From: Chitinophagales bacterium
GTDB taxonomy: Bacteria > Bacteroidota > Bacteroidia > Chitinophagales > JADIYW01
Direction: 5' to 3'
DNA: 64,000 bases
Assembly: GCA_023957215.1 (NCBI GenBank)
Contig: JAMLHH010000006.1
Location: forward strand, 46,244-110,243
The translations under genes were made by a program, and so were the position numbers. The number at the start of each line of letters is the position of its first letter. Positions within the stretch are counted from its first letter, which is position 1. Below are positions 1-64,000 of this stretch, one piece after another. The notes beneath the pieces are model-generated. The model did no database searches. It saw nothing but the letters and a program-made list of their open reading frames with translations, and was not told the DNA's origin.

Positions 1-552
1 CTGCAAAATGTATATCTCTTGTTCCTTTTTATCCTTCTGATGTCCACCTTGGTATCTACTTTTAGACAAATCCAAGAAAGATTCCCGGTTTTTGTTGAAA
101 ATTTGACAGGTGATCCTACTTATGGATATACACGTGACTGGCAAAATTATATCAGAATGACCCAGTGGTGTACCCAAGAATTTCCTAATGAGACTCCATC
201 TATTGCCGTCAGAAAGGCACCTATGTCCTATATTTTTTCTCAGGGGAAAGAGTTTTATGGTATTTATAGCACACCTACCGAAAATGCAGATTCATTGTTA
301 ATGCCATTGAGAGCAGCAAATGTCAAATATATGATGCTTGCCGAATTGCGTTTGGTGGAAGATAGATACATTGAAGGACAATTTATTGGGACACTGCATA
401 GATACGCCTATTTTATACAACAAAAATATCCGAAGGCTTTTGATTTTGTCCATCAGGAAGGAGATTATGAGAAATCTCAACTCTTTAAAATAAATTATCA
501 ATACATTGACAGTCTGAGCGCTGTACTCAAGCAAAACGAATTAAATGACTAA
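1..552 (+). CDS. C-terminal part of a membrane protein (5'-truncated by the window edge), possibly a GT-C/ArnT-like glycosyltransferase
   Basis: Frame is open from base 1; a hydrophobic helix is followed by a soluble domain; overlaps the start of the downstream glycosyltransferase gene. Confidence 0.45.
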   Translation: MQNVYLLFLFILLMSTLVSTFRQIQERFPVFVENLTGDPTYGYTRDWQNYIRMTQWCTQEFPNETPSIAVRKAPMSYIFSQGKEFYGIYSTPTENADSLLMPLRAANVKYMMLAELRLVEDRYIEGQFIGTLHRYAYFIQQKYPKAFDFVHQEGDYEKSQLFKINYQYIDSLSAVLKQNELND

Positions 553-1984
553 CACACAATCTGATAGAAAGAAGCATATTTTTCATCATTTTGAAGCTAT
601 TGCCATGCGATACCCTCAATATCGACAGCGTTTTTCCTATTATGGGAAAGATATAGTGAGTTGTTTTAATTTTTTTATCACCGATGCTGATTCTGTCTTG
701 GAAATAGGCTGTGGTTTTGGTGAGACAATCGGCAAATTAAAAGGTAGTCAAAAAGTAGGAGTGGATTTTTCTCCTAAGATGATAGAAATGGCTAAAAATA
801 CATTTCCCGATGTGGAATATTATGTAATGGATGCCGAAAACTTATCTTTGGATAAAAAGTTTGATGTTATCATTTTCAACAATGTCATTGGCTATTTTGA
901 AAATATTCAAGATGTTTTTTCCGCAATCAAGAAAAATTGCCACGAACATACGCGGGTGATTATTTCATATTACAATCATTATTGGGAACCTATTCTAAAA
1001 CTGGGTGAGTGGTTTGGTTTTAAAATAAAATCACCTCAACAAAATTGGTTAGATGCCGGTGATATTTCTAATCTTTTATATCTAAGCGGTTTTGAAACTT
1101 ACAGAAAAAACAAAAGACTGCTTTTCCCTGTCTATATTCCCATTCTCTCTTGGCTCATCAACAAATATGTGGCAAAATTGCCCTTGTTTAAATCTTTGTG
1201 TTTAAATCAATTTCTTTTTGCCAGACCTTTTTTAAGTAGTAGAGATGAGGAGGTCACCGATAAATATTCAGTGAGTATCTGTATTCCTGCACGCAATGAA
1301 AGTGGAAATATTGAAGATGCGATTTTAAGACTTCCTAAGTTTGGCAAACACCAAGAAATTATTTTTGTAGAGGGAAATTCTACGGATGATACTTGGAGTA
1401 AAATTCAAGAAATTCAGACAAAATACAAAGATACACACGATATCAAAATAGCTCAACAAGAGGGTAAAGGAAAGGGCGATGCCGTGCGTAAAGGATATTC
1501 TATCGCCACCCAAGATATTTTGATGATTTTGGATGCTGATTTGACGATGCCACCGGAAGAACTGCCCAAATTTTACAATGCTATTTCTACCGGCAAAGGC
1601 GAGTTTATCAATGGCTCACGTCTTGTCTATCCGATGGATAAAGAGGCGATGCGCTTTTTAAATACTTTAGGCAATAAATTTTTTAGTTATCTGTTTTCTT
1701 GGTTACTTGAACAACCGATTAAAGATACTTTGTGTGGAACGAAAGTGATGTTTCGCAAGGATTATTTGAAGCTCATCCAAAACAGAAGTTTCTTTGGAGA
1801 TTTTGACCCTTTTGGCGACTATGACTTATTATTTGGAGCATACAAACTCAACCTGAAAATCATAGACTTACCGATTAGATACAAAGAACGTACTTACGGC
1901 TCTACCAATATTTCACGATTTACCAATGGTTGGATGCTATTGCGCATGTGCTGGTTTGCAGCGAGAAAGATTAAATTCTGGTAG
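545..1984 (+). CDS. Bifunctional class I SAM-dependent methyltransferase / GT2 glycosyltransferase
   Basis: N-terminal VLEIGCGFG SAM motif; C-terminal SICIPARNE, GKGKGDAVR, ILDADLT and DTLCGTK motifs of DPM1-like GT2. Confidence 0.88.
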   Translation: MTNTQSDRKKHIFHHFEAIAMRYPQYRQRFSYYGKDIVSCFNFFITDADSVLEIGCGFGETIGKLKGSQKVGVDFSPKMIEMAKNTFPDVEYYVMDAENLSLDKKFDVIIFNNVIGYFENIQDVFSAIKKNCHEHTRVIISYYNHYWEPILKLGEWFGFKIKSPQQNWLDAGDISNLLYLSGFETYRKNKRLLFPVYIPILSWLINKYVAKLPLFKSLCLNQFLFARPFLSSRDEEVTDKYSVSICIPARNESGNIEDAILRLPKFGKHQEIIFVEGNSTDDTWSKIQEIQTKYKDTHDIKIAQQEGKGKGDAVRKGYSIATQDILMILDADLTMPPEELPKFYNAISTGKGEFINGSRLVYPMDKEAMRFLNTLGNKFFSYLFSWLLEQPIKDTLCGTKVMFRKDYLKLIQNRSFFGDFDPFGDYDLLFGAYKLNLKIIDLPIRYKERTYGSTNISRFTNGWMLLRMCWFAARKIKFW

Positions 1985-2064
1985 CATATCTTCGGGCTTT
2001 GTAAGCACTCGAATTATCTTTTGTATTTCTCTTTTTTTCATTCTGAAAACATATTAGGTTTTCA

Positions 2065-2072
2065 TAACTTTG
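2065..2072 (+). promoter_or_regulatory. Bacteroidota sigma70 -7 box upstream of asnS
   Basis: TAACTTTG matches TAnnTTTG, about 20 nt before the ATG. Confidence 0.55.
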
Positions 2073-2093
2073 CAAATCTAAAAATTGTGTCGA

Positions 2094-3536
2094 ATGACGG
2101 ACTTAAAGACGATAGCAGAAATATTAAAAGAAGCCCAAATAGGTAGCGAAATGACCATCAGAGGGTGGGTGCGGACAAAGAGAGATAGTAAAAATGTAGT
2201 GTTTATCAATATCAATGATGGCTCTACCATCCATAGCATACAAGTAGTAGCAGACCCGACACAATTTAATGAACAACTTTTACATGATATCAATACCGGC
2301 GCAGGTGTGGCAGTGAAAGGTATCTTGATAGCCTCACAAGGAAGTGGACAAGCCGTAGAATTGACAGCAAAGGAAATTAACCTATATGGAAAGGCTGATC
2401 CCAATGAGTTTCCGCTACAACCTAAAAAGCATTCTTTAGAATTTTTACGCGAGATAGCACACTTACGACCACGTACCAACACTTTCGGTGCAATTTTGAG
2501 AGTGAGACATGCTCTGGCTTTTGCCATTCATAAATATTTCAATGATAAGGGTTTTTATTACCTCAATACACCGATTATTACGGGTTCGGATGCAGAAGGT
2601 GCCGGCGAAATGTTTAGGGTGACTACTTTGGATGCACAAAATCCACCTTTGACAGAAGAAGGTAAAATTGATTACAAACAAGATTTTTTTGGTCAAGAAA
2701 CCAATTTAACTGTCTCTGGTCAGTTAGAGGGTGAACTTGGGGCATTGGCTTTGGGTAAAATTTACACCTTTGGACCTACTTTTAGAGCTGAAAACTCCAA
2801 TACTGCCCGTCACTTAGCAGAATTTTGGATGATAGAACCTGAAATGGCTTTTTATCAGCTAAAAGACAATATGGATTTGGCAGAAGATTTTTTAAAATAT
2901 TTGATACAATATGCCATGCAAAATTGTGCGGATGAATTGGTGTTTTTGGAAAAGCGACTTTTAGATGAAGAAAAACAATTAGCAAACGAAGAAAGAGCGC
3001 CGATGGCACTTCGTGAAAAATTGCAATTCATTATCGACAATCCATTTAAAAGATTGACATATACTGAGGCAATAGATGTACTCCTTAACTCAAAGGCTCA
3101 TAAAAAAGGCAAGTTTAAGTTTCCTGTCGAGTGGGGAATCGATTTACAATCTGAACATGAGAGATATTTGGTGGAAAAGGAATTTAAAGCACCGGTGATT
3201 TTGACAAATTATCCTAAAGATATCAAGGCTTTCTACATGAAACAGAATGAAGACGGGAAAACTGTCGGTGCGATGGATGTTTTGTTCCCGGGGATAGGTG
3301 AAATTATTGGCGGGTCAGAACGCGAAAGTGACTATGATAAACTTTTACAAAGAATAGAAGAACTCAATATCAATAAAGAGACCATCTGGTGGTATCTTGA
3401 AACGAGGAAATTCGGCTCCGTCCCTCACAGCGGATTTGGATTGGGGTTTGAAAGATTGGCACTTTTTGTGACCGGCATGAGAAATATCAGAGATGTCATT
3501 CCTTTCCCTCGTACACCTAAAAGTGCTAAGTTTTAA
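2094..3536 (+). CDS. asnS: Asparagine--tRNA ligase
   Basis: OB-fold start GWVRTKR; [32 protein letters not shown] and GFGLGFER motifs; ATG at 2094. Confidence 0.97.
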
Positions 3537-3577
3537 ACTTCTTATAATATCAAACGTCTAATCGTTAAAACGGCAAT

Positions 3578-5029
3578 ATGTTAAAACAAACTCAAGCTCA
3601 AAAAATGTTGCAAAAACTGTCTCCTCAACAGATACAGTTGATGAAGTTATTGCAAGTACCTACAGATGCTTTGGAGCAAAGAATCAAAGAAGAAATGGAA
3701 ATCAACCCTGCCTTGGAAGAGGGTAGGGATGATGCGGAGTTTGAAAAAGATGATTATGATGATACTGCTGATGAGCAGGAAGCTTCGGAGCAAAATGAAG
3801 ACTTGGGCATGGATGATTATTTGGATGAGGATTCTTATGATTATCGTGAAGATAGTGGTGGATATGATCCCAATCAGGAAGAAAAGTCAGTACCTGTTGC
3901 AGTGACCAAAAGCTTCCATGATTTGCTTTATGAACAACTTTCGCATTTATATTTAGATGAAACTGAAAGTATTATTGCTAACCAATTGGTGGGAAGTATT
4001 GATGATGACGGCTACATCAGACGTGAATTAGAAGCTGTTGCAGACGATTTGGCATTTTCACAAGGGCTTTCTGTTAGTTTGGAGCAGATAGAAGAAGTTT
4101 TGGAGAAAATCCAGCACTTTGAACCCGCCGGAGTGGGTGCTCGAGATTTACAAGAATGTTTGTTGTTGCAATTGTTAAGAAAAAATGACACAAACACTCA
4201 AACCCAATTAGCCATCAAAATAATAGGAGAGCATTATGAATCTTTTATAAAAAAACATTATGACAAATTAGCGAAACAACTCAATATTGATGATGAGACA
4301 CTCAAAGAAGTAATCGATGAGATTATAAAATTAAATCCGAAACCGGGAGGAGCTTCTGCCAATATTGCCGCTCCGCACCAAGTGATTATACCGGATTTTA
4401 CCTTAATTAATAACAACGGCGAACTTGAAATTGTCTTAAACGGGAAAAATGCTCCCCATTTACGTGTAAGCGATAGCTTCAAAGACATGATCAACGATTA
4501 CAATAAAAGCAAAGAAAAAGATAAGCAACAAAAAGAAGCTTTACTTTTTATCAAACAAAAAATAGATTCTGCCAAATGGTTTATTGATGCTATCAAACAA
4601 CGCCAACATACCCTTTTAGTGACCATGAATGCCATCGTCAACTACCAAAAAGCATTCTTTTTGAGTGGCGACGAGACACAATTGAGACCTATGATTTTAA
4701 AGGATATTGCTAAAATGACCGATTTGGACATCTCTACTGTCTCACGTGTGGCAAACAGTAAATATATCCAAACAGAATATGGTACTTTCCTTTTAAAATA
4801 CTTTTTCTCCGAATCACTGCAAACTGATAGTGGAGATGAAGTTTCTACCCGTGAAGTAAAAAGTATTTTGGAAGGTATTATTCATTCTGAAGATAAAAGC
4901 AAACCTCATTCAGATGAACTTATCACGACTTTATTAAAAGAGCGAGGCTATAATATAGCAAGGCGTACCGTTGCAAAATATCGTGAACAATTGGGAATTC
5001 CGGTTGCGAGATTGCGCAAAGAACTTTAG
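3578..5029 (+). CDS. rpoN: RNA polymerase sigma-54 factor
   Basis: Gln/Leu-rich region I, GVGARDLQECL, STVSRV HTH and RpoN box ARRTVAKYRE. Confidence 0.97.
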   Translation: MLKQTQAQKMLQKLSPQQIQLMKLLQVPTDALEQRIKEEMEINPALEEGRDDAEFEKDDYDDTADEQEASEQNEDLGMDDYLDEDSYDYREDSGGYDPNQEEKSVPVAVTKSFHDLLYEQLSHLYLDETESIIANQLVGSIDDDGYIRRELEAVADDLAFSQGLSVSLEQIEEVLEKIQHFEPAGVGARDLQECLLLQLLRKNDTNTQTQLAIKIIGEHYESFIKKHYDKLAKQLNIDDETLKEVIDEIIKLNPKPGGASANIAAPHQVIIPDFTLINNNGELEIVLNGKNAPHLRVSDSFKDMINDYNKSKEKDKQQKEALLFIKQKIDSAKWFIDAIKQRQHTLLVTMNAIVNYQKAFFLSGDETQLRPMILKDIAKMTDLDISTVSRVANSKYIQTEYGTFLLKYFFSESLQTDSGDEVSTREVKSILEGIIHSEDKSKPHSDELITTLLKERGYNIARRTVAKYREQLGIPVARLRKEL

Positions 5030-5137
5030 TTCTCTTTAATAAATTATTATAGTTTGACGTTTTACCAATAGATTTCTATTGCAAGAAAAACAAAGACTTA
5101 TATTTAACAATTATATTTGATAAATATTTAAAATTCA

Positions 5138-6790
5138 ATGACCTTTTCAGCCAAAAACAGAGGACAATTAATAGATGATTTAGAAAAAAACGAATTTGAT
5201 TTATTAATAATTGGAGGTGGAATTACCGGTGCAGGTATCGCTTTAGATGCATCTCTGAGAGGTCTGAAAGTAGCTTTGGTTGAAAAAGAAGACTTTGCAA
5301 GTGGAACGAGTAGTCGCTCAACCAAATTAATTCATGGTGGCTTGCGCTATCTCAAACAATTAGAATTTGGAATCGTAAAAGAAACCGGACATGAAAGAGC
5401 GATTCTACATCAAAATGCTCCACATCTCGTTTATCCCGAAAAAATGATTTTACCTATCATACAAGGTGGTTCGCTCGGTAGGTATTCCACTTCTCTCGGC
5501 TTATATGCTTATGATTATCTCGCAGGTGTAAAAAGAAAAGAAAGAAGAAAAATGCTCAATAAGAAAGGGACAATGAATTTAGAACCTTTGTTGAGAGAAG
5601 AAATTTTATTGGGTAGTGGTGTCTATATTGAATATCGTTCGGATGATGCAAGATTAGTCGTAGAAGTTCTAAAAACGGCTTTTACAAAAGGTGCAATCGC
5701 CGTTAATTATGTAAAAGCTGAAAAGCTGACTTATGAAAACGGCATTGTAAATGGTGCTGTTTTGTATGATGACAGATCTGAATATAGATTTAAAGTTAAG
5801 GCTAAAAAAATTATCAATGCGACCGGTCCTTGGGTAGATGAAATCAGAGAGGACGATAAATCTCTTTCAGAGAAAAAATTGCACTTGACAAAAGGGGTAC
5901 ATATCGTTATCAACAGAGATAGATTACCTATCAGTCATGCCGTTTATTTTGATGTACCGACGGATAAAAGGATGGTTTTTGCTATCCCAAGACAGAATGT
6001 AGTTTATATCGGAACGACCGATACAAATTATACTTCCGACAAAAACCATGTATATGCTGATGCAAAAGATGTGTCTTATTTATTGAGAGCTGCCAATTAT
6101 ATTTTCCCGAGAGCCAAATTGGTGATGGATGATATTTGTTCTTCTTGGGCAGGACTCAGGCCTTTGATACATGAAGAAGGAAAAGGACCGTCTGAACTTT
6201 CAAGAAAAGATGAGATTTTTATTTCTAAATCGGGTCTAATATCTATTGCAGGAGGTAAATTGACAGGATATAGAAAAATGGCAGAAAGAACTGTAGATGT
6301 GGCTTTAAAGCAATTAAATCAGGAAGAAGGTATGCCTTATGTGGCTTGCAGTACAATAGATACAATACTGGCAGGTGGTGATATTTTAGGTCAAAAGACA
6401 CTCAACGATTTCATTGAAAAACTGTCAAAAGATTATCCGACATTTAATAGAAAAGAGATAATTATTTTAGCACATAAATACGGCTCAAATGCTGTTGAGA
6501 TTTTAAAGACAGCATTGCTAAAACAAGGAGATGGTAATACTCTACTGAATGCCGAGATTGATTATTGCATAGAAAATGAAATGTGTAGCAATCTATCAGA
6601 TTTCATCATCAGAAGGACAGGACGACTTTATTTTGAAAGACCTTCGTTAGAAAAACTGTATCCTTACATTCACCAATATATCATGCAAACTCTATGCACC
6701 AACGATGTCATTAGGGAACGTGATTTGAAAACTTTTGAAAAAGAGTTCCGTGCAAGTTTGGAGTTTAAGTTCAAAAAAGAAACCATCTAA
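5138..6790 (+). CDS. glpD: FAD-dependent glycerol-3-phosphate dehydrogenase/oxidase
   Basis: IIGGGITGAG, DFASGTSSRSTKLIHGGLRYL, WAGLRPL, GGKLTGYR. Confidence 0.92.
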   Translation: MTFSAKNRGQLIDDLEKNEFDLLIIGGGITGAGIALDASLRGLKVALVEKEDFASGTSSRSTKLIHGGLRYLKQLEFGIVKETGHERAILHQNAPHLVYPEKMILPIIQGGSLGRYSTSLGLYAYDYLAGVKRKERRKMLNKKGTMNLEPLLREEILLGSGVYIEYRSDDARLVVEVLKTAFTKGAIAVNYVKAEKLTYENGIVNGAVLYDDRSEYRFKVKAKKIINATGPWVDEIREDDKSLSEKKLHLTKGVHIVINRDRLPISHAVYFDVPTDKRMVFAIPRQNVVYIGTTDTNYTSDKNHVYADAKDVSYLLRAANYIFPRAKLVMDDICSSWAGLRPLIHEEGKGPSELSRKDEIFISKSGLISIAGGKLTGYRKMAERTVDVALKQLNQEEGMPYVACSTIDTILAGGDILGQKTLNDFIEKLSKDYPTFNRKEIIILAHKYGSNAVEILKTALLKQGDGNTLLNAEIDYCIENEMCSNLSDFIIRRTGRLYFERPSLEKLYPYIHQYIMQTLCTNDVIRERDLKTFEKEFRASLEFKFKKETI

Positions 6791-7010
6791 TAGAAAGTTT
6801 GTTCCCATCATTTTATCTTTTTCAATTCAGGTGACTGATTGTTAAGAGCGACCAATCCTGTGTATTTTGAAACTATTTTTAAAATTGCCATATAGAATAT
6901 TTGACTAAAGTTAATATCATGGTAAAATTTTTATCAAATACACTTAAAAAATTTAAAAAATAACTTTAGATGTTTACATTTGAAGTATAATTTAAGTAAA
7001 AAAGAATTCT

Positions 7011-8216
7011 ATGTTAAGAAAACTCTTGTCCGGCTTTTTGATAACAGCTTTTGTTGCGCCGATTTATGCACAAACCGATGATGATGGTACAAATGAGAAT
7101 ACAGCTCAGACATCTGTTACAACATCCTTGAATATTGATGAGACGGCTGACGAACAAGCTGACTCAATAGTGGAATACCCTTTTGGTTTGGATAGTCTTG
7201 AATATGCTATTTTTCAAGATATGACGGCTAAGCGTCCTGAAGGAAAGGGTTGGTACATTGAATTTGATGCCGGCTGGGGTATGCCATTTATGCCTGTCAA
7301 CAAAAGATCTCCTCTTCAAGAAATAGGTGATAAAGATTGGTATCAAAGACCTGGTCAAAATGTATTAAGAGTTAGTTCTAACTTTGGTACTAACGGCGGT
7401 GGTTGGGCAGGTAATTTTACCGTTGGACACATGTTCAACAAAAACATAGGTTTGGATTTCACCGGTACTTTGGCCAAACATCCTGAAGGTTTGGATGCCA
7501 GAATTGATATTCCTGGTTATTTTGCACAACAAAGAACAACAACAACGGCTTTGTATATAGCTCCGCATTTGGTATTAAAGACAACTAAAGGCAAATTTGG
7601 GGTGACAAGTAAAGTCGGTTTCTTCGCTCCTGTATATGGTGCGACCATGTCTAAGGCTCAAATTAGAGATAGAAATGGAAGAATGTTACAAACCCTATTA
7701 GGTATGCCAATAGAGCCTTTGGGTGGTGGTCTTGCAAAAATTGATTTTGATGCGAAACTCAAAACAGAATACCATCCTACTTTAGGAATCAGTAGCTCTA
7801 TCTCTTTGGATTATATCTTAGGACCTAATTTAAAAATATTTGCTAGAGCAAGAGTTGCAGCATATACTATCTCTTTGAGAGAAACCAACTTTAAAGAGCT
7901 TACTATGAAGACAGAAATCTTAGGTATTCCGATTGACGAATTAGGACCTTTGAGAACAAATATCAACGATGTAAGTGAAGCACCTACTTTCCTTAAAAAA
8001 ATTACCTATCACAAAACTTTAACAGAAGCTAATAATACAGCAAGATACGGCGGAAAGGTAGATTTGGATAAGCCGATGGAAGAACTTGGTATAAAATATA
8101 ATGCATCTTCTCTTTATTTCAGTATAGGATTTACTTGGCAATTTGACGGTAAATGGGATACAAGAGGAGTAAAGAAAGCAAAAAAAGAAGCAGCTAAAAT
8201 TAGAGCCGCAAAATAA
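7011..8216 (+). CDS. Secreted, probable outer-membrane beta-barrel protein of unknown function
   Basis: Signal peptide, acidic linker, alternating amphipathic beta-strands, terminal strand LYFSIGFTWQF followed by a Lys-rich tail. Confidence 0.6.
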   Translation: MLRKLLSGFLITAFVAPIYAQTDDDGTNENTAQTSVTTSLNIDETADEQADSIVEYPFGLDSLEYAIFQDMTAKRPEGKGWYIEFDAGWGMPFMPVNKRSPLQEIGDKDWYQRPGQNVLRVSSNFGTNGGGWAGNFTVGHMFNKNIGLDFTGTLAKHPEGLDARIDIPGYFAQQRTTTTALYIAPHLVLKTTKGKFGVTSKVGFFAPVYGATMSKAQIRDRNGRMLQTLLGMPIEPLGGGLAKIDFDAKLKTEYHPTLGISSSISLDYILGPNLKIFARARVAAYTISLRETNFKELTMKTEILGIPIDELGPLRTNINDVSEAPTFLKKITYHKTLTEANNTARYGGKVDLDKPMEELGIKYNASSLYFSIGFTWQFDGKWDTRGVKKAKKEAAKIRAAK

Positions 8217-8231
8217 TTTAATATATAAGCT

Positions 8232-8265
8232 AAAAAAGGGTTGCTCAAAAAAGCAACCCTTTTTT
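8232..8265. terminator. Bidirectional rho-independent terminator
   Basis: AAAAAAGGGTTGCT-loop-AGCAACCCTTTTTT between convergent genes. Confidence 0.88.
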
Positions 8266-8279
8266 ATTGTAAAATGAAC

Positions 8280-9116
8280 TTATAGTTTACTATTCATCCA
8301 ATCGATGACATCTTGGATCACGATATCTTTTTCAGGATCGTTGTGAACCTCATGATAAAGTCCTTTGTATAGCTTTAAACTGACTAAAGAAGGATTGGCA
8401 TTTGCTACAAAATCTTTTGAGCCTTGTGGATCCACAATCAAATCTCCGGTGCCATGTATGATAAAGGTCGGAATATGTACCTCTTGGGCATGAGCGATTG
8501 CATATTCTCCGGCATCCATGATGGCAATACCCATTTTTGCAGATACTTTATCGTGAACCAAAGGATCGTTTTTGTATTTTTCTACGATAGATTTATCTCT
8601 TGATATGTGATTAGGATCTAAGCCGGTAGGAAGTGTCAGTTTGGGGACAAAATTCTGAGTCAGCCTACCCATAAAAATCTTTATTCCCGGCTGTTTGAAT
8701 TTAAGTCTGAAATACGGAGCAGAAAGCACAGCTGCTTTTAATTGAGGCTGTCGTCTGATGAGATAATTAGCGGTAAGTCCTCCACCCATACTATGTCCGT
8801 ATATTAAATGTGGAATATCGGGGAATAAGTCTTTAGTTTTATCAACTGCTAATTGCAAGTCATCTAAAAATTGATCATAGCTTGGAATATGACCTCTCGG
8901 TCCTTCAGATTTTCCGTGACCTCTGTGGTCGTAGCCTACAATCGCATATCCAGCCGAAGTGATCTTTTCTGCCAGATACTCATATCTCTCTATATATTCT
9001 CCCATACCGTGCACCAAGGTAATTACAGCTTTAGTACTGTCTTCATTGGGTTGCCATGACACGGCATGAAGATGTATACCGTCACTTGCCGTCAATGTAT
9101 ATTGGTCTTTTTTCAT
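8280..9116 (-). CDS. Lysophospholipase/monoacylglycerol lipase-type alpha/beta hydrolase
   Basis: VHGMGE, DHRGHGKS, GHSMGG nucleophile, HGTGD, YHEVHN. Confidence 0.9.
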   Translation of the reverse strand: MKKDQYTLTASDGIHLHAVSWQPNEDSTKAVITLVHGMGEYIERYEYLAEKITSAGYAIVGYDHRGHGKSEGPRGHIPSYDQFLDDLQLAVDKTKDLFPDIPHLIYGHSMGGGLTANYLIRRQPQLKAAVLSAPYFRLKFKQPGIKIFMGRLTQNFVPKLTLPTGLDPNHISRDKSIVEKYKNDPLVHDKVSAKMGIAIMDAGEYAIAHAQEVHIPTFIIHGTGDLIVDPQGSKDFVANANPSLVSLKLYKGLYHEVHNDPEKDIVIQDVIDWMNSKL

Positions 9117-9201
9117 TCTTTTTCTTTTTATAAAAATACAAATTTGTGTTGATTTCTTCTTCTTTAATGCTGTATTTCAAAATGACAGATTTACCCACTC
9201 T

Positions 9202-10913
9202 TTAATCATTCATTAAAAAGACTTTCCCTTCATAAGCTTGAAAGCTCTTTCGATTTGTTTTTAAATGGGTTGAAAGTATGACTTCACCGTTGATAGTTGG
9301 TGATTCTATTGAAGATTTTGACATATTGAGAACGATCAGATATTTGTGACCTTCTAAAATTCTGTAAAAAGCAAAAACCTTTTGATTGCATAAACTTTCA
9401 GCGATTTCGAGTTGCCCTTTTTGTAAGGCGGGAGTATGATTTCTGAGAAATAGAATCTTTTTATAGAAATTGTATTGAGAATTAGCGTCTGCTTTTTGTG
9501 TTTCAACGTTGATTTGTGGGTAGTTTTCTGCTATCGGCAGCCAAGGTTTTGCATTTTTATCGCAAAAACCAGCATTGGGTAGGTTGCTCCAAAGCATAGG
9601 CGTTCTACATTCATCTCTATTTAAAATTTCTACTGATTTATTAACCAAAACTGAGGGAAGCCATTTGTTTGTTACAGGTCTTTACCGTCTTTCAAAAGGT
9701 ATGATGACTCTCGGAATACCTAACTCTTTTTCTCCAAAATAGGTAAAAGGTATGCCACGAGATGTAAATTGGTACATGGCTAAAAGTTTTGCTTTCTCCA
9801 CATTTCCTCCCAAGCGTGAAATAATACGATTCCTGTCGTGATTACCAAAAACAAGTGTAGGTATCAAAGGGTCTGCAAAGTACTTTTCAAAGGTCTCTGT
9901 CATTTCTTTATATTTCTTCGCCTTAAACGGCATTGAAATAGCATTAAACATAAAAACAGCATGTAATCCGTTTTCCCCCTTATAAGTACAAAACTGGCGA
10001 AGGGTACTTTCATGCCCATGTGATTCTCCTATCAAGACTCTTTTGGGATGGTCAAATTCATCTATGACAGCTCTTAATTCTGTCGCAAAACCAAAACTTT
10101 CTTCTTGGAGGAAATTATTTTCCAACTTTTGAAAGAAAATGGTCAAAGACTTATCCGAAGGTGTTAAATGTGGGCTGGAGGGATTGTTCTTTAAAAGAGG
10201 ATCTTCATATATGGCGCTGATAATGTTCGTCCTAAATCCATCGACTCCTTTGTCTAACCAAAATCTGGCTATGTCAAACATGGCTTTTTGACATCAGGAT
10301 TTCTATAATTCAAATCCGGCTGAAAGGGGAGAAAGCCGTTGTAATAAAACTGTTTGCGACTTTCGTGATAAGTCCACGCCCAATTGCCTGACATCGCCCG
10401 CCAGTTATTGGGTCTTTTTAACCCGTTTTTCCCTTTCCCGTCTTTCCATATATACCAGTCAGCCTTGGGATTGTCACGTGAAGATGCAGATTCTTTAAAC
10501 CATGTATGTTCGTCAGAAGTATGGTTCATTACCAAGTCAAAAACCAATTTCATATTTCTTTTATGCACTTCCGACAAAAGCTTGTCAAAAGTTTCCATTG
10601 TGCCGTACTGCTCAGAAACTTTGGTGTAATTACTGACATCGTAACCAAAGTCTTTTTGAGGACTTTCTGTATAAGGTGAAATCCAAATCGTCTCATATCC
10701 CAAGTCTTGAAGATAATCTAATTTGTCTATCACGCCCTGCAAATCGCCAATACCATCTCCGTCGGTATCTAACCATGAACGGGGATAAATCTGATAAACG
10801 GTCGTTGTTCGCCACCATTCTTCATTGAAGTCATTTGCATTCAAAACTTCTTCTTTATTCCTTGCTAATAAATTTAGAAAGAACAAAAGAATAATTATAA
10901 AAATCGACTTCAT
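9202..10913 (-). pseudogene. GH13 alpha-glucosidase/oligo-1,6-glucosidase split into three ORFs (true pseudogene or sequence errors)
   Basis: YQIYPRSW, GIGDLQG, DLVMNHTS and QPDLN in 10269-10913; DGFR and GNHDRNR in 9682-10281; RDECRTPM in 9202-9648; frameshift in an A-run near 10285, and indels plus a stop near 9682-9700. Confidence 0.85.
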
Positions 10914-10962
10914 AGATTATCAAAATAAGTAAATTTTTAGACAAATCCTCAGTATTGCTCTA

Positions 10963-13473
10963 TTATAGTTTAATAAATCTCTTGGTATAAGAATTTTCAT
11001 TTGTGATGATTTCAATAAAATAAACTCCTTGTGAATATTTATCAATGTGAATATTCATGTCATAATTTTTCAAATCTTCATAAGACTGAATGATTCTACC
11101 ATTTATATCTCTGATACGCAAAGTAATAATCCCAAACTCTTTTGTGTTTTCAATACGTATTGTCTCTTTGGCAGGATTGGGATAGATAAGAATTTTCAAG
11201 AAATCTTTATCAGCAATACTTGTTGTAATAAATGGAATGCATTCACTCGAAACGGAAATATCCGGACAGGTAATAGAAGTGATTTGTACCTGATAAGTAC
11301 CGTTTTTAGTAGGAGTAAAGTCGGTGGAGTGTTCATTTTCAATAACGTTGCCACTGTTACAATCTATCCAACTATAAGTTGCATCTTGTTCCTTGACAGA
11401 GAGACTATTGTTACTAACGACAATATTTGCGTCCAAATTTGCCTCTAAAACATTGACGGTCATAGTGACAGAGGAAGCGCATTGATTTTCATCTGGCGTG
11501 AAAGTATAGACAGTAGTCGCTTGCGTATTGATTGCAGGTGTCCATGTTCCATTAATTCCATTATCTGATACATTGGACAAGGTGAAGCTTTCTCCTTTGC
11601 ATATATCGTCTATTTGTGTAAAAGTAGGAGTGATGGTTGTCGGGCATTCTTCAGATTCTATAAATACACCAAAGTCTTGAATATCTGCTAAAAAGAAAGG
11701 AGTTTCGCAAGTCAGCCTTTTATTATTGATTTCAGAGGGAGTGGATTCTCCTATGATTCTCATTCTAAGTTTTTGGTTAAAAACAATTCCTGTTTGTGGT
11801 ACATGGATTTCACTTCTCAAAGTATCAAAAGTGACTTTGGTTTCGTTGTAAGTACCTTTTCCGGTAAGAACCAATTCATTTATTTCAAAAATACCATTGT
11901 TATTGAAGTCGATATAAGCTTGTACTTGTTCCGTATTTGAACTGTAAGAACGGATTGGAATTTTAAGTTGATAGCTATTACCGGGTGTCAAAGTTGTAGA
12001 ATTTGTGCAATAGAAATCTTGATAGCCTTCATTAAAATTTCCACTTATTTTATCAATGGTATTAAAAATTACCCGATTGATGGAGGCAGTGTAGCCGACG
12101 TTGGTTGAGATTGGAGTACAAGCATTTGCAATAGGAGCTTCTACTACGGCAATAAAATCTTTTTTACTTGTGGAGCTTGTTCCAAAATTATTGGCCACTT
12201 GAAGAGTGACATCGTAAGCTCCCGTATAGTTAAAGGTAAAAAGAGGATTTTGCAGGGTAGAGGTCAAAGTTTCTTTGCCATTGGAGACTGTCCATAAAAA
12301 AGATACATCACTTCTTTGTCCGGTCGGTGTGAATGTATTGGGAATGCATGCTGAGTTGTCAAAAAATTGGACAGGATTTCCTTGACAGGCTGTAGAGTTT
12401 GTAGTAAAGAAATCGGGTTCTGCTATTTTTGCCGGTACAAGTGAAAGGTTGGATTTAGTTTCTAAAAAAGAGATCCTTAAGGTATTCATGGCTGCAATCA
12501 CTCTTTCTTTTTGTCCGGGTGTAAAAAGTCCTTTGAGACCTGTATTGCAATAGCTCATAAAATTGTTTAAAGAATTATTAATATCAAGTGAAGTGGAACA
12601 CTCAGTCGTCCGGCATTCATCTCTTTTATGTGGTGGTGTATCGCAAACCATGTCACCATCTGTTGAACAGTTATCGTCTTTTGGACAATCTTTACCGCCA
12701 TTATCACCTTCAAAAGTATGATAAAGATTAAAAGCATGACCCAACTCATGTGCTAAAGTGGTCGATAGTGGGTCTTTAATGGTATTGACAAGCATGACTG
12801 CACCATCTAAAACAGTGGCATGTGCGGAGGCAAAATAAGCATATCCCAATATTCCTGCACCGCCTTCATTGTTGTCAATTTCTGAAACCAACCACATGTT
12901 ATAGTAACGTGAAGGATTCCATCTGATTATATTTTTTAAATCCAAATCGCTGATACCAAATGACCTATCTGCTTTCACACCATAATTCATATACGGTTTA
13001 TTATTAGTCATATCAGTATAAGTAATCCCATTGGTGCATTCGCCTTTTGGATCTCTCACTGCTAATGCAAATTCAATTCCCACTCCTCCGTTATTTGTGC
13101 TGTCATTTGTATTATAAAGCATCTGACTATAACTTTCATTTAAGATTCTGATGGCTTCCTTGATTTGTTGTTCCGTAATATCTGTCAGTGAAGTACCTGT
13201 TGACATCACATGTACAACAATTGGTACAACAATGGTAGAATTATCTTCCCTTAAAGAAATATCATTTTTATGAGATTGGACATATTTTTCAAACTCCTGC
13301 ATTTTATTTCTATAATCATCGTTTTCTGTCATCATTTTTTTATGAACCAAATCTGTTCCGCATTTGACATTGATAGATGGATCATTTTTTAGCAATGGGA
13401 AATTTAAAGTTTGTGCTTTAGAATGGGAATTTATACAGAGAAGAACTGTAAATATTGAGATGAGTGTCTTCAT
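10963..13473 (-). CDS. M43 (pappalysin-like) zinc metalloprotease with PKD and GEVED domains and a T9SS C-terminal sorting domain
   Basis: CGT cysteine switch, HELGHAFNLYH, NFMSY Met-turn, PKD (GAYDVTLQVAN), IDFNNNGIF GEVED-like segment, IYPNPA...KRFIKL CTD. Confidence 0.88.
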   Translation of the reverse strand: MKTLISIFTVLLCINSHSKAQTLNFPLLKNDPSINVKCGTDLVHKKMMTENDDYRNKMQEFEKYVQSHKNDISLREDNSTIVVPIVVHVMSTGTSLTDITEQQIKEAIRILNESYSQMLYNTNDSTNNGGVGIEFALAVRDPKGECTNGITYTDMTNNKPYMNYGVKADRSFGISDLDLKNIIRWNPSRYYNMWLVSEIDNNEGGAGILGYAYFASAHATVLDGAVMLVNTIKDPLSTTLAHELGHAFNLYHTFEGDNGGKDCPKDDNCSTDGDMVCDTPPHKRDECRTTECSTSLDINNSLNNFMSYCNTGLKGLFTPGQKERVIAAMNTLRISFLETKSNLSLVPAKIAEPDFFTTNSTACQGNPVQFFDNSACIPNTFTPTGQRSDVSFLWTVSNGKETLTSTLQNPLFTFNYTGAYDVTLQVANNFGTSSTSKKDFIAVVEAPIANACTPISTNVGYTASINRVIFNTIDKISGNFNEGYQDFYCTNSTTLTPGNSYQLKIPIRSYSSNTEQVQAYIDFNNNGIFEINELVLTGKGTYNETKVTFDTLRSEIHVPQTGIVFNQKLRMRIIGESTPSEINNKRLTCETPFFLADIQDFGVFIESEECPTTITPTFTQIDDICKGESFTLSNVSDNGINGTWTPAINTQATTVYTFTPDENQCASSVTMTVNVLEANLDANIVVSNNSLSVKEQDATYSWIDCNSGNVIENEHSTDFTPTKNGTYQVQITSITCPDISVSSECIPFITTSIADKDFLKILIYPNPAKETIRIENTKEFGIITLRIRDINGRIIQSYEDLKNYDMNIHIDKYSQGVYFIEIITNENSYTKRFIKL

Positions 13474-13693
13474 TAAGAAAATTTCTTGAAATTTAGATAA
13501 AATACGAAACAATGCAAGTTTTTGTTAAGAAAAATTTCTTTAATTTGTTTTTTACCTAATAATAATTGTGGAGAATCTTTAATTTGAAGATGAAAATTTC
13601 TTTTCAAATTGAAATAAAATGATAAACGAAATAATTTTTAATTTTCTTCGTATAAACATGACTCCAACGCTTGTTAAAAAAGAAAACTAATGT

Positions 13694-13701
13694 ATATTTG
13701 C
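13694..13701 (+). promoter_or_regulatory. -7 promoter box of the tRNA cluster
   Basis: TATATTTG(CA) about 60 nt upstream of tRNA-Leu. Confidence 0.6.
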
Positions 13702-13759
13702 ACTCGCAAGAGCGAAAAGCTGTTGTTGTTCTTTAATTTGAGTTTTCATAGTAGAGTAC

Positions 13760-13845
13760 GCCCTGGTGGTGGAACTGGTAGACACGCAGGACTTAAAATC
13801 CTGTGAGCCGTAAAGCTCGTACGGGTTCAATTCCCGTCTGGGGCA
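13760..13845 (+). tRNA. tRNA-Leu(TAA)
   Basis: Cloverleaf with GCCCTGG/CTGGGGC acceptor stem, CAGGA-CTTAAAA-TCCTG anticodon arm, long variable arm, GGTTCAATTCC. Confidence 0.95.
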
Positions 13846-13865
13846 CTCTTCTCTGAATATAGATT

Positions 13866-13938
13866 GCGAATGTAGCTCAGTTGGTAGAGCACAACCTTGC
13901 CAAGGTTGGGGTCGCGGGTTCGAGTCTCGTCATTCGCT
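13866..13938 (+). tRNA. tRNA-Gly(GCC)
   Basis: GCGAATG/CATTCGC acceptor stem, anticodon loop TTGCCAA, GGTTCGAG. Confidence 0.96.
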
Positions 13939-13998
13939 CTTTTTTTATTTCAATCATCTTTTATTGAATCTTCAATTTTAGTAGGTTGATACAGGTAT

Positions 13999-14074
13999 GC
14001 GAATGTAGCTCAGTTGGTAGAGCACAACCTTGCCAAGGTTGGGGTCGCGGGTTCGAGTCTCGTCATTCGCTCCA
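13999..14074 (+). tRNA. tRNA-Gly(GCC), second identical copy with encoded CCA
   Basis: Identical to 13866-13938 and followed by CCA. Confidence 0.96.
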
Positions 14075-14095
14075 TTACATTCAAAGCTTTAACAA

Positions 14096-14168
14096 GCGAA
14101 TGTAGCTCAGTCGGTAGAGCACAAGCTTCCCAAGCTTGGGGTCGCGAGTTCGAATCTCGTCATTCGCT
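14096..14168 (+). tRNA. tRNA-Gly(CCC)
   Basis: Same body as the GCC copies with a CAAGC-TTCCCAA-GCTTG anticodon arm. Confidence 0.93.
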
Positions 14169-14172
14169 CATT

Positions 14173-15258
14173 TTAAGGTATTAGATATCTAACGCTTTCC
14201 TTCCTTTTGACTTTTCCTGAATATGTTCTTTGAAATTGTGGAGTAAAATAGATGTTTTTGGGTATTTTATATGTACTCAATCTTTCGCCCAACCCTCTTT
14301 CCAATTGTAATAATTTTTCTTTAGAATAAGGTGTAGATTCAATCAAGAGGCAAAGTTTTTCTCCTAAAATATTATCCGGTTTTCCAAAAACGAAGAATGC
14401 TTCAGATATTAGAGTACTTATTTGATTTTCAATTTGCTCGGGATGTAATTTGACACCGCCACTGTTGATGACATTGTCAATTCTTCCTTTCCATATAAAT
14501 TGATCTTTACTGACAATTTCTACGATATCGTTTGTAATGACCTCACTTTCTATGTAGGGAACTTTTATTACAAGACAATCTCTATCATCAACATGAATAT
14601 TTACATTGGGTAAAGTTTGAAATTTGTCTGAACTGTTTTTCCCATTGAGCTTTCTTATGGCGATATGACTCAAAGTTTCTGTCATACCGTAGCTGAGAAA
14701 TATTTCTGCTTGTAGATTTTGAATGGATTCTTCTAATTCCCTGCTCACTGTTCCCCCTCCCAAGAGGATTTTTTTGATTGATTTTGTATCTTTTACATTT
14801 TGAATCTGCATTGGAACAAAAGGGGCAAAGTCTATTACTTCATCCTCTTGTAAATTTTGTATGGGATGAGAATTAGACTCAAATTTGCAAATTAAATTTA
14901 ACCGACTGTAAAGAGTCCGTACAATCATCATTTTGCCGGCAATATATTTGACGGGTAGATTTAAAAGTGCGGTTTGACCTTCTTGAAAATCAAAGTACTG
15001 CGCTGTTGCGACAGCACTCTGTAACATTTGGTTTTTTTGGACGGTGATCATCTTTGGCTGACCGGTAGATCCACTTGTCTGTAACCGGATTTGACTGGAA
15101 TCATCTGACCATTCATTCATAAAATCTGCCAAATCGTGCAAAATTGTCAGCTCTGAATTTCGACAGTATTCTTGTAATGATTGAATATTCATCTGTTGAC
15201 CGTTGATAGTCAATACAGTATAATCTTTGAAGCTTAAATGATTTGTGATAGATCCCAT
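14173..15258 (-). CDS. menE: O-succinylbenzoate--CoA ligase (short Bacteroidota type)
   Basis: TSGSTGQPK, YGMTET, GRIDNVINSGG and SGKVKR AMP-binding motifs; coupled to menC. Confidence 0.85.
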   Translation of the reverse strand: MGSITNHLSFKDYTVLTINGQQMNIQSLQEYCRNSELTILHDLADFMNEWSDDSSQIRLQTSGSTGQPKMITVQKNQMLQSAVATAQYFDFQEGQTALLNLPVKYIAGKMMIVRTLYSRLNLICKFESNSHPIQNLQEDEVIDFAPFVPMQIQNVKDTKSIKKILLGGGTVSRELEESIQNLQAEIFLSYGMTETLSHIAIRKLNGKNSSDKFQTLPNVNIHVDDRDCLVIKVPYIESEVITNDIVEIVSKDQFIWKGRIDNVINSGGVKLHPEQIENQISTLISEAFFVFGKPDNILGEKLCLLIESTPYSKEKLLQLERGLGERLSTYKIPKNIYFTPQFQRTYSGKVKRKESVRYLIP

Positions 15259-16274
15259 TTTTTATCCTTGTGAAAATGTAAACCTTTCTCATCAAAGGTA
15301 TAAGGAGAAATAAAATTATTAGTAAAAAGTTGTCCTGTTCCCAAACCTTGGGCATATTCCGACCATCCTTGAGCCGTGTATTGGGCAATGGCATTGAGTC
15401 CTATATTACTTTCTAAAGCGGAAGTGACTACCCAAGTTCCATCTATTTCTGTTACCAACTTTTTCCATCTGTCGGCAGCTTGAAAACCACCTATCAGGGC
15501 ATGTTTTAAAATAAGAATATGCGGACGAATTGTCTCAATTAACTTTTTACGTTGTACATTATTATTGATACCTATCAACTCTTCATCCAAAGCTATCTTA
15601 ATCGGACTTTCATCCATGAGTTGAGCCATTTCCTGCCATTGACCTGCACGTATTGGCTGTTCTATATAGCTGATATTAAAAGTAGAGAGTCGTTTCAATT
15701 TTTCTTTGGCTTCTGGATAGGAAAAAGCGCCATTTGCATCTAATCTGACTTCTACCTCATCAGCAGAAAATTGTCTTCTTATTGATTTTAATAACTCAAT
15801 TTCAGTATTAAAATCTATTGCACCTATCTTTAATTTGATAGATGTGAAACCGGCATTGAGTTTTTCGGCGATTTGCTCTAACATGCTTTCTTTAGTTCCC
15901 ATCCAAATTAACCCGTTTGAAGGAATATTAAATCCGTTTTCTTTGATGACTTCGGGGAAAATAATTCTTTGACTCCCATTTTCTACATCTTTTAAGACGA
16001 TTTCTACTCCGAATAGGATAGAAGGCCATTCGCTTAACTCGGAAATGATATTTGCACCTTCAGTCGGGAGTTTTTGGCAAGTTTCAGCAAGTTTTACTTC
16101 GTAATTGGTTTTATCATCATAAGACAGATTGGTGAAACGGTTACATTCACCGATAGCTATATTCCCATCTTGCTCTATAAAAATAAAATAGGTGTCTTTA
16201 TTGTATAGGACACCTCTTGATGTTTCACCCTGCTTTTTGAAATGTAGAGTGTATTTTTTAAAATAGCATTTCAA
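15234..16274 (-). CDS. menC: O-succinylbenzoate synthase
   Basis: Enolase superfamily KLKIG, RLDANG, IEQP, LDEEL, SALES, GLGTG. Confidence 0.88.
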   Translation of the reverse strand: MKCYFKKYTLHFKKQGETSRGVLYNKDTYFIFIEQDGNIAIGECNRFTNLSYDDKTNYEVKLAETCQKLPTEGANIISELSEWPSILFGVEIVLKDVENGSQRIIFPEVIKENGFNIPSNGLIWMGTKESMLEQIAEKLNAGFTSIKLKIGAIDFNTEIELLKSIRRQFSADEVEVRLDANGAFSYPEAKEKLKRLSTFNISYIEQPIRAGQWQEMAQLMDESPIKIALDEELIGINNNVQRKKLIETIRPHILILKHALIGGFQAADRWKKLVTEIDGTWVVTSALESNIGLNAIAQYTAQGWSEYAQGLGTGQLFTNNFISPYTFDEKGLHFHKDKKWDLSQII

Positions 16275-16691
16275 TTATTTTCCAAATATTTTATAGTCCA
16301 AAGAAAATTTGCCCGGACCCAAAAGGAATAAAGAAATAAACATGGCATAGTATAAAAAGACCAATTCTAATACTGAAAAACCATCTTGCAATTCAATACC
16401 GTGTAAATAAGAAATCACTGAAAAGTTAATAATTAAGATAGCTGCTGCCGGTCTTGCAAACAATCCGATGATTAATAAAGAGGCACAAATACCTTCTGCA
16501 AAAGCAGCCATATAGAAAGAAGTCGAAACTCCCAAACCTATCGGATCAAGGAATTGAATCTCATCACCGCTGATAATAGTCATCATTTTCCCCCAGCCGT
16601 GTCCATAAACCAATGACAGTCCTGCTGCTATGCGCAAAATTAGTAAACCAAGATCTTTGCCTGTTTTAAATTCTTTGTTTAAAAAGCTCAT
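16275..16691 (-). CDS. DoxX family membrane protein
   Basis: LLILRI...HGWGK, GLFARPAA, GPGKFSLD. Confidence 0.88.
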   Translation of the reverse strand: MSFLNKEFKTGKDLGLLILRIAAGLSLVYGHGWGKMMTIISGDEIQFLDPIGLGVSTSFYMAAFAEGICASLLIIGLFARPAAAILIINFSVISYLHGIELQDGFSVLELVFLYYAMFISLFLLGPGKFSLDYKIFGK

Positions 16692-16788
16692 ATTGTAATT
16701 TTTAAAGTCTAATTTATAATAAAATATCTTATTCGATAGAATTTCCTCTGACTCTGAGTAAACTAAGTTTAAATTTTAATTTTAATGG

Positions 16789-17520
16789 CTATGCCTTATA
16801 GTACTTCTTATTAAATAGTGTATTTCTGCGTATTTGTAATACCCCCCAAAAGGCTTCTTTAAATATTTTTGTGGACATTTTGGACATTCCCAAGACTCTA
16901 TCCTTGAAAGTTATAGGGACTTCTTTGATTTTAAAACCACTTGACCAAACAGCATATTTCATTTCGATTTGAAATGCATAACCAATAAAAGTAATTTTAT
17001 CAAGATTGATACCGAGAAGTGTATTTCTTTTGTAGCAGACAAAACCACCTGTTGTATCTTTTACGTTCATCCATGTAATCAGTCTGACATACAATGAAGC
17101 AAAATAGGAAAGAAGTATTCTATCTTTGGGCCAATTGCTCACTTTCCCACCTTTTACATATCTTGATCCTACCGACATGTCAGCACTACTCTCACAGGCT
17201 TCCAATAGTGGAATTAATGAATTGGGATTGTGTGAAAAATCTGCATCCATCTCAAAGATGTAATCATAACCATTTTTCAAAGCCCATTTAAAGCCCGTAA
17301 TATAGGCAGTCCCAAGTCCAAGTTTCCCCTCTCTTTCAATAAGAAATAGATTTTCTTTTATCTTTTGGAGTGATTTTACTTTACCGGCGGTACCATCAGG
17401 AGAACCATCATCCACGACAAGAATATCAAAAGGTCTCTGCAAATTAAAAACTGCATCAATAATGAGATGAATATTTTGCATCTCATTATAAGTGGGAATG
17501 ATGACAATTGATTTTTGCAT
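16789..17520 (-). CDS. Polyprenol monophosphomannose synthase (DPM1-like GT2)
   Basis: IIPTYNE, VDDGSPDGT, GKLGLGTAY, EMDADFSH, GYAFQIE. Confidence 0.9.
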   Translation of the reverse strand: MQKSIVIIPTYNEMQNIHLIIDAVFNLQRPFDILVVDDGSPDGTAGKVKSLQKIKENLFLIEREGKLGLGTAYITGFKWALKNGYDYIFEMDADFSHNPNSLIPLLEACESSADMSVGSRYVKGGKVSNWPKDRILLSYFASLYVRLITWMNVKDTTGGFVCYKRNTLLGINLDKITFIGYAFQIEMKYAVWSSGFKIKEVPITFKDRVLGMSKMSTKIFKEAFWGVLQIRRNTLFNKKYYKA

Positions 17521-17756
17521 GAACTACAAAGTAAAGAAAATTATGTTTTTCAAAATTGTTAAAAGGATATAATTTGATCATTCTATGGATAAGAAAATGA
17601 TAAGCCTGCCAATACTTGTCCCGGCAATATTAGACAAGTTTTATTATAAACGTATTCGTTCGAATGTTTCTTTTTTAACTCCTCTCTATTGGTTACACTA
17701 ATTTTATTTTCTTCTCTTTAGTTTTTAGGGAAAAGTGAAATAATATTACTGCATCA

Positions 17757-19640
17757 TTACATCTTCACTCTCACTCCAAAATTAAACCACCTCGGAGCAG
17801 TCGGTATGGCACCAACCTCATTGTACTTAGAGTTGAGTAGATTTGTAATGTCTGTATAAACTAAAAATTGACCGACTTGATAAGCGATTCTCAAATCTAA
17901 AAGGTTATATGCTTTGTTTAATTCACGTTTGATGAGACGATTTTCTACTTGTACAGATAAATTTTTATAGCCGTATTGAATGCCTGCAATTAACTGATGT
18001 TTGAGTGTTTCAAAGATATATTTGGACTGAAGATTTTCATACTCCAAATGTTGGGGATGTAAGTAATGATATTGAATTTTATATTGTAAAAAGTGATTAC
18101 CTCCAATATGAAAACCTTGTTGTAATCTAGTCTGAAACCCATGTGTATTGTTTTTATCGGAATTGATAGGACTATATGGAAAACTTTCATCTTCACGCAC
18201 CCAATCTATAAACTCAGAGATGTTTCTGTAAAAATAACTGACTTGAAAATGCAAATCCTTTTTGTCATAACTCAATTTCGTTTCGTAATTCCAAGCTCTT
18301 TCAGGTTGTATATCTGCATTTCCGATATTACCCGGCAATTGATTCAAGTACAAATCCGTAAAAGAAGGTATTCGCTGTCCTGAACCGACAGATGCAGAGA
18401 TTTTCCAGCTGGGATAAAACAAATAAGCCACATCGACACCCGGATACACTTGCCATCCGTAATCCGTATTATAATTGACATAAACACCTGCCTGTGTCAA
18501 CCACTTTTCGCCAAAGGTCTTTTTGTATTCGGCATTGATTCCGTGATTGTTTCTACGATGTTGACCAATGTTAGAACTATTGATTTTTCCTAATCTCGAA
18601 CTCCAACCTAACCCAAAATCTCCCACTTTAGTTTTTGCACTCGTATTTAATTCCACCATCAGTGTATTCATAAAATGTCGGGAACGTGCAGTGCTTAAGT
18701 TGTCCTTAAAATACCTGTAATCATCTTCATTGTATCGGTCACTGATACCGGGTTTGATGGTGAAACGCCCTAATTGATGTTGAGATGAAATATTGAAAAG
18801 GGCAGTTTTTACAATTTCTTCCGAATTGATATCTCCCGGTGCAGCATAAAAACCGTTGGCACCAAATTTATTTTTGGTATATCCTGCCAAAGCTTGTATA
18901 GAGTTTTTAGCGTTGATTCGATATTCTCCGTTGTATAATGCACGAGTATTATTTTGTGCCGTATTATATCTTTGACCGTTGTACAAATTTTGACTAAAAG
19001 ATAAGACCTGACTATGTTTTTCAGAACCATATTGACCAAACAACTCTAAGCCGCCACCGCCATAAATGCCGTTTCCATCATCTGCTTCTTTAGATTGGAA
19101 AGAACTTCCTCCGTAAAGGTTTGCTTCAAAAGAACTGTGTTTTTCTTTTTTCGTCACGATATTAATTGCACCTGTCAAAGCATTGATACCATATACTCGT
19201 GCTGCTGCGCCTCTCAACACTTCAATATGATCTATTGCCACCAAAGGAAGTGGGATATTCATCATATTATGAGCAGTTTGGTCATCTACCAAAGGGATTC
19301 CATTTAGCAAAACTAAAGTTTGTTCGAAAGAACCGCCATCTATACTGATATCAGCTTGTCCTCCAAAAGGTCCACGCTGCCTAATATCAATACCTCCGAT
19401 ATAAGCGAGTAAGCCATTTAAAGAGGTAGCCGGAATTTTGTCTATTTCATCTTTGGTGATGATCTGTATATCTCTGATGGACTGACTAAAAGGAATCTCC
19501 AATCTGTCACCGTAAATAATCACTTCATCCAAGCGGATACTATCGTTTTGTGCCAAAGCTTTTGTAGCAAAAACGAGAGAAAGAAAAGAGATAGAAAGAG
19601 TTGTAATCAGTTTTAAGAAGGTCGTGCTTGTCGTTTGCAT
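17757..19640 (-). CDS. TonB-dependent receptor (BtuB-like)
   Basis: Signal peptide, LDEVII TonB box, plug motif IEVLRG...GAINIVT, C-terminal beta-strand. Confidence 0.88.
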   Translation of the reverse strand: MQTTSTTFLKLITTLSISFLSLVFATKALAQNDSIRLDEVIIYGDRLEIPFSQSIRDIQIITKDEIDKIPATSLNGLLAYIGGIDIRQRGPFGGQADISIDGGSFEQTLVLLNGIPLVDDQTAHNMMNIPLPLVAIDHIEVLRGAAARVYGINALTGAINIVTKKEKHSSFEANLYGGSSFQSKEADDGNGIYGGGGLELFGQYGSEKHSQVLSFSQNLYNGQRYNTAQNNTRALYNGEYRINAKNSIQALAGYTKNKFGANGFYAAPGDINSEEIVKTALFNISSQHQLGRFTIKPGISDRYNEDDYRYFKDNLSTARSRHFMNTLMVELNTSAKTKVGDFGLGWSSRLGKINSSNIGQHRRNNHGINAEYKKTFGEKWLTQAGVYVNYNTDYGWQVYPGVDVAYLFYPSWKISASVGSGQRIPSFTDLYLNQLPGNIGNADIQPERAWNYETKLSYDKKDLHFQVSYFYRNISEFIDWVREDESFPYSPINSDKNNTHGFQTRLQQGFHIGGNHFLQYKIQYHYLHPQHLEYENLQSKYIFETLKHQLIAGIQYGYKNLSVQVENRLIKRELNKAYNLLDLRIAYQVGQFLVYTDITNLLNSKYNEVGAIPTAPRWFNFGVRVKM

Positions 19641-19723
19641 TTTGATGGTTAAGATTAAAATTGAAAATTTTGTTTAGTTTGGGTATAAATATCTATATTT
19701 ATTTCTTTCAAATAATAAGGACA

Positions 19724-22324
19724 ATGATTAAATATTTTTTACTATCTCTTTCACTGCTCATTTCGACACAAGGATTTTCAAAATCTAAGAAAAAACAAAA
19801 GGAAACTACGACAACAACTGAAGTTACCGAAAAAAAGGAAAAAGACAAGTCTGCTTTTAAAACAATCAAGGAATTTACTGAAAAATTATCTAAACCTAAT
19901 GAAGGTTTATTCCCTTTATATCGTGATACCATCACCGGAAAAACGTATATAGAAGTAAATGAAAATCAGCTTCATAAAGAATTTATCTATTTTATGTATG
20001 TTTTGGATGGAGTAGTAGATGCCGGATATTTTAGAGGCGCTTATCGAGATAACGATGTCATTACTTTTGACCGTGCTTTTGATAAGATAGAGGTAAAAAT
20101 TGTCAATACGACTTATTATTTTGATCCAAAACTTGAAATCAGTAAAGCAGCTGATGCGAATATCAACCAACCAATTGTAGTGGCAGAAAAAATTCAAGCA
20201 ATGGCGATTGATACGACAGATACACTTGGAAATGTCAATGTGCGATACTTGATAGATGCGGATGCTATTTTTCTTAAAGAATCTTTGAGTCAAATCAAAC
20301 CTGCGAAAAAACCGGGCTCATCTCCGACTGCTTTTTCCTTAGGTTCACTCTCAGCTACTAAAACGAAATACCTCCGTCAACAAAATTATCCCGATAACAC
20401 GGATGTAGAAGTAGAATATGTATATGATAATCCTGCACCTGTCAGTTCGGGTAAAGAAGCTGTTACAGATCCAAGAAGTGTATCCGTAAAGGTTCGTCAT
20501 TCTATTATAAAAATGCCTGAAAACAACTATCAGCCAAGATATGAAGATCCGCGAATTGGTTATTTTACAAGCAAAGCGACCGATATGACGACTACGAGTG
20601 TCACACCTTATCTCGATAAAATCAATAGATGGAATTTGGTAAAAAAAGATTCTAATGCAATACTTTCCGAACCGGTACTACCTATTGTATATTGGATAGA
20701 AAATACGACACCTGCTGCTTTTAGACCTATCATTAAAGAAGCGGTAGAAAAGTGGAACATCGCTTTTGAAGAAGCAGGATTTAAAAATGCTGTCGTCTGT
20801 AAAATCCAACCGGATACTGCCACTTGGGATGCAGGTGATATTCGTTATAATGTGATACGCTGGACATCTTCACCTAATCCGCCTTTTGGTGGTTATGGGC
20901 CGAGCTTTAAAAACCCGAGAACGGGCGAAATCATCGGTGCCGATATCATGTTAGAATGGATATACTTGACGAATAGAGTTCGATATGAAAAGATGTTTAA
21001 TATCGCCGGTATGGCGATAGAGCAAAATGAAACCGAGTTAGAGGACAATCCGTTTTTATGTTCTGCCGGTTTCCATACCTCTGAAAATTTGTCTTATGGA
21101 AAAACCATGATGGATGCATACAACTTTGACAGTTTGCAACACGATGAATTTATGAAACAGTGTTTGACCGAGTTGGTTTTACACGAAGTGGGACATACCT
21201 TAGGTCTTAATCATAATTTTGGTGGAAGTTATTTTGCATCTAATGACCAATGGCAAGACAAAGAATTTGGTGAAAAATATGGTGTTTCAGCTTCTGTGAT
21301 GGACTATAATTTGCCTAATATTTCACCCGATAAAAACCATCAGGGTCAATATTTTACAACCGTTCCTGGATTGTATGACAGATGGGCGATTCGATACGGT
21401 TACAGTGTTTTTGAAAATGCAGTAGCAGAAAAGCAAGGTTTAAAAGAAATTTTGTCGGAATCTACTAAGAGAGAATATCTTTTCTTCAATGATGCAGACG
21501 ATATGAGAAGCCCGGGTAAAGGAAATGACCCGAGAGCGATGATTTATGATATGACGAGCGATCCTTTGGAATATGCTATCCAACAAATCAAAATGAACAA
21601 TGCTACTTTTAGCCAGCTAAAATCTACTTATATCAAAGATGGTCAATCTTACCACGAATTGAGAAATGCATATCTGATTCTTTCAGGTAGAAATACAACT
21701 AATTTTAATGTGATTAGCAGATGGATAGGTGGTGTGTTGATAGATAGAAATTTTGCAGGTCAAAAAGAGGGGCAACAACCTTTTACAGCGATAGAACTTT
21801 CTGAACAAGTCAAAGCGATGAATGCATTGGCCCAATATGCTTTTGCTCCCGATGCTTTTGATGTAGAAAAAGAACTGTATAACTACTTGCAAATGCAAAG
21901 AAGAGGGTATGAATTTTATGAAAAAGGTGAGTTGCCTAAGATTCATGCAAGAATTGCTACCACACAAAGTAATCTACTCAAACAACTTTTACATCCTAAT
22001 ACCTTAGAAAGAATTGCTGATACAAAATTGTATGGCAATCCATACAGTCTTGATAAAATGATGTCAGATTTGACAAAAGCTGTTTTTAAAGCGGATATTG
22101 CCGGAACTGTCAATTCTTTGAGACAAGAATTACAGATTAATTATGTGAATAGTTTGTTGAAAGTAATTAACTCCGCCGACTATATTGATTTGTCAAAATC
22201 TATTGCTTATGCGGAACTCCAAAAAATAAAGAAATTAGCTACTAATACTGCAGGTGATGCTGCGTCCAAAGCGCACAAGCAATATTTGTTATATCTGATT
22301 GATAAAGGCTTGGATAAAAAATAA
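19724..22324 (+). CDS. EcxA-like zinc-dependent metalloprotease (DUF5117/DUF4953 type)
   Basis: HEVGHTLGLNHN, SVMDY Met-turn, DPRIGYF, NPRTGEI; ATG at 19724. Confidence 0.88.
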   Translation: MIKYFLLSLSLLISTQGFSKSKKKQKETTTTTEVTEKKEKDKSAFKTIKEFTEKLSKPNEGLFPLYRDTITGKTYIEVNENQLHKEFIYFMYVLDGVVDAGYFRGAYRDNDVITFDRAFDKIEVKIVNTTYYFDPKLEISKAADANINQPIVVAEKIQAMAIDTTDTLGNVNVRYLIDADAIFLKESLSQIKPAKKPGSSPTAFSLGSLSATKTKYLRQQNYPDNTDVEVEYVYDNPAPVSSGKEAVTDPRSVSVKVRHSIIKMPENNYQPRYEDPRIGYFTSKATDMTTTSVTPYLDKINRWNLVKKDSNAILSEPVLPIVYWIENTTPAAFRPIIKEAVEKWNIAFEEAGFKNAVVCKIQPDTATWDAGDIRYNVIRWTSSPNPPFGGYGPSFKNPRTGEIIGADIMLEWIYLTNRVRYEKMFNIAGMAIEQNETELEDNPFLCSAGFHTSENLSYGKTMMDAYNFDSLQHDEFMKQCLTELVLHEVGHTLGLNHNFGGSYFASNDQWQDKEFGEKYGVSASVMDYNLPNISPDKNHQGQYFTTVPGLYDRWAIRYGYSVFENAVAEKQGLKEILSESTKREYLFFNDADDMRSPGKGNDPRAMIYDMTSDPLEYAIQQIKMNNATFSQLKSTYIKDGQSYHELRNAYLILSGRNTTNFNVISRWIGGVLIDRNFAGQKEGQQPFTAIELSEQVKAMNALAQYAFAPDAFDVEKELYNYLQMQRRGYEFYEKGELPKIHARIATTQSNLLKQLLHPNTLERIADTKLYGNPYSLDKMMSDLTKAVFKADIAGTVNSLRQELQINYVNSLLKVINSADYIDLSKSIAYAELQKIKKLATNTAGDAASKAHKQYLLYLIDKGLDKK

Positions 22325-22388
22325 TATCTATATTTTCATAGTTGAGAATTAAAAACCTACTCTTAACTTTGCACCTTACGTTTTTTAG

Positions 22389-23222
22389 ATGCCGGTTTTA
22401 GATAAAATACTTGATTCTGCACTATTTTCCAATATTTGGAAAGAGGTTATTGCCCGTGCAGGTAAAGGTAAACTTGTCCAACTGATTACACTCAAGCCGA
22501 TTTCTGTTTATAAGGGTCAAATGAATTTTGAGTTAGATGAAACCCAATTGACGGCTGATATCGATGCCTCTATTGAAAACCTTTTACAGAAACCGATACA
22601 AAGAGCTTTTGACTTGTTCTCTTTAGATTTTAAGTCGGCGACGGATTTTAGCTATCATATCAAAGTAGATGTATTGGTGAAAATGAATTATGCCAATATC
22701 AGAAAATACCTCAATCAACAGTTTGCCAATGAACAGTATTGGATTTTGGATGATAGGGTAGGACTGACTTTTTACGATTTTAATATACAATGGAAAGACA
22801 ATCATCTGTCTATTGATATTCCGATGAAAATTGATGCTAAGTATAAGCGTTTAAAATACAGTGGAAATGCAGAAGTGACTGCAACCGGTCGTATCAATTA
22901 CTATCCAAATACCAAACAGGTGAAAATAGAACGTATCAGTTATGTTGCCACTTCGGATAAATGGATACTCCGATTGGTCAATTTAGTGTATTATTTTGAT
23001 ATCAAAGAAGCATTGGAAGATTTTTTACAATTTGATATTAGTAATGAATTGGTGGAAGGCTTGAAAAAATTACAGAAAGAAGTAGAAAATTTTAATAAAG
23101 AAGAATTGAGCATTTTAGAAGGTGAAGTTTCATCTATCAATTTAAAAAAAATAAATTTTGACCCCAATGGTGGAAGTGCTTATATCTTGGTAGAAGGTAG
23201 AGCCGGATTACTCGATAATTAG
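22389..23222 (+). CDS. Hypothetical protein (DUF4403-like)
   Basis: Long ORF with TAACTTTG promoter box upstream; family resemblance is weak. Confidence 0.55.
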   Translation: MPVLDKILDSALFSNIWKEVIARAGKGKLVQLITLKPISVYKGQMNFELDETQLTADIDASIENLLQKPIQRAFDLFSLDFKSATDFSYHIKVDVLVKMNYANIRKYLNQQFANEQYWILDDRVGLTFYDFNIQWKDNHLSIDIPMKIDAKYKRLKYSGNAEVTATGRINYYPNTKQVKIERISYVATSDKWILRLVNLVYYFDIKEALEDFLQFDISNELVEGLKKLQKEVENFNKEELSILEGEVSSINLKKINFDPNGGSAYILVEGRAGLLDN

Positions 23223-23693
23223 TTCATCTAGCATCTTTTCTACATACACTTTCATCGTATCAGACATAGAAATTTCAAACCCTTTTTCTATCAATTCATC
23301 TGTTGCATTTTCCTGTAAAATACCAAAATACATCGTTTTTATCTTTTGGTACATTTCTGTATCTAAGTGTAAATCAATCGCTTTGTCTTGATAATCATCC
23401 AACAAAAGTTTGTACAATCGGGTAGAAATGCTCAACAAGGGTTCTAATTTTTTACTGACTACAAACATGGCATCTACAAACTTCAGCAAGTTGACTTTGG
23501 AAGCTTGCACGAAACGTCCGTCTAAATTTTGATCAATTGTACTTTCGTTTCCAATGATAGATATAAAAATACCACTTTCATATACACCTAAATCTTTGTG
23601 TTGTAAATCAATAGAAAGTTGAAAGTTAGGCTTGAATATTTGATAGTAAAAATACTTTTCTATAAAATCTTGTGATACCTTTTTCTCTGACAT
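23208..23693 (-). CDS. Hypothetical protein
   Basis: 161-aa ATG ORF directly downstream of the ABC permease. Confidence 0.6.
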   Translation of the reverse strand: MSEKKVSQDFIEKYFYYQIFKPNFQLSIDLQHKDLGVYESGIFISIIGNESTIDQNLDGRFVQASKVNLLKFVDAMFVVSKKLEPLLSISTRLYKLLLDDYQDKAIDLHLDTEMYQKIKTMYFGILQENATDELIEKGFEISMSDTMKVYVEKMLDELIIE

Positions 23694-23706
23694 TTTATTT
23701 AAAATT

Positions 23707-24966
23707 TCACACAGTTCTAATCGCCTCTACCGGATCCAAATCAGCTGCTTTTCGTGCGGGCAAATAGCCGGACAAAAGACCTATCAACATAGCAATGCTG
23801 ATACCTATGACACCATTCTTAAAACTGAGTACAAAACTCATTCCTGATGCAGAAGACACCGGAAAAGATAGAAGATATACAATCACCAAACCTAATAATC
23901 CACCCCAAAAACAGAGCAAGATAGACTCAAAAAGAAATTCTAAGAGTATGTAAATTTTTTTTGCACCTAAAGCCTTTTTAATGCCTATAATATTGGTTCT
24001 TTCAGAAACAGAAACATACATGATATTAGCGATTCCAAAACCTCCGACTATCAGTGCAAAAAAGCCTATCACCCAACCTATTATATTGAGTACGTAAAAA
24101 ATGCCTTCAAACCCTTGTGCAATAATACTCAAGCGGTTGAGTGCAAAATTATCATCCTGTATCGGTCGCAATCTTCTGATGGAACGCATTTTTTGTTGAA
24201 TTTCAAATTCTAATTCACTGAGGCTGACACCTTGTTGGGCTTTTACAATAATGCGTGGTGAGACTTCTTTGAGTTCTAAATGTGTGACTTTATTGACAAA
24301 CAAATAAGGCAAAATGATGTCTTTGTCATTATTCATCCCCAGCAAACCTCCTTGCCCTTCTTTTTTAATAATTCCAATAATTTTTACTTTTTGACCAAAA
24401 ATAAAAATCTCTTTCCCCAATAGATTTGAAGTGTTGCCTGAAAGTGTTTCGGCTATTCCTCCGCCTATCACTGCTACCGGCAGACCTAAATTAGATTCGG
24501 ATACAGAAAAAAAACGACCTGCATTGATATTGTAATCAAATACATCTGCGATTTCTTGTGTTGCACCTACAACATCAATATTCTCTACGGCTTCGTTGTT
24601 AAACTTGATATTACTTGCACTTGGATATACAGAGTAGGAAACCGCTTCCGCTTTCGTCAGTCTTCCTTGCAATTTTAGAAAATCATCATAACTTGCTTCC
24701 GGACGTTTCCAATAATTCCACCACGGATAATTGGTATCATTAAAAGCCCAAGGCCAGCGACCTACAAAAATAAGATTGTTACCCAATTTGTTGATGGAGC
24801 CACTGATATCGTTTTTAAGTGCATCCACAGCCGTTAAAATGGCTATAATGCTGAAAATCCCGATGGTAACTCCCAATAAAGAAAGTCCGGTACGTAGCTT
24901 ATTATTCCTCAGTTGCCCAAATGAGAGCAAAAACGATTCTTTAATAACGGTCCAAAGGGATAACAT
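23707..24966 (-). CDS. MacB/FtsX-type ABC transporter permease
   Basis: NKLRTGLSLLGVTIG, VGGFGIANIMYVSVSERT, PARKAADLDPVEA. Confidence 0.9.
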   Translation of the reverse strand: MLSLWTVIKESFLLSFGQLRNNKLRTGLSLLGVTIGIFSIIAILTAVDALKNDISGSINKLGNNLIFVGRWPWAFNDTNYPWWNYWKRPEASYDDFLKLQGRLTKAEAVSYSVYPSASNIKFNNEAVENIDVVGATQEIADVFDYNINAGRFFSVSESNLGLPVAVIGGGIAETLSGNTSNLLGKEIFIFGQKVKIIGIIKKEGQGGLLGMNNDKDIILPYLFVNKVTHLELKEVSPRIIVKAQQGVSLSELEFEIQQKMRSIRRLRPIQDDNFALNRLSIIAQGFEGIFYVLNIIGWVIGFFALIVGGFGIANIMYVSVSERTNIIGIKKALGAKKIYILLEFLFESILLCFWGGLLGLVIVYLLSFPVSSASGMSFVLSFKNGVIGISIAMLIGLLSGYLPARKAADLDPVEAIRTV

Positions 24967-25127
24967 CGTCTCAAAAATACATAAGACAGATATAGTAATC
25001 GCTTTTTATTGACATTAATCTGTTAAAATATCTAATTAATACCTTTTAATTAGAGGGATATGCGAACCGAACAAAATGATTTTTGTAGTTTCATCTATCA
25101 ACTAATAAAGTTTTAAACTAATAAAAT

Positions 25128-26000
25128 ATGAAAACAAACTCAAACATCTTAAAAGCATTGTTCCTTTCTACAGGATTGCTCGCTTTTGGCATTCAAAATA
25201 GTGATGCTCAAAAGTTGAAAACACCTACTCCGAGCCCACATCAAACCTTGACACAGGAGTTTGCACTTTCTCAAATCGAAATAGATTATTCAAGACCGAG
25301 TGCAAAGGGTAGAACCATCTTTGGTGATTTAGTGCCTTATGGAAAAGTATGGAGAACAGGTGCAAATGCTTCTACAACTATCGAATTTGGCGATGATGTG
25401 AAAGTCAATGGCAAAGAACTCAAAGCCGGAAAGTATGCTTTGTTTACCATTCCCGATAAAGATACTTGGAAAGTAAGTTTTTATAAGGATTTAAAATTAG
25501 GTGGTAATGTTGCTAACTATGATGAAAAAAATGAAGTGATTACAATAGAGGTGCCGGTGCAAAAAGTAGCTGACAAAGTAGAAACTTTTACCATTTCGGT
25601 AGATAATCTTACAGACACCAAAGCGATGGTTAGTCTGACTTGGGAAAATACCCGCGTCTCTTTTGATGTCACGACAGAAATAGATGAGAGAATCATGACT
25701 GACATCAAAAATGTGATGGGAGACAACAAACCTTATGCGGTAGCAGCTTCCTACTATATGGATAATGGGAAAGATCTCAATCAAGCTTATGAATGGCTGC
25801 AAAAAGCTGTGGATAACGCACCTTATGCATATTGGCTGGCATACAGAAAAGCTAAGTTGGAATTGATGTTAGGACAATATCAAAAAGCAATTGAATCCGC
25901 AAATACAGCTAAAGCAAAAGCAGAAGAAGCTCAAAGTGCTGATTATGTAAAACTCAATAATGACTTAATCAGTGAAGCTAAAAGCAAATTGAAAAAATAA
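25128..26000 (+). CDS. DUF2911 domain protein with C-terminal TPR
   Basis: YSRPSAKGR, LVPYGKVWRTGAN, GKYALFTIP. Confidence 0.88.
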   Translation: MKTNSNILKALFLSTGLLAFGIQNSDAQKLKTPTPSPHQTLTQEFALSQIEIDYSRPSAKGRTIFGDLVPYGKVWRTGANASTTIEFGDDVKVNGKELKAGKYALFTIPDKDTWKVSFYKDLKLGGNVANYDEKNEVITIEVPVQKVADKVETFTISVDNLTDTKAMVSLTWENTRVSFDVTTEIDERIMTDIKNVMGDNKPYAVAASYYMDNGKDLNQAYEWLQKAVDNAPYAYWLAYRKAKLELMLGQYQKAIESANTAKAKAEEAQSADYVKLNNDLISEAKSKLKK

Positions 26001-26017
26001 TTGTTACAACAAATCAT

Positions 26018-26055
26018 CATAAAAAAAGCTACTCGGATGAGTAGCTTTTTTTATG
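26018..26055. terminator. Bidirectional rho-independent terminator
   Basis: CATAAAAAAAGCTACTC-GGAT-GAGTAGCTTTTTTTATG perfect hairpin between convergent genes. Confidence 0.92.
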
Positions 26056-26073
26056 GTCTTTGAACAGATGGTT

Positions 26074-27237
26074 TTAGTAAACCGGCAGACTCAATTTTAA
26101 TTCACCAATATAACCTATAATACCACCTTTCAGATTGTACAAATTGTCAAAACCATATTGAGAAGTCAATAAATCAATTGCTCTGGCACTACGTCCACCT
26201 GCTTTACAGTGTACGACTACCGGTCTGTTTCTATCTATTTCATCAATATGAGATTCTAATGAACTAAGTGGAATCAATTTTGCACCAATATTGACCAAAT
26301 CATACTCATCTTGCTCTCTGACATCAATGACTTGAATATCTCTCTTTTCATCTAACCACTCTTGCAATTCAGATGGAGTGATTTCTTTGATTTGAGATTT
26401 CTTTTCTGCTAATTGAGGAATACCACAGAAGAAATCATAGTCGATAAGTTTTGTCTGTGTTGGATTGTCACCTGTCAAAGGATTGTTTGGATCTTTATGT
26501 ACTTTGAATACTCTTGTAGTAAATCCAAGTGCATCAAAAGTGAATAGTCTTCCACTCAATACATCACCTACACCTAAGATGATTTTAATCACTTCATTGG
26601 TTTGAATACATCCCATCAATCCCGGCAATACACCAAGTACACCACCTTCCGCACAACTGGGAACTAATCCCGGAGGTGGAGGAGTAGGGTAGAGGTCTCT
26701 ATAATTAGGTCCGTTTTTATAATTAAATACAGAAGCTTGACCATCAAACCTATAAATAGATGCATATACGTTAGGAATACCCAATAGCACACAAGCATCA
26801 TTCACTAAATATCTGGTAGGAAAGTTATCAGTACCATCAGCTACTACATCATAATCTTTGAAAATCTCTAATGCATTCTGACTGGATAACTTTTCATTAT
26901 AGGTAATGACATTAATATATGGATTGAGAGATAAGACTCTGTCTCTCGCTGCTTCCACTTTTAACCTTCCGATGTCATTCATGCTAAAAAGCACCTGTCT
27001 TTGCAAGTTGCTGTCATCTACGACATCAAAATCTATCAAACCGATAGTTCCCACACCGGCTGCTGCGAGATACAACAGTGCAGGGCTACCCAAACCACCG
27101 GCACCTATGATTAAAACTCTCGCATTTTTTAATTTTTTCTGACCTTCAAGACCTACTTCGGGTATGATAATATGTCTTGAATATTTGGCTAACTCTTTTT
27201 GAGTCAACTCAATTTCTTCTAAGTTTTTTCTTTCCAT
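26074..27237 (-). CDS. moeB: E1-like adenylyltransferase/sulfurtransferase with rhodanese domain (MoeZ/MoeB type)
   Basis: YSRH, GAGGLG, SNLQRQ, DGTDNF, NYRDLYP..PSCAEGGVLG, rhodanese CKAGGRS. Confidence 0.92.
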   Translation of the reverse strand: MERKNLEEIELTQKELAKYSRHIIIPEVGLEGQKKLKNARVLIIGAGGLGSPALLYLAAAGVGTIGLIDFDVVDDSNLQRQVLFSMNDIGRLKVEAARDRVLSLNPYINVITYNEKLSSQNALEIFKDYDVVADGTDNFPTRYLVNDACVLLGIPNVYASIYRFDGQASVFNYKNGPNYRDLYPTPPPPGLVPSCAEGGVLGVLPGLMGCIQTNEVIKIILGVGDVLSGRLFTFDALGFTTRVFKVHKDPNNPLTGDNPTQTKLIDYDFFCGIPQLAEKKSQIKEITPSELQEWLDEKRDIQVIDVREQDEYDLVNIGAKLIPLSSLESHIDEIDRNRPVVVHCKAGGRSARAIDLLTSQYGFDNLYNLKGGIIGYIGELKLSLPVY

Positions 27238-27248
27238 TTCCTTAAAAT

Positions 27249-27527
27249 TTATGCCACACCGCCGGCAATTGCAGGAATCAAACTAACGATAGTGTCTTCT
27301 TTGATTTCAGTTTGTTCGTTATTTAAAAAACGGATGTCTTCTTCACCAACAAAAACTTTGATAAAGTGTCTTAATTTTCCGTTTGTATCCAAAATCTGAT
27401 TGCTGATTTTAGGATGTGTTTCAGTCAAAGCTTTTACAGCTTCTTCAATAGTAGTCGCATTCGTTACGAAATTAGCTTCTCCATCAGTATATTTTCTCAG
27501 TGGAGTAGGAATAATAAGTGTTGCCAT
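27249..27527 (-). CDS. MoaD/ThiS/CysO-family ubiquitin-like sulfur carrier with a C-terminal GG-VA extension
   Basis: IPTPLRKYTDG...EDIRFL...LIPAIAGG then VA-stop. Confidence 0.9.
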   Translation of the reverse strand: MATLIIPTPLRKYTDGEANFVTNATTIEEAVKALTETHPKISNQILDTNGKLRHFIKVFVGEEDIRFLNNEQTEIKEDTIVSLIPAIAGGVA

Positions 27528-27558
27528 ATAATTACTGTTTTTTATTTATTTGTTTTTT

Positions 27559-27793
27559 TAGAATCAAGATTTTAGAACCAAGAATCAAGAGCCAAGAACC
27601 ACGGTTCGACAGGCTCACCGTCCAAGTCAAAACACTAACAAAGCGTGGTCCATCGTCTATCGTCTAATCTTAGAACCAAGAACCACGGTTCGACAGGCTC
27701 ACCGTCCAAGTCAAAACACTAACAAAGCGTGGTCCATCGTCTATCGTCTATCGTCCATCCAATTTTCACATTTACTAATTTTCACATTTTTAC
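27559..27793. repeat. Composite intergenic repeat: 7-mer array, two identical 75-bp units (84-bp period) each with a REP-like hairpin, and an 8-mer array
   Basis: 27592-27666 equals 27676-27750; hairpin ACGGT-TCGACAGGCTC-ACCGT; AAGAAYC-like 7-mers at 27559-27600; ATTTTCAC-like 8-mers at 27762-27793. Confidence 0.88.
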
Positions 27794-27796
27794 ATT

Positions 27797-28216
27797 TCAT
27801 TTCAGTTCTTCCGGTTCAAATTGAAACTCAGTTTCAGATAATCTCCAAGAAGTCAAAACATCAGATTTGCCGTCCATGACCGATACAATGATATAAGAGA
27901 AAAAAGGCACTGCCTGTTTCAAATCATGTTCGGATGGTTTTGCTGGATGCTGAGGGTGCGAGTGATACACCCCTATCAAAGTGATGTCTTGTTCCAAAGC
28001 ATACTTTTCAGCCCTCATATAATCCAAAGGTGAGATTTCAAATCTACGTCTTTGATCTCCTTCTTTGCTATTGATGATAGGACGAGCCAGCTTTATAAAA
28101 CGCTGTCCATCCTTTTCATGTCCGTATAAAAAACCTACACATTCATTTGGAAAATCTTCCTCACCATGCTGGCGTATGACTTTTTCGGCTTCTTTACTTA
28201 AACTTGTATTATACAT
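27797..28216 (-). CDS. M67 JAMM/Mov34 metallopeptidase (Mec-like)
   Basis: PNECVG and YHSHPQHPAKPSEHD JAMM motif. Confidence 0.92.
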   Translation of the reverse strand: MYNTSLSKEAEKVIRQHGEEDFPNECVGFLYGHEKDGQRFIKLARPIINSKEGDQRRRFEISPLDYMRAEKYALEQDITLIGVYHSHPQHPAKPSEHDLKQAVPFFSYIIVSVMDGKSDVLTSWRLSETEFQFEPEELK

Positions 28217-29168
28217 TTTGTATTTGTTGTAATATTTCTGGGTAATTAGATGCGTGGTCGGGACAAATGGTTACGATGACACCCATATTGATTGTTTCCG
28301 CTACTTTCAAAGTGCCTGCGACATTGGCTGCTGATGAAGGACTCAATAAAACACCACTCTCTTTTGCCACTCTTCTAATCATATCATAAGATTCAAAAGT
28401 GTCAATTGTAAGATGTTGATCGGCTAAGTGTCCATCATAAATCAAAGGAATTTTTGCACTTTCCATGTGTTTCCAACCTTCCAAACCATGCATGGCGCTA
28501 TCCGGTTGTAATTCTATTAGTGAAATAAAAGGATTTAATTCTTTTAATCTACGGGAAGTTCCCACAAAAGTGCCACTTGTCCCCACACCTGATACAAAGT
28601 GAGTCACTTCGCCTTTGGTTTGTTGCCATATTTCTAATGCAGTACCATTGTAATGCGCTTTCCAATTGTTGTCATTTGCATACTGGTTCGTATAAAAATA
28701 TTTTTCGGGATGCAGGTTGGAAAGTTCTTTTGCTTTTTCTTGAGCTTCGTCTGTCGTTCCAAACTTTGAAGTATATACGATTTCTGATCCCAAAGCTTTC
28801 AATGAAGAAAGTTTTTGCTGGGAGGCATTTTCGGGAACACAAAGCGTAACAGGTATTCCAATATGGGTGCCGATACTTGCATAAGCGACGGCAGTATTGC
28901 CACTGGAAGCATCGATGATACCTTTTTGGTAGTTGATAAGACCGGATTTATATGCTTCCAAGATAATATTGTAGGCAGCACGCGCTTTCACAGAGTTAGA
29001 AAGTTGGTTCCATTCTAACTTAGCGTAAATCTTAACCTTCGGATTTTTCTGTAAATGACTAAAGTCAAAAAGTGGCGTATTGCCAATAAAATTTGACAAG
29101 TTTTCTAACTTTTTCCAAACACTGTCTGTCTTAGTTTTTGTCAATGTGTCCGTTTCTCTTTCGTCCAT
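28209..29168 (-). CDS. PLP-dependent cysteine synthase family protein (CysM-like, probably sulfur-carrier dependent)
   Basis: IGNTPL, SVK (PLP lysine), ASSGNT, NQYAN, GVGTSGT, HGLEG; shares an operon with JAMM, carrier and E1 genes. Confidence 0.88.
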   Translation of the reverse strand: MDERETDTLTKTKTDSVWKKLENLSNFIGNTPLFDFSHLQKNPKVKIYAKLEWNQLSNSVKARAAYNIILEAYKSGLINYQKGIIDASSGNTAVAYASIGTHIGIPVTLCVPENASQQKLSSLKALGSEIVYTSKFGTTDEAQEKAKELSNLHPEKYFYTNQYANDNNWKAHYNGTALEIWQQTKGEVTHFVSGVGTSGTFVGTSRRLKELNPFISLIELQPDSAMHGLEGWKHMESAKIPLIYDGHLADQHLTIDTFESYDMIRRVAKESGVLLSPSSAANVAGTLKVAETINMGVIVTICPDHASNYPEILQQIQNV

Positions 29169-29180
29169 TTTATTTCAAAT

Positions 29181-29209
29181 AAAAAAAGCCCCGCTTTTGA
29201 CGAGGCTTT
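29181..29209 (-). terminator. Attenuator terminator in the 5' leader of the cysteine synthase operon
   Basis: Minus strand AAAGCCTCG-TCAAAAG-CGGGGCTTTTTTT, ending 12 nt before the ATG. Confidence 0.82.
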
Positions 29210-29231
29210 AAAATATTTATTCTTTCTTACT

Positions 29232-29303
29232 TTATATGCCTCTTCTATCTGTTGTTATACAACAGCAACAAGTATTTGCTATTACTTTCAACATTTGAAG
29301 CAT
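29232..29303 (-). CDS. Cys-rich leader peptide MLQMLKVIANTCCCCITTDRRGI
   Basis: ATG at 29303; TGT TGC TGT TGT at codons 12-15; TAA at 29232-29234; lies immediately upstream of the terminator and cysteine synthase. Confidence 0.82.
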   Translation of the reverse strand: MLQMLKVIANTCCCCITTDRRGI

Positions 29304-29307
29304 AATG

Positions 29308-29315
29308 CAAATATA
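29308..29315 (-). promoter_or_regulatory. -7 promoter box of the cys leader
   Basis: TATATTTG, 4 nt before the leader ATG. Confidence 0.65.
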
Positions 29316-29398
29316 TTTATATTCTTAAAATAGTTATAAATAACAGTTATTTTATAACAAAAATTGACATTAGCTTAAAATAAAACCACTGCCTATGA

Positions 29399-30280
29399 CT
29401 AATTGCGGATATCTTCTCCCCACATGAGTTTGTGTCTAAGCGTATGTATATATGAATTTTCGTGCAATCTGAGCAGTTTGAAAGTAAAAGCTTCTTTTCT
29501 TACAGCGATTTTAAAACTTTCATCTACTTTTTCATATCTTGAATCGATAGAACACAAATAATTATTAGATCTTGTTTCTACTTCAAAAGACAGAATGGAA
29601 GTGTCGGGAACGACTAAAGGGCGGGCATTCAAATTGTGTGGCGCAACAGGTGTCAAGACAAAAGCATTGGCTATCGGCATGATAATCGGCCCGTTACAGC
29701 TTAATGAATAGGCAGTAGAACCGGTAGGGGTGGCAACGATAAGGCCATCTGCCCAAAATGAATTGAGAAACTCACCATTTAGATAAGTATGTACGACTAT
29801 CATAGAAGAAGTATCTGTCTTATGAAGTGTTACTTCATTGAGCCCAAAGTTTAAATCACCGAAAATTCCATTATCCGATGCATCTACATGCAACAAGACT
29901 CTTTCTTCAATGTCATAAATGTGGTTGTGAATTGCATGGATGAGATTGTCCGTTTTTTCTTTTTGAATATCCGCCAAAAATCCCAAGCGTCCATCATTGA
30001 TAGCTGCCACAGGAATATTACTGTCTCTGATAAATTTGACACAATCGAGTATCGTGCCGTCTCCACCGATAGAGATTAGTATATCAGCTTGATGATGTAA
30101 ATCTTCATGTGTGTTAAAAAGTGAAAGAGGTGGAATATCTTTGACAATGTCCTTAAATGAATGATAATAAGGTTCATATACGACAAGTTGATATCCAAGA
30201 TGATATAACTTATTTAAGAGTTCAGGCAAATAGGGTAAATGCGACTCTTTGAAAACCCTGCTATATATTGCAATATTCAT
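29399..30280 (-). CDS. nadK: NAD kinase
   Basis: GGDGT, GRLGFL, NE, DGLIVATPTGSTAYSLS. Confidence 0.95.
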   Translation of the reverse strand: MNIAIYSRVFKESHLPYLPELLNKLYHLGYQLVVYEPYYHSFKDIVKDIPPLSLFNTHEDLHHQADILISIGGDGTILDCVKFIRDSNIPVAAINDGRLGFLADIQKEKTDNLIHAIHNHIYDIEERVLLHVDASDNGIFGDLNFGLNEVTLHKTDTSSMIVVHTYLNGEFLNSFWADGLIVATPTGSTAYSLSCNGPIIMPIANAFVLTPVAPHNLNARPLVVPDTSILSFEVETRSNNYLCSIDSRYEKVDESFKIAVRKEAFTFKLLRLHENSYIHTLRHKLMWGEDIRN

Positions 30281-30371
30281 TTTATTAAAAATAAGTATAA
30301 AGTTAATGATAATTGACTAATTCTCTTATGAATAGCCAAGAGATGTGTTACAAAGATATTCCGGACTGTAA

Positions 30372-31877
30372 TCAAAAAGGCAAATCCAAATGGAAAAACA
30401 AGCCTTTTTCACCTTTTCGGTTGACTGCGTATTCAAAACGAAGTAGCTTGTCATAAAGCATCAATACGTCAATACCCACACCTCCGCCATACATCCACTT
30501 ATTACGCAAAGGATTGTCTAAGGTGAAAAAACGGTCTTTTACATAACCTGCATCCAAAAAAGCTTTCACATAAAAGCTGAAAGGGAAACTTTGATTCATT
30601 TGGTCTAACTTTCTTTGAGATTTGGGTTTAAAAGCAAAATTTGCAAAATTATATCTGTATTCATTTTTCGTCAAAACATAGCTTTGCCCATCTACGACAT
30701 AAAGTTCATATCCTCTGACTATGTCTTCATCATAACCCAATCCACTTTGTATATCATAAGGTTGTTTGTAAGGGAAAGAACCTTTCACTTTTAGATAGGA
30801 AGCAGTAGAATGTTTATTTTTTTTGTCCAAAGTAAAAAAAACCGAACCTGAAAGAGTGGCGGCGGTCATGTCGATATCCTTCTGAAGTTTTAATCCGTAA
30901 TTAGTCAGAGAACCTTTTATCTCATAGCCTTCGGTCGGATATGCTTTCAATATTCTTTTATCAATGTCAAATCTATATTCTAAGGAAAAAACAGATTGTG
31001 TATTTTTCTTCTTTAAAAAGTAATCTTGATTCAAATTAGAAACTTCTTTGTCTATCCACCTAAATGCGTATCTCGCTTCTATAAAATGCCTGATGTATTT
31101 ATTCTTATTGATAATCAGTGTAGGAGCAAAGTCTATTACCTTTTTCATAAGTCTGTCTCTATAAACAAACTGTAATTTATCGTGTATCGTGTTATAAGCC
31201 ATCCTTCGACTCCGCATCATTTGCAATTCTACTATCAGACCAAGTCTGTCATTTTTGGTGAGATATGGAATATGATAATGCACTCCGAAAAGTTGGGCAA
31301 AACCCAAGCTCGCAGATACACCTATGGTTTCATTCCTACCACGGAAGTTAGACCAATTGACCAAAGCACCATATTGAATCCTATTTAAACTCCTTTTGTG
31401 ATCTATCCACCATTCGTTAAAGTTTCTGTCTGCCAATTGAAAAATAGGAATGGGAATGATATACCATTTCTCTATGACAAAAATAAACAAGTCTAAACCT
31501 TCATCATCCCAATTTTTGATATTGACTAATACATTGGTGAAAAGTTTGGTGTTGATTAAATCTCTTTGAATACGTGCCAAAGTTTTAGCCATATTTTCAA
31601 CAGGCAAAGAGTCTCCGACTTTATATCCGGTTTCTCTATAAAAGACAAACCCTTTCGTTTTTCTGTTCCCAATAATACTGATCTGTTTGATTTTTACTTT
31701 TGTAGTGGTTGGCGTAGTTGTCAGATTGCTATCTGTCGTAAATTTACTACTATCCGTCTGTAAAAGAAGACTGTCGGAAGCAGATACTTTATCAGACATT
31801 AATTCTCCTTGTGCTTTTAGGGTACTAAAAGAGAAAAGTACAATCAAATTTATAATCAATACTTTATAAAGGGTCAA
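30372..31877 (-). CDS. Omp85 (BamA/TamA-like) outer membrane protein with one POTRA domain
   Basis: IIGNRKTK POTRA, NFRGRNE, VRGYE, C-terminal FHLDLPF. Confidence 0.82.
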   Translation of the reverse strand: MTLYKVLIINLIVLFSFSTLKAQGELMSDKVSASDSLLLQTDSSKFTTDSNLTTTPTTTKVKIKQISIIGNRKTKGFVFYRETGYKVGDSLPVENMAKTLARIQRDLINTKLFTNVLVNIKNWDDEGLDLFIFVIEKWYIIPIPIFQLADRNFNEWWIDHKRSLNRIQYGALVNWSNFRGRNETIGVSASLGFAQLFGVHYHIPYLTKNDRLGLIVELQMMRSRRMAYNTIHDKLQFVYRDRLMKKVIDFAPTLIINKNKYIRHFIEARYAFRWIDKEVSNLNQDYFLKKKNTQSVFSLEYRFDIDKRILKAYPTEGYEIKGSLTNYGLKLQKDIDMTAATLSGSVFFTLDKKNKHSTASYLKVKGSFPYKQPYDIQSGLGYDEDIVRGYELYVVDGQSYVLTKNEYRYNFANFAFKPKSQRKLDQMNQSFPFSFYVKAFLDAGYVKDRFFTLDNPLRNKWMYGGGVGIDVLMLYDKLLRFEYAVNRKGEKGLFFHLDLPF

Positions 31878-31957
31878 ACTACCGAGATTTGTATCTTGTG
31901 CAAAGCTATTAATAAAATGATTTTTGCCTTAATGAGCGTTCACTTTTAACTCAATGT

Positions 31958-32617
31958 TTATATATTGAGATACATCATCAAGGATTCATACCTTTCCTGA
32001 TAATCGTTTTCAAGGTTGGCAGATTGAAAAACTGCCATAATTTGATATTCAAAACGCTCAAAAGTGGCTATTACTTCTTTTAAGTCGTCTTTGTCTATAC
32101 TCAACGACACAATCATATTTTCAGGGTGATTCGCTTCTGACGTGAAAACTTGTAAAATATTGGCGTGGTTACTTTCCACTAATCTTGATAGCTCTGTCAG
32201 AGAGTAGTCTATAATTTTAATCTCCATGACTATGATACCCCCGGCTTCCTGAATATATTTATTTTGACTTAGAAAATAAACGATAGACTGACTTGAAATA
32301 CAGCCTATATATTGTCCGTTCATATCTATTACCGGACAAATAGATAAATCCTTTAGGTTTTTATTTTTTAAGATATTAAAAATATGTTCATCAAAACTGA
32401 CCGGAATCACAGGGATGATATAATTCTCGATAAAATCGTTTTCATTATAAGCATCCAAAAGTTGAGCTTCTTTGACGATACCTACTAACTTATTTTCGGA
32501 ATCTACAACGGGTAGTACATACAACAAATCTCTATGTATAACATTCAATACATCATATACTGTCTGATGTATTTTGACATTGGGTATGAGTTGATCTAAA
32601 AGTAAGTTTGCAAACAT
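31958..32617 (-). CDS. CBS domain protein (AcuB-like)
   Basis: LPVVD...LVGIV CBS pair; DYSLTELSRLVES; RYESLMMYLNI. Confidence 0.85.
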   Translation of the reverse strand: MFANLLLDQLIPNVKIHQTVYDVLNVIHRDLLYVLPVVDSENKLVGIVKEAQLLDAYNENDFIENYIIPVIPVSFDEHIFNILKNKNLKDLSICPVIDMNGQYIGCISSQSIVYFLSQNKYIQEAGGIIVMEIKIIDYSLTELSRLVESNHANILQVFTSEANHPENMIVSLSIDKDDLKEVIATFERFEYQIMAVFQSANLENDYQERYESLMMYLNI

Positions 32618-32785
32618 ATTTAGCCTTTTTTAAATAAAATGCAATGACAAAAATTTGGTTTATCACACATTTTTATGAAATATAGTAAAAACTACGTGAA
32701 TATTACAAATATATTGTGCGCTTTGTAACAAAATATAGCTATTGAGTACTGCTATACGGGAGTTTCTATGATGTTTTGCCGGTTT

Positions 32786-33322
32786 CTAACCAAAGTTTTT
32801 CCACATCATCGACTCTTGTGGCATAGGACTTCGTTCTATATATTTGGCATTGGCTTTTTTGTTATAAAAGTTTTTGATACTACCTTCTACTACAAAATAA
32901 ATCAATTGACCAACGGGCATTCCTGCATACACTCTGACAGGTTTAATACAAGAAATTTCTAAAGTCCAATGATTACAGAAACCCACATCACCTTTACCGG
33001 CGGTGGCGTGAATATCAATACCCAGACGACCGATAGAAGATTTACCTTCCAAAAAAGGAACATGCGCATGAGATTCCGTATATTCTAATGTTGAACCCAA
33101 ATAAAGTGTACCCGGCTGTATGACAAAACCTTCTTCCGGAATTTCAAATCTTTCAATGTGATTGCTTTTCTTAGCATCTAAAATTTCCTCTGTATAAACA
33201 GCTAAATGTTTACTCAAGTGTACATCGTAAGAGTTGGTTCCCAAAGCCTTGATGTCAAACGGTTCTATAACGATATTTCCTATTTCTATTTCTTCTAAAA
33301 TACTTTTGTCGGTGAGTATCAT
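32786..33322 (-). CDS. dcd: dCTP deaminase
   Basis: NSYDVHL, EGKSSIGRLG, GDVGF, WTLEI. Confidence 0.93.
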   Translation of the reverse strand: MILTDKSILEEIEIGNIVIEPFDIKALGTNSYDVHLSKHLAVYTEEILDAKKSNHIERFEIPEEGFVIQPGTLYLGSTLEYTESHAHVPFLEGKSSIGRLGIDIHATAGKGDVGFCNHWTLEISCIKPVRVYAGMPVGQLIYFVVEGSIKNFYNKKANAKYIERSPMPQESMMWKNFG

Positions 33323-33395
33323 CTATGATTTTTTTGCTAAAGTAATTAAATGGAATGAATAATTAGGAGTTGCAAGATGATAGATGCAATAGAAA

Positions 33396-33434
33396 GTAAA
33401 CTTTTCCTTCGGGTGTTTTAGTCTTTTGAATTTT
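33396..33434. repeat. Direct repeat copy 1 (matches 36483-36521)
   Basis: 34 of 39 nt identical to copy 2. Confidence 0.8.
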
Positions 33435-33879
33435 ATTAGTACCACTTTGAGATGTTCACCAAAATTTAGATGACATGTCTTAGTACAAAAAGCCAAATAG
33501 CCACAATGGGATATGATTGTTAAAACCATATTCGATGTTATCCAATGCTAAGTAGGCATTTTTTATACCTGATATCTGTTTTTCTCCTTTATTTTGCCCC
33601 CCAATTTCAAAGGTGTATTTATCATCAATGCGAAAGTCGGCTTTCTTTGATAATTCTACGGGGTGCTTGTGTTTGAGTTGATTGGCAAAAAAGATTTCTC
33701 TCACATTGCCTATATCTACTTTTTCTCCTCGTAATGCATACATTAAATTAGAGTTTTCTAAAAATATTTTATCTGGCTTCTGCAATCTTGTCACTCCTTT
33801 CACGTTTTGATATGCTTCAAAAATGAGTTGTGCCTCATGCATGTTAAAAAGATAAGTCAATAAAGTTTCTCTATTAATA

Positions 33880-35435
33880 CCTAAATTCCGCAAGCGTTAT
33901 TCACAATAACCTCTTGAAAGCTTCATAAATAAAGGCTTGCAGAAGCTGCAAGCCTTCCAATGTTTTTCACTACTTTAGTGATATGTACAAAACATCGAAT
34001 TCAAATATAAGTTCTTTTGGCGGAATAGCAATGATTCACCACCTGTTTCTAAGCATGGAGTTGCAGATTTCATAAATAACGAGCTGGGTAGCAGAGGCAT
34101 ACAGGCAAAATACGATTATTCTGATATCCTGTTAAGCTCAATCTACACAACATTTTGTGGTGGGAGTGCAACCGAAGATGTTAACTACATTCGAGAAAAC
34201 ACACTTAATCATCTGAAAGGAATCGAAATTCCATCAGCAGATACAATTCTAAGAGCAAATAAAGAATTGTCTGTTGATTGTGATTTTCTACAAACCGATA
34301 CAGGTAAAGAGAATAAAGTCAATATCAACACTCGTATGAATCGCTTTTTATTGCGGGCAATCGAATTTAAACAGATTGACTCCTCCAGATAAGACGCAGT
34401 AACCCATGATTATGACAACCAATTCCTCCGGCTGAAAAATACGATGCAACCTACAGTTATAAAGGGGCACGAGGATATTTCTCTGGTGTTGCAACCATCG
34501 GGAATGTTCCCTTTTCGATTGAAGGCAGAAATGGAAACTGCAACGTGAAGACCGAGCAACTTGCTACTCATAAAAGGAATATTGAGTTATTAAAAGCAGA
34601 AGGTATCCATCCACAAAGAGCACGGATGGACAGTGGTTCTTACATCAAAGAAGTAACCGATTTTTTCCATCAGATGGGTACTCACTTTTTCATCAGAGCC
34701 AATCAATCTGAAAATCTCTTGTCTGCAATTTCTAAATTAGAAAATTGGAATAGCTGTACGATTGGAATTGAAAACTATCAAACCAATAGTATGGGATATA
34801 ACTTCGGAAAGCATGCCCATCGTATAATTGCTTATAGGCAACCCAATTCTACAGAACGGAAACCAATACTTTTACTGGTGATAACACAGTTATCTATTCA
34901 TCATCACCAATGACTGGGCGATTTCTGAACGAGACGCCATCATTTTCTACAATAAAGAGAAAGGGCAGTGAACGTGTGTTTGACATTTCAAAACAATGAC
35001 TTCAACTGGAAATACATGCCTCATAGTGACTTAGGTATAATACCGTTTACCTAATCATTATGGCTTTTTGCTATAACCTTTATCGGTTCATTATAAACTC
35101 ATTTGTTGGTCTGGTAGGGGATAGATACTTCTTCAAGGTTAAAGAAGTTTATTTTTAGAGTCATTTGTATTCCTCTTAAAATAGTCAAAACTGGCGAAGA
35201 ACTTACTACAAGTTTGCCACTAAAAACGAGAAACTGATTGAAATGATTAACTCGGCAATAAATGATTTAATCTAAACAAAAGCTCTCCTGATTAGCTTAT
35301 CGACAGAACTGGGTAGGGGAAGTTGTGTTCAAAATTGATTTTAGGATACCAAGCCCATACCAAACCTACTCGCAGGGTAAAAACCTACTTGTAAAATAAA
35401 TCAGCTAACCAAAAATTAGTCGTGCGGAATTTAGG
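33880..35435 (+). mobile_element. IS1380-family insertion sequence, 1556 bp
   Basis: 13-bp terminal inverted repeats CCTAAATTCCGCA / TGCGGAATTTAGG; AATA on both flanks; transposase fragments inside. Confidence 0.88.
33983..35274 (+). pseudogene. IS1380-family DDE transposase, multiply frameshifted (3' end approximate)
   Basis: ISSFGGI, YSDIL, IPSADTILR, SYKGARGY, EGRNGN, RMDSGS, FFIRA and NDFNW found in shifting frames. Confidence 0.82.
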
Positions 35436-36197
35436 AATAATATAAAGTAGCTGTTTTAATTTTACTACATAAGCAGGCTGAATTTTGCGCAATAATGGTA
35501 GCTCAACCTCCAGGATAGTATTGACAACTTCTTGTAATTGAGTGTAGTAAAGCCTATTGTTTTCTTTAAAAATAGGGTAGTATCCTTTGGTGAGATACTT
35601 TTCGAAATATTTTAAAGGCTTTATTTCTTTTAGAATGTTTTGTGAAATCTCTAAATGATTACTTAGAATGTCTTTCAATGTATAAATCTGGAAATCAGTG
35701 CCAGTTACTAAATTTAAGTATTCACGAAAAGAAAGTCCTTGCATTTCATACATTACTGCACGGCGGCTTAAATCTGCTCTTGAATTTAATATTTCAAGTA
35801 AAGAAGACCCTGTAAAAACAACCTTTAATTCCGGATAGTCGTCATAGATGTTTTTGATTTCGATTGACCAGTCTGGATATTTGTGTACTTCATCGAGAAA
35901 TAGATATTTACCACCGTGTTTTACAAATTGATCTACAAGCATAACTAAACGGTTGTCGCTAAACCATATATCATCCAAACTTACATAAAGTACAGTGTTT
36001 AATTCTTTTGATAAATTTTGCTTAATGTATTGCAACATTAATGTTGTTTTTCCAATGCCTCTTGGACCTCTAATTCCAATTAATTGTGTATCCCAATCAA
36101 AATCAGAAATGCAACTACGGACAAAGTCCATATTCATTCGTGCTACTTTTCGTTATGATTTTTCAATTAAGCTTAACATAACGAGTTTCTTTTTTTA

Positions 36198-36205
36198 CAA
36201 AGATA
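36198..36205 (-). promoter_or_regulatory. -7 promoter box of the AAA ATPase gene
   Basis: TATCTTTG about 18 nt before the ATG at 36179. Confidence 0.6.
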
Positions 36206-36210
36206 TTAAA

Positions 36211-36297
36211 ATTGTACGATGTAACCAACAATTTGCGTATTAAATTGCACGATTCAACCAACAAAATAATGTTTATATTGTACGGTGTGGTCAACAA
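36211..36297. repeat. Three 21-bp direct repeats at exact 33-bp spacing (operator-like)
   Basis: ATTGTACGATGTAACCAACAA (36211), ATTGCACGATTCAACCAACAA (36244), ATTGTACGGTGTGGTCAACAA (36277). Confidence 0.82.
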
Positions 36298-36482
36298 AAT
36301 TGGATTATGAAGATTGGAAAAACATCAAATTATTGACAAAATGTAGGATATAACGCTCTTTCAATTATGCAATATGAGTGGCTTGTAGTGCAGATATTTA
36401 TTCTAACTTTGATTTGACTTTATAGATAAGATGGTATTAAAAATTCTTTTGAACATACAGTGTTTAATGATTACTTACTATA

Positions 36483-36521
36483 ATAGACTTTTCCTTCTGG
36501 TGTCTTTGTCTTTTGAATTTT
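36483..36521. repeat. Direct repeat copy 2 (matches 33396-33434)
   Basis: 34 of 39 nt identical to copy 1. Confidence 0.8.
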
Positions 36522-36652
36522 AAGTAAACGCTGTAATAATGGTGTCGTTTGATGAAATGTATAAAACCGCATTTATATGATTTCATTCCTTGTTTAAAAT
36601 TTTAAATCAAGTTGATTGCTGAAATATCCCAAGCAATCTTTATTTTTGTGAC

Positions 36653-37739
36653 ATGATTACAAACGAACAAAGTCGGCTATTGACCGAGAGGGTGCATACC
36701 CTGAGGAGGTATCTTTGACTACGATAACAAAGTAGAAATTATCAAAGATGAAGAAGCGAGAACTTTAGACCCTGATTTTTGGAATAATCAGTTAGAGGCG
36801 CAGAAATTACTCAAAAGTATCAAGTCAAATAAATATTGGGTAAATCTTTATAAAAAAGTAGAAGGTCAACTCGAAGAGTTTTCTATTATCAGAGAGTTTC
36901 AGAAATTAGGAGAAGCTGATGATAATGATGTAGAAAAGGAGTACCACAAAACCTTGGAATTGGTGGATGATTTGGAGTTTAAATCCACACTCAATGGCGA
37001 AGAAGATGCTTTGAATGCTATTGTAGAGATTAATTCCGGTGCAGGTGGTACAGAAAGTTGTGATTGGGCAAATATGTTGCTCAGAATGTATCAAATGTGG
37101 GGAACACATAAAGGTTTTAAAGTCAAACTAATAGACCAGCAAGACGGAGATGTCGCAGGTATCAAATCGGCTTCTTTAGAGATTGAAGGCGATTTTGTCT
37201 ATGGTCTTTTGAAAGGGGAAAACGGGGTACACCGTTTGGTGAGAATATCTCCTTTTGATTCAGGAGCGAGGCGTCACACATCTTTTGCATCCGTCTTTGT
37301 ATATCCGGTAGTAGATGATTCCATTGAGATAGAAATCAACCCGTCAGATTTGGAATGGGATGTATTTCGTGCAAGTGGGGCAGGTGGTCAGCATGTCAAT
37401 AGAACGGAGTCTGCCGTCCGTTGTCGTCACTTACCAAGTGGAATTGTCGTAGAATGCCAACAAGAACGTTCTCAAATCCAAAATAGGGAAATTGCATTAC
37501 AGATGCTGAAATCTAAGTTGTATGAATTAGAAGTTCGTAAAAGAAACGAAGCCAAAGCGGAAGTCGAAGGAAGTAAAATGAGAGTGGAATGGGGTTCACA
37601 AATTCGAAATTATGTCTTACATCCTTACAAACTTGTCAAGGACAACCGTACAAACTTTGAGAGCAATCAGCCGGACGATGTCCTAGATGGAAATCTGGAC
37701 GACTTCTTGAAAGCATTTTTGATGTACAAAGAAGAATAA
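36653..37739 (+). CDS. prfB: Peptide chain release factor 2 with programmed +1 frameshift (about 361 aa)
   Basis: ATG at 36653; AGGAGG-TAT-CTT-TGA-C at 36704-36719; +1 frame continues (DFWNN) into the SPF and GGQ motifs. Confidence 0.96.
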
Positions 37740-37749
37740 GAAGTTAGAC

Positions 37750-38757
37750 TTATAGACTACTTAAAAACTGCATGGTATCCACTCCATCGGCATAGTCGGT
37801 TAATTCCGGTTCTTGTGCGATTCCAAAATCTACATTCCTGTCAAAGTTTTTGAAGTTAACGGCACATTGTATTTCTTCATCGTTTTGTTCTAACCATGTT
37901 TGCACTTCTGCTACATCTTCATAGTAAGCCAAGTTAAGACAAGAAATAGGAGCGGAGATAGCACATTTGTCTGTCATATTGATAAAGTCACAATCTACTA
38001 TCGGTGCGTTATTCATCAGCAAGATGGTTCTTTGATAGTCCAAATTGTTTTTGTAAGAATGATGAAACATGTAGTCTGCAAAAGGTTTCCATGCTTCAAT
38101 GAGTTGGTCAAACTGATATCCTTTTGGCAACCACAGTAAAGACACATTTCTACATCCCAAACCAAAATATTCAAAGACATCTTTTCCCAAAGCAAAAAGT
38201 TGATCATGCGTTTCATTTCCATGCAAAACGGCGACTGCATGTCTATTTTCACGAATGATATGGGGATTTGAACCAAAATAATACTCAAAATACCGACCGC
38301 TGTTATTGCTTCCCGTGGCGATGACGGCATCAATTTCTGACCATCTTTGATCAATGACGATTTTATCTTTCCATTGGGGATGAATGGAAATCAATTTTTG
38401 GAGTAAAAAAGTGGGAAGTACTCTATCTTTTTCTGAAGTTTTCAAAAATAACCTGTGACCGGATATCAAAACGCTTAAAATATCGTGAAAAGAAACCAAT
38501 GGAATATTTCCGGCAGCGATAACTCCAATGTTTTTTACCGAGTCTTGTTTTAAGTTATAGTTAGCAATCCACTGTTGCAATTTTTCTTCATTGAGCATCT
38601 TTTCGGCAATGGCTTGTATAGCTCTTTGGATGTTATCCTTTGTAAACCAATGATTTTTAACGCTTGCAATATGTATGGTATCTGCTAAATTTTCAGGAAA
38701 TTCTATTAAAAAATCTCCTAATATTGTAAAACTTTCTATCCTGTCTTTTATCTCCAT
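37750..38757 (-). CDS. Acyl-CoA reductase (LuxC-like)
   Basis: AGNIPLVSFHD, IATGSNN, YFGLGCRNVS, DYADGVDT. Confidence 0.87.
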   Translation of the reverse strand: MEIKDRIESFTILGDFLIEFPENLADTIHIASVKNHWFTKDNIQRAIQAIAEKMLNEEKLQQWIANYNLKQDSVKNIGVIAAGNIPLVSFHDILSVLISGHRLFLKTSEKDRVLPTFLLQKLISIHPQWKDKIVIDQRWSEIDAVIATGSNNSGRYFEYYFGSNPHIIRENRHAVAVLHGNETHDQLFALGKDVFEYFGLGCRNVSLLWLPKGYQFDQLIEAWKPFADYMFHHSYKNNLDYQRTILLMNNAPIVDCDFINMTDKCAISAPISCLNLAYYEDVAEVQTWLEQNDEEIQCAVNFKNFDRNVDFGIAQEPELTDYADGVDTMQFLSSL

Positions 38758-38779
38758 CAGTTATGTGAATTGAATTTAG

Positions 38780-38804
38780 TATTTTTGCAATCATTACAAA
38801 AGTA
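38780..38804. promoter_or_regulatory. Overlapping bidirectional -7 boxes
   Basis: TATTTTTG (+, 38780-38787), 9 bp, then CAAAAGTA (TACTTTTG on -, 38797-38804). Confidence 0.55.
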
Positions 38805-38812
38805 ATAAGACT

Positions 38813-39163
38813 ATGGCTATTATAATCACTGATGAGTGTATAAACTGTGGGGCATGTGAGCCTGAATGCCCAAACAATGCCATTTATGAAGGTGGAATGG
38901 AATGGACAATGGCAGAGGGAAATGCTATTAAAGGCACTTATACTTTAATGGATGGAAGAACAGTAGATGTCAACGAAAAGCAAGCTCCGATATCGGATGA
39001 AATATATTTTATAGTTCCTGATAAATGTACTGAGTGTGTAGGCTTTCACGAAGAACCACAATGTGCAGCGGTTTGTCCGGTGGATTGTTGTGTGCCGGAT
39101 CCTGATGTAGTAGAAAGTGAAGAAGAATTATTGGCAAAAAAAGCTAAACTTCACAATGAATAA
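38813..39163 (+). CDS. 4Fe-4S dicluster ferredoxin (YfhL-like)
   Basis: CINCGACEPECP and CTECVG...QCAAVCPVDCC. Confidence 0.93.
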   Translation: MAIIITDECINCGACEPECPNNAIYEGGMEWTMAEGNAIKGTYTLMDGRTVDVNEKQAPISDEIYFIVPDKCTECVGFHEEPQCAAVCPVDCCVPDPDVVESEEELLAKKAKLHNE

Positions 39164-39190
39164 TTATCTACAAGTTTTTACTTTCGTCCT

Positions 39191-39238
39191 ATTAACTAAT
39201 TACCAAATTCTCTAATTAGCTAATTTTCTAACTATCTT
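39191..39238. repeat. Six degenerate tandem 8-mers
   Basis: ATTAACTA ATTACCAA ATTCTCTA ATTAGCTA ATTTTCTA ACTATCTT. Confidence 0.7.
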
Positions 39239-39244
39239 TACGAC

Positions 39245-40519
39245 ATGAATATACTTCTAATCGGATCGGGTGGTAGAGAGAATGCTTTTGCCAGACAGAT
39301 AGCAAAAAGTAAGCTTTGTTCACAACTTTTTATAGCACCCGGAAATCCCGGAACTATCCAATATGGTGAAAATGTAGCTGTGAATGCCACTGATTTTGAG
39401 GGTATCAAGCAATTTGTTTTGGAGAATGATGTCAAAATGGTTGTTGTGGGACCTGAAGCACCCTTGGTCAAAGGTATTTTCGATTATTTTAAAAATGATG
39501 TTGAAATTGCTCATATTCCTGTCATAGGTCCGTCTCAAAAAGGTGCCTTGTTAGAAGGTAGTAAGGCTTTTTCCAAAGCTTTTATGGTGAGAAACAATAT
39601 TCCGACTGCTGCTTATCGTGAGTTTACTGCCGATGAAATGCAAACCGGATTAGATTATATTCAGACTCAAAGTTTACCTATCGTTTTAAAAGCAGATGGT
39701 TTAGCAGCCGGTAAGGGTGTTTTGATATGCCAAAGTATAGAAGAAGCCCAGCAGGAATTTAAAAATATGCTGAGTGGAAAATTTGGTAGTGCCGGTGACA
39801 AAGTGGTGATAGAAGAATTTATGTCAGGTATAGAGTTTTCTGTCTTTGTTTTGAGTGATGGTGAAAACTATAAAATCTTACCTGTAGCCAAAGATTATAA
39901 ACGTATCGGTGAAAAGGATACCGGACTAAATACCGGCGGAATGGGTGCTGTATCGCCGCCGTCATTTGTGACGGAGTCCATTATGCAAAAGGTAGAAAGA
40001 GAGGTCATCATCCCGACTGTCAAAGGTTTACAAAAAGAGAATATCTCTTACAAAGGGATTATATATATCGGACTCATGAATACGGCCGGTGACACGCCAA
40101 AAGTGGTAGAGTACAACTGTCGTATGGGTGATCCGGAAGCACAAGTCGTACTACCGAGAATAGAGTCTGATTTTGTGGAGTTATTACAACATGTAGCTGA
40201 TGAAACTTTGAATCAAGCAGAACTAAAAATTTCTGATGAAGCTGCTGTGACGGTCATTTTGGCTTCGGGTGGTTATCCTGAAGATTTTGTAAAAGGTTAT
40301 GAAATCACCGGGGCCAAAGATAATGGGGATACAATTATTTATCACGCAGGTACAAAAATGCAGGGAGTGCAACTGGTTACCAATGGCGGGCGTGTTTTAG
40401 CGGTTACTACTTTGGATAAAGACTGGCTCAAAGCTTTAGATGCAAGTAATAAGATTGCAGAGAAAATCCAATTTCAAGATAAGTATTACAGAAGGGACAT
40501 CGGTTTTGATTTGATATAA
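39245..40519 (+). CDS. purD: Phosphoribosylamine--glycine ligase
   Basis: GSGGRE, VGPEAPL, LEGSK, KADGLAAGKGV, NTGGMG, RMGDPE, GGRVL. Confidence 0.96.
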   Translation: MNILLIGSGGRENAFARQIAKSKLCSQLFIAPGNPGTIQYGENVAVNATDFEGIKQFVLENDVKMVVVGPEAPLVKGIFDYFKNDVEIAHIPVIGPSQKGALLEGSKAFSKAFMVRNNIPTAAYREFTADEMQTGLDYIQTQSLPIVLKADGLAAGKGVLICQSIEEAQQEFKNMLSGKFGSAGDKVVIEEFMSGIEFSVFVLSDGENYKILPVAKDYKRIGEKDTGLNTGGMGAVSPPSFVTESIMQKVEREVIIPTVKGLQKENISYKGIIYIGLMNTAGDTPKVVEYNCRMGDPEAQVVLPRIESDFVELLQHVADETLNQAELKISDEAAVTVILASGGYPEDFVKGYEITGAKDNGDTIIYHAGTKMQGVQLVTNGGRVLAVTTLDKDWLKALDASNKIAEKIQFQDKYYRRDIGFDLI

Positions 40520-40561
40520 TTTTGAATGCATGAGGGGCAGAGTGTTTTTTGCTAACGCAAA

Positions 40562-40787
40562 AATGACGACAGACGACGGACTATAGACCATCGATTTCAC
40601 TAAAATTGCGTCATTCGGTCTTGGCTCTTGACTCTTGACTCTAAAAGTCAGATAGTCGAAATAAAGACCCAACCCGAAATAGTATTGAGTATGTGGGTAT
40701 TGAGTAACGGGACACAATCGAACTCAAATTTTAGATTTTATCCAAGATGTAAAGTCTCAATACTCATTACGAGTAGTCTCAATACTA
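40562..40787. repeat. Intergenic 7-mer arrays and inverted repeats related to the 27.6 kb element
   Basis: GACGACA GACGACG GACTATA GACCATC; TCTTGGC TCTTGAC TCTTGAC TCTAAAA; TAGTATTGAG (40680) inverted against CTCAATACTA (40778). Confidence 0.75.
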
Positions 40788-40858
40788 ATGAAAGGACACG
40801 CTCAAAAAATAATTAGATATTTCTTACACTTTTGTATATTTACTTCAAATAAAACGGT

Positions 40859-42763
40859 ATGAAGCTCTTTTTCTCTTTCCTGCTTGTGCTTTCTTTTAGT
40901 ATAAGAAGTGCATTTTCTGAAGTAAAAGATTTTACGATTTTGCATACAAGTGATGAGCATTCTACGCTTTCACCGATACCTTTCACTGAATATTTGAAAG
41001 GGCAGCCGAGTCCGACTTTGGGAGGTTTTGCACGATTATCAACGAAGGTAAATGAAATCCGGAGGCAAAAAAAAGGAGAGCCGGTTTTGCTGTTTTCGTG
41101 TGGAGATATCATGGGCGGCTCGCCGTATGCATGGCTGATTCCCGAGGGCAAATCGTATGAAATGCGCTTGATGCAGAGAATCGGTTATGATGCAGTGACT
41201 TTTGGAAATCATGAGTTTGATTACGGACCGGATGAATTAGCGAAATTTTATGAGCGTGCGGGTTTTAAAGAACAGAGTCAGGTGGGGAAAACGTCTGTAA
41301 TTATCACAAATATGAGAGTTCCGAATAAGACACAATTGAGTGAAATCAAATTATTGCCTTATAAAATATATGAACTTGAAAATGGGTTGAAAATAGGTGT
41401 TTTTGGGTTGCTGGGAAAAGAAGCTTATAAATTAGCCCCTGCGCATGGATATGTAGTTTATGAGGATGAGATTGAAGTGGCGAAAACGACTGTACAAAAG
41501 TTAAGAGAGGAAGGAGCGAATGTTATCGTAGAGTTGAGTCATTCGGGAATAGAAGCAGATAAGATAATGGCGCAAAAAGTGAAAGGTATTGATGTGATTT
41601 TGGGAGGTCACGACCATATTACTACACCTGATCCTTTGCTAATCGGAAATACAACTATTGTACATTCGGGTTATTATTTGAGAAATCTGGGGCAGTTGGA
41701 ATTTAGTTTTGATACGGAAACTAAAAAATTGACAAGGAAGAATACGCCATATTTGCACACTTTGGATGGAAATATTCCTGAAGATACTTCGATAACGGCG
41801 ATAGTCGATGAAGCTAACCGAAAGCTCAACCGGTTTTTGAGTGAATATACAAATCAACGCTTTGACAGTATATCCCAAGTATCTGTTACATCAAATTTTG
41901 ATGTGGCAAAAGATGCGGACTTTAAAGAGACAACAATAGGAAACTTTATAGCGGATGCCATGCGTATTGAGGTTTCTAAAGTGACAGGTAAGAGAGTAGA
42001 TTTTGCTTTTCAGGGTAATGGTGTCATCAGAGGAGATATACTTGTAGGCAAGGAAGTTTGGTCAAAAGATAAGTTTTCTTTATACGATATGCTGGGTATC
42101 GTCGGCTTGGGTAAAGGACCGGATATGTCGCCGGGATACCCGTTAATAGGTTGCTACCTGACAGAAAGAGAAATTTTTAATGTATTGGAAGTTTCTTCTT
42201 TGTTGACAGAATTAGAAACAGGTGCCGATCAGTTTTTTCTACAAGTTTCGGGTATTAAATACAATTATGATCCTGGCAAATCTTTGTGGGGTAAAATTCC
42301 TTATAAAAACCTCCCTTTGCCTGCTACCAAAGCAGTGAAGTCAGTACAAATGTTTACCGGTGACAGTATTCAGGATGGTTCGGATGAGTTTGTAAAATTG
42401 GATAAAAATAGCGATAAGCTACATTATATCGTAACTGATTATTACGTAGGAACTTTCTTGCCTTATGTGGGAACTTTATTGCCTAAGCTCAAAATATCTT
42501 TTAAGGATGAAAATGGAAAGGAACTGACTATTGATGAGTGTGTCATTCATACCGAAGATGGTAAAGAGTTTAAATCCTGGCAGTCTTTGGCACAATACGC
42601 ACAGTCATTGAAGACTATCCCGGAGCAGTATAAAACCACGCATGATAGGATAGTCAAAGAAGCCGGTATTCCTTTGGTGACATGGACTTATACAGCATTG
42701 GTTATTTTAGTTCTCCTAATTATTTGGGGATTAAAAAAACTTTTTACGAGAAAATCAAAATAA
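40859..42763 (+). CDS. Bifunctional metallophosphatase / 5'-nucleotidase with C-terminal membrane anchor
   Basis: LHTSDEH, GD, FGNHEFDYG, LSHSG, GGHDH, GNFIADAMR. Confidence 0.9.
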   Translation: MKLFFSFLLVLSFSIRSAFSEVKDFTILHTSDEHSTLSPIPFTEYLKGQPSPTLGGFARLSTKVNEIRRQKKGEPVLLFSCGDIMGGSPYAWLIPEGKSYEMRLMQRIGYDAVTFGNHEFDYGPDELAKFYERAGFKEQSQVGKTSVIITNMRVPNKTQLSEIKLLPYKIYELENGLKIGVFGLLGKEAYKLAPAHGYVVYEDEIEVAKTTVQKLREEGANVIVELSHSGIEADKIMAQKVKGIDVILGGHDHITTPDPLLIGNTTIVHSGYYLRNLGQLEFSFDTETKKLTRKNTPYLHTLDGNIPEDTSITAIVDEANRKLNRFLSEYTNQRFDSISQVSVTSNFDVAKDADFKETTIGNFIADAMRIEVSKVTGKRVDFAFQGNGVIRGDILVGKEVWSKDKFSLYDMLGIVGLGKGPDMSPGYPLIGCYLTEREIFNVLEVSSLLTELETGADQFFLQVSGIKYNYDPGKSLWGKIPYKNLPLPATKAVKSVQMFTGDSIQDGSDEFVKLDKNSDKLHYIVTDYYVGTFLPYVGTLLPKLKISFKDENGKELTIDECVIHTEDGKEFKSWQSLAQYAQSLKTIPEQYKTTHDRIVKEAGIPLVTWTYTALVILVLLIIWGLKKLFTRKSK

Positions 42764-42860
42764 TCTGTCTTCATTAGAACAAAGCAATCCGATTTTTTTT
42801 TTGAGGTAGCAAAGATATACGAGTAGTAACCAGATAATTTGCCAACCTATACAGACTATC

Positions 42861-43760
42861 TCAAATCACCAAACCTATTCCCAGAAACAGTGCAAACAAC
42901 AATGTGCTGATGGAAAGTTTTTTCAGCTCGGGATCAAGGGAAGACGGCGTTTGAGCTTGTAGGACGGTTTTTATATTTAAGATGACACCTAATGTAGGCA
43001 ATATAAAAAGCCATTTGAGAAGAGTAGCATCAGAAAGCAGTACATATAAAACTGTGGTAAATATACCCAAGCTCAAAATGGCAAGGTGGTAAACTTTGGC
43101 ATTTTGAAAGCCCAATCTGACAACCATCGTCTTCTTCCCATAAGCTTTATCATTTTCATAATCCCTGAGATTATTGAGATTTAATACACCGGTACTAAAA
43201 CATCCGATGGAAATAGCGGGTAGAAATTCCATGATACTCAAATGATGTGTGTGTAAAAAGAATGTTCCCATCACACCTGCCAAGCCAAAGAAAGTAAATA
43301 CAAAAATATCACCCATACCGGCATATCCATAAGGATGGCTACCCATCGTATATTTCATAGCAGCAATGATAGCGGCAATGCCGATGACAAACATCATTAC
43401 AGATGAAAATTGTAAACCTTGGATGGCAATAGCTATTAAAGAAGTTCCTGCAATCAAAGAAAGAATGACAAAAATAATAATAGCGTTTTTCATTTGGTGT
43501 AACGATATGGCACCAGATTGTAGGCTGCGTTGAGGGCCAATTCTCTCAGCATTGTCCACACCTGAGACAGTATCGCCATAATCGTTGGCAAGATTGCTCA
43601 AAATCTGTAAAAATAAGGTAGTCATTACAGCTAATAAACATACACCCCAATTAAAACTTTGGTGATAGGCTGCTAAAAAACTACCCAGAATGACAGATGA
43701 GAGCGAGAGTGGGAGTGTACGCAACCTGAAACTCACCATCCAATCAGAAAATGATACCAT
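42861..43760 (-). CDS. menA: 1,4-dihydroxy-2-naphthoate octaprenyltransferase
   Basis: RLRTLPLS, SNLANDYGD, NNLRDYEND..GKKT. Confidence 0.93.
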   Translation of the reverse strand: MVSFSDWMVSFRLRTLPLSLSSVILGSFLAAYHQSFNWGVCLLAVMTTLFLQILSNLANDYGDTVSGVDNAERIGPQRSLQSGAISLHQMKNAIIIFVILSLIAGTSLIAIAIQGLQFSSVMMFVIGIAAIIAAMKYTMGSHPYGYAGMGDIFVFTFFGLAGVMGTFFLHTHHLSIMEFLPAISIGCFSTGVLNLNNLRDYENDKAYGKKTMVVRLGFQNAKVYHLAILSLGIFTTVLYVLLSDATLLKWLFILPTLGVILNIKTVLQAQTPSSLDPELKKLSISTLLFALFLGIGLVI

Positions 43761-43766
43761 CTTGAA

Positions 43767-44609
43767 CTATGGAAATTTAGGAAATTTGCCAAAATTTGGC
43801 TTGCGTTTTTCCAAAAAGGCATCTCTGCCTTCTTCCGCTTCGTCAGTTGTATAAATCAGTCGCGTAGCTTCACCGGCATAAACTTGTTGACCTACAAGAC
43901 CGTCATCTATCAAATTGAGTGCAAATTTTGCCATTTTAATAGCGGTCGGACTTTTAGCCAAAATTTCTTGTGCCCATTCAAAAGCAGTATTTTCCAATTC
44001 GTCATGCGGAACAACTGCATTGACCATTCCCATCTCAAAAGCTTCTTGCGCAGAATATGATTTTCCTAAGAAAAAAATCTCTCTTGCCCTCTTTTGACCG
44101 ACTTGCCTTGCTAAATAAGCCGATCCAAAACCACCGTCCACACTGGCGACATTGACATCTGTCTGCTTAAAAATAGCGTACTCCTTGCTTGCCAAGGTCA
44201 TGTCACAGACTACGTGTAAACTATGACCTCCACCAACAGCCCATCCCGGAACGACAGCTATAACAGCCTTGTTCATAAAACGAATCTGTCTTTGTACGTC
44301 TAAGATATTGAACCTATTGATACCGTCACCACCTTTGTAACCGGTTTTTGAACGTACCCGCTGATCTCCACCTGAGCAAAATGCCCACACTCCATCCTTG
44401 GGTGAAGGACCTTCGGCACTGATTAAGACGACACCTATTTCTTGTGATTCATGGCAGATTGCCAAAGCTTCCTGTATCTGTGAGACAGTTTCCGGTCTAA
44501 AAGCATTTCTAACTTCCGGTCTGTTAAATGCAATACGGGCTACGCCGTCACAATATTTAAAAGTAATATCACTGTATTCCCGAATGGTTTCCCATTGTAT
44601 CTCCGCCAT
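43767..44609 (-). CDS. menB: 1,4-dihydroxy-2-naphthoyl-CoA synthase
   Basis: NRPEVRNAF, FCSGGDQ, GWAVGGGH, QVGQKRARE, EGRDAFLEKR. Confidence 0.96.
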   Translation of the reverse strand: MAEIQWETIREYSDITFKYCDGVARIAFNRPEVRNAFRPETVSQIQEALAICHESQEIGVVLISAEGPSPKDGVWAFCSGGDQRVRSKTGYKGGDGINRFNILDVQRQIRFMNKAVIAVVPGWAVGGGHSLHVVCDMTLASKEYAIFKQTDVNVASVDGGFGSAYLARQVGQKRAREIFFLGKSYSAQEAFEMGMVNAVVPHDELENTAFEWAQEILAKSPTAIKMAKFALNLIDDGLVGQQVYAGEATRLIYTTDEAEEGRDAFLEKRKPNFGKFPKFP

Positions 44610-44661
44610 AGTTAATAATTGATGTGCTAAGATAAAAAATTAAACCTTTTTCTCTATAAAT

Positions 44662-45333
44662 CTATGCACCTTGATTGATTTGCAAGGCATATTCACTATT
44701 AAAATAGAGTGCTACCTTATATGCAAAGATAGAGAAAAATGGAGCTGCTACGATATCTATTGTATAATGAACGTGTTGCATAAGAATTAGACTGGCCACT
44801 AATGCACCTATCAACAAGAAAGAAAGTTTTAAATATTTACTGACACTACACAAATAGAATAAGAAGATAGCCGAAATATGCCCCGAAAAAAATAAATCCT
44901 TGACAATATAGCCTGATTCGGAAGTCGATTTCATGAAAAAATTAGAAACCGGATCTTTGAGGATAATCAATCCGGCTGGTGGCTCCAAAGGCAGTAAGTA
45001 GATGGTCATCATTCTCAAAATGAGCAACATGGTATAAGCCTGCATATACAGTACAAACCTTTGAGGATTGTGTATTGTGGTGATAATAAACAATATAAGT
45101 GCAATGTAAGTGAGTGTAAACGTAATTTCAGAAAAATCTTTAGGTGGTAAAAACGCCAAAACAAAATCGTTGAGTTGCGTACCCGTTCTTGTCTCCATTA
45201 TTTCAGTGGCAATTCTAAAAACTTTAAAAAAAATTCCATAAAACGTGAAAGTCAGTAAAGCTTTTACCAAAAAGTTCTTATCACCGAAAGCTATCTTCCA
45301 GTTTTTAATCAGGGAGCTAAAGTAATACAACAC
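44662..45333 (-). CDS. PAP2-superfamily membrane protein, sphingomyelin/IPC-synthase-like (PAP2_C)
   Basis: About 6 transmembrane helices; DLFFSGH and HYTIDIV motifs. Confidence 0.75.
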   Translation of the reverse strand: MLYYFSSLIKNWKIAFGDKNFLVKALLTFTFYGIFFKVFRIATEIMETRTGTQLNDFVLAFLPPKDFSEITFTLTYIALILFIITTIHNPQRFVLYMQAYTMLLILRMMTIYLLPLEPPAGLIILKDPVSNFFMKSTSESGYIVKDLFFSGHISAIFLFYLCSVSKYLKLSFLLIGALVASLILMQHVHYTIDIVAAPFFSIFAYKVALYFNSEYALQINQGA

Positions 45334-45439
45334 GATTTTACAATTTATGTCACAAAAATAGAATATAGCTTCTGAATTTCAACTGCTTACCAATAATTTA
45401 ATAGTGTGTAAAAACTGTGAAAATACTCAACAAAATATC

Positions 45440-47107
45440 TTAATCTTTCAACATCCGGATGGTTTGTATGAAATCGTCAGCATTCAATGAATTGATACAG
45501 TTTGCTTTTGTCAAACCGCCCCTTCTTGCTGTTATCACACCATATTTGATATCTTCTATACCTTTTAAGGTGTGTGCATCCGGATTAATAGATATCCATA
45601 CACCTTGCTCTGTACAATAAGGCAGCCATTCCCAATCTATATCCAAACGCCTTGGATTTGCATTGATTTCTATAACAACACCGTTTGCTTTACACGCATC
45701 AATAATCTTTTTGTGGTTGATAGGATAACCTTTTCTGGACAATAAAAGTCGTCCTGTCAAATGACCTAATATGTTTGTGTAAGGATTTTCAATAGCTTTT
45801 ATTAATCTTGACATCGCTTTTTCTGCATCCATATTGAGATGGGAATGGACAGATGCAATGACCAAATCGAAAGATTTTAAGATATCTTCTTCATAGTCCA
45901 AACTACCATCGTATAAAATGTCACTTTCTATACTTTTAAATATTCTAAAATCAGTCAATTCTTTTTGTAGAGCATCTATTTCTTCGTGTTGTTGTATAAT
46001 TCTTGCCTCTGTCAAACCATTGGCATAAAATGCACTTTTGGAATGATCGCTCAGCACCAAATACTTATATCCCAAACTTTGAGCTTGAATTGCCATTTCA
46101 CGTATCGTGTTTCTTCCATCAGAATAAATACTGTGTGAGTGTACAACACCCTTAATATCAATATATTGAACAAGTTGATTAAAATCAAAGTTTTCATCAA
46201 AAAAATTAGTTTGTTCATGACGACATTCGGCAGGATAGAATTGTAGATGTGCATTTTGATAAATTTGCTCTTCCGCCCAAGATGTGTCTATGGCGGATGA
46301 ATGTCTGTTTATGACAAATTCAATATGTTCTCGACTACCCGAAGTGATAAAGAGTTGATATTCTAATTCGTCTTTTGTGACCGTCTTGATTTCAATAGCA
46401 ATGAAATGGTCATTTTTGATATAGATTTTACCACTTAAAAGTTGACAGTTTTCGTAGGTAACAGATAATTTTTCAAAAACTGTCTCTATTTTTTCATCCA
46501 CTATCAAAATTTCCAAGCGTTCCAAAAAGATCTCTTTTCGTCTGTATGCACCTGTCGGAATAATTTGTGCCTTTTTGCCCAAAGATTTTTGAAGTGATGG
46601 GAAAATAGTCTGCTCATACAATTTTTCTACCTGCGCAAATAATAACTTATCACTATTTTCCAAATAAAACTCTACTGCTTTTCTAATCTGTTCTTGTGTT
46701 TTTTCACCAAAACCCTTTAACAATGTCAGACGATTTTCCAAACAAGCATAATGCAATTCACCGACAGTCTCAATATTCAACTCTTTCCACAAGCGTGCAA
46801 TTTTTCCGGGACCTAAACCTTTTATTTTTAAAATATCTAAAATGCCGGACGGAGTGAGTTCTAAGTATTTTTCTAAAAGGGGCAATTTCCCCGTTGTACT
46901 CAAAACATGAATCTTTTCTGAAATGGCTTTGCCAATGCCCTGTATTTCCTGCATTTCGGTTAAAGTCAATTTTGAAATTTCAATATCCAAACTTTTTATC
47001 GTCCGTCCGGCATTGCTATAACTCCTAATTTTGAATACATTTTCGCCGTGTATTTCCATCAGTTGGGCTAATAACTTAAAATGTTCTGAAATAGTTATAT
47101 TATCCAC
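45440..47107 (-). CDS. polX: PolX-PHP family protein (polymerase site degenerate, PHP domain intact)
   Basis: ENVFKIRSY, HhH motifs GIGK and GLGPGK, HSHSIYSDG, SDHS, GHLTGRLL, NPDAH. Confidence 0.87.
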   Translation of the reverse strand: MDNITISEHFKLLAQLMEIHGENVFKIRSYSNAGRTIKSLDIEISKLTLTEMQEIQGIGKAISEKIHVLSTTGKLPLLEKYLELTPSGILDILKIKGLGPGKIARLWKELNIETVGELHYACLENRLTLLKGFGEKTQEQIRKAVEFYLENSDKLLFAQVEKLYEQTIFPSLQKSLGKKAQIIPTGAYRRKEIFLERLEILIVDEKIETVFEKLSVTYENCQLLSGKIYIKNDHFIAIEIKTVTKDELEYQLFITSGSREHIEFVINRHSSAIDTSWAEEQIYQNAHLQFYPAECRHEQTNFFDENFDFNQLVQYIDIKGVVHSHSIYSDGRNTIREMAIQAQSLGYKYLVLSDHSKSAFYANGLTEARIIQQHEEIDALQKELTDFRIFKSIESDILYDGSLDYEEDILKSFDLVIASVHSHLNMDAEKAMSRLIKAIENPYTNILGHLTGRLLLSRKGYPINHKKIIDACKANGVVIEINANPRRLDIDWEWLPYCTEQGVWISINPDAHTLKGIEDIKYGVITARRGGLTKANCINSLNADDFIQTIRMLKD

Positions 47108-47116
47108 AGCTACAAT

Positions 47117-48091
47117 TTATGTAAATCTTTCGGGATAAAATGGTTTTGACTGAGCTTTATTAGATTTTTGAAAAAAATTTCTGAAATCTTCTGCGATTCT
47201 ATCAGGATATTCCAACATCGGTATATGACCGCATCTATTATAAATTCTCACCTCACTATTTTTAATATCACGATGAAAAAGCTCGGCATGGCTGACCGGT
47301 ATCAAGTTATCTTCTTTTCCCCAAATGATTAGTGTGGGAATATTAATTGTTTTAATAAAGTCACTATCAAGGAAATAGGGTGTAGTGGACAGACAAGTCA
47401 AAGTATGTAGATTGCCTTCCGTATTCAGAATTTCATAATGAATTTCTTGATTTTTTTCACTCACTTTTGAAGTATCGATAATGTGGTTAGTTAAAGATAG
47501 ATTGGTAATAAATTTGGGCAGTCCTTTTTGTAGAAACCTTTGAAACCAAGGTCTTTTTAAAGGACCGGAAGCTTTTTTCAATATTCTTTTTAAATCATAG
47601 CCCGCACTACTAATCAAAACCAGACCTTTTATCTTTTCGGGTATTTCCGTGGCTATCAACCAAGCAATCATACCTCCAAAGGAATTTCCCATCAGATAAG
47701 TATTTTCTATTTTTAATTCTTCAAAAAAGAACTTGAAAAATCTTGAATAGTCTTCGATAAAATGAGTTTGTTTGTTGCAACTTTTAAATTCGGAAAGGCC
47801 CATGCCCGGAATATCTACTCTGATGACTCTATAATCTTTTACCATATTTTTGGCAACATCATCATATTTGTGAAATGAACCGCCTAATCCATGTACCATG
47901 ATGATACATTCTCCTTGCCCTTCATCGGTATAGTGGATATCGTTGCCTTCCCAATTTAAAAACTTAGAACTCGGAATGATAAGCCTATTTTTACTTTCTT
48001 CTTTAGAAAACAAAAGATTTGGGCGAAAACGGAAAGCAATTGCTATGAGTATAATGGACAAGATAATATGTACAAGGAAATACGGCAACAT
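47117..48091 (-). CDS. Membrane-anchored alpha/beta hydrolase
   Basis: VHGLGG, DIPGMGLS, GNSFGG, IWGKED, GHIP. Confidence 0.87.
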   Translation of the reverse strand: MLPYFLVHIILSIILIAIAFRFRPNLLFSKEESKNRLIIPSSKFLNWEGNDIHYTDEGQGECIIMVHGLGGSFHKYDDVAKNMVKDYRVIRVDIPGMGLSEFKSCNKQTHFIEDYSRFFKFFFEELKIENTYLMGNSFGGMIAWLIATEIPEKIKGLVLISSAGYDLKRILKKASGPLKRPWFQRFLQKGLPKFITNLSLTNHIIDTSKVSEKNQEIHYEILNTEGNLHTLTCLSTTPYFLDSDFIKTINIPTLIIWGKEDNLIPVSHAELFHRDIKNSEVRIYNRCGHIPMLEYPDRIAEDFRNFFQKSNKAQSKPFYPERFT

Positions 48092-48215
48092 GAATGTAAA
48101 ATTAAGCACAAATTAATAAATATACCAAATAATAGGTAGTTATTTTATAGTATAAAATATAAATTCATAATAAGTAGTTAATAAGTAGAAACGTATCTTT
48201 GCGTGAAATTTTGAA

Positions 48216-48572
48216 ATGATGAAAAGAGTCAGTGAAATTGTTATAAAAGTTTCTTTAGATAAAGACCAAATGCCCGAAAAAATAGAGTGGGCAACTTCCG
48301 ATAATCCACAAGATGGCGTACAAGAAAGTAAGACAATGATGTTGGGACTTTGGGATCCAAAAGAAAAGAGTACTTTGTCTATGGATTTATGGACAAAAGA
48401 TATGCCGATAGATGAAATGCACACCCACTTTTTTCAAAGGATATTAAGTTTGGCAGATAGTTATCAAAGAGCAACGGGCAATCCTTTTGTAGCGGCAGCT
48501 ACCAAGAAATACTGCGAAGAATTGGGTGAGAGAACACAAGTTTGGGAAGAAAGAGGAAGAAAGCATAGATAA
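48216..48572 (+). CDS. gldC: Gliding motility protein GldC
   Basis: LDKDQMPEKIEW, LWD, DLWTKDMPIDEM. Confidence 0.87.
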   Translation: MMKRVSEIVIKVSLDKDQMPEKIEWATSDNPQDGVQESKTMMLGLWDPKEKSTLSMDLWTKDMPIDEMHTHFFQRILSLADSYQRATGNPFVAAATKKYCEELGERTQVWEERGRKHR

Positions 48573-50455
48573 TGCTACAAGTTATTGATTTACAGATTGC
48601 ATTTGGAGACCGTGTGATAATGAACGGTGCAAGTTTTACACTTCTACCGGGAGACCGTGTAGGTTTGGTGGGTAAAAACGGTGCCGGAAAATCGACTCTA
48701 CTCAAAGCCATTCACGGGGATATTCAGACAGAAGGTGGTCAAATCAGCTACTCCAAAGACTATGAGATAGGTTATCTCAAACAAGAAATCAGAGGACATC
48801 ATCATCCAACGCTTTGGAAAGAAGCCCGTTCATCTTTTGATGAAGCCGTCTTATTGGAGAAAAAACTCAAACAGGTAGAGCATGAAATGGTCACACGTGA
48901 GGATTACGATAGCGACGACTATATGAAACTGACACAGATGTTAGTGGATATGCATGCCCGTTTGGACTATTTGGAATATTATGATATAGACCGAAAAATC
49001 GAACATATTCTTAAAGGTTTGGGATTTGAGAGAAGTGATTTTGAAAAAGCACCCTCCGAATTTTCCGGTGGATGGGCAATGCGTATCGAATTAGCAAAAA
49101 TCCTACTAAAAAAACCTGATTTATTACTTTTGGATGAGCCGACCAATCATTTAGATATAGATTCTATTTTGTGGTTGGAAAAATTTTTGAGTACTTATGA
49201 AGGTGCTTTGCTTTTAGTCAGTCACGACCGGACTTTTTTGGACAATGTGACCAACCGTACCTTTGAAGTAGAATTGGGAAGCCTGAACGAGTACAAAGCT
49301 TCTTACTCAAAATATGTCCTTTTAAAAGAAGAGCGACAAGAGCAACAAATCGCCGCATTTAGAAATCAACAAGACGAAATCAAACAAATACAAAGAAATA
49401 TCGACCGGTTTAAAGCTAAGGCCACCAAAGCTTCTTTTGCCAAAAGCTTGGAAAAGAAATTAAACCGTATGGATATGATAGAAGTGGATGTACATGATGA
49501 GCGAGCTATCCGATTTGCTTTCCCTTCCTCACCTGCTTCCGGTAAATTAGTGGTGGAAGCCAAAGATGTTTCAAAATCTTACGGTGAAAAAGAAGTTTTT
49601 AATCATGTCAATCTGAAAATATTTAGAGGAGAAAAGGTAGCATTTGTCGGTAAAAACGGAATGGGTAAGACCACTCTTTCAAGAATTATAACGGATGAAA
49701 TCAAAGCGAGTTCAGGGGTGGTCGAATTAGGTTACAACGTGGTTTTGGGCTATTTTGCACAACACCATGCCGAAAATCTTCCCAAACAAAAGACCATTTT
49801 GAGTCACATGGAAGATGAAGCACCGCCCGATATGGTCAGATCTTGTCGCGGTATTTTGGGTGCTTTTTTGTTTTCGGGTGATGATGTGGAAAAGAAGATT
49901 TCCGTACTTTCGGGTGGAGAGAGAGCAAGAGTCTGCTTGGCACAACTTTTACTTCAACCGACTAATTTTTTAATTCTGGATGAGCCGACTAACCACTTAG
50001 ATATGGTTTCTAAAGACCGGCTCAAAAAGGCAATAGCAGAATACAAAGGAACGGTGATAGTTGTTTCACACGATCGAGATTTCTTGGCAGGATTGACTGA
50101 TAAAGTTTTTGAATTTGACAATAGACGTGTCAAAGAATATCTCGGTGATATTTCTGAGTTCTTTGAGAAAAAAAGAATGGAAACCTTTAGAGAATATGAA
50201 ACCGAAGAATCTACTTCTAAGACAAAAAATACCGGTAATTCTCAGTCTGCTTCCCAAAACACACAATCCAAACAGGATAATACGCATAGTAAAATTGAAG
50301 AAATAGAAGCCAAGATAGCAGAGCTTGAAGGTAAAATTGCCAAATTAAATCTTGCACTCGAAAAAAGTTATAACCTTGCGGATGACAACAAACGCAAAAT
50401 GCTTCAGGAAGATTTGGATAAGCAAATGCAAAAGTGGGGAGATTTGCAATCTTAA
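48572..50455 (+). CDS. ABC-F family ATP-binding protein
   Basis: Two ABC cassettes (GKNGAGKS, FSGGW, LDEPTNHLD; GKNGMGKT, LSGGE) with no transmembrane domain. Confidence 0.93.
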   Translation: MLQVIDLQIAFGDRVIMNGASFTLLPGDRVGLVGKNGAGKSTLLKAIHGDIQTEGGQISYSKDYEIGYLKQEIRGHHHPTLWKEARSSFDEAVLLEKKLKQVEHEMVTREDYDSDDYMKLTQMLVDMHARLDYLEYYDIDRKIEHILKGLGFERSDFEKAPSEFSGGWAMRIELAKILLKKPDLLLLDEPTNHLDIDSILWLEKFLSTYEGALLLVSHDRTFLDNVTNRTFEVELGSLNEYKASYSKYVLLKEERQEQQIAAFRNQQDEIKQIQRNIDRFKAKATKASFAKSLEKKLNRMDMIEVDVHDERAIRFAFPSSPASGKLVVEAKDVSKSYGEKEVFNHVNLKIFRGEKVAFVGKNGMGKTTLSRIITDEIKASSGVVELGYNVVLGYFAQHHAENLPKQKTILSHMEDEAPPDMVRSCRGILGAFLFSGDDVEKKISVLSGGERARVCLAQLLLQPTNFLILDEPTNHLDMVSKDRLKKAIAEYKGTVIVVSHDRDFLAGLTDKVFEFDNRRVKEYLGDISEFFEKKRMETFREYETEESTSKTKNTGNSQSASQNTQSKQDNTHSKIEEIEAKIAELEGKIAKLNLALEKSYNLADDNKRKMLQEDLDKQMQKWGDLQS

Positions 50456-50531
50456 TCATTGCAAACCATGAAACAAAAGCTCGATAAAATCGGTTTCTAT
50501 TAAATACTTGATTTTATAATATCGTACAAAA

Positions 50532-52544
<2,013 letters not shown>

Positions 52545-52712
52545 TATAGCTACAATAATATTGAGACTGCTAGTGTAAATCACGATTTGGCAATAGATTT
52601 TCATTCATTTTCAAAAAAAGAAATAAAATATCGAAACTAAGTTTATCTTTGCATTCACTTTAAATTGATGGTGAATAAGAAAGCTGTCAATCAATTTTTA
52701 ATTTATAATACA

Positions 52713-52904
52713 ATGAAAGAAGGAAAAGTAAAATTCTTTAATGAAACAAAAGGCTTCGGATTTATCATTCCTAATGATGGGAGCAAAGAAATTTTCGTAC
52801 ATACCAGTGGATTGGTTGACAAAGTACGTGAAGGTGATGAAGTAACTTATGAAGAAGCACAGGGTAAGAAAGGACTCAATGCAGTCAATGTAAGACGCGC
52901 ATAG
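52713..52904 (+). CDS. Cold-shock protein
   Basis: GKVKFFNETKGFGFI, IFVH; ATG at 52713. Confidence 0.95.
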   Translation: MKEGKVKFFNETKGFGFIIPNDGSKEIFVHTSGLVDKVREGDEVTYEEAQGKKGLNAVNVRRA

Positions 52905-52920
52905 TATTCAGATAATTACT

Positions 52921-52956
52921 AAAAAAAACCGATACTGATTAGTATCGGTTTTTTTT
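52921..52956. terminator. Rho-independent terminator after the cold-shock gene
   Basis: A8-CCGATACT-GATT-AGTATCGG-T8. Confidence 0.9.
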
Positions 52957-52978
52957 ATTGCTTCTCAATAGATGAAAA

Positions 52979-53007
52979 AGAAAATGACTGATATAAAATC
53001 AGTCATT
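52979..53007 (-). terminator. Rho-independent terminator after the DUF4142 gene
   Basis: AATGACTGAT-loop-ATCAGTCATT followed by a T-rich tract on the minus strand. Confidence 0.7.
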
Positions 53008-53033
53008 CCCAATCAATAATTATGAAAAATGAT

Positions 53034-53630
53034 TTATTCAAGACCTGCTTGAATTTCTTTAGCTTTTGCCAAATGTGCTTCAAAATTAGGCACTGCTGAC
53101 TCAAGCAAAGATTTTAATTGTTCGTTAGAAGCATTAGGTATCAACAAATCTTTTACCGCTCCGATAGCAAATTCGTGATAAGTCACTTCATTGTCGATAT
53201 AAGCTTTGTTAAAATTTGCTCCACTTAAATTTTTCCATGCACCAATTGTAGAATCTCTACGGGCAACCAATGATTGACTGATGGGATTGTCTTCAGGTGT
53301 CACACCGAGTTCGCCAGCTAATTTGACGGCTGCATCAATTACTGAATTGTGGTCACTGACCATCATGTTAGCAAAGCCTTTTGCATCTGCATTGTCAAGT
53401 TTTTCTAAAGCAGCTTTTGCAAAGTCAATGTCAATTTGGTTAGCCGTTACCGCAATAGATGCAATTTGTGGGTCGGTTACTTGAGGAGCCGGAGCTTCTT
53501 CTACTGCCGTCGTATCTGTTGTGTCTTCGGTAGTGGTATTGTCCTTAGAGTTGTTAGCACAACTGTAAAAAACAAATAATGCGCTAAATGCAAATGCGCT
53601 TGTCTTAAAAAAATAAAATGCTTTTTTCAT
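53034..53630 (-). CDS. DUF4142 domain lipoprotein
   Basis: Lipobox (YSC), DPQIA...AN, FANMMVSDH, YIDNEVTYH. Confidence 0.87.
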   Translation of the reverse strand: MKKAFYFFKTSAFAFSALFVFYSCANNSKDNTTTEDTTDTTAVEEAPAPQVTDPQIASIAVTANQIDIDFAKAALEKLDNADAKGFANMMVSDHNSVIDAAVKLAGELGVTPEDNPISQSLVARRDSTIGAWKNLSGANFNKAYIDNEVTYHEFAIGAVKDLLIPNASNEQLKSLLESAVPNFEAHLAKAKEIQAGLE

Positions 53631-53822
53631 TTTAAAAAAGGTTTATACCAATAGTAGGGCTGATTAGTCACTAATGGTTGGTTTAAAAATAAATTGTTTA
53701 CTTCTCGTTTCATATATTTAAAGACTTTTATGAATAAATCTATTAAACAGTGATTTTTATCACAATAACAATATAGAGTATATGAAAGTTGCAACGGTTA
53801 CAAATCAAAATGTAAAATAATG

Positions 53823-55160
53823 TTAACTTTCCAAAATAGATTCTTCTATTTCTTTGTTTATCTTTTCTACAACTCTCTTTTTTGACGGATGAATAATCAG
53901 TCTCAAAACTCTATCGTAGTTCATATAATTGTACAACCAACCCGTCAAAACTATCATTTTGTTTCTAAAACCTACAAGCGACATCAAGTGGACGACCATC
54001 CATGCAGACCATGCTACCAAACCACCCATTTTGATTTTATTGCCAGGAAAATCAACCACCGCTCTGTTTCTTCCCACTGTAGCCATAGAACCTTTATCAA
54101 AATAGTTGAATGCTTTTGGTGTAATGCCTTGTTTTTCTCTCATCAGGTTTTTAGCCAAAAGCTGTCCTTGTTGTATCCCTACGGGCGCAACCATTGCATG
54201 ACCTCTTGGCAAATTTTCACTCACCATACAAGAAATATCACCTATTGCATAAATATTTTCCAAACCTTCTACTTGATTATAGGCATTGACTTTGATTCTT
54301 CCATTGGGATAAAGTGACTCTTTAGGCAATCCGTTGACTGGTATACCTTTTACTCCGGCCGTCCAAATGACAGTATCTGTATGAATGGTGTCATTATTGG
54401 CTAATGTCAATGTATTGCCGTCATAAGATTTCACGGCAGATTTGAGATGCACATGAACACCAAAACTTTTCAGATAACTCAATGCGCGCTTTTGGGAACT
54501 TTCGGACATCGGACCTAATAATTTATCAGTTGCTTCAAAAAGGTGAACCTGCATATTATTGATATCTAATTCCTTGTAGTCATTAGGCAACATGTGTTTT
54601 TTCATTTCACCAATAGCACCTGCTAACTCTACTCCTGTCGGTCCGCCACCCACGATAGAAACCGTCATCAATGATTTCTTCTTCTCCTCATCCTCTTCAA
54701 GAAGGGCATCTTCAAAATTCTCTAAGAGAAAACTCCTTAAATCCAATGATTCTGTAATAGATTTCAAAGTTTTCATTTTAGAGGTACTGTCTTCCGGTAA
54801 ACCGAAAAAGTTAGTCGTACTACCAAGTGCAATGACCAATTTATCGTAAGAGATATCGCCGATATTCGTTTCTACAATTTTATTGTCAACATCTACAAAC
54901 AGGGCTTCTGCCATTCTAAAAAAAATATTGGCATGTTTTTTCAAGAGTTTTCTCAATGGATAAGCTATCGAAGTAGGTTCAAGACCACCGGTAGCCACCT
55001 GATACAAAAGAGGTTGGAAAGTGTGATAATTGTGTTTATCTATCAAGACTACCTGATAGGCAGAATCTTTCAAATGAAGCGCCGCATTCATACCGGCAAA
55101 ACCACCTCCGAGAATAACAACTCTTTGTTTGTCTGTATTGGGAATCTTTAAATTTTTCAT
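53823..55160 (-). CDS. ndh: Type II NADH dehydrogenase
   Basis: GGGFAG, FQPLLYQVATG, GGGPTGVELAG, AIGD, DKGSMATVGR. Confidence 0.9.
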   Translation of the reverse strand: MKNLKIPNTDKQRVVILGGGFAGMNAALHLKDSAYQVVLIDKHNYHTFQPLLYQVATGGLEPTSIAYPLRKLLKKHANIFFRMAEALFVDVDNKIVETNIGDISYDKLVIALGSTTNFFGLPEDSTSKMKTLKSITESLDLRSFLLENFEDALLEEDEEKKKSLMTVSIVGGGPTGVELAGAIGEMKKHMLPNDYKELDINNMQVHLFEATDKLLGPMSESSQKRALSYLKSFGVHVHLKSAVKSYDGNTLTLANNDTIHTDTVIWTAGVKGIPVNGLPKESLYPNGRIKVNAYNQVEGLENIYAIGDISCMVSENLPRGHAMVAPVGIQQGQLLAKNLMREKQGITPKAFNYFDKGSMATVGRNRAVVDFPGNKIKMGGLVAWSAWMVVHLMSLVGFRNKMIVLTGWLYNYMNYDRVLRLIIHPSKKRVVEKINKEIEESILES

Positions 55161-55276
55161 GTCAAAAACTTTAATTGTTACTTTTCTTTCAGTCAAAACG
55201 ACAAACTCAAGACTTTGTTAGAGAAATTGATTAGTTTACGTCTTTATTTACACAAGTATTACTTACACATATAGTT

Positions 55277-56038
55277 ATGGAAACATTACAGGTAGAAAAC
55301 AGAAATGGTTACAACATCATTCGCTTAGACAGGGGAAAGGCAAATGCCATGAACCTCCAAATGATAGAGGAATTGATTGCAGAAATTGAAAGAGAAAAAA
55401 GTGACTCTTCCGTAAAAGGTACTATCATTACCGGTAAAGAAAACTTTTTTTCGGCAGGTTTGGATTTGCCTGAAATTATGACTTACGATCAAGAAAAGAC
55501 AAAATATTTCTGGAAAAGGTTTTTGGATATGATGGGTGTTTTAGTTGATTTTCCCAAACCTTTGATTTCATCTATCACGGGACACTCTCCGGCAGGTGGC
55601 TGTATCATCGCTATTTGTTGCGATTATAGAATCATGGCAGGAGGAAATTATAAGATTGGTCTGAATGAAATTCCTGTCGGTATCATCGTGCCGAAACAAG
55701 TATATGAATTGTATTCTTTTTGGTTGGGTAAACATCGGGCGTATCAATTTTTGATGGAAGGAAGATTAATGTCACCCCAACAAGCATCTGATACGGGATT
55801 AGTAGATATCATTATGCCGGCCGAACAAGTTTTAGATGCGGCAGAAAGGAAAATGAGACAATATCTCAGCTTTGACCAAGCGACTTGGAGCAAATCAAAA
55901 TTATCATTGAGGAGAGAAATAATTGAACACACTGTTCATTATGACCAGACACTTCCCGATAAGATGATAGAACATTGGTATTTGCCTAAGACCCAACAAA
56001 TCCTATACGGCTTTTTGGAAATGTTGAAAAAGAAATAA
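55277..56038 (+). CDS. Enoyl-CoA hydratase/isomerase (delta-isomerase-like)
   Basis: FSAGLDL, GHSPAGGC, IGLNE. Confidence 0.88.
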   Translation: METLQVENRNGYNIIRLDRGKANAMNLQMIEELIAEIEREKSDSSVKGTIITGKENFFSAGLDLPEIMTYDQEKTKYFWKRFLDMMGVLVDFPKPLISSITGHSPAGGCIIAICCDYRIMAGGNYKIGLNEIPVGIIVPKQVYELYSFWLGKHRAYQFLMEGRLMSPQQASDTGLVDIIMPAEQVLDAAERKMRQYLSFDQATWSKSKLSLRREIIEHTVHYDQTLPDKMIEHWYLPKTQQILYGFLEMLKKK

Positions 56039-56087
56039 GTTTTTAAATATTATCTTTACGCACTAATTAAATACCGGTAATAATTAG

Positions 56088-57044
56088 ATGTATCACAAAG
56101 CTCATCACTATTCTATCCTAATTGTACTTTTTGTGCTTTTACTTACGACCCATGTACTTGCACAGCAGAGTTCGCTCTTTTCACACTATTATTGGAACGA
56201 GCAGTTTTATAATCCTGCTTATGTAGGAAGTAAAGACATGTTACACATACAGGCACTCAACCGTTTTCAATGGGTAGGAATGGATGGCGCACCTCAAACT
56301 TTTAACTTCGCTGCACATTCACCTTTGAAGAATGATAATATCGCATTAGGTATTCATTTTTATAATGACAGGATAGGCGCTTTAGGCACCAACGGCATTG
56401 TAGGTCAATACGCTTACAGATTAAAATTTAAAGAAGACAAATACAAACTTTCATTAGGAATCCAAACGGGAGCAGAGTATCGCAATCTGAAAGGTTCAAA
56501 ATTGATAACAGATGATGGAATGCCTGATGCCATAGATCCTTCCAAATTCGAGAAAGATTGGATGTGGATGTTTGGCGCAGGAGCTTATTTTTACGGTGAT
56601 AACTTTTCGGTAGGTTTTGGAGTGCCGCAATTATTACCTAAATCTTTGTTTAAAAATAAGTTGGGCAGAGTAGAACCCGAGATGCAATATTTTATCAGTG
56701 GTGCTTATCAATGGAATATTAATTCCACTGTCAAACTTTTGCCGACGGCTACCCTTAGAATTATGCATCAAGAACCTACTCAGTTAGAAGTGACCGCCAC
56801 CGCCATTTTATACGACCAATTTCAGTTGGGAATAGGAGGTCGTACAGGAAAGACGATGATATTCATGGGGCAATATATGCATGAGTTTGAAAAAGGAATC
56901 AAACGACTAAATGTCGGATACTCTTTTGACAAGAGCATTGGGAAAGTAGGAACTATCAATAAAGGTTCGCATGAAATATTTTTGTCCTTTGACATACCTG
57001 TTCCTAATCAGGATAAACTTTATAAAAGTCCAAGATATTTCTGA
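56088..57044 (+). CDS. T9SS membrane protein, PorP/SprF family
   Basis: YNPAYVG, RFQWVGMDGAPQT, GYSFD, GSHEI, SPRYF terminus. Confidence 0.92.
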   Translation: MYHKAHHYSILIVLFVLLLTTHVLAQQSSLFSHYYWNEQFYNPAYVGSKDMLHIQALNRFQWVGMDGAPQTFNFAAHSPLKNDNIALGIHFYNDRIGALGTNGIVGQYAYRLKFKEDKYKLSLGIQTGAEYRNLKGSKLITDDGMPDAIDPSKFEKDWMWMFGAGAYFYGDNFSVGFGVPQLLPKSLFKNKLGRVEPEMQYFISGAYQWNINSTVKLLPTATLRIMHQEPTQLEVTATAILYDQFQLGIGGRTGKTMIFMGQYMHEFEKGIKRLNVGYSFDKSIGKVGTINKGSHEIFLSFDIPVPNQDKLYKSPRYF

Positions 57045-59299
57045 TGAAAAAGTTTATAAGTTATATTATCACTCTATTTGTAATTTGGAACGTATCTGCC
57101 CAATTACAAGATAGAAATTCTGCCTTAGACAAATACTATAAAACCCAATATGGCAATTCCATCAAAGAGTTATTAAAAATCGAACAAAAAGGATTGGGTG
57201 ACTTTGAAACCAAAGTAATTTTGGCTGATGCCTATTTTCATCTTCGTGATTTCTCTCATGCTTTGGAATGGATGGATAAAGCTTCAAAAATCAATCATTT
57301 TTCGGAAAAGTACAATATAACTTATGCTTACTTGCTCAAATCAAATGGAAGATATAGAGAAGCAGACAGTATTTACAAACGTTTGGGTGTGAAATATCAA
57401 GATCAATTATCTGATAAAATAAAGCTCATTTCTCCATCCAACTACGATGTTTCAAATGTCGAAATGCTCAATACCGTTTCTGACGAATTTGCCCCTGCGT
57501 TTTATAGAGATGGAATTGTTTTCACGGGTCAACCTAAAAAGAAAAACGACTTATATACTTGGAATAATAAATCATGGCTCAGACCATTTTATCTGCCATA
57601 CAAACCGGAAGGTACAGAAAACGGTCAGCCACAGCTTTTTAAATTGCCACGCAAGTCAAAAAAGAACCATCAAGGACCTGTTTCTTTTGGGAGAAATAGC
57701 AAGATGATTTACTATTCCCAAAACCAAAAAACGAAAAAAAATGAAGCTTCTACTTTGGGAATATATACTGCTCACAAATCAGGACAAAAATGGAAAAAAG
57801 TAAAAGCTTTCGAACTCAATCATCCTGAATATTCTATTGCTCATCCGTCTGTTAGTAAAGATGGTCGTACCCTCTTTTTCGTTTCAGATATGCCGGGGGG
57901 AATGGGTGGTACAGATATTTACTATACCAAATTTATGAATGGTAAATGGTCAAAACCTGTCAATTTGGGAGCTGCAATCAATACTTCCTTTAACGAGATG
58001 TTTCCCTATTTACATGAAGATGGTACTTTGTATTTTGCATCAGATGGACTACCGGGCTGGGGCGGTTTGGATATTTTTTACACCCGATTTGAAAATGGAG
58101 CATGGACAATTCCAGTGAATATGGGGAAGGATATTAATTCAAGCTTCGATGACTTCGGATTGATATTGGACAATAATAAATATATAGGTTATCTGAGTTC
58201 AAATAGACCGGGTGGAAAAGGTGGTGACGATATTTATCGCGTACAGATAAAAGGATATCGGGAGTTAGTCAAAAAATCTTTTATCTCAGGTAAGATTATA
58301 GATGATATTGCTTCCCAACCGGTATTGGATGCAATCGTCAATCTCATAGCCAATGGCAGGACTTTGCAAAATATCAATACGCAAAGCGACGGAATGTTTA
58401 GATTTGACTGGCCGGGAAAAGCCGATTCTGTCATTATTCAGGCAAATGCGGAAGGTTACTTTTCTACCGAACAAGTTATTTACCTTTCTGACAACAAGTT
58501 GCAAGATTTACAGATACAGCTTCAGAAAATCGAATTGAATAAAAGCATCCTTATCCACAATATTTATTACGGTTTCGATAAATGGGATTTAAGTCCTGCC
58601 GCAAAATCGGAACTGCAAAAGTTAGTGGTTATGATGAAAAAGAATAGCAATAGGATCATAGAAATAGGTTCTCATACAGATAGTAGAGCGACCGCCGATT
58701 ACAATTTGGAGCTTTCCAAAAAACGGGCTAATGAAGTAGTCAACTACTTGATACAAAACGGAATATCATCAGAAAGACTTTTGGCAAAAGGTTATGGTGA
58801 AAGTGAAATTCTCAATAGATGTGTAGATGGAGTGGACTGCTCAGAACAAGAACATGCTGTTAATCGCCGTACCGTTTTTAAGTTGATAGGTTTATTAAAC
58901 AATACGACTGAAAGTAAACAACTGACACCCGACGACATGGAGAAAGTTTCACCTAAGGAGGTTAAGAAAGAAAAAAACTCTGAACTTGTTACACCTATTT
59001 TGCCTACCAATACAAACACTCAAAAAGCAGGCGATTTGGTGTATAAAATACAGTTGGGCGTTTTTGGTAAGGTGGATTCTTCTTGGATAGAGCATTTTAA
59101 AAAATACGGTCAAGTGGAAATTCAGCAAGTACCGGGACAGTATGTATATCGAGTCTATCTTTCACCATTTAATACATATAGAGCGGCTAATATCGTACTG
59201 AAAGCAGTGAGGGAAACTGAGGTGAAAGAAGCATTCATTGTTGCCTTCTATAAGGGAGAAATTATTTCTGTCGAAAAAGCCAAAGATTTGGAAAAATAG
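57044..59299 (+). CDS. PorE-like OmpA-family protein (TPR, PD40 repeats, OmpA domain, C-terminal SPOR-like domain)
   Basis: FVSDMPGGMGGTDIY, YFASDG..GGLDIF, IGSHTDSR..YNLELSKKRA, NRRT; YKIQLGVF. Confidence 0.88.
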   Translation: MKKFISYIITLFVIWNVSAQLQDRNSALDKYYKTQYGNSIKELLKIEQKGLGDFETKVILADAYFHLRDFSHALEWMDKASKINHFSEKYNITYAYLLKSNGRYREADSIYKRLGVKYQDQLSDKIKLISPSNYDVSNVEMLNTVSDEFAPAFYRDGIVFTGQPKKKNDLYTWNNKSWLRPFYLPYKPEGTENGQPQLFKLPRKSKKNHQGPVSFGRNSKMIYYSQNQKTKKNEASTLGIYTAHKSGQKWKKVKAFELNHPEYSIAHPSVSKDGRTLFFVSDMPGGMGGTDIYYTKFMNGKWSKPVNLGAAINTSFNEMFPYLHEDGTLYFASDGLPGWGGLDIFYTRFENGAWTIPVNMGKDINSSFDDFGLILDNNKYIGYLSSNRPGGKGGDDIYRVQIKGYRELVKKSFISGKIIDDIASQPVLDAIVNLIANGRTLQNINTQSDGMFRFDWPGKADSVIIQANAEGYFSTEQVIYLSDNKLQDLQIQLQKIELNKSILIHNIYYGFDKWDLSPAAKSELQKLVVMMKKNSNRIIEIGSHTDSRATADYNLELSKKRANEVVNYLIQNGISSERLLAKGYGESEILNRCVDGVDCSEQEHAVNRRTVFKLIGLLNNTTESKQLTPDDMEKVSPKEVKKEKNSELVTPILPTNTNTQKAGDLVYKIQLGVFGKVDSSWIEHFKKYGQVEIQQVPGQYVYRVYLSPFNTYRAANIVLKAVRETEVKEAFIVAFYKGEIISVEKAKDLEK

Positions 59300-59302
59300 C
59301 AA

Positions 59303-60211
59303 ATGATGTTTCCTACACAACATGTCAATGATTTACTTTCTACATTACAATTACCTTCTCCATTACAAACTGTCAGTTTTTCTCTTTGGAAAGATAAAGA
59401 TTTAGAAATTTATTTTAAGAGAGACGATTTGATACATCCACTTATTTCAGGTAATAAATGGAGAAAATTGTACGGTCATCTACTAAAATTCTATCAAGAC
59501 GGGCATCAAGGTATTTTAACATTCGGTGGTGCATATTCCAATCATATTATAGCGACTGCCGCTACCTGTAACTTATTAAATATTTCAAGTATCGGAATCA
59601 TCAGAGGTGAAATAAGTGATGATAATCCGGCAATGAAGATAGCCCGTGAAAATAAAATGCACTTAATATCTCTTTCAAGAAGTCTGTATAAAAGCAAAAA
59701 CCTTTCAACGCTAAAACTACAAAATAAAGAGATAGATTGGAACAGCTATATGATAGTTCCCGAAGGTGGAGGAGCAGAAAATGGAGTCGTCGGTTGTAAG
59801 GAAATTATTGATGAATTAGACACTGCTTGCAACAAATATGATTACATAATCACTGCCTGTGGTACAGGGACGACTTGTGCAGGATTAGCAAAATATTCTA
59901 ATGCCGAAATAGTAGGTGTCTCTGTATTAAAAGGAGAAGATACTTTGAGTGACAAGGTTTATCAATTGTGCAAGAAAGATAATTTTAAGATTTTCACCAA
60001 TTACCATCATGGCGGATATACCCGAAAAACCACTCAACTGATGACATTTGCAAAATCTTTTACCGAAGAAACTCAAATTCCTTTGGATTATGTCTATACA
60101 TCAAAAATGGTGTATGCTTTTAATGATTTGGTTCAAAAGAACTTTTTCCCGAAAGGCAGTAAAATTGTCTTGCTACATACTGGTGGTTTGGTCAATGCAC
60201 CTATTGTTTAG
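59303..60211 (+). CDS. ACC deaminase / D-cysteine desulfhydrase family PLP enzyme
   Basis: KRDDL..SGNKWRKL, FGGAYSNH, PEGG, LDYVYTSK, LHTGG. Confidence 0.88.
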   Translation: MMFPTQHVNDLLSTLQLPSPLQTVSFSLWKDKDLEIYFKRDDLIHPLISGNKWRKLYGHLLKFYQDGHQGILTFGGAYSNHIIATAATCNLLNISSIGIIRGEISDDNPAMKIARENKMHLISLSRSLYKSKNLSTLKLQNKEIDWNSYMIVPEGGGAENGVVGCKEIIDELDTACNKYDYIITACGTGTTCAGLAKYSNAEIVGVSVLKGEDTLSDKVYQLCKKDNFKIFTNYHHGGYTRKTTQLMTFAKSFTEETQIPLDYVYTSKMVYAFNDLVQKNFFPKGSKIVLLHTGGLVNAPIV

Positions 60212-61974
60212 TGGGCAAATTGCAATTCCACCAAATTTCGGTAATAACCGTCTTCTTTTTCCAATAAACTTTCGTGATTACCCACTTCTTTGATAAGTCC
60301 ATGTTCTAAAACGATGATTTGATTAGCATTTTGTATGGTACTCAATCTATGTGCGATGATGATAGAAGTTCTTCCTTTTACCAATTTGTCAATGGCCTCT
60401 TGTATCAATAATTCTGATTCGGTATCTATCGAAGAAGTCGCTTCATCTAACACTAAGATAGACGGATTATATACCAACACTCTGATGAAAGAAATCAATT
60501 GTCTCTGCCCGGCAGAAATAGTGGCTCCTCTTTCCATCACGTTATAATCATAATCCCCAGGCATATCCATAATAAACTTATGCGCACCGATAATTTTTGC
60601 AGCTTCTATTACTTTCTCTCTACTGATTTTAGGATTTTTAAGCGTGATATTGTCCATTATCGAACCTGAAAATAGAAATACATCCTGCATAACTACACCG
60701 ATAGAACTCCTGAGTGCTGCCAAACGGTAGTCTTGAATTACAACGCCATCTATAAAAATTTCACCTTTTTGTATTTCGTAAAAACGATTTAAAACATTGA
60801 TGATAGAAGTTTTACCAGAACCGGTTGCACCGACCAACGCCATTGTTTCGCCCGGAAGCACATGAAAATTAATTCCTTTCAATACATATTCTTCATGGTT
60901 ATAGGCAAACCATACATCCTTAAATTCTATTTCGCCTTTTACTTTTTGAGGCACAAAAGTTCCATTATCTGGAATTTTCTCGTCCGTATCTAAAATCTTA
61001 AAAACACGATTAGCAGCGACAATACCCATTTGTAAGGTGTTAAACTTATCTGCCAGCATTCTCAAAGGTCTGAATGCTAAATTTAAGTATTGATAAAATG
61101 CGATAAATATCCCTACTTCTATCATAGAATTAGGAGCAATAATCAATTTGGCACCGTACCAAAGCATGATGGCTACGGCAATAGAAAGTATCACTTCTAC
61201 CAATGGGAAAAATATCGAGAAGTACCAAACAGATTTTAGGTTGGCATCTCTATGGTCTTGGTTGATCAGATCAAACTTTTCATACTCTCTATCCTGTGCA
61301 TTGAAAATTTGTACAATTTTCATTCCCGTGATATGTTCTTGGACAAAAGCATTCATCAACGCTACTTTCTCCCTGACTTCGTTAAAAGAATCTTTGATGG
61401 CTTCTTTGAAAATATAGGTACCCCAAATGATAAAAGGAAAGGTCACAATGCAAGCCAACGCCAATTTCCAATTGATGGATAGCATAAAAATAATCACCAC
61501 TATAAAAGTGAGAACATCGGAAATAATCGTGATAAATCCTTCCGAAAAAATATTACTGACGGCTTCTACATCATTAATCGTTCTTGTGGTAACAATTCCA
61601 ATTGGTGTCTTATCAAAAAATTTGAGTTTTAAACTTTCAGCGTGATTGAAAACTTTTACCCGTAAATATTTAATGACAGACTGTCCTAAGTCAGCGGTAT
61701 AATAACTAAAAATGTATTTGATAAGAAATTCGGCTATCAAAGTGACAGCTACTAACAGAGCCATCTTTTTCAGACCATTCTCATCATATTGGACGATATA
61801 GTCATCTACCATCACCTGTGTCAACCAAGGTCTGACAGATGTAATCAAGGCTGCCAAAATACCCATAATAATACATATCCACAACATGATTATAAAAGGT
61901 TGGGCTAAAGTGAGGACTCGTTTGAGTATCGGCCAATCCTTAATAACGGAAGTTTTTATTTCTGTCTGACTCAA
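60208..61974 (-). CDS. ABC exporter, fused transmembrane and ATP-binding domains (MdlB/MsbA-like)
   Basis: 6 transmembrane helices, GATGSGKT, ISAGQRQ, LDEATSS. Confidence 0.92.
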   Translation of the reverse strand: MSQTEIKTSVIKDWPILKRVLTLAQPFIIMLWICIIMGILAALITSVRPWLTQVMVDDYIVQYDENGLKKMALLVAVTLIAEFLIKYIFSYYTADLGQSVIKYLRVKVFNHAESLKLKFFDKTPIGIVTTRTINDVEAVSNIFSEGFITIISDVLTFIVVIIFMLSINWKLALACIVTFPFIIWGTYIFKEAIKDSFNEVREKVALMNAFVQEHITGMKIVQIFNAQDREYEKFDLINQDHRDANLKSVWYFSIFFPLVEVILSIAVAIMLWYGAKLIIAPNSMIEVGIFIAFYQYLNLAFRPLRMLADKFNTLQMGIVAANRVFKILDTDEKIPDNGTFVPQKVKGEIEFKDVWFAYNHEEYVLKGINFHVLPGETMALVGATGSGKTSIINVLNRFYEIQKGEIFIDGVVIQDYRLAALRSSIGVVMQDVFLFSGSIMDNITLKNPKISREKVIEAAKIIGAHKFIMDMPGDYDYNVMERGATISAGQRQLISFIRVLVYNPSILVLDEATSSIDTESELLIQEAIDKLVKGRTSIIIAHRLSTIQNANQIIVLEHGLIKEVGNHESLLEKEDGYYRNLVELQFAH

Positions 61975-61978
61975 ATTT

Positions 61979-62722
61979 TTAAATTTTTAAATTAAGATAT
62001 TTTACATCCCATAAATGTAATCCGCAAGCCGGAGCTGTCATACTGAGTTGTATGATTTCTTTGTTTTCTATTTCGCTCAAAATCTCTTTCAAATTTCTCC
62101 TCTTACAACCTATCATCAAAGACGTTCCTACTATCGCTCTGACCATATTTCTCAAAAAGCGGTTAGACTGAATTTCAAATTGTAATCCATCTTCAGTATG
62201 ACTCCATTCAGCTTTTGTTACTTTGCAAATACTATTTGTGTTATCACTTCCTTTTTTCTCAAATGAAGTGAAATCGTTCACTGATAGTAAATGTCTGCAA
62301 AATTCATTCATTAAGACAATATCTAATTGTTTTTGTTGACGGAAGTAATAACTTCTATCATGTAAGAAAGGATTTTTCACAAAATGGATAAAATACCGGT
62401 ACGTCCTGACTTCTGCATCAAATCTCGCATGTAATGAATCCGGCACTTTAAATAGGTGGTAAAAACCGATGTCCTTGGGTAAAATTGAATTAAGTTGGTA
62501 CACCAAATTTTTATCTACCATTTGTTCTGTATCAAAATGTAAAAAGTATCTGTGTGCATGTACTCCGGTATCTGTACGCCCACAGCCGACAACTTCTATC
62601 TTTTCCCTGAGTATAGTTTCTAATGCGGTTTCTATTTCTGCTTGTACGGAGTGGGCGTTTTTTTGCACCTGCCATCCGTGATAAGCACCACCTTTATAAC
62701 TTAAAAGCAAGAAATACCGCAT
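61979..62722 (-). CDS. truA: tRNA pseudouridine(38-40) synthase
   Basis: YHGWQ, GCGRTDTGVHA, HARFDA, FLRNMVR, APACGL. Confidence 0.95.
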   Translation of the reverse strand: MRYFLLLSYKGGAYHGWQVQKNAHSVQAEIETALETILREKIEVVGCGRTDTGVHAHRYFLHFDTEQMVDKNLVYQLNSILPKDIGFYHLFKVPDSLHARFDAEVRTYRYFIHFVKNPFLHDRSYYFRQQKQLDIVLMNEFCRHLLSVNDFTSFEKKGSDNTNSICKVTKAEWSHTEDGLQFEIQSNRFLRNMVRAIVGTSLMIGCKRRNLKEILSEIENKEIIQLSMTAPACGLHLWDVKYLNLKI

Positions 62723-62801
62723 GAATAAATTTTGTGCAAAGATAATCAACAAGTCTGAAATGCTTTTCCAAGTAATGTTTATCTTTGTGGGTAAAAAAAT
62801 A

Positions 62802-63221
62802 ATGATTCAAAGAATTCAATCTATATATCTTTTACTTGCCGGATTAGCACTGATAGTGATTTTGTTTTTACCTATTGGATATCAGGTTCAAGAATCGGGC
62901 GTGACCGTCAGTATTGCAATGTCTAAAAATATACTGACTATAGCTTTAAGTTTTTTTACTGCAATCATTACAATAGTGACTATCTTTCAGTATAAAAGCC
63001 GTCACTTTCAGTTAAAACTAACGCCTGCTACCATTTTACTTTCCATCCTCAACATCATCAGTATTCCGGTTTTCCAATTTGTATTGGGTAAAAATTTACT
63101 GACTACACCAAACTACATTCCTTATGGGTTTGCTGTTTTTGCAAGTATTTTTCTCTTTTTGGCGTATCGGGGCATCAAAGCTGACGAAGAATTGGTTCGC
63201 TCAATGGATAGATTGAGATAA
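62802..63221 (+). CDS. DUF4293 family membrane protein
   Basis: MIQRIQSIYL...IKADEELVRSMDRLR signature; ATG at 62802. Confidence 0.88.
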   Translation: MIQRIQSIYLLLAGLALIVILFLPIGYQVQESGVTVSIAMSKNILTIALSFFTAIITIVTIFQYKSRHFQLKLTPATILLSILNIISIPVFQFVLGKNLLTTPNYIPYGFAVFASIFLFLAYRGIKADEELVRSMDRLR

Positions 63222-63694
63222 TTTTTTGAAAAATAAAAATTAAAAAAGTTTTCAAAAAAAATCACTTTTAGGAAAATTGATGTTGTTAAAATTTTTTTTG
63301 TGCATTTTCGCTTTCTCCGGTATAAATATTTAGCACAAAACAGCTAATTGTTTTTAATGAAAGTAGCAGTGGTATTTCCCATTGACTTCTAAACTTTTAC
63401 AGTCTTTGATTCATATTTATCTTCAAGTTAGTTCAAAAATATTTGTCTAAATGTAAAGAAATTATTCACAGAAAATGAAGTACATGTGAATATCTTATTT
63501 TGGTAGTCACTTGCTTTGTTCGCTATCTTAGTCTTGTCGTTTATAGATACATACGTTTCTTCTTGTCTGTTGCAAAAGTTTTATCTATTGTAATCCATCT
63601 TTTTAATGAATTACAATTTTATATTTTAAAACCGAAATGGAAGAGATTTTATTTTCTATAAACGAAAAATTTTTAAAGAATAAAAAGTAAAAAA

Positions 63695-64000
63695 ATGTCC
63701 ACTAACATTACGACTGCGACCATGTCTAAGACATATACTATGGATGAAGCATTACAAGCCAGTCTTGAATATTTCAAGGGCGATGATTTGGCAGCCAGAG
63801 TATGGTTGAATAAATATGCCTTGAAAGATTCTTATGGAAATATCTATGAGAAATCACCGGATGATATGCACAGACGTATAGCAAGAGAAATCGCCCGCGT
63901 GGAAACAAAGTATGCTAATCCAATGTCTGAAGAAGAAATATATAATGTCATTAAAGATTTTACATATATCATCCCACAAGGGAGTCCGATGACAGGGATT
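63695..64000 (+). CDS. nrdJ: Adenosylcobalamin-dependent ribonucleotide reductase, 5' part (runs off the window)
   Basis: Not in the ORF track; translates as ...YFKGDDLAARVWLNKYALKD...PDDMHRRIARE...IIPQGSPMTGI. Confidence 0.85.
   Translation, partial: MSTNITTATMSKTYTMDEALQASLEYFKGDDLAARVWLNKYALKDSYGNIYEKSPDDMHRRIAREIARVETKYANPMSEEEIYNVIKDFTYIIPQGSPMTGI

Follow-up and report, generated by a model that had tools for sequence, protein, structure and literature searches.

The window, a stretch of 64,000 nucleotides from a Chitinophagales bacterium, carries ahead of a CysO-type operon a short open reading frame (sORF) with a run of cysteine codons, followed by an intrinsic terminator whose 5' arm can alternatively pair with the end of the sORF (Table 1). 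We consider it likely that this element is a ribosome-mediated transcription attenuator that senses charged tRNA-Cys and controls the cysM-mec-cysO-moeZ-like operon. We take it to be a real and conserved leader-peptide attenuator, one that had probably not been described before. An earlier sequence-only reading had proposed such a poly-Cys leader peptide with a terminator/antiterminator switch, and the proposal is supported at the sequence level: each element, from the promoter box through the sORF and its Cys run to the terminator and the operon ATG, lies where that reading had placed it, and their order is as expected.

Table 1. Elements of the cysM leader and of the operon behind it (positions in the window)
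Feature	Position	Strand	Basis
-7 promoter box TATATTTG, Bacteroidota sigma-A type	29308..29315	-	sequence; predicts transcription start at 29303
Leader sORF MLQMLKVIANTCCCCITTDRRGI, 23 codons + stop, predicted leaderless; ATG at 29303	29232..29303	-	sequence, ORF call
Candidate region 1: 5'-terminal AUGCUUC pairing with GAGGCAU	29297..29303	-	minimum-energy fold of full leader
Four consecutive Cys codons TGT TGC TGT TGT, proposed sensing site	29259..29270	-	sequence
Cys-codon hairpin, 7 pairs (CTGTTGT 29265-29259 / ACAACAG 29255-29249)	29249..29265	-	fold, -7.0 kcal/mol
Region 2, putative antiterminator 5' strand, core GAGGC 29242-29238; overlaps last sORF codons and stop	29228..29245	-	nascent-RNA fold
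Region 3, putative antiterminator 3' strand, core GCCTC 29206-29202; overlaps terminator 5' arm	29199..29215	-	nascent-RNA fold
Intrinsic terminator: 10-pair stem (29209-29185, 5 of 10 pairs G-C), 5-nt loop, 7-T run to 29181; 12 nt ahead of cysM-like ATG (29168)	29181..29209	-	fold, -13.6 kcal/mol
cysM-like PLP-dependent cysteine synthase, first operon gene	28209..29168	-	Pfam PALP, E = 2.9e-62
JAB/MPN metalloprotease, Mec-like	27797..28216	-	Pfam Prok-JAB, E = 2.6e-23
ThiS/MoaD-fold sulfur carrier, CysO-like	27249..27527	-	Pfam ThiS
ThiF-type adenylyltransferase + rhodanese fusion, MoeZ-like	26074..27237	-	Pfam ThiF + Rhodanese
Operon-end terminator, 17-pair stem	26018..26055	-	terminator search

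The promoter box is separated from the sORF ATG by 4 nt (CATT). In Flavobacterium psychrophilum the -7 box spans -12 to -5 from the transcription start (PMC9723704). The spacing in the window predicts that the sORF start is the first base of the transcript, in which case the leader mRNA would have no 5' untranslated region. The sequence-only reading had already called the sORF leaderless, and the prediction gains from the relatives: of 20 loci from the family to which the window belongs, 15 have the box 4-7 nt ahead of the sORF start. Leaderless mRNAs are a small minority in Bacteroidota (5.5% in F. psychrophilum, PMC9723704; 3.7% with leaders of less than 10 nt in Bacteroides thetaiotaomicron), and this counts against the attenuator model.

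As a whole, the 151-nt leader folds better than all of 200 dinucleotide shuffles (z = -4.31). The CTGTTGT/ACAACAG hairpin over the Cys codons, likewise noted beforehand, is present, and one possibility is that it serves as a pause hairpin. Hairpins over the last Cys codons are predicted in the six loci of the same genus (-1.3 to -7.0 kcal/mol) and none was predicted at the Cys-codon position in other genera. Candidate region 1 forms a duplex of -7.8 kcal/mol in the window (p = 0.015 against shuffles). A region 1 of this kind would sequester region 2 when no ribosome is stalled, but no general anti-antiterminator was found: the pairing reaches p ≤0.05 in 15 of 65 loci, with a median z of -0.54, and its partner lies at varying positions. 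The window's candidate partner is the very 5' end of the transcript, 25-33 nt ahead of the first Cys codon, which is too far upstream to lie within a ribosome stalled on the Cys codons. Both points count against the attenuator model.

In the fold of the nascent RNA, the putative antiterminator comprises 14 pairs in a helix with interruptions (RNA positions 59-76 and 89-105); its predicted energy is -10.6 kcal/mol, as compared with -13.6 kcal/mol for the terminator. The sequence-only reading had placed GAGGC in sORF codons 21-22, where it is indeed found, and had paired it with GCCTC in the terminator arm; the complementarity stands, but the helix extends beyond the core that had been noted. 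By itself, the core amounts to 5 pairs and -6.4 kcal/mol, so that the full -10.6 kcal/mol depends on weak A-U and G-U extensions, which counts against the model. The duplex between region 2 and the terminator arm reaches -10.0 kcal/mol in the window, a value matched by 1% of shuffles. Also on the unfavorable side, nascent RNA free of ribosomes and extending up to the terminator loop favors the antiterminator fold as well.

One could envision the following sequence of events. Transcription would begin at or beside the A of the sORF ATG, and a ribosome would trail the polymerase along the leader. With ample Cys-tRNA, the ribosome would reach the stop codon and mask region 2 (29245-29228); the terminator (29209-29181) would then fold and transcription would stop 12 nt short of cysM. 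With scarce Cys-tRNA, the ribosome would stall on the four Cys codons (29270-29259) and leave region 2 free, its outer pairs lying 13 nt and its GAGGC core 16 nt downstream. Once made, the terminator 5' arm would be captured by region 2, and the polymerase would read into the operon. From the layout of the leader we infer sORF translation, stalling, termination and a response to cysteine. A search of sequencing runs for this sequence listed 7, none of them recorded as RNA, and the best DNA run contained 0.23 of the sampled words. The layout shows several features that an attenuator calls for: enrichment in codons for the sensed amino acid (4 consecutive Cys codons among 23), a terminator placed behind the sORF and before the first gene of the operon, and genes that make or handle the amino acid in question, including elsewhere sulfite reductase, APS kinase and tRNA-Cys. 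Taking the size of the ribosome footprint from general knowledge, region 2 would be covered by a ribosome at the stop codon and free when the ribosome sits on the Cys codons. No leader column is conserved beyond the Cys run and the terminator, and the Rfam scan of the window returned sub-threshold matches only (Phe_leader, 25.3 versus 55 bits; Trp_leader, 20.2 versus 41 bits), which argues against a riboswitch.

From 107 cysM loci fetched, 86 distinct orthologous loci were retained after removal of duplicates, of loci with less than 300 nt of upstream sequence and of those with less than 45% CysM identity; they come from Chitinophagales, Saprospiraceae, Cytophagales and others. To score as positive, a locus had to have three or more consecutive Cys codons and, 8-150 nt beyond them, an intrinsic terminator; a T run was among the criteria for the latter. 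Conservation of the Cys run in relatives had been named beforehand as a check, and the run is conserved: at least 3 Cys codons occur in 71 of the 86 loci, and 65 have the terminator too (the 6 others did not pass the terminator filter). No Cys run was found in the remaining 15 orthologous loci; in several of them, by eye, cysM lies directly behind another gene. Within the 65 loci the runs comprise 3-8 codons (median 5). In the related loci the runs are in frame with an upstream ATG and with a stop a few codons on, the exceptions being 9 run entries, in 8 of the loci listed, that have no in-frame ATG. The peptides are 8 to about 40 residues long and share no sequence besides the Cys run, which, the terminator aside, supplies the only near-invariant columns of the leader alignment. 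In the alignment of 54 loci, compensatory changes are seen at all 9 consensus pairs of the terminator. Related loci show 50-72% protein identity and differ in terminator sequence, which argues against copies of one recent mobile segment.

Co-variation between region 2 and the terminator was likewise to be checked. In the MAFFT alignment of leaders, region 2 is inconsistently aligned between terminator classes, and the antiterminator was judged by permutation tests instead. Across the 65 loci, the best duplex between the stretch following the run and the locus' own terminator 5' arm averages -10.66 kcal/mol; when arms were permuted among loci the mean was -8.16 ± 0.27 kcal/mol, and none of 10,000 permutations reached the observed value. 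With one representative drawn from each of 14 terminator-core classes (300 draws), the duplex averages -9.01 kcal/mol versus -6.89 ± 0.56 kcal/mol (median p <0.0005, maximum p 0.022). The loci being related, these p values overstate independence, an effect that the class-level test lessens but does not remove. At both levels, then, the pairing strand co-varies with the terminator arm. The geometry is also shared by the 65 loci: region 2 starts a median of 13 nt past the last Cys codon (interquartile range 11-18) and ends a median of 1 nt ahead of the sORF stop (-5 to +8). From the stop to the terminator arm the median distance is 29 nt, and from the terminator to the cysM ATG it is 24 nt, with a spread of 4 to more than 200 nt.

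As an alternative, the hairpin ahead of cysM could block access of ribosomes to the gene, with a ribosome on the sORF opening or closing it and no termination taking place. We regard such purely translational control as unlikely, even though the end of the hairpin is close to the cysM ATG, both in the window (12 nt) and in the relatives, and translation initiation in Bacteroidota works without a Shine-Dalgarno sequence and relies on unstructured start regions. The lack of a Shine-Dalgarno sequence is mentioned in PMC9723704, and the mycobacterial poly-Cys precedent acts via translation (bioRxiv 10.1101/834739). However, occlusion needs no T run, and one is found behind every hairpin; its presence was also a filter criterion, and the T columns are at least 90% conserved in the leader alignment. 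The wide range of hairpin-to-ATG distances fits a terminator better than a mask over the start site. Termination and translational masking could also act together. Still less probable, in our opinion, is control by some other regulator (an RNA-binding protein, a small RNA or a metabolite-binding RNA), the Cys codons being incidental or forming a UGY-repeat binding motif. Repeats of this type might in principle be bound by a protein, but such a motif would not explain why the run keeps frame with start and stop, apart from the exceptions mentioned, why it does so before other operons even where Met or other codons interrupt it, or why the stop codon adjoins region 2. The want of a conserved RNA core outside the run and the terminator, and of an Rfam match at threshold, also speaks against this explanation.

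A functional Cys-rich peptide (metal-binding, redox-active or the precursor of a modified peptide) followed by a leaky intergenic terminator strikes us as very improbable. Four to eight adjacent cysteines could bind metals and the position of the gene is conserved; against this stand the variable length of the peptides and their lack of common sequence, and the presence of similar sORFs ahead of several unrelated sulfur-assimilation genes and a tRNA-Cys gene. The complementarity between region 2 and the terminator would be left without a role. Finally, the sORF might be a chance reading frame in the 5' region of the operon, beside the ordinary terminator of the upstream NAD kinase gene. Runs of Cys codons are indeed not rare. 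Counting both strands and all frames, the genome has 7 runs of at least four TGY codons versus about 3.9 expected from base composition, and the covariance model of the leader matches mostly generic terminators. The runs of at least three, however, number 217 in 2 x 2.88 Mb, a chance of about 2% per 500 nt, and only 17 of them have a terminator behind them; both figures speak for the attenuator. This explanation is already contradicted by the comparative data, and we give it hardly any credence: run and terminator recur in the 65 of 86 loci with different genes upstream of the leader, region 2 co-varies with the terminator arm, and in the window the terminator lies 190 nt past the NAD kinase stop, downstream of the promoter box. 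Judged from these comparisons, the Cys run is unremarkable by itself; its position and conservation lift the feature above chance.

The genes behind the leader fit an attenuator that responds to cysteine. CysO-dependent cysteine synthesis, with CysM, Mec, CysO and MoeZ, is known from Mycobacterium tuberculosis. The operon in the window has all four gene types, and the gene order PALP-JAB-ThiS-ThiF/rhodanese bears out the assignment to the CysO type made in the sequence-only reading. At the C-terminus of the CysO-like carrier (...AGGVA), two residues come after the GG motif. For the cysM-like gene the best NCBIfam models are cysM and cysKM, both under their equivalog cut-offs, and the ThiF-rhodanese protein scores below the cut-offs of MoeB and MoeZ; the gene names used here thus rest on domain content and gene order.

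Leaders of this kind are not confined to cysM. The same genome has two further Cys leaders, each of which has a terminator and an antiterminator of its own; they stand in tandem, and downstream of them lie genes for a tRNA-Cys(GCA) and a 1-Cys peroxiredoxin. Among 30 tRNA-Cys loci, the only one behind a Cys leader is that of this genome, and the peroxiredoxin orthologs with a Cys leader (3 of 20) belong to this genome and to two others of the same genus. In other Bacteroidia, Cys leaders are found ahead of genes for sulfite reductase, APS kinase, peroxiredoxin and, beside a CysK-like gene, a hexapeptide transferase (cysE-like). Upstream of sulfite reductase, 15 of 30 loci show an sORF with adjacent Cys codons and a terminator behind it; as controls, the antisense strand gave none in 30, and other windows taken from these loci gave 4 in 352. 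Runs before these other operons may be broken by Met or other codons and still remain in frame. A covariance model built from 54 leaders gave a match in 124 of 151 genomes of the class at E ≤0.01; we used it to find leads and rejected it as a measure of distribution, as it is dominated by the terminator and most of the inspected matches lacking a Cys run are ordinary gene 3' ends.

In the trp attenuator of Escherichia coli and the his attenuator of Salmonella, the position of the ribosome on a leader peptide selects between terminator and antiterminator. Bacteroidota have a leader-peptide attenuator of their own in the Bacteroid-trp motif. The element in the window shares with trp and his an sORF rich in codons for the end product, a terminator before the first gene and, where the sORF ends, an antiterminator strand in competition for the terminator 5' arm; the antiterminator is also somewhat weaker than the terminator. 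It differs in the amino acid (cysteine), in the phylum, in the predicted placement of the sORF at the first base of the transcript in the window's family, and in that region 1 is not generally recognizable; nor is it similar to them in sequence, given the Phe_leader and Trp_leader scores mentioned above.

Closer in what is sensed are the polycysteine leaderless sORFs of mycobacteria (Canestrari et al., bioRxiv 10.1101/834739; earlier prediction by Seliverstov et al. 2005, PMC1262725). These are leaderless sORFs, as the one in the window is predicted to be, with consecutive Cys codons before cysteine-related operons, and they sense charged tRNA-Cys by stalling of the ribosome. They have no terminator, however; the partner of their Cys tract is the Shine-Dalgarno region of the gene that follows, and translational control was demonstrated. 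The window has a canonical terminator and a putative antiterminator, its Cys codons find a local partner in ACAACAG, and Bacteroidota do without Shine-Dalgarno sequences. To judge by this layout, the element resembles the mycobacterial sORFs in what would be sensed and is not a member of their group; mycobacteria and Bacteroidota being unrelated phyla, the likeness is most simply taken as convergent. A second relative is uORFC-8-2, a predicted ribosome-mediated attenuator before cysS in Rhodobacterales (Brewer et al. 2021, PMC8632094). Its uORF contains Cys codons, and a U run follows its terminator stem; unlike the element studied here, it has two Cys codons (versus 3-8), located inside the first stem, controls a cysteinyl-tRNA synthetase gene rather than cysteine synthesis and is confined to one alphaproteobacterial order. 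No match to it came up in the Rfam scan of the window, although Rfam may not include this motif. Within Bacteroidota, "strong clues for leader peptide attenuation" before amino acid operons were reported in F. psychrophilum (PMC9723704), which is the same general mechanism in the same phylum and indicates that these bacteria use it; the available passages name no Cys leader, and one may be included in the supplement (Table S7/Appendix D9).

The sequence-only reading had presented a terminator-based cysteine attenuator as new to Bacteroidota. This needs to be narrowed, as the Rhodobacterales prediction is an earlier case of a terminator-based Cys uORF. For Bacteroidota or for cysteine biosynthesis operons, our literature search, which covered openly available main texts, found no description of such an attenuator. 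The main text of Weinberg et al. 2017 (PMC5737381) contains no mention of cysteine, uORF, leader peptide or Bacteroidetes; cysteine occurs only in the reference list of Naville and Gautheret 2010 (PMC2965389), and PMC13613805 has cysteine synthase only as an example of a 3' terminator. In 2020, the authors of the mycobacterial study stated that uORF-mediated attenuation for cysteine had not yet been described (10.1101/834739).

The control of cysteine and sulfur assimilation is poorly charted in Bacteroidota, and the element offers a concrete cis-regulatory mechanism that is open to testing. It recurs in Chitinophagales, Saprospiraceae and Cytophagales and, elsewhere in the class, ahead of several sulfur-assimilation genes. 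It would be a terminator-based counterpart to the mycobacterial poly-Cys sORFs, and the window's family would provide a natural case in which attenuation acts on a predicted leaderless mRNA, within a phylum whose translation initiation is unusual. One may speculate, although we find it somewhat doubtful, that poly-Cys and mixed Cys/Met leader peptides are the main sulfur amino acid sensor in much of Bacteroidota, where they would replace factors of the CysB and CymR types. If so, the attenuator regulon would take in the CysO pathway, sulfite reductase, APS kinase, cysE/cysK-like genes, metY, the 1-Cys peroxiredoxin and a second tRNA-Cys, often with leaders in tandem. Leader-peptide control of a tRNA gene together with an antioxidant enzyme, for which we know of no precedent, would then link tRNA-Cys charging to thiol and oxidative stress. 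Cys leaders could also be used to flag genes of the cysteine regulon in unannotated genomes, examples being the CysO-type operon, the 1-Cys peroxiredoxin and the spare tRNA-Cys. Cultured carriers of the element include Flexithrix dorotheae, Saprospira grandis, Niastella vici, Splendidivirga corallicola and Agaribacillus aureus.

The elements that the sequence-only reading had described upstream of the cysteine synthase homolog were all found in place when the sequence was re-read (table below). An A+T-rich spacer of 95 nt separates the NAD kinase gene from the promoter box, which precedes a short ORF with four Cys codons and an intrinsic terminator. Downstream of the cysteine synthase homolog lie, in that order, the genes for a JAB/MPN protease, a ThiS-fold protein with the C-terminus ...AGGVA, and a ThiF-type adenylyltransferase-rhodanese fusion. 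We take this set to be the CysM-Mec-CysO-MoeZ route of cysteine synthesis, as in the Mycobacterium tuberculosis literature; since the genes fall below the NCBIfam equivalog cut-offs, their names rest on domains and gene order. The stem beyond the operon is probably a bidirectional terminator. The leader fold was more stable than 200 of 200 shuffles (z = -4.31). An Rfam scan of the leader gave no family at threshold, the sole matches being Phe_leader (25.3/55 bits) and Trp_leader (20.2/41 bits).

Features of the leader and its operon in the window, and of related leaders and tRNA-Cys genes elsewhere in the same genome (contigs C34, C23 and C17)
Feature	Position	Strand	Remarks
NAD kinase gene	29399-30280	minus	Pfam NAD_kinase
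Bacteroidota -7 promoter box TATATTTG	29315-29308	minus	sequence
Leader ORF MLQMLKVIANTCCCCITTDRRGI*, 23 codons	29303-29232	minus	ATG at 29303, four bases past the promoter box
Predicted antiterminator helix	29245-29228 with 29215-29199	minus	RNA positions 59-60, 62-66 and 70-76 paired with 89-95, 98-102 and 104-105
Terminator stem-loop	29209-29181	minus	10-pair stem, then seven T
PLP-dependent cysteine synthase homolog	ATG at 29168	minus	twelve bases past the terminator
Strong operon-end terminator	26055-26018		17-pair A/T-flanked stem between the convergent moeZ-like (minus) and DUF2911 (plus) genes
DUF2911 gene	25128-26000	plus	
Two tandem Cys leaders	C34:24251-24561		outside the window
Tandem leaders, tRNA-Cys(GCA) and 1-Cys peroxiredoxin genes	C34:24251-25364		locus L109:1250-2416
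Met- and Cys-rich leader MKKTMNCQMCMMYIQDV with terminator	C23:92937-93044	minus	locus L113
Other tRNA-Cys gene	C17:14156-14227		plain promoter

By itself, a run of four TGY codons is weak evidence: counted over both strands and every frame, the 2.88-Mb genome contains seven, where its composition would predict about 3.9. Only 17 of 217 runs of at least three TGY codons in that genome have a terminator within the following 150 nt. It is the comparative evidence that is decisive for the leader being more than chance. Orthologs of cysM were gathered from 61 related genomes, of which 26 gave a match, and from a collection of species-representative genomes, which contributed 80 named loci. Most of the named loci belong to uncultured Chitinophagales, Saprospiraceae, Cytophagales families and Chitinophagaceae, and some to cultured strains. 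For each ortholog, 500 nt upstream was inspected. Removal of duplicates, of loci with less than 300 nt of upstream sequence and of matches below 45% identity left 86 of the 107 loci fetched at the time of the count. The expectation that relatives would share the Cys run is borne out: at 65 of the 86 loci, 3-8 Cys codons in a row (median 5) precede an intrinsic terminator. These runs are housed in short ORFs whose peptides have only the cysteines in common. Six further loci have a run but no terminator by our filter; by eye, three of them have long-loop terminators, one is truncated by a mis-set start, and two, from Balneolaceae, lack a terminator. The remaining 15 are without a run of three Cys codons; by eye, at least two of them have scattered Cys codons and a terminator, and at several cysM lies right behind another gene.

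When 54 leaders are aligned, no columns but those of the Cys run and the terminator are conserved, and compensatory changes are found at all nine consensus terminator pairs. The terminator core differs by lineage (CCTCAC, CCTCGC, CCTTTC, CTCCAC and ten further types), and a 3'-terminal segment of the ORF complementary to the terminator 5' arm (GGTGAGG, GCGAGGT, GGAAAGG or GTGGAG, for example) changes together with it. To measure this covariation we took the most stable duplex that the sequence following the Cys run can form with the terminator 5' arm; as this choice was made anew for every control, selection bias is equal in own and control pairs. Own pairs averaged -10.66 kcal/mol against -8.16 +/- 0.27 for permuted pairs, and none of 10,000 permutations reached the own-pair average, although related sequences inflate this test. 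It was therefore rerun with one random representative for each of the 14 terminator-core classes, giving -9.01 against -6.89 +/- 0.56 kcal/mol (median p <0.0005, maximum p 0.022 over 300 draws). The segment in question, here called region 2, is regular in its placement: it starts 13 nt past the last Cys codon (median; interquartile range 11-18) and ends 1 nt ahead of the stop codon (median; -5 to +8), and median distances are 29 nt from stop codon to terminator arm and 24 nt from terminator to structural gene.

In the window, folding of the nascent RNA as far as the terminator loop predicts an interrupted helix of -10.6 kcal/mol. The GAGGC/GCCTC pairing of the sequence-only reading is contained in it as a core, but as a part only, accounting for -6.4 kcal/mol; the predicted terminator has -13.6 kcal/mol. 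With no ribosome in the model, the nascent RNA favors the antiterminator, unlike the complete leader, whose minimum-energy fold retains the terminator and pairs the 5'-terminal AUGCUUC with GAGGCAU. No more than 15 of 65 loci have a recognisable partner that would sequester region 2 (region 1). One genus has CTTACC in this role, directly after the Cys codons and pairing with GGTGAG, which matches the textbook 1:2/2:3/3:4 layout. The hairpin noticed earlier over the last Cys codons is predicted only in the six loci of the window's own genus, where it may serve as a pause signal.

The layout corresponds to that of the trp and his attenuators, and a similar course of events can be envisioned. A ribosome protects about 15 nt on each side of its P site. 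With a Cys codon in the A site, it would extend over the mRNA no further than about RNA position 55, and region 2 would stay free to pair with the terminator 5' arm as it emerges, so that polymerase would read through. A ribosome at the stop codon (RNA positions 70-72) would mask region 2; the terminator would then fold and transcription stop 12 nt before cysM. To the limit of what sequence comparison can support, the cysteine attenuator first proposed holds up, and we consider it quite likely that the leader is a transcription attenuator sensing Cys-tRNA. Of the remaining probability, most falls to a sensor of this kind that acts on translation alone. Translational control is what is described for poly-Cys leaders of Actinobacteria, where the Cys tract pairs with the Shine-Dalgarno region (bioRxiv 10.1101/834739) and, according to PMC1262725, no terminator is present, in contrast to the leader in the window. 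The Balneolaceae loci L077 and L090 have ORFs with 7-8 consecutive Cys codons upstream of cysM, and no canonical stem and T run is visible there by eye; the mechanism at these two loci may differ, being for example Rho-dependent or translational.

The ORF is also predicted to be leaderless, as had been proposed. The TAnnTTTG box of Flavobacterium psychrophilum occupies positions -12 to -5 (PMC9723704), and with the same spacing here +1 would coincide with the first base of the ATG. Such a box 4-7 nt ahead of an in-frame start was found in 15 of the 20 loci of the window's family against only 2 of 45 others, so the leaderless form is, by this count, a trait of the family and not of the whole element class. 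Leaderless mRNAs are a small minority in two Bacteroidota transcriptomes (5.5% in F. psychrophilum and, for leaders under 10 nt, 3.7% in B. thetaiotaomicron).

A covariance model of the leaders also matches ordinary terminators and is too unspecific for a census; its best matches served as leads. On contig C34 of the same genome, the peptides of two tandem leaders end in ...SCCCMCMMPSGI and ...NCYCCCCCMTIQRHCRI; each leader has a terminator of its own and, adjoining its stop codon, a predicted antiterminator. Behind the two leaders come the genome's second, divergent tRNA-Cys(GCA) gene and then a 1-Cys peroxiredoxin gene; it is unusual for a tRNA gene to be preceded by a leader-peptide attenuator. 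The leader on C23, whose predicted antiterminator overlaps its stop codon, precedes an O-acetylhomoserine sulfhydrylase-like (metY-like) gene (Pfam Cys_Met_Meta_PP) and is a candidate methionine/cysteine attenuator; our guess is that the next ORF is metX. No gene with a NIR_SIR (sulfite/nitrite reductase) domain is detectable in this genome (completeness given as 100%), and the organism may rely on sulfur that is already reduced and enters by way of the MoeZ/CysO carriers.

Among the 29 best covariance-model loci in 150 other Bacteroidia genomes, 13 have leader runs of at least three Cys codons and two more have two adjacent Cys codons; the other 14 are generic terminators or intragenic runs. 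Behind the 13 leaders are sulfite reductase-like genes (eight), 1-Cys peroxiredoxin genes (two, one again with a tRNA-Cys gene), and one each of an APS kinase gene, a hexapeptide transferase gene beside a CysK-like gene, and a cysM operon (seven Pfam-checked, the others assigned by N-terminal similarity). An unbiased sample was provided by the best 30 sulfite reductase loci from the 42 gene-bearing genomes among 151 of the class (counting one unpublished genome, G153). An upstream ORF with adjacent Cys codons and a terminator occurs at 15 of the 30, against 0/30 on the antisense strand and 4/352 for the remaining windows within these loci; Cys and Met codons are mixed in many of the leaders. 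At sequence level, the findings point to a sulfur regulon across the class that leader peptides would control. In the other Bacteroidia genomes, leaders with Cys or mixed Cys/Met runs and a terminator precede genes for sulfite reductase, for APS kinase and for hexapeptide transferase/CysK-like proteins at L117, L120-L123, L125, L126, L132, L135, L142, L144, L198, L206-L209, L211-L213, L216, L217, L220, L222, L225 and L226. The 1-Cys peroxiredoxin stands behind a Cys leader in two distant genomes (L119, L134; once followed by cysM, once by tRNA-Cys) and in two same-genus relatives (L179, L183); the leader is absent upstream of the peroxiredoxin orthologs in 17 of 20 relatives.

By its probable mechanism the element is a leader-peptide attenuator of the classical type, and regulators of this type are well known. 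For cysteine, uORF-mediated attenuation had not been described by 2020, according to bioRxiv 10.1101/834739; a terminator-containing uORF with two Cys codons was later predicted for Rhodobacterales cysS (PMC8632094). Leader-peptide attenuation as such is noted in flavobacteria (PMC9723704) and suspected in Bacteroides (PMC7366714), in passages that do not name cysteine. In the main text of open-access papers searched in full, we found no Cys leader described in Bacteroidota, nor before CysO-type, sulfite reductase or tRNA-Cys genes. The interest of these leaders lies in how widely they occur in a phylum about whose control of sulfur genes little is known, their predicted leaderless form, their tandem copies, and their link to a tRNA-Cys gene and peroxiredoxin.

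Tandem Cys-leader/terminator modules before a single operon were observed at L042, L045, L049, L059, L065, L076, L089 and L097, mostly in Saprospiraceae, and also at L117, L119, L134 and L144. If the attenuators act in series, such modules would sharpen the response, as tandem riboswitches do.
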